Source: Epiperipatus broadwayi
Lineage: Eukaryota > Animalia > Onychophora
DNA length: 64,000 bases
Assembly: GCA_028023455.1 (NCBI GenBank)
Contig: JAQFVV010000011.1
Span: forward strand, 310,001-374,000
Direction of reading: 5' to 3'
The stretch's first letter is position 1. The number at the start of each line of letters is the position of its first letter. Both the position numbers and the translations under genes were made by a program. The notes under the pieces are model-generated. The model had not been told where the DNA came from, did no database searches, and was given only the letters and a program-made list of their open reading frames with translations. Of this stretch, positions 1 to 64,000 are shown in pieces.

Positions 1-539
1 TATATATGACACTACCATTTACATTCATTATCAAATACACAAATTGTAAATATTTTCCAAATTATGTGTAATAGTCCTGCTTGGGTATTCTTTTTAAAAA
101 AATTTTCTTTAAAAGAAAGATTGATGATTTAACTTAAGCAAAACTTTGAATATTAAAATCATCTGTTATTTTAATAAAGTCTTTCAGGAGGAAAGAAATG
201 TTTAAGAAGTCAAACAATTTTTCTTTTATCTTGAATATTTAAAAGCTACCATACTGAAATTCTAAAATTAAATCAAGTATTCTAAATCTAAATATTAAAT
301 ATAAATAAAATAAGTACCTAAAAATATATAAATGAAATTATAAATTGTCTGATAGATTGATTTATGGGAAATAAATTGTTACTCTATACAGATAGAATTA
401 CATTTGTCAAAAATAGGGGGAAATGCAAAAGAAACATATTATTTATATTTCCATTTATTTAAAGCATTAATATCAAGGATACTATTTATTTATACATTCA
501 TTACTTTATAATTCAATATGTCCATCATTCAATATATCT

Positions 540-656
540 ATCAGGTTGCCGATCTTAACTAGAGCTTATATTTGGAGTAGGACTTATATTATAAGCATCC
601 TCAAAAATCATGCTAGGGCTAACTTGGTTAAGTCTTATTGTGGGGAAAACATGGTA
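540..656 (-). mobile_element. Probable terminus of a pogo/Tigger-like (Tc1/mariner) DNA transposon
   Basis: Minus strand begins TA-CCATGTTTTCCCCACAATAAGAC, resembling the TACCGTATTTTCCC...ATAAG termini of pogo-like elements (from memory). No partner end was found. Confidence 0.4.
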
Positions 657-2008
657 GCAGTACTTTAACGCAGTTTCATGAAATTATTTACAAATTTTAA
701 TCCATCGTTAGAGTGATTGTTTTGTTAATGAAATATATTGATGGTTTCCTCTAAAGCATCTTGTATATTAATTGATTTTTCATTTCATAAAGCTACTCTT
801 TAAGTATTTTGTATAGGAATGATGGAATTCATATACTGCAGCCCCATTATGCACATTTTTTGCCTATGCACACTTAATGGATATTTTGCAGAATCATGGG
901 GCGGGGGGCATTGGATGTATTAAATTTTTTTATATAATTTTAGAATAGATTGTAAAAGAAATCTTAAGATTGCTTTTGCAGTAAATAATTTATGTATAAT
1001 ATCACTATGTATATTGATTATCTAAGAACAATGATATAAATTGAATGCATTCAAAAACTCAATGTCTAATGTATACATTTATATCTATTTTACTAATTTG
1101 TAATCATTATTTAATAATTGGTCACATTTGCTTCTAGGATGCATGTTCATATGTTTTGATATATAAATAAACTTCTTATTTATTACAAAGTACAAAATTA
1201 ACCTTCTGTTAAATATTGTTCACATATTTGACATACAACACCTTTCACCATTAGATTCTATTTAAAATATATTGATTCATCTAGTTAGAAATACAACTTT
1301 TACTTATTTTCATTCTCTTTTTACAGTCATTTTAAACTTCTTATTTCGTTATTGTTATAAAATTATTTTTATTTCTTATTCATCTTGCTCTTTCTCAACT
1401 CTCCTCTAAGTGTTCACTTTTTCTTTCTTTTCTTTGCATGTTTATCTATACCTTATACTATTTATTTATTTATTTTAATAACTCATGCTCTGAGCTGTTA
1501 GTCCAATAATGGTAATGATAACGTAAGAGCTAAAATTTCTGTGTTCATTTTCAACTAAGGAAACTAAAAAAAAATAATCTAGGGCAGTGGAGTGGAACTG
1601 ATACATATTTTCCCATTTTAATGCTTAATTTTTTTGAACAGCTGTTGTTAGGATAAGTATATGACAGAATTGTTTTTATTTTAAATACTTTTAATAAAAA
1701 AAAACAGCGTACTTGATATTCTGCTTTAAATTTTAGATATTGATAAATTATTTTGATTCCACTTATTGAATTGTTTTTAAGACAAGTGAAATCAGAATTA
1801 AATATTTTTTTGAAACAACGTTATTAAATGTTCAATGAATTTGCAAATTTTCAAAGATTTAATAATTGTTTTTAAAAGTTTGTGTATTTTGATTTATAAT
1901 TCCTTCATGCTTTCTTTGTTAAAAACATATTTTTATCACTTAATTAATTTTGTCTCATATATAATTATAGTTATGCAATTATATTGAAGATTTGAAATTT
2001 ATAATATA

Positions 2009-3090
2009 TGATGCGATGCACTGTGACTTCTCCTTTGTCGGAATCAGGAATCTCTCAGCCACTATGCCCACAGAAATTTGTTAGTCACCTTTCCTTTTCA
2101 TTTCCCATCCTATGTTTTTCCTATATATTTCTCTAACCTGCTCCATCCCATTTCCACAACATAAACTTTGTCAAGCTTTTATATCTAAATCCCCCTTATT
2201 TTTGTCCAAATCCAGCATAAAAACCAATAACCCTCTTTCTATATAATTACTTTGTTTATATTTATTCTCTTACAACTTCATTATTTGTACCCTTTATGCA
2301 TGCAGGCATTTACATTCAATTAACAGATACCTAATATTTTCTATACTTTCCTTTCATAATTGCAAACTAACTCATCCATATTTTTTCATTTATGTGTATA
2401 TTCCTTTATTGCTAAAGATATCTTGTTCAAGCCTTAAACAGTAAACCACTTTGCTTGCTATTATCATAAATTAACTCACTCCCAATATTCTGTTTACTTC
2501 TATATATATTTAAACTCTTTTTACTTTCCATACTAATTCTCCATCTCTCCAACTATCTATTTTTTATTAATATATCTATTCTTCTACCCCATTCCTTGCC
2601 ACTATAACACCCAACAATCCTAACACAATCATCCCATCTTTTGTATAAGTATACTGACATAAATTCTTATCCAAATCTTCTGCATACCATACTACCTTTT
2701 TCACCACTCTTGTTGCCTGTCCTTTTCTCATAACCCAATTAAATACTATTTTGGTTATTCCCTTATTATTGCAATCTACTGAATATTTTCATTTTGCTCA
2801 TATAAAAACTTGACCATCCCATTTTCCCTTGAATTGTCTCCTTTGCCATACACTCATCTGCATCTAATTCATATCTTCACACTTCTCTTTCACCCCTTTA
2901 TTAACACATAACACATCATTACTATGTGTTAATCCTGCTATTGCCACTCCCATACAAATCTAGCTACATCATATTTATTATATGAAAACTCTGTTAATTT
3001 CTTTATCAATCCCTTTCTTTTCTTTGCTTCGTCAATTTTGAGTCAGAACATTAAAGCTCCCTCTATTGAACCCATTGTAAAATAGATATT
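2009..3090 (-). mobile_element. Decayed 3' fragment of a non-LTR retrotransposon (family H) with a (CATCA)n-type tail
   Basis: Interrupted minus-strand translation gives ..KKSLNIYRSKQNIGSELIYDNSKQSGLLFKA..YLLIECK, similar to LINE ORF2 C-terminal/zinc-knuckle regions. The 3' UTR matches 16850-17078 and 44519-44574. Confidence 0.65.
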
Positions 3091-3659
3091 GGGTAATATC
3101 TATAATAGCTAACTTCTGAATTGTAAACTTAGATAATACACAATGATTCTGTGATTGTCATAGATACCATTCACAAGATGGCTTATATATATATGCCATC
3201 CAATCTTTTTTAGTGAGTTTAATAAAAATTGTTTATTATTCTTGGGCTTTTATGTGTTGGGTATAAATGTAAATAATTAATAAGACTAGTTCTGTCTGGT
3301 TTACTAACGTGATTAAAAACTAGAATTCATATTTATAAATGACAGTCAGTCTTTGTCATTTCTGATATTTACATAACATATGAATTTCTGAGCAATAACT
3401 ATTCAATTATTATTATTAAAGAATATTTTTTAAAAATTATGTTTAGTATGTATGAAGTTAACTGAAATACCCTTTTGTTTCAAATTAAATTATTAAATAC
3501 TTTAAAATTTTTGAAAACATTAAAATTTGTTTTCTGTAATATTGCAACATTATAACCCTACAATTGATTATGTCTTTATTAAGTACTTTAGAATATATAT
3601 TTATTATTGTGTAATTTAATTTTTTTAGTTTAATTCTCTTTAGTCTTAATTCTATCTAT

Positions 3660-5340
3660 AAGATGGGTCCACTGAACCTACAATCTTATTTCCATTTTCA
3701 GTTGTGATAACTTTCATTTTAAAAAATTTATTATAAACTAATGTTTTATTATTTGTATTAGTCTAATTTATTATTTTTAGATTAATTTTATTTAGAAATA
3801 TGCGGTACAGTTTCTATAAAATTATCACTGTAGACTATTAAATGGGTCCACTGGACTCATTTTAATTTAGTATCATTTGGTTAGAAGTTTGATACAAAAA
3901 TCATCTAATTTGAAGCATGGAACATTGTTTTGATTTTTTATAATAGTTCTCTGACTATACTCATAGTGTGCTGTAGTTCAGAAAAATCGGATTACAAATA
4001 ATAACATTATATAATATAGACATTTATATATTGCAATATATATTTTGGATACTAATAAATATTATCATTTTGATAATTTCAATTTCTCTACAATATATAA
4101 AAAATTTAGTTTTCTTTTTTAAATGGAAAATCATAGACCTCTAAAACCCAAAGACTAATGAATTTTTCTTGGAAGAAACGAGCAATATCGAATATAGTGG
4201 CAGTCATGTTTCTTGAAAAGGTGGCAAGGAATATAACAATGCAGTAGCTATGGTAACAAATGCTGACACTGATGTCAAAAGACCCAAATTTAAATAGAAG
4301 ATATTACAAAATCTAGAGACACGGATTAAAAAACATAAAACTAAATATAAGGTCGAAACATGGACTTAACATGAGACAATTGTCATATGAATGAGGAAAA
4401 GCAGGTACTACACATTTTGCAAATTGAGAAATTGAACCCTTCACTTGTTCATGTTTTATATTTTTCCACAACCCATTCATGGAAATCATCATAAACTAGA
4501 CAAATGAAGATCAAGGAATTTATACAGATAACTGGAAGAAAACAGTCATTACTAAACTAAAAATGTTTGTTGAGTGTCTAATCTTAATTGATGTTTATAA
4601 AACAAAAGAAAAAAAAAGAAATTTCATAACTGTGGTGTTTAAGAGGTCGATGTAAAATTTTCAATGATATAATGATCCAAAAATAGATTTCAAATTATAT
4701 TACAAACATTTAGGTTTTATAGGGCTGTAGAAAGATGCAGAAAATGAACTACAGCTAAACTGCAGCTTATTAAGCAATGTTTTGAGCAGTGGAATCATAC
4801 CTCCCAAGATGCATATGTTCAAAATTAGAATATGATTGTAGATGAACAATTTGTGATTTTTTATTCAAACAATATATTCCATTAAAATCTAAGCAATACA
4901 AAGTAAAAATTTTGAGTAATTAGTAATATTATTATATTATATGTATGAAAGTTTGAGGTATATACCAGTAAAAATTAATGATCAGTCAAAAGTATGTCTG
5001 GTCATAAAGTCTTTGATAATTATTTTGCTTTCTATTCTCTTGATAAATATTTGTTTTCAAAACAGTTCATATTCTGAACACCATATGCAAAAATAAGGCA
5101 TTTATTTCATTAATCCAAAAGTTAGAGAAATATATTCAATATTATTTGGATTTTAAAAAGATGCAACTGTAGTTTTATACTGTCCTAAAAAACTGTCATC
5201 TTGTTATCCATTGTGCACCATGATAGAAAAGTAAGTGCTGGTTTTAAGAAATTCCTGAAATTATACAGTTGTAGATTCTATGGACTGGATGATAAAAACT
5301 TGCAGTGTCAAAATAATAACAAAATGATATATGTATGAAT
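3660..5340 (+). pseudogene. Degraded piggyBac (PGBD4-like) transposase relic
   Basis: Broken-frame motifs VDEQFV..FKQYIPLKSKQYKVKI (~4840-4910), EVYTSK, DNYF, and KDATVVLYCPKK..VILLSIVHHD..KKFPEI..VDSMDWMIKTCSVK (~5150-5310). The motif ATGGGTCCACTG is repeated at ~3663 and ~3842. Termini are not resolved. Confidence 0.75.
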
Positions 5341-5451
5341 GTTTCTAAATGGCAGTGAAAAAAGAAGAAACTGTCTGCGGGAGCTAGAAAATAATACAAA
5401 ACTACTACAACATCACATACTCATTATTTTCTATGCTTACACAGGGTGTTA

Positions 5452-5675
5452 AAACACTAGCCAACTTTTTTTCCATATGTCATAGCATTGACCGGGAGGT
5501 GAACCCACAACTGTCTGCAACCAACTACTTGCTTGCAAGGCAGTTGCGATGAACGTTTGACAACAATAGCCAACTTTTCATACAGTAGTGCCACTGAGTA
5601 TACAAGTCATAGTAATCAATTTATGTTAGATGGCTGGCACTAGGTGACACTACTGTACAAAAAGTTGGCTAGTGC
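5452..5675. mobile_element. Fold-back remnant of the family A 3' tail, interrupted by a tRNA-Gly SINE
   Basis: cactagccaactttt(SINE)catacagtagtg...cactactgtacaaaaagttggctagtg is an inverted pair. The arm matches the family A tail (compare 12650-12695). Confidence 0.65.
5470..5566 (-). mobile_element. tRNA-Gly-derived short SINE (family C, TGC subtype)
   Basis: tRNA-like body followed by tatgacatatgg-polyA, with a 12-bp TSD tagccaactttt at 5458-5469 and 5567-5578. Confidence 0.8.
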
Positions 5676-6589
5676 ATCACATCACATCACATTAGTGTTG
5701 AAATAATACAAAGAGAGTGAAATAAATAAAACATCTAAAAATAGAGGAACCTACACAAAAAACCCACTGTAATATCTATCCCTCAAAAAAAAAAAAAAAA
5801 AAGGTGGCAGGGGGGGAGCGAAAACAAATATAACAAAAATGTATGCTGGGAAGATTCATATTGTGTTTTAAAGGTGTTACTTTATGTTTACTAATATGTT
5901 AATTCTGGTTTATTTTTTAATAAATAATCAGATTTAGATCATAAGTAATGAACCAAGGATTAAACATCACCTAATTGGGTTTTTTTTAAAATAATGCTTC
6001 CCTATGATTTCATCTTTAATAAATTTTTAATTGAAGTCATATGTTTTAAAATCTAATATCTTAAGTGTGGTGATAGTAATTTTTACTTTAAATGTTATTT
6101 TTTCAAATATTAACTTGTTATGGAATAAATTAACAAGTGAAAAAAAAAACCATTTCCTTTTTTAAAATTGATGAATAAATATTAAATACGGAAGACAGTT
6201 CTTTTTTTAATTTTTTTTTAAAACTTAAAATGTATATATTATAATGATATATGCAAATATATTAGAGATAGAATATAAAAAAAAACATTATTTTGTATCT
6301 GTCTTTGGACAAAATGATTATAATATATAATTTGCATATTTATATAGACAGTGAAAATCAGAAATTTACAACCAGTTCCGGTATTGTTATTGTCTTTATC
6401 TTGAGAATATACAACAGAAGCTATATTCACATGATCACTATCTCATACTAGCACATAATTGTTATTAAACAATTCAAAACAAAGCAAAACTCTCCATATA
6501 GTAGTGCCATTTTGTGCTAACAAGAGCAAGCTATGGATGCCAGAAGGCTTGTGCATAAAATCCCTATCTAGGTCCTACTCATCCAATAT

Positions 6590-6629
6590 CCCCACTGATG
6601 AAGGCCAAAAGCCAGAAACTAGTTTGGGG
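6590..6629 (+). ncRNA. Minimal type I hammerhead ribozyme, family A
   Basis: cccca CTGATGA a GGC caaaa GCC a GAAA C ta G TT | tgggg. Stem III carries the palindrome ACTAGT; predicted cleavage is after 6624. Confidence 0.8.
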
Positions 6630-7054
6630 ATATTGGATGAGTAGGCACTAGATAGGGATTTTATGCACAAGCCTTCTGACATCCATTGATTGCTCTTGTT
6701 AGCACAAAATGGCACTACTATATGGAGAGTTTTGCTTTGTTTTGAATTGTTTAATAACAATTACGTGCTAGTATGAGATAGTGATCATGTGATGTTTAGT
6801 GGATTAACACCAATCCTGCCTAATAGGATAGTGGTGGCTATGGTTGTTAAAGAGCCAAAGACACCAAAATGTATGGGTGCTGAATTGAGTTCAGACCCAT
6901 ATGACTATATAAGATATTGAGCTTGGATTGAAAATATTAATTGGATTTTCAATTTCATTCTCATAGTTTTGTAGTTAAATAGAGTTAAAAGGTGGGTGCT
7001 GGAGGGTTGCATTAGATCCTAAGATCTAGGTGCAGTGCTCTCAGATCCAAGGCT

Positions 7055-7094
7055 CCTCACTGATGAAGGCCAAAAGCCAGAAACTAGTCTGGGA
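7055..7094 (+). ncRNA. Minimal type I hammerhead ribozyme, family A
   Basis: cctca CTGATGA a GGC caaaa GCC a GAAA C ta G TC | tggga. GUC cleavage is predicted after 7089. Confidence 0.85.
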
Positions 7095-9868
7095 ATATTG
7101 GATGAGTAGGCACTAGATAGGGATTTTATGCACAAGCCTTCTGGCAACCATTGATTGATTGTTTTTGTTAGCACAAGGTGGCACTACTATATGGAGAGTT
7201 TTGCTTTGTTTTGAGAAGCTATATTCTATAGAAAATGAAACAAAGTAGATAAAGTAATTGCTGATTAAAGCAAAGAGGTTCAAATTGCAGCTTTAATGAA
7301 AATATAAAGTCTTTTTTTGTTTTTTAGAAGATTTCTCTACATTTCAACCACATCTTATTGTTTTATTAAGGATGCATATTATTAAATAATAAAATATGAT
7401 TATTATTTTTACATTTTCATATATTTGATAACAAAACCCTTGATAAAACCCCTAAGATATGTAATAAAAAATTTAGCATAATGATTAATCTCATGACTGA
7501 AATATAGAGTTTGAATATCTAAGAGTATAAACTTGATAAGGACCATAAGATATGGATGAAATCGGAATGAAAAATGTTGTAAAAACTTATATAATTGGAT
7601 AATAATAAAACAAATTTTATAAGAAGAAGTGAACAAAGAATTTTTGATACAATATTTATGAATGGATGAATCATTATTAGTTATGAAAAGAAATTGTATA
7701 ATTTTAATAATACTGTTATTTTAAATGTTTTTATTATGAAAATTGACTTAAAAATCTGCACGAGATTTTATCAGGTGATCAATTTATACAATTTCACAAG
7801 ATACTTAATCAGTTTTTAAAGAGAGAGTGTATCATAAATGTTGAAATGTACAGATAGAATATGGATATCTGTATTTCAACAATTTCTACCAACTAGACAA
7901 AATTGTAAGAGGCTCTTTACATTTTCAGTGACACCAGATTTTATTATTTTAGCATGAATTAGAATTTACTTCTGGCATTTTTTTTAAATTTAAATTTGAA
8001 TACACACACTAAAATATATATACTTACTCTCTTTAAAATATCTATAAAATAATACTGTTTCATTGAAATAAGTACTATATTGGTATTTTTTAAAATCAGT
8101 TTTATTTCTTCTTTAAAAACTTATTTGTAGTTATATGAAGTAAACAAAACCATTTTTAATGGAATATTGTGGGAGGAGTGCTTATCTCTAAATTTGTTGA
8201 TATGAAGTTGCAATAGTCAGTGTTTAAAAATAGATGTCAATAAAGCCTGTTTAGTTATTTGATTGTATAAAAATAAATCTACAGAATATATTTTTAAGTT
8301 TTGACTAGCATGTGGCTATTTTAAAAAATGGACGTTTTATAATGAAAGGAGAAGTATATTGTTGAATTATTCTCAGTCTGCCAAAGTTATTAATTTGGGA
8401 AAGCTCATAAACCAGAGATCAGATTAAAGATATTGTATCTCCATATATATATATTTATAGTAATGTTAATTGTAAAAAGTCTTGTAGATAAAATTACGAT
8501 AAGTTGAGTAATAATAAAGAAAAAGGTTACCAAGATGTTAGATGAATTGAAGTGATTATAGGGGAATTGTAAGGGAGAGGATAGAAGGGTTTGAGAATAT
8601 TAGTTGATACTTATAATGTAATTTTGATTAATAAGATTGGTCAGTAGATTTTTTTTGTAGCATTTGTTATTCACTAGAGAATAGGCTTGATGGAACAGAT
8701 TACGAATATTTTAGAGCAATTAGGATAATTCTATGTCATGTTGTTTTGGAGAGATATTTCTAAAAGAATAAACTTTTTTATCTGAATAACAGTATGGATT
8801 TAAAAAAAATAAAAGGAATATGAAATGCAACTAGATCAATAAGGATAACCATTTAAAGACACATGGGAAAAATATAGTTATACTTGTCTCATAGGTATTG
8901 TAAAATGAAATGATTTGTATCATTTTATTAGATATTGTAAAGAAGAAAAATATAAATTGGAAGGAAAAAAATTGAAGATATTTTGCACGATTGCAGTTTT
9001 TTTTTTTTTTCAGAATAAATAGTTATAGAAAGTTATAAACAGGGGTGGCATGTTCTGAGTTGTTAAACAATTGTCATAATAAGTTTGGGAAAGGCAGATC
9101 ATTGTATCGGGTTTGCTGCATATAGTGAGAATGTTATAATGGATGGATGGAATTTGTAAAAAGATTAGAATGAGAATAAATATAACTAAAATCAAATTAA
9201 TAAAAATAGATAGTAATAAGAAAAGATTAAAGAATGAATACGGAGTTATAAAGCAGGTTAGTGTTTTTAAATGCAAATGGTAGTAAAGAAATTATAGTGA
9301 AGGAGATAACCTGTATGGAGTAGTGTATGGGTAGAGTGACAGTTGCTAAAACTTAAGGTCTATGAATTGCCATTTAATTACATCACTTCCTGTGCCCAAA
9401 TTACAAGTGAATTTTCATGAGAATTCCCGGATAACAAATTATTTGATTGTTTATTTAATAGTAGAAATTTTTTTTGCTTTATGCATAACAGAGATTTAAA
9501 TACTTTAAAAAACAAGATCAGAGGTTATAGTGAAAGAGAATTGGAAAGATAAATTAGAAAGAAACAAGTTGAAAAGAATATTTATTGAAAAAACTAAGAA
9601 GAAGAATTATGTTACCATATATTTACTAAATACATTCCAATGTCTCTGCAAACGTTCACCAATTTATTATTTTAAAAATTTATTTTATTTGAATCAAAAT
9701 TATTAATATCATTTGTTGCCCAATGCTTCAACCATTACCTATGATCATTTTCAAAGATCTTCTAACTAAAAAATGTAGAAAATAAAGTATATATCTTTGA
9801 TACATAATATGTGGGTGTGCATTAAGTAATCACACTATGTATACCTATGTTTCATTACATATTCTACC

Positions 9869-9985
9869 CTGTGCAGTTTGGCACAGTGGGTAGAGCATCC
9901 GACATGGGTTCGGGAAGTACCAGGATCAATTTTGGCACTCAAACTTTTTATGAACTCCAGAGCAATAAAATCATATTTTTTTTAT
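9869..9985 (+). mobile_element. tRNA-derived SINE (family D)
   Basis: A-box-like TGGCACAGTGG and degenerate B-box CAGGATCAATT, then a tail (tgaactccagagcaataaaa) shared with 24455-24650. Confidence 0.55.
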
Positions 9986-10134
9986 TACATATTCTTACTA
10001 TATTTATAGATAAGAGCACAATAAAATTATAACTTTAAAAATTATGACTTTAAAACCATTATGATAATATTGCAAGTGGTTGATATATATGAGATGTTTC
10101 AAAAATGTATAAGATTTTTATTTTTTTTTTGTAT

Positions 10135-10517
10135 TTAAAGGGGATCTAAACTCAGACTTTCAAGTCTTCTTTAGCCATCCACTCCATCTTATATAACCAA
10201 TACACATGATACATACATATGAAAAAGATAAATGATTTCCAACATCATATTTCATGTTGAAACAGCACACATCAGTTGATCCAGGGCATCATTTCCCATA
10301 CATATATAATCAGTTCTCTCTTATTATAAACTGAACATTGATTATATATATGTACGAGATGATGATCGGGACTAACTGATGAATGCCAGTTCAGCACGAA
10401 ATACGATGTTGGAGATCATTTATCTTTTTTACATTTGTGTGGTCATGTGTATCGGTTAGATAAGATAGAGTGGATGGTTGAAGAAGGTTTGAAAATCTAA
10501 GTTTAGATCTCCTTTAA
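10135..10517. mobile_element. Family B palindrome (two inverted copies) with degenerate HHRs
   Basis: ttaaaggggatctaaac...gtttagatctcctttaa; the arms switch near 10318. The right arm has CTGATGA atgc..gcac GAAA tacg at 10376-10405. Confidence 0.85.
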
Positions 10518-11161
10518 TTACATCTTAAAAATTCGATATTTCCAATATACTAGTATTGATTTATTTTTTATATTTTCTAATTAAAAGACTCTTGACAATG
10601 ACCATATATATGCAATGACTGTAATATTGAGCAAAAAAAATGTGTTAATGATTTTGATTCAAATAAAATAATTGTTTCCTAAAAGAATAAATTAGTGATT
10701 GTTTGTAGAGATATTGGAATATAGATTAAATTTTAAAAAGATATATATATATATGGTGAAGATATTAGATACGTAAAGGCTAGCGCATGTGCATTGGCTT
10801 AATCGCTAATATCACTATTACATAAAAAAACATAGCGCTATATAAAATAATATCTAATTATAGACATGATGGAAAAAACTGTGTAGGAAAGAGCTAAGAG
10901 ATAGAAAAAAGGACATAATATTATGGAAAGAGATATTTATGAATTTTGGAAAACAGCAAATGATAGAAATGCTTAGTAAAAATTAACCTGGCTTGAAATA
11001 ATTATATATAATTATTTTTTTAAAAGTTAAAATATTTGTATATATATATATAAGCTGAAGATAACATTTAGATTAAGAGATGCATAAATTGTTTCTTGCT
11101 GTAAACATTGTGATGAATTGGAGGAGAGATTGGTGACACGATAACCCTTTTCTATGCTTAT

Positions 11162-11269
11162 TCAATCTGTTAAACAGTAGCAAAATCTCCATGCAGTAGC
11201 ATCACCCAGTGCTTCCATTGATTACTATGTCTTGCACTAGTTGGCGCTATTGTATGAAGATTTTGCTAC
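11162..11269. mobile_element. Short fold-back of the family A tail
   Basis: agtagcaaaatctccatgcagtag...ctattgtatgaagattttgctact, with a possible 7-bp TSD tgcttat at 11155 and 11270. Confidence 0.6.
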
Positions 11270-11867
11270 TGCTTATGTCTTTTATAATGATACTTTTCAG
11301 AGACAATATAATCACTTTTAAATGATCTGTACTCTGTGAATATTATGTGGATTTAAAAGATATGTTATACATCTTTATATATATATAGAGAGAGAAATGA
11401 ATTAATTATGACTTCATTATTACTTAGAATGGGTGTATTAGGACAGAGGCGATTTTAATTATTTTCTTATAATTACAGTATAGAAAAATAATGGTTTCTG
11501 CTAATTAAAACATCATTATTCTAACTAGAAATTTGATTAATTTATTATTAATTTACTAAGAAAATGACCAGCTTACCATTTATAATTTATTCTGATGAAA
11601 TAATTATAAAAATAATAATAACAAAAAAACAAACAAACAACTAATTGCTACACTATAATCTTTAAGAATTTATATGTGTGTATGATATATATATATATAT
11701 GAATTACAGCTAAATTAGAATCTTTGCATATTTAATAAAATACCAGTTATATTTCAATAATATGAAAATGCTTACACATGTTGGGATATTACATGAAAGA
11801 TATTGTAATATTCATTAAAACAAATGTTGAAATAATGTTAATTATAATCTACAAGTTAGAATATCTG

Positions 11868-11972
11868 TCAAGCATTGGTGGTCGAGAGGTCAGCGACGGC
11901 TACTTTACAAGCAGTTGTCCCGGGTTAGCGGGTTGCTTCCCGGCTGATGCTATGACACATGAGAAAAAAAAA
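11868..11972 (+). mobile_element. tRNA-Gly-derived SINE (family C, TAC subtype)
   Basis: gcattggtggtc...cccggctgatgc, then tatgacacatg-polyA. 15-bp TSD aagttagaatatctg at 11853-11867 and 11973-11987. Confidence 0.85.
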
Positions 11973-12520
11973 AAGTTAGAATATCTGGGAGCTCTCTTGA
12001 AAGTTCATATAACCAATTCTTGAATGCCAATGTCTGATTCTTAAACTAACATCAATTTCAGCTTTTTAAATGAAATAATTTACAATTGATTGTATTATCA
12101 AATTGTTTTAAATAAAAATTTACAAATATATGTCATAAAAATCAATAATTCACATTAAAAAGTTTTTTTTTTTATCATGCATGTATGAATAACAAATAAT
12201 TCTTTAATGAGAATTATTGATTATTATAGTTTACAAAAATTATAGTAAACTACAAAGGCATAAAAACGCATCACATTTCTTAATTGAACAATATATATAT
12301 ATTGTTCTTTTCAGCTGCAGTAAATTGTTTTTGATGCATTCTTACAATTTTTTTCCAAATTACTGTAAAAATAAAAATAAATACTAAAAAAAAGTAGGAA
12401 GTGAGATTTTTATGACCTTATCTAGAATGACTAGCCAGCAGCTTTTTTAAAAACCTTTAGGAGATTATTATTGTATTCTTTTAGAAATAAATATATTGTC
12501 TTTATTTAACTTTTTATCTT

Positions 12521-12924
12521 AAAACAGGCAAAACTCTCCATACAGTAGTCAAGTGTTGTTAGTGGAGAGGTCAGTGCAGCTGCCTTGCAAGCAAGCAGTT
12601 GGTTGCAGATGGTTGTTGCAGGTTCGCCTCCCAGCAGAAAAAAAACTCTCCATACAGGAGTGCCATTCAGTGCCAACCACAGTAATCAATGGATGCCAGA
12701 AAGCTTGTGCATAAAATCCCTATCTAGTGCCTATTCATCCAATATCTTCTAGTCTGGGGATATTGGATGAGTAGGCACTAGATAGGGATTTTATGGACAA
12801 ACCTTCTGGCATCCATTTATTACTGTGGTTGGTATTGAGTGGCATTATTATATGGAGAGTTTTGCCTGTTTTAATAACAGTAATGTGCTAGCATAAGAAA
12901 TAGTGATCATGTGATGTTTAGTGG
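12521..12924. mobile_element. Family A palindromic insertion lacking the HHR core
   Basis: An inverted arm ending atccaatatc is joined (~12746-12750) to ctagtctggggatattgg. 16-bp TSD tttaactttttatctt at 12505-12520 and 12925-12940. Confidence 0.9.
12546..12641 (+). mobile_element. tRNA-Gly-derived SINE (family C, TGC subtype) nested in family A
   Basis: tRNA-like body with an A-tail and a 16-bp TSD aaaactctccatacag at 12530-12545 and 12642-12657. Confidence 0.8.
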
Positions 12925-15509
12925 TTTAACTTTTTATCTTCTGAGTACTACATATGTTTCATGCATGGTTTTTATATACCATTTGACAACTGTAAATTGC
13001 AAATAATATGAAATAGGGGTACTTAGGGATAATCCCAGACAACAAGTTTGATTATAGATATTAAATTTTTTTTAATAAATCCTTATAAATTTCTACTAAC
13101 TTTAAACAAATAGTAATAAATGTATTATAAATTAGTTAAATATTGAATCTGTGACCTTAATGAATGAAAGATTAACCCGAACCTTAAAACTAACTCCAAC
13201 CCTAACACTAACCCTAATTTATAATATATATTGCTATTCTTTTTTTTTTTAAATTAGCAGGAATTTATAATCGATTTATTGAATATTTTTTTTAAATATC
13301 AGCAATCAACCTTGGTGCTTGGGATTGTCTGTAAGAACTGAATAGGGTTTCAAAGAAAGGCCAAATCCAACACCATGATTTTTCCCAATTTTTAAACTTA
13401 TACCATATGATAAATAAAAAAAATATTTGAAAGACAAAAGAATATGAAGAAGAAAAAAATAAACAAAGCAAATTAATTGTCAACTTTAAGTAAGCAACTT
13501 CCTGGAAAGAAGTATGGAAGATGACATAAGGAAGTATGTTATGAAAATGTCGGGAAAAGTTTAGGGAGGCGAGATGATGAAAAATCAATGATTGATTTTT
13601 TAAAAAATGGAAACAAAAATGTATCATTATTAAATTATGAACTACTTGGCAAAGTCATAGCAAACTAATAAGTGAAATTTTTTGTCATTAAAAAAAATGT
13701 AGTTAGACTTTTTTTTAATTATAAATATCTTGAATTTACATTAAATAATGCAGTGGTAAAGGGGTGATCCTAGAACTAAGGTGTGACTGGATTTTCACTT
13801 GAGTCAAATAAAATGGCAATATTCGGTTTAGTCAGTTGAATTGTTCTAAACCCATTATTTGACTAAGAAACATCCTGCTAGACTACAAGTTATTCAAGAC
13901 AGTGGTAGTATTTTTGCAATCAGGTATATTGGTTCGAGCAAATATTCATGTTGAGAAAAAAATAACTTTCAAAAAGCATTAAAAAAAAAAGAATTGATCA
14001 ATAAGGATATAAAACAAAATGAAGATATTTAATTTTTAATGCCTAAAAGTGGGCTGGTGAACTAATATATTAAAAATAAATACAATTTCCAATATATTTA
14101 CGTTTGAACCAGTTTGCTTATAAAAAGTAAAAAGTTTTTATTGTGTACAATCCATTTCATTCCCCCCCCCCCCAGGATTCTTCACTTATGTATACACACA
14201 CACACACACACACTATTAAAACAATAATTCACTTTTTAATAAATATTTGTTGGCTATTGCGTTTTAAGATATGGAATTTTAATTTTAAAATGGTGGTGAT
14301 CCTATCTGCTTTATTCAGCTTGTTGAATACAATAGTATATTATCTTAAAAAGGATTGTTAAATATATTTTATTGGTGAGAATATAATTTTGATTGAAATG
14401 TGTAGTTGGGCTTTATAAATGTGTAGTTGGGCTTTAAAATAATCTAATTCAATACCTACTTAAAGAAGTAAGTGTAAACCATATTATTTTTAGGTTATAG
14501 AAAGTTATAGGTTGTTACTAAATTAGGAATTTCACAGTCACTTCATTTACTGCAGTATGCTAATTAATTATAATGGTGTACTACAAGATCTATGCATTTG
14601 ACCCACTTCTACAGTCCATTCTCACTATTGAAAAGTAAAGTTATTTGTATATAATGTAATACAAAAACAATTATGATTCTAACAATTTGAAAACAGTGGA
14701 GAATGAAAAGTGTAATATCATCAATCTAAAAAATTGTGAGATACTTTACCATTTACCATATTGATTTATCTCTAATCAACAGATATTTGATGGTAGTTGA
14801 TTGTTTGCAATCATCCATTCAAAGGAGATCTAGTTTTTGTAAGTTATGGATGATTTCTACATTTATTATAAAAGTTTCAAATATATTTTGAAAAAATTCC
14901 ATGACACATTTTTATTATACAAATGTTAATTGAAATATTAATGATATGTAGTGATATAGCTTCAAAAATGGACTCTAGAACAAATGTCCTGAAGTTTCCC
15001 TCCCTCTATCAACCTCAAAATGTTAACTTTTATTCTTAGTCATTTTCATTATTTTTAAAAATTAAAGTTATTTATTAAAATCCATTTTAAAAATTCTCTT
15101 CTTGTCTTTATAAAATAACTAATTACTTTTGTAACACATTACATAGGGCTGAATGTAGTTAATAGAATTATATCTTTTAATTTAGTTTTTGTCTAATTAT
15201 AATTAGAATATGTTATTTATTCAAATCGCAGAGCACAGCCTTTCCATGAAAAATACTAAAACGAAACGCAAAAAATAAATAGTTATTCATATATGTTTTG
15301 ATAATATTATTTGTATAATATATTGTTCTTATTATAGTGTAAAATGCCATTTTGCATTATGATAAGTGTAATCAGAATAAAATAAATTTTAAAATTGGTT
15401 AAAATAAATAATAAATGTTTATTTAAATTTAATTATTCCTAGTGTGAACAATATAAAATATATTAAATATAATTAACAAATATTCTTATATTGAAACAGA
15501 AAAAAGTAG

Positions 15510-16046
15510 GTTATGCTGAAGGCTTGTGATGATGGTATTTTAGTTGTATTTATATATTGGATTATTTCCAAATGTAATATTAAATATTAAATGTCTTTAG
15601 AAAAAAATTAACTTTATTTAATTTTTCTAATTATGTTTAACTGCTAGTAACAGCACAAAGGTTAGTATATGCACAAAGTTTTGAGAGATATTATTCTCCT
15701 CTCTTCTTTAGTTGTTGCTTATCTAATCAATGACCAGGTCTGATTCCCATGCTGGTACACTGGTCAGGCCAGCACCACCTGAAGAAGAAAAGAGAATAAT
15801 ACCTCTCAAAATGGTGTGCATTTTTACTAACCTGTGTGCTATTACTAACAGTTGAATGTCACTGGTCAGGCTATCAACACCTGAAGAAGAGAGGAGAATA
15901 ATATCTTTCGAAATGTTGTGCATATACTATCCTGTTTGCTATTATTAACAGTTGAATATAATTGGAAAATTTAAATAAAGTTGAATTTGTCTAAAGACAT
16001 TCACTACTTAATATTAGATGATGGAAATAGTCCAATATATAAATAC
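15510..16046. mobile_element. Family E (PLE terminal repeat) inverted pair with tandem HHRs
   Basis: 15510-15720 is the antisense of E. 15731-16046 is sense E with a B-box remnant and two HHR units 102 nt apart. It is homologous to 22386-22600, and a weak 6-bp TSD (aagtag) is present. Confidence 0.85.
15878..15920 (+). ncRNA. Minimal hammerhead ribozyme, family E (PLE type)
   Basis: cac CTGAAGA a GAGAG gagaataatat CTTTC GAAA tg TT | gtg. The copy consensus is GAAACGTT (palindrome AACGTT), which has been eroded by CpG-type changes. Confidence 0.65.
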
Positions 16047-16269
16047 AAGTAGATTTTGTGTTATTATTTGTGTGTTGTAGTAAAACACTTCCCAATTTAA
16101 ATAAAATATTTCTGGTAAGGGGTGACCAAAAATATTTTGCTAATGTTTTTTATGTATTGGCTTGTCTAAGGAGAGAAAATTTGTATAATAGAATATACAT
16201 TTTTTTAACTGAGATTATCCTGAAGGCAATTTAGAATAATGGGCTTAAAAAGCAAAAGATACCTGAATC

Positions 16270-16620
16270 AAATCTCAAATTATTACTTGTGTGAGCTATT
16301 GTCATGTGACTTCCTAAACAGTTAACAATTTACTTATTATTTGTTTAATCAAAGCTCAACTTTTACTTGTAGTGACTCAATGTCATGTGTATTCCTAAGC
16401 AATTTATTTGCATAATCAAAGCTCCACCTATTTCTAGTGATCCAGTGTCATATGACTTTGTAAGCAATTAACCATTTAATTATTAATTGCATAACAAAGC
16501 TCAACTTATTGCTTCTGCTCCTAAGCAATTAATCATTTTTAATCAAAACTCCAACTTATTATTTCTGGTGCTCCAGTGTCATGGGACGCCATAAGAAATT
16601 AATTATTCATTATTATTTGT
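16270..16620. repeat. Degenerate tandem repeat, unit ~60-70 bp, about 5 copies
   Basis: Recurrent tcaaagctc(a)actta..gtga(c)tc(c)a(g)tgtcat(g)tgact..taagcaatt. Confidence 0.7.
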
Positions 16621-16679
16621 TTAGTAATATGTTTAGTTCTATTTCCCTTTCCTCCTTTATTTACATGGATAATGATTAA

Positions 16680-16832
16680 ACACTAAAACATCACATGATC
16701 ACCATTTCCTCTATTTACACAAGCTGTTTAAACAGTAGCAAACTCTCTATACAGCAGGCAACTTAATGCAAACCTTGCATCTAGTGATTACTAGAGCTTG
16801 CACTGAGTGGCACTACTGTATGGAGAGTTTGT
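16680..16832. mobile_element. Fold-back remnant of the family A tail
   Basis: Starts with the reverse-complemented A end (cactaaaacatcacatgatcac). aaactctctatacag and ctgtatggagagttt form an inverted pair. Confidence 0.65.
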
Positions 16833-16849
16833 TAACAAAGTGACAATAC

Positions 16850-17078
16850 AGAAAGTGAGTTATTAGTTTTTATGCTGGGTTTGCAAAAAGATAAGGGGGA
16901 TTTAGATTTAAAGGCCATGGAGTTGACAAAGATTATGTTGTGGAAATGGGATGGGGCAGAATATGGGAAGACTTAGAGTGGGGAATGGAAAATAAAGTGA
17001 CTAACAGGTTTATCTGGGCATAGTTGCTGAGATATTCTTGACTTCGTTTAAGGAGAAGCCAAATACATCACATCACAT
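16850..17078 (+). mobile_element. 3' UTR fragment of LINE family H
   Basis: Reverse-complement match to ~2010-2240, ending in catcacatcacat. Confidence 0.7.
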
Positions 17079-18876
17079 ACTGTAATAATGATTAAGATAA
17101 AAGTTTATAGTTTGCTGGAAAATATGATATCTGTACAGATTTTAGGATGTTAATGAGAGAAATTCAAATGCAAATTTTTTAGAAACTGTTTTTCCACTAT
17201 AACAATTTTCATGCAATCTATTAAGGCTACATATTTTTTGACATGCAGTATATTTCAAATCCTAATAGCCATTAATTTGAGGTGGGGACATTTTAACTAA
17301 TATTAATAATATTGAATAATATATAGAAAGATTTAAAATCTTGACATACTTAATTTTTATGTTATGGTTATTTTATTTTTTGTATTGTAGTTTATGCATT
17401 GATAAATATTACTTTAGTAGAATATTTTGTAAACCAGGAAAGTTTCATTAGTGATTGAATAATTGGTTAAATTGTTAAGCAAATATTATTATTAATATAT
17501 CAGAACAATGTGAGATTATATCTACATAAGTCCTTATAGATATCATTATATATATATTATCATTATATATTTAATTAAAATATTTAATGAATTATCAAAC
17601 AGAAAAGGACTCGTATTTGTTTTCATTAAAATCGAAGATAAATAAATTTAAATAGAATATATTAAATTTAATTTGTAGTGATAAATATAATATTTTTTTG
17701 TGTTTTATTTAAATACTCTAACACAAACCTATGATTTAATTCTCTATTATCTAATGTGTACTAGTATGGTATATATATAATATATCAATCAGTTATGTGA
17801 TTTAATACATTACAGAACTTTATCTTATAATATTATTAATAAGTGCATTTAAGCGCCCTCTATTAGCTCATTATTTAACTAATAAGAATCAAATTCTGAA
17901 TTGTGACATGTGATAATCTAAAACTCACTGGACTATTCTTATTTGTATTTAATAAGGTTGAGGTCTGCCACATTTTATGAAAGAGGGATCACAGATTCAG
18001 AATTTGGTTATTGCATAAAATTTTACATCTTAGTTAAACAAAGAGTTAGCTATTAAATAGTACTTAAATGCATTTCATTAACAAAAACATAAAATATGAA
18101 AATCTAGTAAGTCTCATCAGGAATTAGGCTAATATTCAATGCCTTGTATGTGTAATAACAATCAAAAGATGTAGGTCATATAACTAAGATGAAATTAGAG
18201 GTGATAAAATTACACACCTCACACAAATAAGAGGATATGATATGTATAGAATAAATAATGGAAAAGAATAGCTAGAAGAAAAATTAAGTAAACATGATTT
18301 GGGAGCGAATGGTAAACTAGTAATGAATTTTTATAAATTAAAGAAAATATAGTTGGTCAAAATTTAGAAGAACCAACAAAACAAAAATTTCTCTGCAAAT
18401 GCAAAAAAGAAAATATTACATGATCCCAGCTTACACTGAGCAAATTATATTACTCTCATTCTGCCACCTATTGTAAGTTTGATTAATTAATAGCTACAGA
18501 ATAATGCTTATTAAATTACTATTTAGTGCTGTCATGTCAATATTTGCAAAATACTTTCTGGCTTATAGCTTTGTCAGTGAGTAATTTTGCAGCTAGGTTT
18601 TTTTGGAGGTGCAAGACCATAAGCCAAAAACTAACCTGGGGTGTTAGAACAGCATTGCATAGAAATTAAATAAGCATTTAACAACTAAAATGATGAATAT
18701 TCTGTGATTAGAGGGAATTGAAGAGGTAATAAGGAAGTTGTTATAACAAGGATTTTATTTAGTAGATAAGTAATTATGATTTATTTAGAAAGTTTGGAGC
18801 ACAAGGAACTGAAATTGAAAAAAATAATGTGCATGACTATAATAAGAAAGAAAGACTAAATTCATTAAAATGTCGA

Positions 18877-19262
18877 TTATAAATTTATTAAACGCACATT
18901 GATTACGTAAGTAATATTTACTGAGGCTATAACCTCGAGAATATGCATATGTTTAACCACAAGCTTATGCTATGGAAGAAAAGAGGGGAACCCTTCTTTA
19001 CTTCAACCTACTTTCTATTTAAATAGGTGAAGCTGAAATGGTTAGATCTGCGAGCGTGAAGCTATTCAATACTTCACTGATTAAGTCCACATTTCTTATT
19101 ACACATTAATATTCGCGAAATTTTTTGATTTACAATGAGTCAATGGAAAGATTTTATAGTTAGAAATCTATTACAGTAATTTAAAGTTGTAATTATAAAT
19201 TTATTAAATGCACATTGATTATGTAATATTTACTGAGGCTGTAACCTCGAGAATATACATGT
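18877..19262. repeat. Pair of ~75-bp direct repeats about 315 bp apart
   Basis: ttataaatttattaaa(c/t)gcacattgatta..gtaatatttactgaggct(a/g)taacctcgagaatat occurs at ~18877 and ~19193. Confidence 0.8.
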
Positions 19263-19357
19263 AAAATGCGATAGTAGGGACCTCTACTAATTTTAATAGC
19301 ACACAAATAACTTATTACTGCTTGAGTAAATAACATGCAGAATTATAATCATATCAT

Positions 19358-19700
19358 ATCACTGAATATTCTCGTTAGTATCTCAGAATTATTTTGCAGG
19401 CAGACTCAAAATGAATCACTTTTTAATAAACTTGCAGATGTAATTTTATCACTGAATATTCTCGTTAGTATCTCAGAATTATTTTGCAGGCAGACTATAA
19501 ATGAATCACTTTTTGATAAACTTGCAGATGTAATTTTATTTCTCATATATCAATGCCCATTTATTCAATCTGATAAAAGGCACATAAGACTGAATGAATG
19601 GCCATTGATAAATGAGAAGTAAAATTGTATTTGCAAGTTTATTAAAAAATGATACATTATGAGTCTGCCTTGCAAAATAATTTTGAGTAATGCATTAGAA
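19358..19700. repeat. 90-bp tandem duplication plus an inverted copy (fold-back)
   Basis: The unit starts at 19358 and again at 19448; its reverse complement lies at ~19620-19700. Confidence 0.8.
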
Positions 19701-20389
19701 TGAAAATGTTCTATATGATTAAATTGCAGATAGATATACTTAGACCAAGAGTGTAGAAAAATATCTTAATTGCATTGTCTTCCACTCAAAATATATGGAT
19801 TTAAAAAGAATTCAATTGTAAAGTCCCCATTCAGCAAAAATTTGAGAAAGGAAAGCATTTATAATAATAATCCTATCGTGTAAAAGAAATGAAGTTTAAT
19901 TTCCTATGCATTTTTTAAAACTGGAGGAAGAAGCTGATGTATATTAACTGATTGATAATGTAAAAAGTCTCTAATTGATATTGGAGTGCCAAGAATTAGA
20001 AAAAATAATTAAGTTTGATTGCGTCTTAATGATGTAAGAGCTTATTCTCTAAAGTTGCGATATTAAAATAAATTATAGCCATGACAATAATATACTACCA
20101 TTGAGGATAATTAAAATATTGCTTTGATGTGGAAAAACTATGTATTTAAATAAGCACTTACAGTTTTTCCTGTTAGAAAAATATCTATCAGATATCCAAT
20201 TCAAGAGTTTATACTAAAATACTATTTTTGTTTGAATTTAGTATTTTGCATCAGGCTATTGTTATTAAAAAAAATATTGTTTTCAATTAATTTTAAATTC
20301 AATTTATTTAAGATGTTCAATCCCTCTTTTATTCATTTTGTGTTGCATACATTAAATTTTTTACAAAACTGCACTTCCAGGCACTTTCC

Positions 20390-20990
20390 ACAATGCTTGA
20401 GGTTTCGACTGTCTAGCAGTCTTTCTCAGATCTAAAAAATATTTGTATTATATTATTTTATTGCATAAAACACTATATATATATTTAAAATATTTTATAT
20501 AATGATAAATATATAATAATAATGCTATGAATCGATATCTGTATTTCTTCAAAATAATATACATAAACTTATAAATAAATATTAGAAAATACAGTAATTA
20601 AAATTTGTTAAAAAGAACAAAAAATATAAATGACACTTAGAAGCACTTTCAAATATCCTTGTAGTCTTTGTCAACTAATACTTTGAAAGATCAACTTTCA
20701 CATTTATTGATAAATATATAGGTATGTGTACAGATAGATATAAACCAATTCATGGACTAAACAAATCTGAATACATGATTAAAATAATTCATAAACTAGA
20801 TTCTTTGAGAATCTAGCTTGTGAATTATCCAAGTAGTATATTCAGACTTGTTTGTTCCATATTCTTATATTCTTAGCATTACATGTTTGAATATATGTAA
20901 AATTATTGTATGTTTTATATAATAAAATGTAATACAATTGTTTTTTAGATCTGAGGAAAATTGCTAGGCAGTCAAAACTATTGTAAAGAA
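20390..20990. mobile_element. Divergent inverted pair of family I elements with degenerate HHR-like cores
   Basis: Minus 20400-20440 reads ttttttagat CTGAGAA a GACTG ctaga CAGTC GAAAC; plus 20941-20985 reads ttttttagat CTGAGGA a aattg ctagg CAGTC aaaac. The adjacent ~100 bp are also inverted homologues. Confidence 0.6.
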
Positions 20991-21172
20991 ATTAAATAAA
21001 GCATTATAAAAAATGCATAAAAGTAATGATTTTTTAAAAAAAATCAATTTATATTAAAAGTCAATTATAAAATATCTTTTATTAAAGTTATTCACTTCGT
21101 TTAGTTTGGATTTGTCTTATTTTGAAATTTAAGTATTGTATATATATATATATATGTTGGTAAATAATAACT

Positions 21173-21415
21173 AACTCAGATTATATGTAACTAACAGGAA
21201 GTAACTGAAGCTTCCAATGAGATAACGTAAATAAACTTAGCATATATAAGAGATAAATAGTACCAGCTATCTTTTGAAGACCTTATTTACATCATATAGC
21301 TCATCAGAAGCTTTAGTTACTTCCTGTTCAGTTACATATCATCATCACTGTCAACCATTATCAATCCACTGCAGGATGAAGATCTCTCCAAGTTCTGTTA
21401 CGTATAATCTGAGTT
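21173..21415. repeat. MITE-like fold-back containing a nested 52-bp RTE 3' tail
   Basis: Arms aactcagattatatgtaac..caggaagtaac and gttacttcctg..gttacgtataatctgagtt. The insert 21340-21391 matches the RTE tail at ~63600-63650 and is flanked by the imperfect TSD gttc(a/t)gttac(a/g)tat. Confidence 0.7.
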
Positions 21416-22576
21416 TCAGATATTAAAACAGGTTTTATATTTAGAGGTTGTTTATACTAAAGCTTGGCTTTGATCCTCTGAATGTTGAAGTGGTGATTAT
21501 TATCATTTATTCTCTCTCTATATATATATATTCAGTAGATTAAATTTACTCCCTCATTTAAAATTACATAAATAAACTAAACATATGTAAGAACAAATGC
21601 TAAAGGACAAGTAGTATCATCCATTTTTTGGAGAGTTTATTTATATTATGTAGCCCATTGGAAGCTATATTTGTGTTTAATAAAATAATTTTAGTAGCAC
21701 TGAACCTGTAATCAATAGACAAATTAAAAATATAAAAAGAAATAAGGTGCTATTAAGATTTCTGTTGTAAAATATGGATTGTATTACGTTAGAGATTACT
21801 GGTAAAAGTGAAAACTACTCATTTGGAGATATATAAATTCCAGAATTGAGCACACCAATTCAACTGATTAGCTATGTCTAATGTTAAAACTATGATCTAG
21901 TCAAAGAAAATGATAAATGTAAGAAATAAAATGACTAGCTATTGTACAACTCTACATAATAATTTTAGATGACTTATGGTTTTTAGATATAGCGATAAAC
22001 ATGATGGCATAGGTATTGCTTTGGATATAAGAACTGAAGACAGTTTTTAAAGTAACACATAAATGATAGCTTGATGAAAGTTAGATTTAAAGGAATGTAC
22101 TCATGATGTCAAATAGTGATGATGATCTGGAGATAGAAATTGTTCAAGACCAGTTCTCTTCACCTATTCTTGAAGCACTTACTATAAGTCTGATTAACGT
22201 ATGGATACCAAATGATATAATGCTTCAATATTATCATCCCCAGACATGTTTTAGTATGAGGACTAGAATTCAAAGCTGGAACTAATGCCCTTATGCATTG
22301 AGAGCCATTTTCTTTACACTATACTGTTCAATCTAATCCTGAAAACTTTTTTCCTGTGCAATTATGTAAATCTGATACAAGGTTATTTTTGTATTGGACT
22401 ATTTCCATCATTTAATATGAGTATTGAATGTCTTTAGAAAAAAAATAACTTTATTTAAATATTTCAAATACATTCAACAGTAGTAATAGCACATTAAACA
22501 GGTTAGTATATGCCCAATGTTTTGAGAGATATTATTCTCCCCTCTTCAAATGTTGCTGGCCTGACCAGTGACAGTA

Positions 22577-22660
22577 CTAGCATGGGATTCAAACCTGGAC
22601 CCTTAGATTCTTGAGTATTGAATTTTAAAGTAATGCTCTAACCAACTGAGCCATCCTGCC
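22577..22660 (-). promoter_or_regulatory. tRNA-like Pol III internal promoter module inside the PLE 3' repeat
   Basis: A box TGGCTCAGTTGG (22653-22642) and B box GGTTTGAATCC (22595-22585). The B-box half is also linked to the HHR in the independent copy at ~15731. Confidence 0.65.
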
Positions 22661-22739
22661 AAAGGCAACAGTCAATAGAAATTTTATATCTATGAGGTTC
22701 TTTCTGATTTCTCCACTTTTTCCTAAGAGCAAAGTTGTT

Positions 22740-23442
22740 TAGTAGTTTCCATACATTATGTATAGGCACACTAGGTTGGCTTGTGGGATTTTTTGCCATT
22801 GGTATGTGAGCAGCTTCTTTAAATTATCTTTTTTGTACCTTTTCTTCTCTATCCAATATTTTTGTATTTTCCCAATTACACATATGTTCATTGGCACATA
22901 CATTGTCTGCTACCTTAGACATATCTGTTTTCCCTCTTCTAATCATCAGTTTGTGTTCTTGCAAGCACTTTTCAATGGGGTGACTGGTCTCACCAATATA
23001 TTTTCTTCCACATCCACATAGTATTTCATAGATGCAGTTTTTTTCTTTTAAGCATTTCAAGTTTAGGCTTGTAGATGTTATAATTCCTCATAGTCAGGTA
23101 TGGTTCTGGAAAGCTGTTCTGAGGTTGTACTGATTTGCAGATTTTCCTTAATTTGTCTATTTTTGGAATGTATGGGTTCACTACAGTACCAATAATTGTC
23201 TTTTCTTTTGATAGTTCTTTTTGTCATCTATTTAACATTTTCTTAATAACAGCTGATGGATAACATCTTTCATAAAAGTTTGCCCCCCCCCTCAAATTGA
23301 ATGTTTCTGAACAAACTTCTTTTGCTCTGTTCCATAATGATAGTATAACTCCATGTTTTGTGTTTCTGGTGTGATTGGATGTATAGGCTAGGTATTTTCC
23401 TGTATGTGTAGGTTTTTGATAAACTGTAGTTTTAATTTTCAC
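22740..23442 (-). pseudogene. PLE RT thumb plus GIY-YIG endonuclease remnant (frameshifted)
   Basis: TTVYQKPTHTGKYLAYTSNH..K..VILSLWNRAKEVCS, CYPSAVIKK, and CIYEILCGCGRKYIGETSHPIEKCLQEH..WENTKILDRE, typical of Poseidon-like PLE ORFs. Confidence 0.9.
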
Positions 23443-23749
23443 AAACCTTCAGGAAAACATTGATACAAGGTTAGTTTTTTTTTTCATTTTAGGACCTTCA
23501 GGTTCATCAAACAAGTTAGCTTGGATTCAAAGTATTAGAATTTTTATTTAAAATTTCTAGTTATTAGCTTGAATGATATAAGGAAATAAAAGATAGCTCC
23601 TAGATGTTTAAGTGCATTACTTCCAGCAGTGAATTTTAGTTCTAATGAAAACAAAAGCCAGAAGTCAATCTGGGAATAGGAATATTATAGTATTATAGCA
23701 TCTGATGTCCATTGATTATACAAATGGTGGAATAGGGTGAGGAAAGTTG

Positions 23750-23970
23750 CTTTTGAAAGCACACGAGAAAGTCATGTGATATTGTTGTCAATAAAAGTCA
23801 TACATGAAGAAATTGAAGAAGCATTTGAAAATATAAAAGTATAATAGTAATAGGAGAATGAAATGTTACAGTGGAACAGGGAAGCAATAATAAAGTGATA
23901 AGAGATTATGGATTAATAGTAGGAAAGGATAGAGGTGAATGATTTGATTAGTTTTAGTATAAAAAAAAGT
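23750..23970 (+). pseudogene. Highly decayed RTE-like AP-endonuclease fragment
   Basis: Broken-frame EEIEEAFENIK..VIGE*NVTVEQGSNNKVIRDYGL..DRGE*, resembling the RTE APE motif GDWNA.VG..G.YGLG.RNERG. Confidence 0.45.
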
Positions 23971-24454
23971 ACATATGTAATCATAATAGTAATAATAATG
24001 TCAGCAACAAGAACACCAGCAGCAGCAACACCACCACCATCAACAACAATAACAACAACAAAAAACATGATTCAGAAGTTGTAAGAAGAATTTATACATG
24101 GAAAAATCCAGGTATCAGATTTTGGTTTAAATTATATTTCAGTACAGAATAAGTTTAGGAACATCATTAGGAATACATTTGTACATTTCAAAATGGTAAT
24201 AAAATTGATATTGTTTTTTTTTTTAAATAAAATCTTGAGTCAAAAAAGAAATGAGCATTGATAAAGAGGCTGTTAGGGGACTTTTAATTTATTGCTTAAA
24301 AAAATAAACACAATAATTAGTTGATTATTAAGATGAGATCATGATTACAAATGGAATATGAGGTGATAGAAGAATTATAAAAGAAACATTTGATTTTAAT
24401 ATATAATAAAATAATTTGAATGGAAAAAGCAAATTCCATTGAAATAAAAAAAGA

Positions 24455-24830
24455 AAAAGGAATATGGCTTTATTACTCAGGAGTTCATAAGAAGTTTGAG
24501 CGGCAGATCTGTGGGCACCAAAATCAATCCTGGAACCTCCCCATCTCAAATCAGAAGCTCTTCTAACTGTGCCAAACAACACAGGATAAAATCGCAATGG
24601 CTTTATTTATCAGGAGTTCATAAGAAGTTTAAGTGCCAGTTCTGCACACACCAGAAAGGACCTCCCAATCCAAGTTGAAGGCTGTACCAACTGCCAAGCC
24701 ACAGAGCCATTGAAATGATTCTATAATTGAAAATAGAAATGATACCTGGGACCTTATGATTCTAGTTGGATGGTCTACCAATTGTGCTTAACCATGCAGG
24801 ACCATCGAAATGATTCTGTAATCATAGAGA
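24455..24830 (-). mobile_element. Tandem degenerate tRNA-derived units (family D)
   Basis: Three head-to-tail tRNA-like heads (A-box-like GGCACAGTT/GCACAATTGG); two carry the tail seen at 9869-9985. Confidence 0.55.
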
Positions 24831-25329
24831 GAAATGATAATTTATTATACTAAAATTTGCTCATTCCACTGCACACATTTCAAACACTTGAATAAAACAC
24901 ATGTTTTCAAATGAGTTAATACAAGAAATTTAACACTTGTAGATTAAATTGTAGTAGTCTGATAATTTATTCCTAAAGATAATTTCATTAGATTTGAAAA
25001 TTACTGTGTAGTAAATCTATATCGAAAGATTTCACATTGTTTATTTATATATAACATTTAGTGAATTAAATGTGATGGTGTTTAAAGCTTCACGCTCTTG
25101 GTTCAAGATGCTTGAGTCTGGCTTATTTATATATAAATTTAAGTAGAGAAGAAGGTGGTTCCATTTTTTTCTCATTAAATCTCCGCCTTGTGTCTTGAAT
25201 TTAGAGTTCCTGGTACAGTCATTATTACTATCTGATTGGCTGTCATTTAAGCATTTTTAAGGTGCATCTGTCAAAGGTTTTAGTCTTTCACGTTATTAAA
25301 AGATAACAATGTGTTAATTAATTTTGTAA

Positions 25330-25800
25330 GAGAAAGCCAGATGCTTATAAAATAGTTTGTGCAATGATAGAGAATGGATTTATAAAAGCCCTAAATGAAA
25401 TAAAAAATGACAAAGCAGTAGAAATTGCTATTTCTTTTGAATTCCCAACTATCAATATTTTTATGCAAAGGGTAGTTGGTAGATTGCTTCTTAACAATTG
25501 TCACTCTTATCCAGAAAAAGCTTAATGTAATGGAATGTGAAGATTTTAAAATGATTACTATAATCTCAAACGTTTTGAGTGTTGAGTTGGCAGATTTCCT
25601 ACAGATTAGATTTCTATTACTGATAAGCATTTTGGATTTAGAAAAAGTAGACCAACAAAAGATTTGTTGAAAATTATTGTTGATATATATAGAGAAGGGG
25701 TGAGGTCAATATTTGTTTTGTTGATCAGAGAAATCATTTGTTGGGGTAAATTAGTTACGTGTTGAATATTTGAAGAAGAAAAATAAACGAGAGATATTTA
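25330..25800 (+). pseudogene. Decayed RTE-like reverse transcriptase fragment
   Basis: Broken-frame FIKALNEIKNDKA, MECEDFKMITIISN and KHFGFRKSRPTKD motifs. Confidence 0.5.
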
Positions 25801-26684
25801 GTAGAAAATCTGCACACATGTATCAAAATTATTTATTAATACTAATATTTCTTGATTTGATACTTACATATTAGATCTGCCGTTAACTATGACATATGTA
25901 ATAGTCTGGCGATAACTTTTTAATCTTGTGATCTTGTAAAATAACACCTGCACAGGATCTTAATTTCTTTAGCACAAAGATAGGACCAATTTTCTGAGTG
26001 GTAATTGAACATAACTGTTAAATTTATTAATGCACAATTGTATAATATTTAAACAATTTACCTGTCAAAGTTCTATCAAAAATAAAATATAAAACATCTA
26101 AGAAAAGAAAATGGTGATCTATAACTTTATTTAGTGAAAAAAAAAATCTAAACTTTTAGCAATAATAAACTTATTCCAATAGAAGCAAATGATTTTTTGT
26201 TACAATTACTGGTGTGGACTGAAGTTTTTTACATTATGCAAATGCAAACAAATGTGTCCCTTTTTTTTAAACATAAAATTAGTAGCTTTGAATAACAATC
26301 TTCCCTGACTGAAACATCTAATATTCTCATAAAAATAATAATTTTCCTTTTTACAACACTATAAATGTGTTTAATTTGATTGTTATTTAGATACTTATTT
26401 TGCCATCCACTTTCATCACAGCAGATCTAGTATGTAAGTACCCCTAATGTTTTTTTTGTTTGTTTATTACAATGTGTTATAAACAAGCAGTGCATTTAAA
26501 TCATCAGATTGGGTTCATGATTTTGGAATTCAAAGCTGGAACCTATTCAGTTATGTATCTAATGAACCACTGTTAACCTCCACTTTAATATCAATCTAAA
26601 AGCCAGAAATTCAAAAAATTCTCAGGTTTTACCCAAGCAATAGTTATAGAGATCTGATTTTAGGCTTGTGATTATATATTATAG

Positions 26685-27551
26685 CAGTGGTGCCCAACCT
26701 TTAACTTGACGCGAGCCAGTTGAGAATTTAAAAAAATTTGGGGAGCCACAATTATATATTACATTTTTCATATTACATTTATAAACATGGTACTTGGGTA
26801 CTAAACCTGCAATGTAGGGAGATAGGTGGGGGGGGGATGGCCTATTCACATTGGTATCAATCCCCCGTTTCTAATGTGGCCAAAATAACGTGTACACGGA
26901 TCTTTCTCGATGAAAACATCAATATATACAGCAAAATATATATGTGTACACGAATCTATCTCGATAAAAACAACTATTTACAGCACTAAACATCAATATA
27001 TATATACAGCAAAATATATACGTGTACACGGATAAAAACAACTGTTTACAGCACTAAACATCGATATATACAGCAAAATATATACGTGTACATGGATCTA
27101 TCTCGATAAAAACTATTTCCAGCACTAAACACAATATATATACAGCACCAAACCAAACGTCTACAAGGATCTTTCTCGATAAAAACAACAATATATACAA
27201 GAGCACTAAACACAATATATATATATAGCACCAAACCAAACGTGTACAGCAAAAAAAAAAATGGTGTAATATGTTAAAAAGAAAAAAAATGTAAATACAT
27301 TTTATTTATTAAAAATTTGGTAACATACATATAAATTACAATTACAGGAAAAATATATTTTATTTAATGTGAAACCTGACACTGCATATCGTTATTGTTT
27401 GTATTGTAAAAATGTTTATTTTTTAGTGTGTGCATGTGCCATCAAGGAACATAAAATATTTTATCAATTTTTTTAAAGAGTGCAATTCGAGCCACATTAA
27501 ACAGTTACGCGAGCCACATGTGACTCGCGAGCTACGGGTTGGGCATCCCTG
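26685..27551. mobile_element. Non-autonomous hAT (Charlie-like) element with internal tandem repeats
   Basis: TIRs cagtggtgcccaacct / gggttgggcatccctg, a perfect 8-bp TSD tattatag (26677-26684, 27552-27559), and an internal repeat array at ~26880-27250. Confidence 0.9.
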
Positions 27552-28299
27552 TATTATAGTAACACCATTTAATTGCTAACTATATACAATTTATATCAAT
27601 ATCAACACATCTCTCAATACTTTAGTTTACAATAATGTTACATAAATCAAGTGTACAATAAATGGCGATAGAATAGAGAACTGCTATTGTTTCTATAATA
27701 CTAGTTAAATTTAATGCTCTTCATAAATACAAAGATAAATAAAGATAGTAGTGTAAGACAAGGATATTATTTAGTTCTTATTTTGCTTAGTATGTAATAA
27801 GGTAAATTGTTAAAAGTTGGTTGAGAAGAATGGATTAATTAAGCATTAAAAGTAGTTGTATTTATTTATCAGATTTACTAATGATATGGCTGTAATTACA
27901 GAATAGGAGAAAATAAGGTTAAAATGTATGTAGGCTTGATAGAATTTATAAAAAAATTGATATGAAAATAAAACCAAAGTAGTGAAGACAGATAGTGGAA
28001 AGAAAAGATTAAAAGTAAACATTAGCAGGAAGATAATAATAATCAAATAGTTTATTGTTCAGGAATATCGGAAATGACTACAGCTGAGATCCATGAACTT
28101 TGACCTCCAGTCATAGAACAAATTACAATATTTTAAATATAAAGTTGATTAAGTAATGATCCAAATAGAAAAAAAAAAGTCTTAGTATTTCAGTGGTTAA
28201 TTTGACTTTTAATAACAGTAAAATATTATCTTTGTTCATTGAAATTAGATTTAAAAAAGAGACTTACTACTAATTATTTAAAGTTTCATTTTATATATT

Positions 28300-28620
28300 A
28301 TGCAGATGTGGACAATTAGACAAAACAGGGGGAAAATATTTAAAATTGTGGATTTGGAAGGTAATGAGGAGATACATTAGAAAGAATTATGAAATGTAAA
28401 AAGCAGTGAAAAGTTTATTGAGATTTTTTTTGTCCAAAAAAAAAATATTAGATTAGGTGTGTATTTCAAAGTAAAATAGTTAAAATATATTGAAAACAAT
28501 TAGGATGGGTTAAAATAATGAGAGAGGAAAGAAGTTGTTAGATGATCTTAAAAAGGCGAGAAGTTATGAATATTTAAAGAATATAGCAAGGAGTAGAAAT
28601 GATGTCTGATTAATTGCCTG
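28300..28620 (+). mobile_element. Decayed RTE-like 3' fragment
   Basis: Similar to the reverse complement of 31400-31900 (tgtggacaatt.., ttgttagatgat..). Confidence 0.4.
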
Positions 28621-29429
28621 GAAAGTAACTAATGATGATAATTGGATTGTAATAAAGCAGATATCTATATGCTCTCCAATATCAAGAAGAATATTAATTA
28701 TAATTAAACCTGCTCAAGATGAGATTAGTCACAAAACAAGTCACAGCAAGAAAAAGGAAAATTCTGTTTCTTATTGTCAGTGATTGCCCTTTGACACAGT
28801 AAAATATATTTTTAGTATCAAAATTTGTGGCTTAATTAAAAGTATATTAACCTTTTTTTATAAATTTTAGACTATTTGTAGCATTCATTTTGTAGTTCTG
28901 TGACCATTTGATAACAAAAACTAGAATTCAATCTGTTTTGATTGATAGTAGTTCTATCTAAATTTCTTAGATGTTAGCATTTTTTAGCAAAAAGTGAATT
29001 CAAGAGATCAATCAATATGGTATTACAAGAAGATATTTACTGTATATGTGATGACCACTTTTTAAAAATTGACTTCATCTTTCAAAAAAAGCAAAAATAC
29101 AACTTTACACATTTTGTAAAATTATTTTTGTAAAATTAACTATTTCTTATTAAGTATTTGATATATTCATTCAGCTTTTGTTTGAAAATATTTGGTTTTT
29201 TTAAGCAGAAATGCAATCAGTCATAGCAAATGTGAAGAACATATTGTTAAATGAGACTTTCACATTTATTATTTTTATATTATTTTTTTAATTATAAATG
29301 AATTTTAATATCTAAAAAATAATTTAATTGCATGAACATATTTTTTACAAAATTTGTTTTACTGATAAAAATTTACTGAAGAAAATCTTTTGATTATTTA
29401 TTTTGATTTAATATAGGGTATATGAGCAC

Positions 29430-29700
29430 AGACTTTCAGATGACCCATCACCATCCACTCTATCTAATAACACTGATACACTCAAGCACATGTATGCTGA
29501 AAAGATAAATAATCAATATACGTATTTCATGCTAATCCAGCAATCATCAGTTGATCCTGATTATCATCTCCCACACATATAAGTGCTCAGATATATATTA
29601 AGATAGACAATCTTCATACCTTAATGGACAGGCTCCAATCTACTACACACTCCAACTCTTCAACCATCCATCCAATTGAAAATCTGATGATGGAATGCTC
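29430..29700 (-). mobile_element. Family B HHR element
   Basis: Homologous to 47636-47986 and 49480-49805. Confidence 0.85.
29513..29554 (-). ncRNA. Minimal hammerhead ribozyme, family B
   Basis: tcaa CTGATGA ttgctg gat tagcat GAAA T acgt A TA | ttga. Stem III carries the palindrome ATACGTAT; the base of stem II has a T-T mismatch. Confidence 0.65.
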
Positions 29701-30409
29701 ATATACTCTATATTACATATATAGACACAGGTATATAATAAGCCTGTGTGTAATCTTTTTTTTATATTTGTTGTGAACTTTTGTTCCTTTTTTTTCAAAC
29801 ATGAAGATTTAATGATAAATAAGTAAATAAATAATAAATAAGTTTTAAAAATAAACAGAAACAACAATGGCCCAGTGTAGTGGGAAAAATTGGCTGCTTG
29901 CATCTCAAATAAAAAAAATATTTATAAATTTTATATGTACTTTCTATAAAGTGTAGTGGCAGCCATTTTCTTTTCTTGCTCAAATTTGTTTCTGCAAAAC
30001 AGCAGTACATTTCCAATAGTGAAATCACTGCAGTAAAAAAATAAAATTTATATATTTTTAATTTACAGTGTTAATGTTGGCACTGCAATTTTAGAATAAG
30101 AAAATGGCCGATGCTATCTTGAAATTAATGAATTTAACTTATTTTGTGGCATCATATTTTTTGCATCTCATTATCAATTTTTATCATAAGAAAAATGAAG
30201 AAGGTAGTAAGTTGTATTTTTTGATAAAAATAGGGTGATCAATTGTGGTATTGCACATACATGTGTAAATTTGTTCTTTTTCAATTTACTATTTTGGTGT
30301 TTTTTATAGCTGTACTATTTTATGTTTTTCTGTAATTATTTTTGTTAATATCTTAATGTGTATGCATGGTTTGGTATAATGGTTAAGTAGTAGACTGGAG
30401 CACACAGAC

Positions 30410-31140
30410 CATGGATTGTGGTCTAAGTTGATTACTTTCATTGTTTAAACTTCATATAAATTCCCAAGCAATGAATCTTCAAATCATTTTTATTTTTAAT
30501 ATCTGTAGATTTTGATATCCTTATGAAGACTTGGAAACAAATGGCCAGGTACAGATATCTATTGCATATGGACATATATATTTTAATTAAATATTTACTA
30601 TAATATGAATTAATAACTACATTATAAAACTTTTTTTATTAAGATTGTAAAGTCTCTATTAAAGTTTTAAATGAAAAAAAAAGTATGTAGGATCATTGTT
30701 TCTAAGGTCTAACACATCCATTGACCATGTTACAGTCCAAATTTCTTTCATCATATATTTGTAATAACATATTCAAAATCCATGGATTATGCTAGCTTGG
30801 TCACTTTCATTGTTTAAACTTCATATAAATTCCCAAGCAATGAATCATCAAATCATTTTTATTTTTAACATCTATAGATTTTGATGTCCTTATGAAGGCT
30901 TAGAAACAAATGGTCAGGTATAAATATCTGTTGCATGTGAACATATATATTTTAATTAAATATTTACTATAATATGAATTAATAATCACATTATAAAACT
31001 TTTTTATTAAGATTGAAAAGCCCTATTAAAGTCTGAAATAAGAAAAAAAGTACTTAGGATCATTGTTTCTAAAGTCTAATCCATTCATTGACCATGCTAC
31101 AGTTCAAATTTCTTTCATCATATATTTGTAATAACATATT
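30410..31140. repeat. Tandem duplication, unit ~370 bp, 2 copies
   Basis: catggatt at 30410 and 30781; ttgtttaaacttcatataaattcccaagcaatgaatc at 30441 and 30810. Confidence 0.9.
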
Positions 31141-31399
31141 TTAGATGTGAAAGATATTACCATGTAACTCTTTAAGCTATTGTTTGTTGGATAGAATTAG
31201 TGTATAAAATGTTTAAAAAATTTAAGTGGTTAGTAAGAAAAATAATTTCTCTTGCCAACTCTATACTATGTACTATATGAGTCATGTGATAAAATCATGA
31301 TTTTTTTTATTGGTTAAAAATAAATCAGCCATCTCAATGTTCTGACTTGAAGGGAATTATTTTTTCATTACTTCAATCAGTCTTTTGTCCTTTGGATAA

Positions 31400-31990
31400 T
31401 TCCAGAGAGTACTCACATCACAAATTCATCCATTTCTCCACCTTTTCTCTTTATTACCCAGCTCCTCTGTTTCATGTATCTCTTCCCATCTTCTATATCA
31501 TCCAGCAAGGTCAATCTTTTTCATTCTTCTTGTTTCCATCACCATTCCTTTCAAACCGTTTTCATTAAATTTCTCTCTGTCTCTAATTTCCTCAATTAAT
31601 CTTTTTTCATTTACTTTTTTCAAATTTTTTTCATTTGTCAATTTATTCATCCAACTTATTTTTTATATCCTTCTCCATGACCATATCTCCAAGACTTTCT
31701 AATCTGTTCCTAATTTTCTTTATTCATTGTCCACATTTCACAACCATACAATGCTACACATCACATATTCCAATCTGTTCCTATTTTTTTTTTATTCATT
31801 GTCCACATTTCACAATCATACAATACTACACATCACATATTCCAATCTGTTCCTAATTTTCTTTACTCATTGTCCACATTTCACAACCATACAATACTAC
31901 ACATCACATATAACATTTAATTAATCTTTTCATAAATTCTCTCTTCAAAGATCCACAAAATATTTTCTTTCTCTTAGTAAATCCTTTCTT
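31400..31990 (-). mobile_element. RTE-like 3' ORF fragment with an internal ~71-bp triplication
   Basis: Minus-strand RNRLESLGDM..WRRI*KISWMNKLTN, like the RTE motif AFEMW.WRRM.KISW..K.TNEEVL. The unit repeats at 31701, 31772 and 31844. Confidence 0.7.
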
Positions 31991-32426
31991 TGTCAATCCT
32001 GTTCTTTTAATTTTATTTAACATTATAAGAAGTATATATTTCATTCTTTGAAATTGTTAAAAAATATATAAAACTAGATTAACTTGTCTTTGTAAGTACT
32101 ATATTGTCAACAATGTCACATAACATTGCCATATGCTTACCCGAAATATTTTTTTACAAATATTAGTAAGTTAAAATTTAAATCATAAAGTTATCAACCT
32201 TTTTTATTTTGAACAGGAAATGTAACAATAGTTTTTTCAAATAATATTAATTAAAAAATACAAATACTCACACCATTGTAATTCTCACCTTGATAGCTTT
32301 TGTGCAGTAGTAGAGTGATGGATTCTGGAATTCATGGTCTATGGATCATGGCTTTACTTTATCTTTATTGCTCAAACTTATTATGAGTTCCCTAATAATA
32401 AATTCTTTCATTATTTTATTATTATT

Positions 32427-32775
32427 AGAGAGGATTTGAATACTGTCAAGCTCCCTTCAGCTATCCACTCCATTTATATAACTTATATACATGACCACAT
32501 ACATGTGAAAAAGACAAATTTATCTCCAATATATGTATTTCATGGTGAAACAGCATTCACCAGTTGGTCCAGTGCTCAGTTTATTAGCAAATATTCAAAC
32601 TTTAATGGACTGGCTTCAATTTTTCTCCACCCTCCAACTCTTCAGAGATTCATATTATTGAAAATCTGATGATAGAATGTTCAAAGTCCTTGTTAATGCC
32701 AATATTATTGTCATACCCATGTTGACTTTAATTCATTCTGATCCCTCATATATAGGACCTTGTATTTAAATATTT
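32427..32775 (-). mobile_element. Family B element with a decayed HHR
   Basis: Homologous to the other B copies; the core reads CTGGTGA..GAAA. Confidence 0.8.
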
Positions 32776-32954
32776 TATTTGTTATAATTTTTATAAATAT
32801 GCACACATTTTAATATAAGAACTAATGAATTGTGATCTCCCATTTATCTCAGAACATGGTATCATACCACATATTAAACATGCACAGCAACTTAGGAATT
32901 GTGCATTTAACATTTAAAACAAAGATGAAACAAACAGAAAGTTTCTATATTTAT

Positions 32955-33635
32955 GCATTTGCATAGCTGAGAAAGTAGCATAATTTTCTGGCAAATCTAT
33001 CACTAACTGTAAGCTTTAGTAAATAATAATAGATGCCAGATGATAGTTATTATTAAATCCCTACCTTGTGCTGGCATCCAATATCCCCAGACTAGTTTTG
33101 AGCTTATAGCCTTCCTCATTGAGGAGTTTTGGATTTTAGAGCAATGCACATAGACCTTTGGGATCTATTGTATTCTCCTTCCAACAATCATTTTTTACCT
33201 TCTTGTTATATTAAGCTATGAGAGCAGACTAAAAAACATATAAATGTTTTCAATCTAAGTCAACATGCCTGCATAGCCATATGGATCTGAAAACAATTCA
33301 GTTTCTATATATTATGGTGTCCTTCATTTTTTAATGATTATAGACTTTTGTATTCTACTTCCAGGATTGGTGATAAATCAATAAAATATTACCTGATGTC
33401 ATCACATGACTTTAGCTTAAATATTGATGTTATAGCAGCATAATTTTTACTCATCTCTATGCCATTTACTGTAAGCTTTAATAAGTAATAATAGATGGCA
33501 GATCATAGTTCTTATTCAATCCCTATCCAATATTCACAAACTAGTTTCAAGCTTATGGCTTTGGTCAGTAGGGAGCGTTCAATCTTGGTATAGAAATTGT
33601 GGAAAATTATGTAAGCTAAAGTCATGTGATGGTAT
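32955..33635 (-). mobile_element. Older family A subfamily (A2): tandem monomers plus an inverted tail
   Basis: catccaatatccccagactagtttt (~33075-33100) is the reverse complement of the A cleavage region. A second unit follows ~455-470 bp later, and an inverted tail (gctaaagtcatgtgat) sits at ~33615-33630. Confidence 0.75.
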
Positions 33636-34267
33636 CATAACTACGAGAGTTAATTGAACATTTATCAAACACTACACTGCACGTGGTTTAATAATGGATA
33701 TAAGGTCTAAAGTTTCAAAGACATCATTTCTGGTTCTCAATTATCGTATGACCTTTTGAATGACAAATCATTTAATTATTTTTTTATATTACTATTAAAC
33801 CCAATCAAAAATTTATCTTTGCCACCTGATGAATTCTTTTCATCATTGGTCTTGTCAAACCAAATTGATATTTAGATGAATATAACATCATCCTCGATAA
33901 ATGCTGAAGGAATGTAAGAATGGGTAAAAGAATTTTAATACCTTCCTAGCATTATTATCATTTTTTTAACATAGCCAAATATTATTTCTGTATCAAAAAA
34001 AGTTTTATTACAAATATTTTTTCAAAAATATTTACACAGGAAGAACAAGAGAAATTTACAGAGATGGGTAATTTCATTTATTGTTTTCTGCAATTTCAAA
34101 TGTTCCCAACTAAGTAAAATTATGTAGAAGTTTTACCTTCAGGTTAGGTTTCAGTTCTAATATGTAAATAAAATGTTCACCAATTAAAAGATGCAAGATT
34201 TTTTTTGTACTGGTTTATAGTTACCTTATGCAGATTATCATTGCTTATCAGCAGAAATAACTTAGGG

Positions 34268-34655
34268 CAGGGGTCCCCAACCTTTTTGCACTTAAGAGCA
34301 CATTCTATAATACGGGCCCGGTGGCGGGCACCATTTATTTTTTTCAACCAGATGGCGGGCACCATTTATTTTTTCAAAGTAAATTTATAGTTGGATATTG
34401 TTAATAAAACACATAATGTACAAAGAAATATTTATTTCAAAAATAAAATTTTAACATATAATTAACGTTTATACTTTTAGCTGTAAAAGTATAGTATTTG
34501 ATTACAATATAATACAATAATTTATAAAAAAATTTAAAAATTAAGTTTATTTTTATCAGATAAATAATTTTTTATCATGTTTGGATAGCGGTGGGCACAC
34601 ATAAAATGGTCTGCGGGTGCCATTGTGCCCGCGGGCATAGGGTTGGGGACTCCTG
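34268..34655. mobile_element. hAT (Charlie-like) MITE
   Basis: TIRs caggggtccccaacc / ggttggggactcctg, with a perfect 8-bp TSD acttaggg (34260-34267, 34656-34663). Confidence 0.92.
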
Positions 34656-35129
34656 ACTTAGGGAATGTAGATTGGGTCAATAAATTATTGTACAACTTTA
34701 CTTTTCCACATTCTACTATTTCTGAAAGCATGGGTATTGTTGATTTAAAGTATTGTTCCTGCTTGGCAGATATGTAGTACTATTATTGAACTAGCCTTAT
34801 TATGCCACTTGTATCATTAATGCCTTGTACCTTTTTATGATCAAATATAAAAATGCATGGAATTTGTGAAATAGTTTTTAAAATGTGAATGTGGTGATCA
34901 TATGTTTTACATGCATTAGTTAATAGACATCATCAAATTATTATTATTATTATTATGATTCAGAAATAGGGGAATGTTCAGAAATGTTTGCATGTTTTGT
35001 GACAATGTTTATACAATCAGCTAATAGTATCAAATCTAAATATAAAACATCTTACTATAAGAACTGATTATATATTGGACTATTTCTATCATAGATTTGT
35101 AGTTGTTAACTTCTAACTCATCGCAATTA

Positions 35130-37430
35130 ATTTTTATTTTCATCTTTTGAGAAAATCCATTGAACATTAGACTGTTTAAGATTTTACCTTTAGTCCTACT
35201 TTCTTATTTTCATCTGATAACTTTTGCAACATATGAAATATTATTTACAAAAATAAATACATCACCTGAAAAATCTTTATGATTTAAATAATCTCCATTT
35301 ATTTTACTCCTTTAGCTTTCCATTTTAATCCACAAAATACTTCTTGCAGCACTGCTCTACATCTTGTCTTATACTCTTATTAATGTTAACCTTCTTAGTA
35401 TTACTAGGTAGTCTAATTGTTTCTATTGCATCTTTATAAATATTTTTCAGAATATGAAAATATCTTGGGTCTATATCTTAATGATCCAATGCTTTAATCA
35501 CTGAATAGATGCTTATAGAATCTAATGCCTTTTCATAATATGCAGATCCAAAGCATAATGGCAATTCATATTCATTGGTCTTTTCTATAACTTCTCTCAA
35601 TACTTGGATATGATCTACTGTACTAAAACCACTTTTAAATCCAGCTTTTCATTTTGATTAGTTGAAATTCAAAGTTCTCTATAGACGAGTTGTAATTATC
35701 TTGGTAAAAATTTTGTATAAAACTTATAAAAGATTGATAGGTCTGAAATGTCTAATATCTTCCTTATCACATTTTAAAAATATTAATACTGCATTCTTAC
35801 AATCATCTGGTATATCTCTATCATTTAGACATTTGGTATATAACTTTACCAAAAAAAGTTCTATTTCTTCACCTGCTTCTTTTAACATATCAATTATAAT
35901 TCGATCATTACCTGGGGCTTTACCCTTCTTCAATAAGTTTAATTGCATATCTCACTTTTTCATTTTAAATCCTGGGCAATTCAGAAGATATAATAGTTGT
36001 AGGAGGTACTTGTTCTTTATTACTATATAATTCTTGATAGAACTCTTTTACTCATTTCATTATATCATTTCTCTTTTTAGTAATAGTTCCACCTTTTTTT
36101 CTTATTGTAGATATAAGTTTCCTACCAATACCAAAGTGTTGTTTTACATTCTTGAGACTTTTATTCTCTTCTACAGCTTTCCTTGTTAGTTCACAATTAT
36201 ACTTTCTTATATCATTATCAACTCTTTTTCACACCATTTTACAAAATTCAAGATATTCAATCCTAAATGCATCATTTTTATATATTTTCATATTCCTTCA
36301 TTTCTTCATAAATTCTTTAGTTTCAGTAGAAATTTTATTGATCAATTGCTACTTTTTTTTTTTTTTACCAGCCATCTTTGTTGCAGTTTTTAAAAGTACA
36401 GTATATCAGTTATTTTCCTATTAATTTCATTCATGTCTGAAAATCAGATTCAAACAAACGATTTGCAAGTTCATTTAAATTCATTAGAATGTTTCTGAAG
36501 ATTAGGAATATCAACTGTGAATATATATATTTTTTAATAATTTTTGTCTCTTAGTTTTGCATTAACACATATTTTACATCTTATTAATCAATGATCACTT
36601 CCTGTGTTGAATTTTGTAATGACATTATAATCTTGAAAGATGTATTTTCTGTTAGTCAAAATATAATCCAATTCTGCTGTACTTTCATTTGGATGCTTCC
36701 ATGTCCATTTCCTTTTAATTTTTTTCTCAAAAAAAAAAAAAAAAAAGAATTCATAATATAAACTTTTTCATTTTCTGCAAACTCCACAAGTCTATGTCCT
36801 CTCTCATTGCTATTACCACAATGAAATTTACCTACAGCACTTTCATCTTTTATTTGTTTACTAAATGTAACATTAAAGTCTTCCATAGCAATTGTAAAAT
36901 ATTGTTTGGTCTGATCAAAAGCTCTTTATATATATCCATTTAAAAATCTTCTATAACTTCATCACTAAGAGAACTTGTTGGGGCATAAACCTGAATTATC
37001 TGAATTTAGTATCTGCTATTAAGTTGAATAACTATTCTTGCCACTCTGTCCAATACACCACCAATCTCCATGTTGTTCTTCCAGTTTTTATTTATAATGA
37101 CTCATACTCATCTTTTACTTCTAATATGTGTGCCTTTGTAGTAGAATATTTGACCGTTTTTTAAATTAATTGTCTCTTCACCTTTTATTCTGACTTCACA
37201 AAGTCCAATAATATCCCATTTAATATAAGACAGTTCTTTTTCCAATTTTTGCTATCTTCCTTCACTTAAAAGTGATCTGTAGTTGTAAGTACCTAAATAA
37301 AAAGTCATCATCCAATGGCAGCCTGGGTCTGCAATTAGGAGATTATTAGCACCATCCACCTTTGGCTACCAACTGCTGCCTTGCCTGGTGACTTTACAAT
37401 CTCCTGGGAATAAGACCCATGATTTATTTT
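35130..37430 (-). mobile_element. Decayed RTE-clade LINE (5' region, AP endonuclease, RT)
   Basis: EDFN..AVGKFHCGNSNERGHRLVEFAENEKVYIMNSFF (APE); KKGKAPGNDRIIIDMLKEAGEE..FRPINLL and AGFKSGFSTVDHIQVLREVIEK (RT). Confidence 0.9.
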
Positions 37431-37789
37431 TGTCTGTCATGATTGTAAATATTTATTAAAAAAAAAAAAGTCATTCACACACGTTCATATACTATATGAA
37501 TAATCACATAGTAATAACAGCTGCAATGTCAACAACATACGGTGCGGGTATTAGGAATTTACCTTGCTCAGTTCTTTTAAAGACTCCAAGAAGAATCAAA
37601 GGGCCTCCATTCAGTTAACAGTAAACTATACATATATTTAACATTAATTGAATGAAAAATTCTTGGTTATATTCAAATTCGAAAAGAAACAAACAAAATT
37701 AGGTTCATTGGAATTCTTCAACCAATTAAAGACAGCATTAAATGTTTTTTGTAAAGAAATTAGATGATTAAATCAAAGAAACCAAATTG

Positions 37790-38095
37790 ATTCTACCTAG
37801 AGCTGAGGTCTTCATTACAGGCATTAGAATTTGTTCCCGATAAATTTGAATGTTTAATTTAAGCCAACATGCCTGCACAATCATATAGATCTGAAACCAA
37901 TTCAGTTTCTGTATATTATAGTGTTTTTAATTTTTTGATAAATATGTACACCTCTCTCCCCTTGGCCTGAAATTGGCATAATCCAATAAAATATTACCTG
38001 AATTCATCACATGACTAGTTTACATAGTGCTACTATAACAGCATAATTTCCCTACATTTCTATGTCATTAATTGCAAGCTTTAATAAAGTACTAT
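37790..38095 (-). mobile_element. Family A2 remnant
   Basis: gccaacatgcctgc..gatctgaaaccaattcagtttct..catcacatgac matches 33255-33410. Confidence 0.7.
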
Positions 38096-41000
38096 GGTTA
38101 ATGTAGTATTGTAATGAAGCTAAATGTTTTTGAATCAATTCCATTTGGATAAATGCCAATTTAATAAATTGAATGAACTGTTGTGTCCAATTTATCTCAT
38201 TTTGTTGCTCGATTGCCAATATTATGTCTTTAGCACTTGATGACTTACATGTATTTATCTGCAATGCGAGAAAGGCTGTGAGCATACTACAGCAATACAT
38301 ACAACAATAATTAATTTATCCCACAAATAGTGACTTTTAACCATTTATTTTCTGAATTAAATTATTAGTATTATACATAATTATAACTCTGGTTAGTATT
38401 AGTAATATAAATCTACATCTTAGAAATAAAACAAGAATATACAAATCACTACTTATGTGATTAAACATCAAATCTGAATCCTAAGGTTTATTAAATAATA
38501 ATAATAATGGTACAACTAGTAAGATCTGTAAGCTCTCTTTGGACTTTCAGTAGTGAGCTGCACTGGGATCTTAACAGTTTCTGCTGAAAGTCTTCCGATG
38601 CCTTTTTTATTCGATCTTCCATCCAGCTGCTCATTTATTGACATTCCAGACAGGCTGCTGCTCTAGATTTTCAAGGTAATTTGTATTATGTGCCACTATT
38701 ATTCTGTATTCCATAGATTTTGATTTTAATTATCTATAAATAGGAATTGTTTCAATTATGGATGCCATTAGTTTTGTTTCTATCTGTCGATAATTTTTTA
38801 CTTCAATTCTCTAAAAATTTTTTTTACCTTACTGATTTTAATTTAGATTTTATATATATACACCCACATCAATAACATATGGCCCATTGTTTAAGAAGTC
38901 AAGTGTAAAAAATATCTTTTTGTTATATGTGAGTATTGCGAGGTAATGATTAGAATATGAATCTGCTACTCTCACAATTCAGTTTGTCTTAAGTGAAACT
39001 TGAAATAAAATAATTATTTGTGAGCTTCTAATATATAAGTTTCTATTAATTGAAGCAGAGAATCTTTTTTTCAGGTTCTATAATTACTTAATTCTAATCA
39101 TTTGAAATCATGTTCACTGCATTTATGATGAATGAAATTTACTGTTTAGTCAGACTCATCTAATTTTAATCTAACAGATATTGTATTTAAAATGTGTTAT
39201 AAACTTCATTTTGCAAACTCATTTGGAGAAATCTCCTCTTCTATGCAGTCTTTTGTATTGATAGTCTCATTTATTTGAGAAGAAATAGAAGTTTTTTTTA
39301 TATGTGTGAATGAGTACAAAATGATTTAAAGATAAGTTGATTTCTTTTCTAAATCGTTTTCATTCTTATTCAAAAGTAGGATAAACATTTTTACTTGTGC
39401 AAGCTGATTTAATGATATTTTTTTCACCCACCCAATACTTTTTTTGACATAATTGAGGTTTTAAAATTAAGGATAAAATTTTCATTTTATTTTTAGCTTT
39501 AAAACAAAAGTAAAATTGATTGAGATAATATAAATTTGGCATTTGTATCAAGTAGGATTAACTATAAGTATTTATTTAAATGTCTTTTTGCTTTAGTTTT
39601 ATTTAAAATTATGTAAATATTTCATTTATTGTACAATGTTTTTTTGTACAGATAATATTAAAATTAAAAATATTGCTTAAACAAATTGTAACCCACTTTA
39701 AGGTAATACACTTGTGGAAAGTTAAATATCTTATAATTTTGTTCTGACAATAAAAGTTTCCAAATTATAGGGATATGGAATAGCAATATTCAACCTGTTA
39801 TAAAAATTTTATCCAGAATCTCTACTTATGGAAGTTTACAATTTATGTTTTGAAACAGCATAAAATTCTTACATAAAACATTTATTTTCTTTATAAAATA
39901 AAGCTAATCAATCAATTAATTACTTATATCATAATTGAAAGTGTTTTTTTAAACAATATTTTTAATCTGGTACATAATATTAATATTATATAATGAGAGA
40001 CATTTCAGTAAAAAAACTAAAATACACATATATTTAAAATAAAATAGAAAATCATATAACGTTACAATACTAGCTAAAAACCCCAAACTTTTACTAAAAT
40101 TCTTCTACGGCCATGGTTTAATTTATTAACAAGTAGACCTTTTCAAGTGAAATTCAACTAATATACAACACAAAACAAAATAGCCCATTATTCACCTAAA
40201 AAATCAAGTTCCTTTAATATCAAAAGATGTTTTCATGAGATTAATGGTTTCAGATTCAAGAAAATTTATCATCAGAGTTTCTTTTACTCTTTTTTTTTAA
40301 ATGCACTTTTTTCATAAAAGATAACTTCTGCTTGTTTATGACCTGTATTTAGTTCATAGATAAACAAAACTGAATTATAATCTATTTTTAATTCTACTCT
40401 TATAAACTTTTACTATTGCATTAAGACTTAATTTACTTTGACCTATATAAATTTTACAACAATTGCAAGGAATCTTATAAACCACTAGGAATAGATTTTC
40501 TGTCAATTGACTGTTTTGAATTTTTTAATAATAAATTGAAGTCAAGGCCGCTTTCATTCACCCAATAAATAGCTATTCTTATAAATCAATTTATAAATTG
40601 ATGACTTAAATGGTAATTACAAATAAAAATATAAAGGTTAGAAAACTCATTTATATGAGCATTCACAAGTGTTTATTTTATCATTAAAATAGTTTATTCA
40701 TTTTAATAAGTGTTTCTATTTTGTCTTTTAAAATAATCATCCAGTTCCTCTTATGATTTTTTTTTTTAACAAATAGCATCTGAAAACTTTTAATCCCAAA
40801 TTTAAAATATATATATATATTTTTAAATCAAAGGAAGTGAATTAGCTGATATGAAGTTAGCAACTGAAAACTTTGACTTTTTAAAATATGTTTCCATAAA
40901 GTGATGGGAGAATAAATTTTTAAATAAGTTGCCATGAAATTTACCACTTGAAAACAAGAGGGTAAAAAACAAACAAGAAAACCTAACTAATTAGTATTTT

Positions 41001-41447
41001 GTTTGGGTTATAACAACCTAAAAATAAAAGTATAGTATGTATACCTAATATTTAATCAAATTATTAATTATTATTTAAGTATATCTTAATATTTGTTTTT
41101 ACATTTCAAGCATGAGAAGTAAGGGGTGTTTTAATGCAGAAACTGGAAACCAAGAGTGCTAGATTATGAGATTATACCTGTGATTAACTATGTTAGTAAA
41201 TATAGTCTGAAAAATAAATAAAAGAATTTACAAGGATACTTTTACAACCAAATTTCAATGATGAATTTGTTAGGAAAAAAATTGCAAACTATATAATTTA
41301 TTTCACCTAATTTTAGTGATTGTTTAAAAACGAGTTGTTGAAGTTTATAAAGCAACTCCAAATATTATAAAACTAAAATGAATTGTATTAGTTGGGTGGC
41401 AACAGTGTCAAATTCCCTCCAAAGTTGGTTTAATGGTAGTAAAATTC

Positions 41448-41544
41448 TGTTAATTGTTGGTGACCTAGTGGTTAGCATAGCTGCCTTCCAAGCAGCTGGC
41501 CGGGGTTCGCTTCCCAGTCAACACATTTGACATATGAAGAAAAA
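41448..41544 (+). mobile_element. tRNA-Gly(TCC)-derived SINE or retrocopy (family C)
   Basis: Intact anticodon arm gctgc ct TCC aa gcagc (41480-41496), tail tttgacatatg-polyA, and an imperfect 16-bp TSD. Confidence 0.8.
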
Positions 41545-41669
41545 AATTATAGTAAAACTCATTTATCTTACTCAACTTGCCTTCAAGCTATTTCCAATTT
41601 TTTGTTTTATTTAAAAATTGTGCAGGAAACACGAATTATTTATTTAAATTTTAATTAAATATCTAATTT

Positions 41670-43400
41670 TTTAGCTATTGTGATTTCTGTACATTTGATA
41701 CAATAACTTTGCCTGCTCCTTGGTGTCCTCAGAAACCTGAATATCCCAGAGTCCATTCTGTCCATCTTCCACAATCTCCTGTCCAACAGAGAAATCCTAG
41801 TTAGCCTGGATAGGAAAGTTGCCCCTGACTTTACACCCAACATATCCATCCCTCAGGGCTCTCCACTGAGCACTTTGTTGTTCACTGCATTTCTGAATCC
41901 CTCTTGCTCAGGCTAGAACATGACCTCACTGGCATCTTCATTCCTGCACTGAGCAAAAGCGTCAAATGCCTTGCTTATGTAGGTTGTCTTCCTTTCCCTC
42001 AATTGATCTCATTCCCAGGCTTCAGCAGATCCTTACTTGGTACTCCAATACATACCGGTTGAAATTTAGCAGTGACAAATCAGCAGCCTGACAACTTTCA
42101 ACTGGTAAACAAATCCCTTCCACCTTCAATGCCAAGCCACACAACTTTCTTGGATTCCCCCTCATGTTGTCTCCTAGGGACATGAGAGTTCGGGTCCAAA
42201 CCATACTCTATCAAAGCATAACATCCACCATCAATGTTATCACAGGCATCTACCTCTCCCTTTATGGGAAAGTCACTCCTCAATTTTCTAGTGTTTCCTA
42301 AAATAGCATACTACATCCCCATTGTTCTACCTACACATTCCTTTATATCCAAAATCAACTCCCTTTGCTCCTGTTTTCTCTGGGGAAGAAAGGTGGTGGC
42401 CATTAGCCTAAAAAGAACTTGGTTTTCCTAAAAACCTCAATGGGTTGGGCCTGCACTCCATCAACACTCTTCTGATCCAGAAATCTCACATTATCCTCAC
42501 ACTCCTATCACTTCCCTGCCAATCTTATGCATATCACTATCACACCCACTGACACTCCTCCTCCCAATGGCAGGCCTAGGTCATGGACCTCACTCATTGC
42601 CAACATCCTACAAAAGGCTGGCTTTGCTATACCACCCATCAACAGCAAACTAAAGTACTGGGAGGTTTTCAACCAGACCACAGACTTCTCCATTGTGTCT
42701 CTTACCTTCCTTGGACTTACCAATAGCCAACTAATCCGCAAATTCAAAAGGTGGTCCCTTGAAGCAAAATTCCTTGATTTTTCTCCTCAAAATAAATCTT
42801 CACTCCCTTCCCACAAATCAATTTTTGGTGAACCATAGGGGGTTCACCAAGATCTCTTCCATATGCTAGCTCTGTAAAACTGACAATGAAACCATCCAGC
42901 ACTTCCTACTTAAATGTCCTTTTCTGCTTGGCATGAGAAATGTCATCCACTCCTACCTTTTCTCACACAGAAATACCATCTTCAACCTCTAAGAATCTAT
43001 AGAAACAGGGGTCTTTGCAGTTATTAGACTGTCAATTTTTCTCATCTATGCTCTCTGGTTGCTCCTATGTGCCATCATTCTTGACCAGAGAGTACAGTCA
43101 GTAAATCAAAAGCTCTTGGACCTAATTCGCACTCTCAAAACCCGAGACACCAAACTAGCCCCACCTCCATTCCTCACAGCCACTTGGGCAATCCTCCAAC
43201 TTCCATCCTCTCAGCCTCTGCCATAGGACTCAATCACAAAGACACGCTCTTCTAACCAGCCTAAACTACACACCATTTCCCCTCTCCACTTCCCATTCCT
43301 GTTTACATGTATCCTCCCCTCTTATCATTTTGTTTCCTGAAATTTCATTTGTTTCACTGTATCTGTTTTTTTCTTGACAAATAAATATCTCATCACTGGG
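41670..43400 (+). mobile_element. Decayed L1/Tx1-like LINE RT and C-terminal fragment
   Basis: SIPQGSPLSTLLFTAFLNP (RT QG.PLS motif), KCLAY, and GKSLLNFLVFPKIAYY..INSLCSCFLWGRK..ISLK (Tx1-type post-RT motif). Confidence 0.8.
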
Positions 43401-43779
43401 AAAAAAAAACTTTGCTATGATTTCAATTTTTATTTGTTTTGAAAGTATTGTCAAATGTAGTCTTACCAAATGTTGAATAATAATTAACAGTTTTGACTAC
43501 GAACGGTAAACCTAGATGTGGATCATTTAATATGTATTGAATAAATGTAGTCATATGATAATATCATGTTCAATAACTTTTTATAATGTAAAATTTATAA
43601 TTCTTTAGAAATTAATCAGAGCAAAAAATAAATAAATACTAACACCTTTTTTTTTTTTTAAAAAAAGTTTAATAGCAAAATATAAATTTACAAACGTATA
43701 CAAAAATTTGTTAAATACTTCAAATAAAGTAAATATTAGAACATTGGCAAAATGATATCAAAAGTTGATTTTTGAAATA

Positions 43780-44977
43780 CACGTGGGTTTCTTTTTACGC
43801 GGACTTATTTAACATGATTTTGAAGTTACGCGATTCGCGTTTCACCGGAAGTCAAATTCTGATAAGGCGCTATTACGTTAAATAATAAATTTCGTGCACT
43901 TACATTATATTGAAAGTAATAGCACATTATTGGAATTCTACTTTCATCTTAGTAATTTCAATATTTTCAGTGCTTTATAATAGTAAGATTTTATGCAATA
44001 ATGAAATTAAAATCATGATTTCCACATTTTATGTATACACACATTAAATTTTACAAGATTATAATGTATATTTGTTCTAACATTGTGCGTGTTAATTTTG
44101 CATTTTAAATCACATTCTGGTTTTTGCTTTTTAAAAAGAACGTAATCAATATTAATCATTTAGTGTCCACAAGTTTATTTTTAAAAGGTCAGTAATAGCA
44201 GTGGGCACAATTAAAAATTAAAATCTGATTTTTAATTGTAATTAACAATTTAAAAACTACTTACGGGTGACTTGAAATTAATGTGATGTAAAACGAAATT
44301 TGATTTTTAAATGGAATTGAAAATTAAAAACAAAAATAAGAATTTAATTTTTAGTTGTTAGTTTTAATTAAATTTTTCCCAGCAGTGGTGAATAAATGTC
44401 TTTTTATTATCATAAGTCTAAGTTCCTAAACAATAAAATCATCGTCGTCGTCAACAAAAAACCATTAACACAACATAAGAGTGAACTTGGCGCTAGTTGT
44501 ATTTCCTCTTGTGAGAATAATTACTGAGATATTCTTGACTTCGTTTAAGGAGAAGCCAAATACATCAAATCACATGAGAATCTGATTTTTTACTAGTTTG
44601 CAAACGAACGTGTTTTTGGCCAAATAGCGATAATAATTAAAACGCGTATAAAAAAATGTAAATTACTGTACTGTAAATTATGCATAAAAATATATTATTT
44701 TGAATAAAATTAAATATTATAGTTAAAAAAAAGTTTGTCTTGTATCAATTTTTTTCAAATTTGAAATTTTTTATTAATCCTATTTTATTTCCTTATTTTT
44801 TTTTTTTTGCGCGAATTTTAAAGTAATTTTACGTTGGTGCTTTGCTTTTACGCAAATTTTGAAAAATCACAGACCGCATTCCCCCTTTTTCAATGTAAGT
44901 TACGTCTATTTTTGCGCGATTTCATTTGCGCGTGTTTTCTGAGAAACCTATCTATCGTGTAAAACGAGACCCAAGTG
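43780..44977. mobile_element. Non-autonomous pogo/Tigger-like element
   Basis: Imperfect ~22-bp TIRs cacgtgggtttctttttacgcg / cgtgtaaaacgagacccaagtg, flanked by TA on both sides. The interior is CpG-rich relative to the flanks. Confidence 0.75.
44519..44574 (+). mobile_element. 56-bp 3' tail of LINE family H nested in the pogo-like element
   Basis: Near-identical to 17023-17075, with a 7-bp TSD tgagaat (44512-44518, 44575-44581). Confidence 0.75.
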
Positions 44978-45139
44978 TATATAAAAGATAATGCGATTAA
45001 TCTTTTAGCTATATAAAAACTAGTTTTATGATGACTTCAGAAATTATATTTTTTATTACAAAATCAATATAAAAAATATTACAGTTCCAACTAAAATAAT
45101 AAAACCATTTACTTCAATATATAAAATAAATTCCAAGAT

Positions 45140-45290
45140 ATTGTAAAAGACCTAGAAAGATACCAGTTGTGAGATGGATGAATGAAATAAGGAAATGTGT
45201 AGGGTGATGTGGAAAAAAGAGGTTAGAGATCGAAATGGATTAAACTTGGAGATCTTTATCCTGTAATGGAACGATAATGATGATGATAAA
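45140..45290 (+). mobile_element. RTE 3' end with a (GAT)n tail
   Basis: Reverse-complement match to ~63600-63760. Confidence 0.75.
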
Positions 45291-45724
45291 ATAAATACAC
45301 TTGCAAAGTATAAAATATTCGGATGCGTCAAAATTTTTTTTGATATTTTATATTGATATTTTGAAAGCACAAACATTTATTTGAAAGTAAACAGTGAAAA
45401 ATAGAACTAGTTTTCTTCAAATAACTATTGCAAATATACAAAATATTGTTCTAATTTTTTCTGTTCACAGATTAAATTTTAAGCTAATAAATGATTTTAT
45501 TTTAATCAATTAAAAAAAATGGATATTTTATTCAAATAAATTATATTTTAGTACAAAGCAAAAACAACTTTCCAAGATATCGATTGTAGATTTTAGTTTT
45601 TTAGAAACATATATAAATGTATTCATACAATTGTAGATATTTTCATATGTTTCTGTAGGATAATGCAAATAAATTTACTATCTTGCAGAAATAAGTACAA
45701 ATATAAAATTGTGATCAAGACCCA

Positions 45725-47140
45725 TATTTAAGCCAGGAAAAGATTAGTAGTTATGTATTTAAGCCAAGCAAAGATTAGTAGTCATGTATTTAAGCTAACC
45801 AAAGATTAGTAGTCATGTATTTAAGCCAATCAAAGATTAGTAGTTAAGTATTTAAGCCAAACAAAGATTAGTAAACATGTATTTAAGCCAAGCAAAGATT
45901 AGTAGTCATGTATTTAAACCAAGCACAGATTAGTAGTCATGTATCTAAGCTAAGCAAAGATTAATAGTTATGTATTTAAGCCAAGCAAAGATTAGTAGTT
46001 ATGTATTTAAGCCAACCAAAGATTAGTAGTCATGTATTTAAGCCAACCTTAAGCCAAGCAAAGATTAATAGTTATACATTTAAGTCAATCAAAGATTAGT
46101 AATATATTTAAGCCAATCATAGATTAGTAATTATGTATTTAAGCCAAGCAAAGATTAGTAGTTATGTATTTAAGCCAAGCAAAGATTAGTAGTCATGTAT
46201 TTAAACCAAGAAAAGAGTAGTCATGCATTTAAGTCAAGCAAAGATTAGTAGTCATGTATTTAAGCTAACCAAAGATTAGTAGTCATGTATTTAAGCCAAC
46301 CAAAGATTAGTAGTTATGTATTTAAGCCAAGCAAAGATTAGTAGACATGTATTTAAGCCAAGCAAAGATTAGTAGTCATGTATTTAAACCAAGCAAAGAT
46401 TAGTAGTCATGTATCTAAGCCAAGCAAAGATTAATAGTTATGTATTTAAGCCAACCAAAGATTAGTAGTCATATATTTAAGCCAACCATAAGCCAAGAAA
46501 AGATTAGTAGCCATGTATCTAAGCCAAGCAAAGATTAATAATTATGTATTTAAGCCAATCATAGATTAGTAATTATGTATTTAAGCCAAGCAAAGATTAG
46601 TAGTTATGTATTTAAGCCAAGCAAAGATTAGTAGTCATGTATTTAAACGAAGAAAAGATTAGTAGTCATGTATTTAAGTCAAGCAAAGATTAGTAGTCAT
46701 GTATTTAAGGCCAATCAAAGATTAGTAGTCATGTATTTAAGCCAACCAAAGATTAGTAGTTACGTATTTAAACCAAGCAAAGATTAGTAGTCATGTATTT
46801 AAGTCAAGCAAAGATTAGTAGTCATGTATTTAAGGCCAAGCAAAGATTAGTAGTCATGTATTTAAGCCAACCAAAGATTAGTAGTTACGTATTTAAACCA
46901 AGCAAAGATTAGTAGTCATGTATTTAAGCCAAGCAAAGATAAGTGGTCATGTATTTTAAGCTAAGCAAAGATTAGTAGTCATGTATTTAAGCCAAGAAAA
47001 GATTAGTAATCATGTATTTAAGCCAAGCAAAGATTAGTAGTTATGTATTTAAGCCAAGCAAAGATTTGTAGTTAGATATTTAAGCCAACCAAAAATTAGT
47101 AGTTATATGCTTAAACAAAGCAAAGATTAGTAGTCATGTA
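45725..47140. repeat. 31-bp minisatellite, about 45 copies
   Basis: Unit gtatttaagccaagcaaagattagtagtcat, head-to-tail with no spacers. Confidence 0.97.
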
Positions 47141-47635
47141 AAACCTTTATGTGACAGATCCAGCCATTTAATGCCTGTCATGCATTTAAAAGGTTCTCAC
47201 ATTCATTCATCAAGTTTTTAACTTCATATCTGTGGATAATATTATGGATGATTCGTTGAGAAAATTTATTTCAAAGCTTCTTGTAGCTTTAACATTTCAA
47301 AACTAATTTTTTTTCTTTGATCTCTATTTTGTTCATCTGCTTTTTTGCAAGCATATTAACTTTCTATTTATTATTAAAGGATTATTAAACAAAATATTTT
47401 ATCCACAAGAACCAGACTTACATATCAGGAAGAGTAAATAGAAACAATAATTTTGCAATTATATTTATACATATACAAATGTTAATACTAATTATTTTAA
47501 TGAGCACATAAATAATTTTACAGTTTATCAAATATGTAGCACTATGAATATAAATGTATTTCATGGAACAAATATATGACAAAAGAGATTGGCATTGATG
47601 TAATAAAATACACATTATTTATAAGTTTATTTAAA

Positions 47636-47986
47636 TATAGAGGGTTTGAACTCAGACTTTTAAGCACCCTTCAACTATCCACACTATCTCATATCACTAA
47701 TACACATGACCACACACATGTAAAAAATATAAATAATTACCAATATATGCATTTCGTGCTGAACCAGCACTCATCAGTTGGCCCTCATCATCATCTCCCA
47801 CACACATATAATCAGTGCTCAATTTATATTAAGATAGCAAATACTCATACTTTAATGGACAGGTTTCACTCAACTCCAATCCCCAACTCTTCAGCCATCC
47901 ATACTATTGAAAATCTGATGATGGACAGCCCAAGCCCAAATCCCAGGTTGATACCAATCTTATTGTTATGTCTGTATTTCAAATAT
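47636..47986 (-). mobile_element. Family B HHR element
   Basis: 14-bp TSD taagtttatttaaa (47622-47635, 47987-48000) around an element with an intact HHR. Confidence 0.9.
47740..47781 (-). ncRNA. Minimal type I hammerhead ribozyme, family B (all core nucleotides intact)
   Basis: CCAA CTGATGA GTGCTG gtt CAGCAC GAAA T gcat A TA | TTGG, with a 4-bp stem I, 6-bp stem II and 2-bp stem III. Confidence 0.88.
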
Positions 47987-49479
47987 TAAGTTTATTTAAA
48001 ATGATTCTTTGGGGATCTTGCTTGTAAATTGTCTTAGTAACATATCTTAATTGTTCCATGAAATAGATATATACAAATTAAGTATCTATAAGTCTGTTAA
48101 TAATAAAAATTTAATTGTTAGTGAGAATAAAGAGTTTATTTTTTTTAACATTTAAGTCATTAATTTATAAATTGATTTATAAGAATAGCTATTTATTGGG
48201 TGATATGAAAGTGGATTTGTCTTAAATTCATTATTAAATAATACAAAAGAGTCAATTGATAGCAAATCTATTCCTAGTTTGGTTTTTAAGATTTCTTGCA
48301 GTTGTCATAAAAGTTATATAGGTCAAAGTAAATTAAGTCTTAATGAAAGAGTTAAAGTTCATAAGACTAGAGCTAAAATTGATATCATAATTCAACTTTG
48401 TATATTCATGTTGTGAATAAAAGTCATATAATATTATTTGTCAATGCAAAAATTATCTTATAGGATAGAAACAAATTAAAAAGACTATTTTATTTTGTAT
48501 ATATATGTTGTGTGTAATTTGTTGAATTTCATTTAAAAAGCTTTATTTGTTAATAGATGAAACCATGGTTGTGGAGAAATTTTAACAATTTTTTTTTTTT
48601 TTGCCTAATGTTAGATGATTTTCTATTTTATATATACAAATGTATACATTTATAGGCATTTCTTGTTATATTTCTTTATACTTAATTTTTAATCAGTCTT
48701 TTGAGAAAATTTATATTATTAAAATCATCATTATCAAACAGATCCATAACAGTTCATTATATTTATACAAGAATCAACAATATTTGAATTTTTTTATATG
48801 TAACAGATAATACGCTATTATTAATGTCAAAACAATTAATAATTATTCCTTATTTTTATTTCTTGTTTTTGCTATATGCATTTTTTAATATGGTGCACTA
48901 TAATCATGGACATTACCTATAATAAATGTTTTAATTAATTTTGGTGTATCACACTAAAGATGCATCCACTTTAAAGTGATCAAATAAAAAATATCTACAG
49001 TAAGGAATCATTATTTTGCTATTTTTCATTAATCCTTTATTCTTAAATATGCATGCTTGCACATATCCATGATAGAAATATATATGTAAGATAAAACTGG
49101 CAGACATTTTGAAAAACTATTGCAAGAATATTTTTAAAAAATTTCTAGTAGGAGAGGTAAATTTTTAAAAAAATGGCAGTGATATGATTTCTATATATAT
49201 ATATGAGATCATGAAGTATGTTGAAGAAGTCTATGAAAAACTATATAATAATAAAGAAGAAGAAACAGTAGCTCCTACAATTATGATGATATTTTTTAAT
49301 ATATAGCCCATACAATTACAACATCTTTTGAAATGCCAACTATTATATTTTAAACGAAGAGGTGAAACATAAGTCTATAAAAAATGAAAACCAAAAGTGA
49401 TGGAATATTTACAGATATTTAAAAAAAAGTTGGTGAAGAAATAGTTGGTAAATATATTTATCAAATATCTAAGAAGATA

Positions 49480-50139
49480 AAATATAGGGGATTTGAACAC
49501 AAACTTTCAAGCACCCTTCAAGTATCCACACTCTCATACCACTGAAACACATGACCACACACATGTAGGAAAGATAAATAATCACCAATATACATATTTC
49601 ATGCTGAACCAGCACTCATCAGTTGGTCCAGATTATCATCTCCCACACACACACATATATAATCAGTGCTCAGTTTATATTAAGACAGCAAATCTTCATA
49701 TCTTAATAAACAGAATTCATTCTACTCCAACCTCCAACACTTCAGCTGTCCATACCATTGAAAATCTGATGATGGAAAACCCAAATCTCATACTGGTGCC
49801 AATATTATTGCCATGCCATATTGGCACCAGTACGGGATTTGGGATTTCCATCATCAGATTTTCAATGGTATGGATGGCTGAAATGTTGGAGGTTGGAGTA
49901 GATTGAAGCCTGTCCATTAAGGTATGAAGATTTGATGTCTTAATATAAACTGAGCACTGATCATATATATGTGTGAGATGATAATCTGGATCAACTAATG
50001 AGGGCTGGTTTAGCATGAAATACATTTATTGATGATTATTTATCTTTTCTACATGTGTGTGTTCATGTGTTTCAGTGGTATGAGATAGTGTGGATATTTG
50101 AAAGTTTCTTGAAAGTTTGTGTTCGAATCCCCTATATTT
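49480..50139. mobile_element. Family B palindrome, 660 bp
   Basis: Arms 49480-49805 and 49818-50139 around a 12-nt loop. The ORF track shows homologous peptides on opposite strands. Confidence 0.92.
49585..49626 (-). ncRNA. Minimal hammerhead ribozyme, family B
   Basis: CCAA CTGATGA GTGCTG gtt CAGCAT GAAA T atgt A TA | TTGG. Confidence 0.8.
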
Positions 50140-51521
50140 ACAATTAAGTTCCAGATATATGAAGAATGTCTGTATTTGAAGATATATTAAATGAATAGAA
50201 GAATGCAATTCTATGCAAGATTCTAAAATCACTACATCTCACCTGTAGAGTGCTTTGGACTCAAACCGATTAAAACAACAAGTGGCACTTAACAGTGGCT
50301 ATAGCTCAGTAGACCATATTTAAGTACTATGAGAAGTGATAAAATAAACAATGAGCAGTTGCTATTTTGCTTTGAACTTATAAATTATGAAAAGGCATTT
50401 GGCTTTATAAGTATTTCAATAAGGATTAAGGCTCTGAAACCTCAAAGCATAGATTCAGGATAATCTAAAGAATATTTATGAAAATACTGCAGCAGTGATT
50501 AGACTTTGTGATGACACTGTGGAAATTAACATTGGTAAGGATATATGACACCGATTTCAGTTTTCTAAAACTTTTTACAGCAGTTTTCCAAGATGTATTT
50601 TGTAAATTTTAAAAGGAAAAACTAAGAAAATAAAAATAAATGGAAATTAATTATGTCTATCAACAAATGAAGTAATTGTTTCATAAATAATGTTTTACAG
50701 CTTCCTGAAATATTACAGAGCTATCAAATGATGTTAAAAAAAAAGACTGAAGATAAATACTAAAAAAATAAAAACAATGTTTTATGGCTTCCAAAGAGTA
50801 TGAAAATAAAGATTGGTAATACTGAAACAATAGTTATTAATTATAAATACATTGGTTAGGCTGAAACATAATGAATAAAATTGGTGATAGAATTGAACTT
50901 GCATAGAATGGTTTTGTTAGAAATAAGATATTAAAAGAGAATATGCCCATGTTCTTAGAAAAAATGGGATTTTTTTTTATTAAATGTGTTTATCAATGCT
51001 TACTTATAGATCTGACACTCAGATACTTAATTGAAGAGCAATGGACAAATTTCAGAGGACATGATTTATACCGGATTAGTAAGGAGAAATAAAAAACAAA
51101 ATATATGAGTAAGACATTCCCAAAAAAAATGAAGATACTAAAATAGAATTGTGCTAGAAATATAGGTATTTAACTAAAAATCTTAAATTGGATTCCAAAA
51201 GATTGTAAAACATTAAAAAAAGATATCACTGTAAAATAAGTGAATGGGATAACAAAGCTTATGAAAAATAATGTAGAGAATAAAGTTATGGATTGAAGAC
51301 ACTGGATTAAATTTGAAGACACCATGCTAAAATGGTTTAATAATAGTTGAAAATGATGGCCTAATTGATCAGAGCATCATCTTAAATACGGCATTCATGA
51401 ATCTGACAACCACTAGTGCAATTCCCATGCTAGCTGTTACTGGATAGGCCAGAAATACCTGAAAAAGAAATTGGAATAGTATCACTTGAAATGCCATGTT
51501 TATACTAACTAGTGTGTTATT

Positions 51522-51577
51522 AAACAATTCAAAACAAAACAACACTCTCCATATAGGAGATAGTGATCATGTGATGA
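51522..51577. mobile_element. 56-bp minimal family A insertion (inverted tail plus direct tail)
   Basis: 12-bp TSD tagtgtgttatt (51510-51521, 51578-51589); both halves match the A tail, in opposite orientations. Confidence 0.8.
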
Positions 51578-52333
51578 TAGTGTGTTATTGTTAACATCTA
51601 GATGTATAAATAAAGTTTGAGTTTTTAAAAAAACATTTAACAATTCAAACTAGATAATGAAAATAGTCCAACATATGATCACAAATGAAATTCCACTAAC
51701 ATAAATCTTCAGAAGTCGTTGCTAAAATATATTTCTTCAGTTATTTACATGGATAATTCTTCACAGCCATTTATTTACATAAGTGTGTGTGTGTATATAT
51801 ATAATTGAATCAATGAACTTTTAAAGCACTAGCTGTATTGACATAATATCTTGTAGTAACCTACATTTTAAAAAAAATGTCCCTTTATGATTTAGTGCAA
51901 TGGTAAAATGGTGGATATTGGATCATAGATTCCATGAATTGATGCTCTAAATCTATCACATCTGGTCTCAAACTTTTTAAAAATTCCAAATTAATAAACC
52001 ATTTGATTATTATTACTGTGAGATATAGATTAAGCAATGGTATTTTTATTAGTATTAATGTTAAATCGGTGTACTCACAACTTTGCATTCACAAGGTAAA
52101 ACGTCTGCTCATTTTTATAATCTTGCAAATAAATACGAAATTCAAATATTAATTGGATATTTTATATATGTAATTGTAAAATCAGTTGCTTGGTAGATCA
52201 TGTATTTTTTATGTATCAAAGGCAATAATAGTTAAGCATAACAGTTTAATTATATTGAATAAAACTGTTTTGTTTTTTTTACTAAGTAATAACTTATTAT
52301 ATCTACTTTATATAACAGACTTTTTTTTTGTAG

Positions 52334-52522
52334 GTGACAGGTGTTGCAATTTTGGCTGTAGGAATATGGGTCAAAATATCATTATATCGCTTCATGGAAC
52401 TTTCAACAGATTATTATACTCAGGCTCCTTATATTTTGATTGGAACTGGGGCAGTTATTGTTGTTGTTGGATCACTAGGATGTTGTTGTACAGTTAAAGG
52501 AAGTCCCTTTCTTCTTTATATG
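52334..52522 (+). CDS. Internal exon of a tetraspanin (TSPAN6/7-like), covering TM1, the small extracellular loop, TM2 and the intracellular loop
   Basis: Polypyrimidine tract-tag acceptor, ATG|gtaag donor, 189 bp, phase 0/0. VTGVAILAVGIWVK..APYILIGTGAVIVVVGSLGCCCTVKGSPFLLYM resembles vertebrate TSPAN7 exon 2 (from memory). Confidence 0.92.
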
Positions 52523-52929
52523 GTAAGATTAATATGAATATTGCTAATCAGATATTGCTTATAATTTAAAACTACTTATCCTTAAAATGGATGAATAACT
52601 AAATATTTGCTTGAATATATATACAGATAAATTAACATTTTAAATTTCAGGTTCCAAGGCAGAAGAATTGTAAATTTTTCATATTTTAATATGTAATTCT
52701 TTTTGCTTCATTATAAACACAAAATTGTCCAAAAATTTAAATAAATATTAATTTGATCTGCATATTTTTGCATATTGCATTTTATTAATAGCAATATAAT
52801 AGTTTAAAATACTGCAGTAAAACTATAAATTAAAACCCTACTATGTTATTTTGTCCCATAATAAAATTTTTGATCCAGTAGGTATTCAATTACTGGCAGT
52901 TTACCTATATATACGTATATGTTTCAAAC

Positions 52930-53600
52930 AAAACATCTCATGATTATTAGTAATTTTCTTTCAATTTCACTATGTTTATGCCATCTAGTGTAAGCTTTGG
53001 TAATCAGTAGATGCCAGATAATAGTGTAATAAATTCTCATCCAGTGTTGTCCAATTCAGTACCCTCAGATTAGTTTCTAGCTTTGGGCTTTCATTAATGA
53101 GGAGATTTTTGGATTCTTGAATAGTGCAAATTGAACAGCCCAAATTGAAAACCTGTAAATTTTTTCAATCTAAGCCAATTTACTTGCATAGGATCTGAAT
53201 CCAGTTCAGTTTCTATATTAAATTTATGGTGATCTTAGTTTTTTAGTAACCTTAGACATCTTTACTCTTTGGCCAAAATTAGTGTTAAACCAATATGACA
53301 TCACATGATCACTTGTTTTTTGCTTACATATTTTTTCTATTTAATAGCAGAAGAGAAAAAAGTAGATGCTAGAGAAAAGGTACATTATATCCAAAAGGTC
53401 TAAGCCCACTGTTCAAAAATCCAAAAGCTAGAAACTGCTTTGGGGATATTTGGATGGGATAGCACTGGTAAAGCATTTACTACTACCTAGTGTCTACTGA
53501 TTACTAATAATTACATTAGATGATAAAGTAGTGAATTGAAAGAAAATTGCTAATAGTTAGCAAAAATGTGTAAGCAGAAGATCATGTAATCTTTTGCAGA
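52930..53600. mobile_element. Family A2 inverted pair with decayed HHRs
   Basis: 52940-53100 is the reverse complement of 53420-53570; the cores read TTAATGA AAGC ccaaa GCT a GAAACTAATC and ..AAGCTA GAAACTGCTT tgggga. Confidence 0.7.
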
Positions 53601-56455
53601 TCATGCGATGTCCTATTGGTTTAAAGCAACCCAATAGTTTTTCAGTCCAATCTTCATCAGTTGCAATTGCTGCATTAATTTACTTTATTTAGTCAACTCC
53701 ATTCCAGGCTTGATATATGGGTACAAATTCAATACTCCTCAATAAAAAAAGCATAGCTGAGGATTTGAATATGGCATTATCATCGAATGACCGATGATTA
53801 CTAAAACTTAAAATAGGTAGTTCTAGAATAACTACAGTGAATTTTTTTATTATTAATAAAATATGAATTGCAGCAAGATTTGAAGTTGACACAGATGTAT
53901 GTTTGGCTTTTTTTTCAGAAATGTCTATCTCTCTTCAATTTAAGTATAAATAAGGATTAATAAAACACAGAAGATAATTAGTAGAACAAATTTAATGGAA
54001 AATTATTATAAATGCTATTTTTTAAAATATATACATAGGGATTCTATTAACAAATGAAAGAAAATTCTTAATTTAAATAATAAGAAATATAACATATAAA
54101 TCAAAATGATCAAGCCTGCTCCATACTATTTTTATGAAATCATTATAATCTTTTTTATATATTTTGTACTTATCAAAGAACCAATTAAATGTTTTCATTA
54201 AGACTTGCATGAATTTTGAAAAAATTAAAATCTTAATATGTATTAAGTCAATGCAGAATATTCTAAGCAAAACTCAGAAGTAAATAAACTTTAAAAAATT
54301 AATAATAAATTATAACTGAATAATTAGTTGCTCAAAAGGTCATATGACATTGGAATGACACATTGAGTTTTGAATCAGATAGCTTTAGTTCTTGATGCCC
54401 ATCATTGCATAACTGTGCTAAATGCATGAGGTATAAAAGCTCATAAAAAGGTAGCAAAAAATTTATTGAAAGTAAAAAAAAAAATCGTACTTTGTACATA
54501 CATTTCTGTATCCATTCTCACAACTACTGAAGCTTCAAAATGGATTCTTTTTTATAATTTTAAATATTATTACAAACTGCAAAAAAAAATGTACCCATTT
54601 ATGATGTCCATCTGTGCTTTATAATATACTTTCCTAAATAATACTAAATAGTAGATTAAAATCTTCATAGAAAAGATGTATTTAATATTTTTAGTAAGAA
54701 TTCCTGATAATTCTGGATATTTTCTTTTAGAAATATTCAGAAATGTGAGTGATGTTCTCATTAGGTGTGAGGAAATAATAGAAAATTCGCACACACACAC
54801 ACAAAAGTGACCATTTTTATGGAAAATTAAATTAATATGTATAACAATCTGCATTACAGAAAAAGAAGATAATATCGAAAACATGCTCAACAATCTATTT
54901 AGATGTATGTAGCATATATATTTTCAAAGCATTAAACAAACTTTTATTAGGATACGCTTTGAATGTATTATTATTATTTATTGAATTACGTAAGGATAGT
55001 TATAGATTCTTTCTTATAAAATTGATAACAATATTAAAAAGGATAATAAAAATACAAATAATGCTTTGTAATCAATAAAGTTATTTGGGAAAATAAAAAA
55101 GATAATACTTCATTAAGCTTTAGTAAGAACAGTGCAATAAAGATAAAAATATTACACCTTTAAGCATCACATGATCACTATTTCCCATGCTCGCTCATAA
55201 AAATATATTGCTGTTAATTGGTCAATATTAATTAAATAGCATCTAAATTAGATGAAATAATTAAACAAAAAATTATAATTTTTATATCATAAAATGCTTC
55301 AGAACGATTGAAAATATTTTTGATAAGTTATTTTTCTTTTTATAAAACTAAACATTACCAAATTAACCATTTCCTTTATTTGGCTATATCGTATATACAT
55401 GTAATTTATTCACTGTACTTTAAACACTTTGCAGCAAAAACATAAGGTTGTGTATACATTCACGTACTATAAAAGGTTTTTGCTAAAAAGTGTTTAAAGT
55501 ACAACCGATAATTTGCATTTAAAACTAAACACGTAATTTCACCGAGTTAAAATTACAGTACTTTAAACTTTTTCACCGAATATTCAAAATGGTCTTTTTG
55601 CTACATCATAAATATCTATTTATGTATATAATTCTTTAAATCTTTAATAAATTTAATTTTTTATTGTTATTTTTTTAAACTGATCTTGTTAAGAATATTT
55701 TGAAGTTATTGATCATAATAGTGATTGTTTCAAGATTGATATAAAAGGTAACATAGTTAATGAGAAAGAGAACAATTATATAGAGTTACAATTGTTTTAA
55801 AAGTAATGGTAAAATTTGTAATTGTTTTTAAATGTAATACTTGAGATCTCCATATGATTAGATTCAAACTCGGAGTTAGTTAAATTAGGCCAACTTCTGA
55901 GTTTGAGTCTCTTTATATATAGATCTCAAGCATTTAAAATCCAACAAATTGTTATATAGAATTAAAATAAATATTTAAAAGCAGTAGTAAATTAAAATAC
56001 TAAAAGAATAATAACATCTACCATTCTTTAATCACAGGTATATTTTTCATTAGTCTGATTTCTAATGGCAAATCAGATGCGGATTTACACATTTCTTTTA
56101 TTACTAACTTCTAAACTTATCCTGAAAGGTATTATTCTCACTACTGTTAATAATTATTTCCAATTCTACTAACATTCAGTTACAAATCATAACATAAATC
56201 CAAATTCAATTTGTTTTCATTTTCTGATTCCAGTTGTATCCATTTATTATATGTATATACTTTGAATTTAATTAAAAAGTAGCATCTTGTTATTTAACTT
56301 ATAATATAAGTTATCCTGCAGTCATATTTACTTTTATTATATTATTTAAGCTTTGAGAATTTCAAATATTTCTAAGATTTTGAACTCTAGCTAATTTGCA
56401 TGTAAATCAGTGGCTATATACAGTTATATGATATATATGCAATTTTGAAGTTTTT

Positions 56456-56548
56456 TTTATATGTCAAAGCATCGGCCAGGAAGTGAACCCGCAAACCCGG
56501 GACAACGGCTTGTAAGACAGCTGTGCTGACCACTCGACCAATGCTTAA
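56456..56548 (-). mobile_element. tRNA-Gly-derived SINE (family C, TAC subtype)
   Basis: tRNA-like body, then tttgacatat-polyA. 16-bp TSD caattt(t/c)gaagttttt at 56440-56455 and 56549-56564. Confidence 0.85.
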
Positions 56549-59500
56549 CAATTTCGAAGTTTTTCCGGAATTATGGCTACAGTTAGCAAATGACTAAAGT
56601 CATAATATATATCGATTTTCTGTTACTCTTATATAATTTTACAATCAATTTATTTTTATATAAATCATATATAAACATGATATCTTAAGATATAGGAACT
56701 TTTAATTTGTTTAACTTGGTTGTATAAAACAGAGGTGTTCAGTCAGTCAATTGTAGCAGATTTATGGTAGAAACCCCCCCCCCATCAAAATTTAGAGAAA
56801 TTCATGCAATTATGTATTTTATAATCCTGATTTTGAAAAAATGCTATGACAGTACAACATCAAAAACCTTATTAATAATTACACTTTTAAATTTTATTAT
56901 AAATATTCATATTTCATTAGGCTTAATAAATGTTGGAATCACATAATAACATTGTATCTTTTTCCCACTATATAAACCAGAGGTTGCTCTACTAAGAAAA
57001 GTACTTTGCATATGCAAAACAGTTGAGCAGCCATAGCATAAAAGATAATGGGTGTTGGATGGATATGTGTATTCCACTGCCCTTTCTGACAAAGGTGTCA
57101 GAAACTAGTCAGTGATCTAGTTGACATTATTATTAAATATCTGTTGATTATTCATGCAAACATATGACAGAGGAAGTAATGCTCATTGTTAATATTTTCA
57201 TGATCTGTACATTTTCTATACTTAATAATATATTTTGATATTCAAATTTAAGACAGTAGATTGGTAATGAATAAATAAAAAATCTTATCTTGCTGATGAA
57301 ACCCAGACAGTGCAGTAATCTCATAACAGATCTGGTCTTCATCCCATGTTTAAATATTTTTTTAAAAACAATTTCACCATATAAAAGATTTAGTAATATT
57401 TTAAAGTAAATAGCATAAGGATATAAAATATACAAAACACAAGGTAGCAAAATCTATTTCTTCTACCGTGATTCTATAACTTGGCATAAATTTGAGTTAC
57501 CAAGAGTTTCCAAATGGTAGTGCTTCTTACATCTTTATCCAATGCTGTCCTGACAATATTTCAAAACAACCTTTGTCAGTGAGAAAGTGTTGAAGCTGGA
57601 TCTGGCAATTAGTTCTATTATCTTAGTGTGGTAAGACAACAATTTAAAAAATGAGTTGTTCCCTTTTTGAATGCCCAGAACAATATTACATATAACATAC
57701 TAGATACATTGCCTATATATTTATTTGTGTTTCTTATATAACTATGAATATATCTTTAATGATTTAAATAGTTTTTATGATACCAAATGGTTCAATAGGG
57801 TTAGAAAATCCTAATTAAACAATGACTTATACATGTTAGAGATGCTGTGAACGTCTGTATAGTAACATGTCAACATGTTATAAAATTGCTAGTTTTAGTT
57901 TTCATTTTATACGAAATTTATGTAAATATGAAGCAGATCACAAAGTGATGGTTCAAAATATAAACAGGAATCCATCCACTTCAGGTACTAAGGTTGATTA
58001 ACCAATATATTGAAAGATTAATAAGAGCATTGGATTCAGATTCCACATATTGCAAAAGTAAATAGCAGACTTCATTTTATTACAAACTGTAATGTCTGTT
58101 TTAAATATATGCCATCCCTGTATAAAATACTTTCCAAGGATAAATTAATGAATTATAATAAACTTCAAGTTATCTTTACTCTCCCATAACATAAAGTGAG
58201 CTGGTATATTTGATGAGAAACAAACAAAAAAAAACTAATCTTAAAAGTAGATTACTACAACATCTATATATGTGTAATAGGACAAAAAAGGATGAAACAC
58301 AGGTGTCAATATTTCATGAAAATGAGAAGGGTATGTGAACCAATTAAGATTGAAGATGTTTGTATGAAGAAGAATGATTGGGAGATGTAAGATTAAATAA
58401 TCTTAGTTCTTTAATCAAAAAATGTGTAGTTTGTATTTATTAGCTTTGGTAAATATGCACTGCAGCTAAAACTGGTTTAATCTATAAACTTTTGAATTGA
58501 TCATTTCATAATCACCATTCAGTCTAAAAATTAAATTGAACAAATAATTATTATATTACAACTTGTATTTATATTATTTTGATTTATTTATAATAGGAAT
58601 ATTATGCCTGTGTGTATAGATGTATAGATATAATGTTCGCACTAGGCAGGCTATATCCCAATTGCACTGAATGTTATCTTTTGATATTATCATTCATGAT
58701 GATTGGTAATTTAGATGATTATAGAATTATTAAAAGAATGACAAAGATGATGATTCATTATTACCAGAGATAATGAAATTAACACTAATTTTATTACAGT
58801 AGTAGGAAAAAAGACAGAAAATGGCAAAGGTAGCAAAAGTTAAAATAGTAATACAAAATGATTACAAGGTTGATGCATAATGAGATGAAAAGATGAGAAT
58901 AATAATGCACAGTGAATAAAGTGTTTATAAAAAAGAATATTATTCCCTGCACACGAAGATAAAGTGGTGGTCTTTAAAGCTAAAGGTTTACAAGTTTCAT
59001 GAATCGCAGCCTGGCTCTGGCACTTCTAATGTTTCAATGTCATGTGACCGATCAAATAACAAATGCTAGTATTCATTATTATTTTATTTTTTTAAAAAAA
59101 TACTGTAACATGATTATGATGTTCAGCATCGATAAAACTGGAACATTGTTTATTTTAAACATTATATACTTTATAAAACATATATATATATGCACAATTT
59201 TCTTACTTGTAGCATTTGTTAATATGGTCACTTTTTTGTTCCTTTACTAATACAAATAAAGAATTAAAGAGAACATATTATCAAGTTTATCAAAAGTATA
59301 AAATGTAAAATGGTAATATGAAATATTATTTGTATCCCAAAACAAAAGTAAAATTATCATAACTAATTGATACTCACATCTTAGTTTTCATAAGCTTAAA
59401 ATCTGTAAAATATAAGGAATTCTACTAAATTCACATATATAAAAATAAAAGTCTTTAAATTGCTCTCTACAAAATAGGAGTTTTTCCAAGAGCTTTCCAT

Positions 59501-60195
59501 AGATGGTTGGTGACTGAAAAGTTATTACCAGATTTTTTAATTACGGATAGTGAGCTTTGAATGGTTTCACATCCTTGTTTGATGCTTTATGTAGGGAATA
59601 GCTTGATCCCATTTACCTATCAATATTAGCCCAACATACATACCTATGTAATAAAGCTAGAACAAATACAAATACACATTCAATATTTTTTTGAACCTTA
59701 TTCTTCAACTGGTCACCCCTTTGTTCCTTCATCTCTTAACATCATGTGCAATGGAAGCAGTGACTTTAAATGAAAAATTAAAGAGGCATAACATATCTCA
59801 GGTGAGAAAAACTATCAACAGAAAAGAATCATGTGTGTCCCTCCCAAAAAGATAGCTTATTCTCCCTAATTAATTTTCATATTTAAATTTTATGTAAATT
59901 AATGATAACATCATATATGTATACATCCATTCCTACTTTTCAATTTATGCTATAGCTATGACTTGTAATAATCAAAATTCAGTGAAGCACATACTGTTTA
60001 AAAAATAAAAGTAGAAACAGACTTTATGAAAGCTTTTTTCTACATGGTCTTCATATATTTATGATTCTATCAATATTGTATTATAATTTGGGTCAAATAT
60101 ATGAAAGAAAAATTTTAAACTTTTTGGAACCTGAAAAAAAGTCTTGTTTTACTTGGCTGTGATTGAATTCAAATTAAGTTGATATACTAAATCTT

Positions 60196-60552
60196 TACAT
60201 CACATGATCATCATCTCTATATATGCTGAATTGAGTTCAGACCCATATGACTATATAAACTATTGAGCTTAGATTGAAAATATTATTGTGTTTTCAATTT
60301 CATTCTCAAAGTTTTGTAGTAAAGTAGAATTAAAAGGTGGCTGCTGGAGGGTTGCATTAGATCCTAAGATCTAGGTGCAGTGCTCTCAGATCCAAGGCTC
60401 CTCACTGATGATGGCCACAGGCCAGAAACTAGTCTGGGGATATTGGATGAGTAGGCACTAGATAGGGATTTTATGCACAAGCCTTTTGGCATCTATTGAT
60501 TACTCTGGTTAGCACAGTGTGGCACTATGGTATGGAGAGTTTTGCCATTGTA
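60196..60552 (+). mobile_element. Family A HHR element preceded by an inverted tail
   Basis: Close match to 6880-7205. The inverted catcacatgatcatcatctc is at 60198-60217, and there is a 10-bp TSD actaaatctt (60186-60195, 60553-60562). Confidence 0.9.
60400..60439 (+). ncRNA. Minimal type I hammerhead ribozyme, family A
   Basis: cctca CTGATGA TGGCC aca GGCCA GAAA C ta G TC | tgggg. Stem II is fully paired and differs in sequence from the 7055 copy. Confidence 0.88.
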
Positions 60553-60699
60553 ACTAAATCTTATAATAGAAAGCTCAATGTATCTACTTAGGAACTTGAA
60601 TATTGATTTGTAATATTAATACGCCTCATTGGTCTTTGATGTTTTTAATAGTGCTCCAATATACATTTAATTTTACCATATAAAAAGCTATAATTTATA

Positions 60700-60875
60700 T
60701 TCTGATGGTTTTCTGAAGGTTTGTGATGATGGAATTTTAGTTGTATTTATATATTGGACTATTTCCACCATCTAATATAAGTATTGAATGTCTTTAGAAA
60801 AATTTAACTTGCTTTATTGAGTATTCAATACTTATATTAGATTATGGAAATAGTCCAATATATAAATATACTAAT
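60700..60875. mobile_element. Fold-back of the family E tail
   Basis: tatttatatattggactatttcc..tctaatataagtattgaat and attcaatacttatattaga..ggaaatagtccaatatataaata form an inverted pair. Confidence 0.8.
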
Positions 60876-61249
60876 AATATATATATTAATATTTATTGGT
60901 TTTCTATCTTTTTAAGTGTCATATGCAGTATGCATTAACAATTATAGTTAAATGAGTTATTGCTTGGAAGCTCATGTTACTATTTGAGCTTTGCAAAAAA
61001 GATGCAATTGATCTTTGATTCAGGTATCTTATTCGATCACTGCACAGACTAATAGGTAAAGTGATGAATACAAGAGTTAACATTTCATAATTTATTTCCA
61101 GATGAAAGAAAAAAAAAGTACTTTGAATGAATACCAAGCTTATTATTTTGATTCTTGAATTGACTTTCTAAATAACATACAATTATTTTAGCTATTGTAT
61201 TAAAAAAATTATTTCAAACTATTTTAATATTTAAAAATCCAATCCATAT

Positions 61250-61345
61250 GCTTACAGTTTCAACTGATCTAGAATCTTAATAAGAGTTGATTTTTAAGTT
61301 TAGAAATGATCTGAGGATTACTTTAGATTAGTCGAAACTGTAAGC
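61250..61345. mobile_element. Small fold-back containing an HHR-like core (family I-like)
   Basis: CTGAGGA t tact ttagatt AGTC GAAAC TGTA (61311-61342), with an inverted partial copy gcttacagtttcaactgatctagaatc (61250-61276). Confidence 0.55.
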
Positions 61346-62508
61346 AATTAAGTGCTATAATTAAAGGTATTGAATTCAAGTGCATAAAAATTGTTTTTTT
61401 TTAGATGTTGAATTCTTGTTACAATAATGCAAGAAAAGATTAGGAGTTTTTTAAAAATAGGATATATATTTTAATAATTATTTATAGTCATGTGACATGT
61501 TCTTTCAATTCGGCCATCAAAGTAATGATGAGTTCGGGGCAGTTAGTCCTGCACAAATGACTAAAGTAATATGATTTTTCTATTTTTATTAACTAGAAAT
61601 TACTAATGAACTTTTAATTCTTCAATTGCTTTTGCATAATGGTTAATATCAATTCATGTTAAGAAATCATTTGGAAATTAAATTAAAATTCATGTATTCA
61701 GTCATTATTTGTATTAGTTCATCATATAGTAGCTCTGGAATATTAAAGTGATTAAAGTGTAAGATGCTGAAAGAATATGAAATGAATTATTTTAGAAAAA
61801 GAAATAAATATACACAATGTCTCTAGATACTCTAGGAAGAAAAGATAATTGATGACAGTGAGAAAGTTTGTTGAACCATTTTAGAAGTTTATGAAGGTAT
61901 TAGAAAAACATATGTAGACATATACATTCAGTTTCTTTTTTTTTAAAGCATAAATTTAAAGTGTTTATGTTTTTTTTTTTTTTGTAATTGTTATCTAGAA
62001 AGTGAAGAATATCTTTAACAGTTTATAAATATTGTTTTTAAAAAAATGAAATTCAATACTTTTCTTTCTAGGAATCCTGATAGAAAATCCTTGAAATATT
62101 TTTGTATAAAAACAAATCTCTGTACTTTTTTATTTGCTTGAAACAGCTGCATATGACAAATATTCTATCTTTTAACTGATTAAAAAAAAAAAAAAGTTTT
62201 AATATTAATTGCAATGTAAGAGTATTTTCATCTTACAGAGTAAATCTTACCATTCATCATTATTTTTCAAACATACGTGTATATGTCAGTAACTAAATAT
62301 ACATATGTTGAGTTAAAAATAACCCTTTAGTTCTGTAAGATATAAAAATTCTTCAGCTTTTAAGCGAATTGAATGATCTGTAGGAGATTTTTCTAACAAG
62401 AAATATTGTAAAATGCAAGTCTCAGATAGCTTGATACAAAATGAGAGATACGCCCAAGAAAAAAAAAAGAAGGCTGTTGGATAACATTAAGAAACAAAAT
62501 GGGACTAG

Positions 62509-62601
62509 TCAATGCATTGTTAGCCTAGTGGCTAGCATAGCTGCCTTCCAAGCAGCTGGCCTGGGTTCACTTCCTGGTCAACGCATTTGACATATGAAAA
62601 A
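62509..62601 (+). mobile_element. tRNA-Gly(TCC)-derived SINE or retrocopy (family C)
   Basis: TCC anticodon arm, tail tttgacatatg-polyA, and a 13-bp TSD aaaatgggactag (62496-62508, 62602-62614). Confidence 0.88.
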
Positions 62602-63126
62602 AAAATGGGACTAGAAGAATGAAAAGATTTTTGATCTGAGTAAAATAGAGGAAATTGTATTTGTTGACATGAATTTTTGAGTTTTGTAGTGCTAATATTA
62701 ATAACAGTGTCACTCATCTTTCCCATACACTTGCTTATATGATTCCTAAATCAATTATTTTCACCCTAATATAGATTTATCTACTGTAAGCTTGAATAAC
62801 CATTGAACATCAGATAGAATAATGCTACAATATCTATTTCACATTGTTTTTGTTTCATTCAAGAGGAATCGAGTCTAAAACTTCTAATCTTTGACAAAGA
62901 CAAAAGGCAGAAAATATTTGGGAATAGGATATACCATTTGGTATTAATTGATTATACAATAATTCTACAGTAAGGAAAAAAGATTAATAGTGCTAGAGAA
63001 GAAAACCTCGAGCAGAATAAATTTACATTTTTTCTTCTGATTATTTTTAGAAAATATATATTACTTATAATAACTCTTCTCATATATATTTCAATGCAAA
63101 ACTTTTTTTTAATAAAACTTTATTTT

Positions 63127-63165
63127 CCTGACAGTTTTGACTGTCTAGTAGTCTTCATCAGAGCT
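63127..63165 (-). ncRNA. Degenerate HHR-like core, family I
   Basis: ct CTGATGA a GACT actagac AGTC AAAA C tG TC | ag, with G12 changed to A at a CpG. Confidence 0.5.
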
Positions 63166-63594
63166 TTCTCAATTTTCTTCTACCTTAAATTTTAAGATGT
63201 TGAATATAAATAAAAAAATTATAATTAGTGTTTTTACTTGTAGGTTGAATTGATTAATTTTGAATTATTTTATGTATCTAGTTTAATGTTAACGTCCATT
63301 TTAATTAATACTTATCTTGTAATATATACAGAAAGAAATCAATCTTTTCACCATATGCTGTTCATTCAATGTGAGCTTAGATTTAAAAATTCCACACAAA
63401 AAAGCTTATATTGCTTGCTGAATAATATTCTATATCAATGTTATTAAAAGTTTAAATTTTCCATCTTGGATATTTTAATGCGTACGTTGATAGGAACAGT
63501 AAATTTTAGCCCAAAGTGTTTGAAAACAATAGTTTTGCTTTGTGAATGTAAAGGATATGAAGTTATTAAATTTATGCATAACACATGGATCATC

Positions 63595-64000
63595 TCCATC
63601 ATCATCATCAATCATTATCAGTTCACTGCAAGATGAAGGTCTCTCCAAGTTCAGTCCATCTTTTTCTATCTTTAGTTTCTCTTTTCCACATCACCCCTGC
63701 ACACTTTCTTATTTCATCCATCCATCTCACATATGGTCTCTTTCTGGGTCTTTTACAGTCTCTTGGAATCTAGTTTAGAATTTCAATTGTCCATCTATTA
63801 TCATCTCTTCTAGCAATATGTCCAGCCCAATTCTACTTCAATCTTTTAATTTTTTCAATGAGGTCAGTAACACCTGTTTGTTCTCTTACCCATACATTGC
63901 ATTTTCGATCTCTTCTTGTTACTCCCAATATGCATCTCTCCATACTTCTTTGAGTGGTCTGAAATCTTGGTATTGCTCTTCTACTAAGTGTCCAAGTCTT
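63595..64000 (-). mobile_element. RTE 3' end (runs off the window)
   Basis: Decayed WAGH..RW..W.P..RP.GRP..RW.DE-like region with a (GAT)n tail at ~63595-63610. Confidence 0.8.

What the first reader, a model, noticed from the sequence alone, without database searches (positions are those of the whole stretch)
22386..23460. Penelope-like element with a tRNA-like Pol III module directly upstream of its hammerhead
Seen in sequence: on the minus strand the GIY-YIG reading frame runs into ggcaggaTGGCTCAGTTGGttagagc...ccaGGTTTGAATCCcatgc, then after ~30 nt into the family E HHR and tail, all inside one 13-bp TSD. The B-box half is attached to the HHR in the separate copy at 15731, so the module belongs to the family rather than being a one-off insertion. 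Established: PLE terminal repeats carry HHRs, and schistosome SM-alpha repeats combine Pol III boxes with an HHR. Inference: this is a PLE whose terminal repeat is itself a SINE-like Pol III unit, a possible direct link between PLEs and ribozyme-bearing SINEs/retrozymes. I do not recall this being described.
Basis: partly seen in the sequence, partly recalled or inferred. Interest (0 to 1): 0.85.

Follow-up and report, generated by a model that had tools for sequence, protein, structure and literature searches.

The report
Penelope retroelement with built-in tRNA-like block
This is a dead, shortened copy of a very abundant Penelope-like jumping gene whose tail end carries a tRNA-derived promoter-like block just ahead of its small hammerhead motif; the same layout turns up in two unrelated relatives and I found no paper describing it.

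Summary
On the minus strand, 23460..22386 is a 1,075-nt, 5'-truncated, decayed Penelope-like element (PLE) between 13-bp target-site duplications. It reads: RT-thumb and GIY-YIG remnants, an 83-nt tRNA-derived block (22660..22578; A box perfect, B box 10/11; no cloverleaf), about 25 nt of spacer, a hammerhead-type motif, and a 127-nt tail.

The block is not a one-off. Contigs about 15% diverged from this copy bridge ORF end, tRNA block and hammerhead in data from three organisms. The family is very abundant (about 82,000 laid contigs in one run).

Two distant PLE relatives from environmental assemblies (L022, L025) carry different tRNA-like blocks in the same slot, between the ORF stop and a canonical minimal hammerhead. 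Four other relatives have none.

Two corrections. The family's "hammerhead" is non-canonical: A replaces G12 in 3 of 4 window copies, and this copy is also mutated at C3 and stem I. Pol III use is unproven: I saw no pile-up of 5' ends at the tRNA start, and a T8 run lies about 50 nt before the 3' end.

I found no paper describing it. I rate it a new variant of a known kind.

The parts
23461..23473 (-). Upstream target-site duplication, TAACCTTGTATCA
   Evidence: exact 13-bp repeat of 22373-22385, directly abutting the element's ends.
23439..23460 (+). Probable inverted fragment (about 20 nt) of the family's optional 3' tail extension, at the 5' junction
   Evidence: 17 of 20 matches to the extension seen on the left arm at about 15519-15548. 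15 of 3,000 random window pieces score as well, and these include true family copies. It also matches the loose-end consensus.
23029..23438 (-). Remnant of the RT C-terminal (thumb/linker) region, with stops and frame shifts
   Evidence: VYQKPTHTGKYL...; tblastn to residues of about 550-710 of full-length PLE proteins that carry RVT_1.
22641..23087 (-). GIY-YIG endonuclease remnant and ORF C-terminus. One internal stop; the frame runs into the tRNA-like block.
   Evidence: PF01541, E=0.001; 861 phmmer hits; homology ends near 22695.
22578..22660 (-). tRNA-derived block: intact D-arm, A box at 22653..22642, B box at 22595..22585, an apparent ~14-nt tandem duplication in the anticodon-arm region (read by eye, not tested), and no cloverleaf
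   Evidence: Rfam tRNA 13.9 bits; ARAGORN finds nothing, even after trial deletions. Family-wide.
22513..22552 (-). Hammerhead-derived motif of the minimal PLE type, decayed here: stem I CAU/GGG, core UUGAAGA, extra G, stem II GGGAGA/UCUCUC, then AAAA-CA-UU
   Evidence: same architecture as the canonical minimal hammerheads of L002, L003, L021, L022 and L025; most copies read CAC-CUGAAGA and GUG; no Rfam hammerhead match.
22386..22512 (-). 3' tail, with the clade-conserved end motif GATGGAAATAGTCCAATA and a T8 run at 22445..22438
   Evidence: The tail motif recurs in L002, L021, L022 and L025.
22373..22385 (-). Downstream target-site duplication
15519..15706 (-). Second family insertion, inverted left arm: hammerhead motif, tail and the ~30-nt tail extension
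15734..16043 (+). Second family insertion, right arm: B-box half of the tRNA block, then two tandem ~102-nt hammerhead units, then the tail. The unit at 15881 is the only window copy with CUGAAGA...GAAA.

Best explanation
**What it is.** This is an old, 5'-truncated, inactivated insertion of a very abundant endonuclease-bearing Penelope-like element family.

**Shown.**
- The family's 3' untranslated region contains a tRNA-derived block as a fixed feature. The block keeps the Pol III A and B boxes but not the tRNA fold.
- The block sits between the ORF end and a hammerhead-derived motif, and a tail recognised by the element's reverse transcriptase follows.
- The insertion footprint is the ordinary PLE one: a target duplication, 5' truncation, a short inverted piece of the tail extension at the 5' junction, and an optional ~30-nt tail extension that this copy lacks.

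**Inferred.**
- The block entered an ancestor by template switching between a tRNA or tRNA-headed, hammerhead-tailed SINE RNA and the PLE RNA.
- It is kept because it acts as an internal Pol III promoter. Each insertion that retains about the last 280 nt could then be transcribed on its own as a SINE-like RNA (tRNA head, hammerhead unit, tail) and copied in trans by the PLE protein.

I put about 0.9 on the structural part and about 0.45 on the Pol III/SINE function.
For: **Structure of this copy:**

**Family-wide:**,683 contigs were laid in X1. Flank depth is about 0 against 10^5-10^6 inside the element. Listed records 3, 4, 10, 11, 12, 17 and 28 bridge 22660 with more than 31 nt on each side at 13-17% difference, in organisms A, B and C. 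The apparent breaks at 22689, 22543 and 22478 are small indels, because the loose-end consensus continues the same sequence.

**Boxes kept while the rest decays:** the A box is perfect and the B box 10/11 in a copy whose ORF is riddled with stops and whose hammerhead core is mutated. The cloverleaf is lost.

**Recurrence:** L022 has a tRNA-like block 30 nt after the stop (ARAGORN calls an 85-nt tRNA; Rfam tRNA 15 bits), followed by a canonical minimal hammerhead. L025 has A and B boxes at +14 and +57 after the stop, then a hammerhead at +190 (Rfam Hammerhead_1, 12.3 bits). All three blocks are in sense orientation. They are dissimilar to each other, while hammerhead plus tail is 75-82% conserved.

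**Depth:** the tRNA and tail bins run about 2-3 times above the ORF bins.

**Other notes:** first-reader notes and one follow-up report describe the same slot being used elsewhere in this genome. These are leads only.
Against: - No transcript 5' ends were examined.
- No pile-up of copy starts at 22660 appears among the best-supported loose ends in any of the four runs, whereas the 3' end gives 340-359.
- A T7-T8 run, a Pol III terminator, lies about 50 nt upstream of the 3' end motif in 2 of 3 window copies. A Pol III transcript from those copies would lack the RT-recognition end.
- Relatives L002, L003, L021 and L026 lack any tRNA block.
- The ORF-to-hammerhead spacer varies in length and sequence, so it may simply tolerate insertions.
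- Summed contig word depth is a poor measure of copy number, and tRNA words are shared with other repeats.
Confidence: 0.5

Rival explanations
1. Neutral passenger. The spacer between the ORF stop and the hammerhead is the one place in a compact PLE where extra sequence is tolerated. A tRNA or SINE head was captured there once in this family's ancestor, and independently in others, and was simply inherited during amplification with no role.
For: The spacer differs in length and sequence in every relative, from 0 to about 200 nt. Four of six relatives have no block. There is no 5'-end pile-up at the tRNA start. An internal T7-T8 run is present. tRNA-derived SINEs are abundant in this genome and so are available as donors.
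Against: Three of three blocks are in sense orientation. All are trimmed to just the promoter-bearing, tRNA-sized part, with no SINE body or poly(A). A and B boxes stay near consensus while the tRNA stems are lost. Different tRNA heads occupy the same slot in three lineages, and reportedly in several families of this genome.
Confidence: 0.33
2. A functional tRNA-like element that is not a SINE promoter. It could be an RNase P/Z processing site that separates ORF mRNA from the downstream hammerhead-tail RNA, or a TFIIIC-bound site that shields the element from silencing.
For: The position exactly at the ORF/terminal-unit boundary fits this. ARAGORN still folds the L022 block as a tRNA. This role would tolerate the internal T-run.
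Against: The block here and in L025 has no cloverleaf. The T-stem and acceptor stem are broken, and the fold has z=+0.57 against shuffles. RNase P and Z need that fold.
Confidence: 0.1
3. A one-off event at this locus: either a chimeric insertion made by a template switch from a SINE RNA to a PLE mRNA, or a SINE nested later into this copy.
For: A single TSD encloses everything. The second window copy starts inside the block, so on its own it could be a truncated SINE.
Against: Many diverged contigs from three organisms carry the same ORF/tRNA junction. No TSD or tail bounds the block. The only flanking match is ACTGT, 5 nt, and there is no significant local similarity.
Confidence: 0.02

Closest known systems
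Endonuclease-bearing Penelope-like elements with minimal type I hammerheads in their pseudo-LTRs (Cervera & de la Pena 2014, PMC4209133; Craig et al. 2021, PMC8557442; Frangieh et al. 2024, PMC11167929)
   Same: RT plus C-terminal GIY-YIG; a hammerhead-type motif near the 3' end with an extra nucleotide before a G10.1-C11.1 stem II and no helix III; variable TSD; 5' truncation; inverted truncated partner; an optional 30-40-nt tail present at one end only.
   Different: None of these papers mentions a tRNA-derived block between the ORF stop and the hammerhead (the only 'tRNA' mention, in PMC8557442, concerns selenocysteine recoding). In this family the hammerhead lacks G12 in most copies seen.
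Sm-alpha / Sj-alpha of schistosomes: tRNA-derived SINE-like repeats carrying a type I hammerhead (Ferbeyre 1998, as cited in PMC2770079 and PMC8490949)
   Same: A tRNA-derived Pol III-type head joined to a hammerhead in a short, highly repeated unit.
   Different: Sm-alpha is non-coding, with a canonical active hammerhead and no demonstrated autonomous partner. Here the same two modules sit inside the 3' end of an ORF-bearing element.
Animal non-LTR retrozymes (Cervera & de la Pena 2020, PMC7229834; Li et al. 2026 preprint, 10.64898/2026.07.22.740005)
   Same: Tandem hammerhead units proposed to be non-autonomous derivatives of PLE pseudo-LTRs. A ~102-nt tandem unit is present at 15760-15960.
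   Different: Retrozymes as described have no tRNA head ('tRNA' is absent from the preprint and used only for ligases in the 2020 paper). Circular RNA was not examined here.
TRIMp3: Cassandra, Helenus and Ajax, non-autonomous LTR elements with 5S- or tRNA-derived Pol III promoters in their LTRs (Kojima 2024, PMC10886601)
   Same: The promoter part of a small-RNA gene is built into a retroelement's terminal repeat. The boxes are conserved and the RNA fold is lost, and multiple independent origins are inferred.
   Different: Those are LTR-class and non-autonomous, and Kojima argues their autonomous partners must use Pol II. Here the block is in a PLE-class, ORF-bearing element.

Membership tests
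Penelope-like element (EN+) | Reverse transcriptase of PLE type | tested here: inconclusive
   Only the C-terminal part survives the 5' truncation. It aligns to residues of about 550-710 of full-length proteins that carry RVT_1 and HTH_animal. The catalytic motifs are absent from this copy.
Penelope-like element (EN+) | C-terminal GIY-YIG endonuclease | tested here: met
   PF01541 at E=0.001 (19.7 bits, below the 22.6 cut-off). GIY-YIG-type motif ...IYEI..CG..YIGET present. 861 phmmer hits, and tblastn to PLE C-termini.
Penelope-like element (EN+) | Insertion footprint: TSD, 5' truncation, inverted truncated partner, optional 30-40-nt tail at one end | tested here: met
   13-bp TSD; truncation inside the RT; ~20-nt inverted tail-extension piece; the extension is present on the left arm at 15.5 kb and in other copies but absent here.
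Hammerhead ribozyme (minimal type I, PLE type) | Core box C3-U4-G5-A6-N7-G8-A9 | tested here: inconclusive
   This copy reads UUGAAGA. Two of four window copies read CUGAAGA, and most laid copies read C at that place.
Hammerhead ribozyme (minimal type I, PLE type) | Core box G12-A13-A14 followed by A15.1 | tested here: not met
   AAAA in 3 of 4 window copies, this one included. Only the unit at 15881 has GAAA. No majority difference was listed at 22523.
Hammerhead ribozyme (minimal type I, PLE type) | Stem II with G10.1-C11.1 preceded by an extra nucleotide; stem I flanking the core | tested here: met
   G + GGGAGA/UCUCUC here. Stem I is CAC/GUG in other copies and in most laid contigs, but broken here. 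The layout matches L002, L003, L021, L022 and L025.
Hammerhead ribozyme (minimal type I, PLE type) | Self-cleavage | not testable with these tools
   Needs transcription and cleavage assays of monomer and dimer constructs.
tRNA gene | Cloverleaf recognised by tRNA models | tested here: not met
   ARAGORN finds nothing, even after trial deletions. Rfam tRNA scores 13.9 bits against a gathering score of 29. Fold z=+0.57.
tRNA-derived SINE (SINE2 type) | Internal A and B boxes at workable spacing | tested here: met
   TGGCTCAGTTGG and GGTTTGAATCC, 46 nt apart.
tRNA-derived SINE (SINE2 type) | Copies that begin at the tRNA head's first base, flanked by their own TSD | tested here: inconclusive
   None in the window. 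No cluster at 22660 among the best-supported loose ends, but 4,177 were not shown and contigs break at repeats.
tRNA-derived SINE (SINE2 type) | Transcription by RNA polymerase III | not testable with these tools
   Only contigs of runs were available. An internal T8 run argues for caution.
Non-LTR retrozyme | Tandem hammerhead-bounded units expressed as circular RNA | tested here: inconclusive
   One two-unit tandem (period about 102 nt) at 15760-15960. Joints skipping 82-102 nt appear in other copies. Circles were not examined.

The most novel reading that the evidence does not exclude
Penelope-like elements in several animal lineages have repeatedly recruited different tRNA-derived Pol III promoters into the spacer between their ORF and hammerhead. 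Every insertion that keeps its last few hundred bases would then be a self-transcribing SINE master. This arrangement would be the origin of tRNA-headed hammerhead SINEs such as Sm-alpha, and of part of the animal retrozymes.
Probability: 0.35. Interest if true: 0.85.

Novelty: new variant of a known kind. Interest (0 to 1): 0.66.

Why it matters
How hammerhead-bearing short repeats (Sm-alpha, newt satellite 2, animal retrozymes) are transcribed, and which autonomous element moves them, has been argued mostly from co-occurrence with PLEs. An ORF-bearing PLE that carries the tRNA head and the hammerhead unit side by side, in three lineages with three different heads, would be the physical intermediate between the two. 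It would make the question directly testable with a Pol III assay, 5'-end mapping and a trans-mobilisation assay. It would also be the PLE counterpart of the Pol III-promoter LTR elements (Cassandra, Helenus), with the difference that here the promoter sits in the autonomous element itself.

Tried and rejected
- **Rfam at gathering and at E<=10 on both family copies:** no hammerhead family matched; tRNA matched only weakly.
- **ARAGORN on the block after every 8-21-nt trial deletion:** no call, so the parent tRNA is not established. The Phe-like look of the anticodon arm rests on my memory only.
- **The search for homologous proteins with the 87-aa GIY-YIG piece:** no candidate.
- **Exact-pattern scans of metagenome contigs for the tRNA+hammerhead and for the tail:** nothing.
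- **Viral contigs:** 16 hits to the 18-mer tail motif were only 21-25-nt matches, so chance.
- **An apparent match between the sequence upstream of the block and the end of the ~102-nt unit:** not significant.
- **A tRNA-like reading of the 3' end of the other hammerhead family, at about 47660 and 49520:** Rfam gave no support, so I dropped it.
- **A type III reading of the motif, using the GUC at 22571..22569:** rejected, because helix I would not close at the core.
- **The organism:** runs are coded and the window has no long ORF, so I could not name it.
Full report
**1. What is at the coordinates**

Read on the minus strand, the stretch 23460..22386 is bounded by an exact 13-bp direct repeat, TAACCTTGTATCA, at 23473..23461 and 22385..22373. 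Inside it lie, in order:

- The C-terminal part of a reverse transcriptase (…VYQKPTHTGKYL…).
- A GIY-YIG endonuclease (…IYEILCGCGRKYIGET…).

Both are broken by stops and frame shifts. The evidence for the endonuclease and the ORF is:

- Pfam GIY-YIG matches at E=0.001, 19.7 bits, below its 22.6-bit cut-off.
- phmmer against 1.84 billion representatives gives 861 hits. The best are 42-49% identical.
- tblastn with full-length hits that carry RVT_1 aligns 23442..22695 to their last ~280 residues.

So this is a 5'-truncated, dead copy of an endonuclease-bearing Penelope-like element (PLE). I did not assign it to a PLE clade.

**2. The tRNA-like block**

The block occupies 22660..22578.

- It has a perfect D-arm with the A box TGGCTCAGTTGG.
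- 46 nt further on is the B box GGTTTGAATCC, 10 of 11 to the consensus.
- Rfam's tRNA model aligns the D-arm and the B-box stretch of the T-arm but scores only 13.9 bits.
- ARAGORN calls nothing, even after trial deletions.
- The fold is no better than shuffled sequence.

The anticodon-arm region looks like a ~14-nt tandem duplication, read by eye and not tested. Its 3' part resembles tRNA-Phe as I remember it, which is a lead and not a test.

The ORF frame stays open into the block and stops in its D-loop. By homology, the ORF proper ends around 22700. The block is therefore tRNA-derived and keeps the Pol III promoter boxes, but not the tRNA structure.

**3. The 'hammerhead'**

About 25 nt downstream lies the motif CAU-UUGAAGA-G-GGGAGA-(loop)-UCUCUC-AAAA-CA-UU-GGG, at 22552..22513.

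No Rfam hammerhead model matches it. Its architecture nevertheless matches, position for position, the canonical minimal PLE hammerheads I recovered from relatives. L022, for example, reads CAC-CUGAAGA-U-GGCCGG…CCGACC-GAAA-CG-UC|GUG, and L025's motif is weakly aligned by Rfam Hammerhead_1. These motifs share three traits listed by Cervera and de la Pena (PMC4209133):

- an extra nucleotide before stem II;
- a G10.1-C11.1 pair;
- no helix III.

Most other copies of the family read CAC-CUGAAGA and GUG where this copy is mutated. However, three of the four window copies have A at the G12 position. Only the unit at 15881 has GAAA, and the 15.2-16.2 pair is not palindromic. I therefore call it a hammerhead-derived motif, probably weak or inactive in this family.

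**4. PLE footprint**

Other copies run about 30 nt past this copy's 3' end, with CAACTAAAA(C/U)ACCAUCAUCACAA…. The same extension sits on the inverted left arm of the second window insertion, at about 15548..15519.

This is the optional 30-40-nt 'tail' described for PLEs, which Frangieh et al. explain by two adjacent RT start sites (PMC8557442, PMC11167929).

The first ~20 nt of the present insertion (23458..23439, plus strand) match the end of that extension in inverted orientation. The match is 17 of 20, and about 0.5% of random window pieces do as well. That is the usual miniature inverted partner.

The insertion at 15.5-16.0 kb is an inverted arm plus a direct arm. The direct arm starts inside the B box and holds two tandem ~102-nt hammerhead units.

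**5. Is the block a family feature?**

Laying Logan contigs of four runs at 80% likeness or better gave the following.

- 82,683 contigs were laid in X1 alone.
- Depth is about zero in the flanks and 10^5-10^6 inside the element.
- Seven listed contigs (records 3, 4, 10, 11, 12, 17, 28) cross the ORF/tRNA junction at 22660 with more than 31 nt on each side. Each is 13-17% different from the window, so they come from other copies.
- These come from organism A (two runs of one sample), organism B, and an RNA-labelled run of organism C.
- The strongest 'loose ends' at 22689, 22543 and 22478 carry consensus letters that simply continue the element, so they are small indels and not breakpoints.

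This refutes a one-off chimera or a private nested SINE. No TSD, poly(A) or SINE body bounds the block.

Depth in the tRNA and tail bins is about 2-3 times that of the ORF bins. That fits extra ORF-less copies, but summed word depth is a weak measure. No cluster of copy starts at 22660 appears among the best-supported loose ends, whereas the 3' end gives 340-359.

**6. Relatives elsewhere**

I fetched the DNA around twelve phmmer hits.

*With a tRNA-like block in the same slot, in sense orientation:*

| Locus | Source | tRNA-like block | Hammerhead |
|---|---|---|---|
| L022 | Tara metagenome scaffold | Starts 30 nt after the stop. ARAGORN calls an 85-nt tRNA; Rfam tRNA 15 bits. | Canonical minimal hammerhead about 85 nt after the block |
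| L025 | 44-kb contig | A box at +14 and B box at +57 after the stop | Canonical hammerhead at +190. An inverted 76-nt truncated partner lies upstream. |

*With no such block:* L002, L003 (two copies), L021 and L026. All four have a minimal-type hammerhead core at this position (canonical GAAA-CG-U architecture read in L002, L003 and L021; L026 by core regex only), 0-160 nt after the stop.

*Not informative:* the other six either end too close to the ORF (L004, L023, L024, L027, L028) or showed no hammerhead or tRNA-like motif by eye (L001).

Hammerhead plus tail are 75-82% alike among L002, L021, L022 and L025. The three tRNA-like blocks are not alike at all. So different tRNA heads occupy the same slot in different lineages.

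One follow-up report called a tRNA-derived block in the terminal repeat 'the one unusual thing'. I treat these as leads, not as support.

**7. How it most likely works**

*Shown:* the anatomy, its fixation in the family, and its recurrence.

*Inferred origin:* a template switch between a tRNA or tRNA-headed SINE RNA and the PLE RNA. A switch landing downstream of the stop codon would leave the ORF intact.

*Inferred role (about 0.45):* an internal Pol III promoter. It would let the ~280-nt terminal unit be transcribed without the ORF and copied in trans, which is the standard SINE logic.

Points in favour:
- The boxes are kept while the stems decay.
- All blocks are in sense orientation.
- Only the promoter-bearing part was captured.
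- The slot has been used recurrently, with different heads.

Points against:
- No 5'-end pile-up at the tRNA start.
- A T7-T8 run lies about 50 nt before the conserved 3' end motif in 2 of 3 window copies. It would stop Pol III short of the RT-recognition end.
- Relatives without the block exist.

The main rival (about 0.33) is a neutral passenger in a permissive, hypervariable spacer. A processing or chromatin role (about 0.1) is weakened by the lost cloverleaf.

**8. Comparison with what is known**

Already described:
- PLE hammerheads.
- The PLE tail and insertion footprint.
- tRNA-derived hammerhead SINEs of schistosomes. Sm-alpha copies are called as tRNA-Gln by tRNAscan-SE (PMC2770079).
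- The proposed PLE origin of animal retrozymes (PMC7229834; preprint 10.64898/2026.07.22.740005).
- Pol III-promoter LTR elements (PMC10886601).

In seven full-text searches and eight of the nine papers read, I found no description of a tRNA-derived block inside a PLE. The library does not hold most subscription journals or Repbase Reports, so 'not described' is provisional.

**9. Verdict**

This locus is an ordinary dead copy. The interest lies in the family-level and cross-lineage architecture. I rate it a new variant of a known kind, interest 0.66.

Noticed in passing
window 62513-62600 (+), 41454-41550 (+), 56540-56470 (-): Short (~90 nt) tRNA-Gly(TCC)-derived SINE copies ending in poly(A). 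The copy at 62.5 kb has an 11-bp TSD, AATGGGACTAG. This is a LINE-type SINE family, distinct from the PLE-linked units.
   Followed up: partly
window 12547-12640 (+): Another tRNA-derived poly(A) SINE, with a 16-bp TSD AAAACTCTCCATACAG, nested in a different repeat that itself forms an inverted pair at 12640-12850.
   Followed up: no
window 47777 (-) and 49622 (-), elements at about 47600-47960 and 49460-49960: A second non-coding repeat family with a canonical type I minimal hammerhead: ACCAA-CUGAUGA-G-UGCUG…CAGCA-C-GAAA, a short loop, then UA|UUGGU. The copy at 49.5-49.96 kb has a long perfect hairpin at 49750-49890, which Rfam scores as miRNA-like. An inverted partner arm lies at 50050-50160.
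   Followed up: partly
window 60405 (+): A third hammerhead type with a palindromic helix III loop: CUGAUGA-U-GGCC…GGCC-A-GAAA-CUAG-UC|UGGGG.
   Followed up: no
window 60746-60866: A micro-insertion made only of two family tails head to head, 71 nt minus and 44 nt plus. This is an extreme case of the PLE inverted-pair footprint.
   Followed up: partly
window 48204-48380 (+): An isolated ~58-residue fragment of another PLE GIY-YIG region.
   Followed up: no
L002, L021, L022, L025 3' ends and window 22392-22409: A short end motif, roughly GA(U/G)GRWAAUAG(U/A)CCRA, is kept across PLEs that share only 42-49% protein identity. It is a candidate recognition or start site for the reverse transcriptase.
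   Followed up: partly
L021 4-118: A near-perfect hairpin at the start of that contig, which Rfam scores as miRNA-like. It is probably another PLE inverted pair.
   Followed up: no
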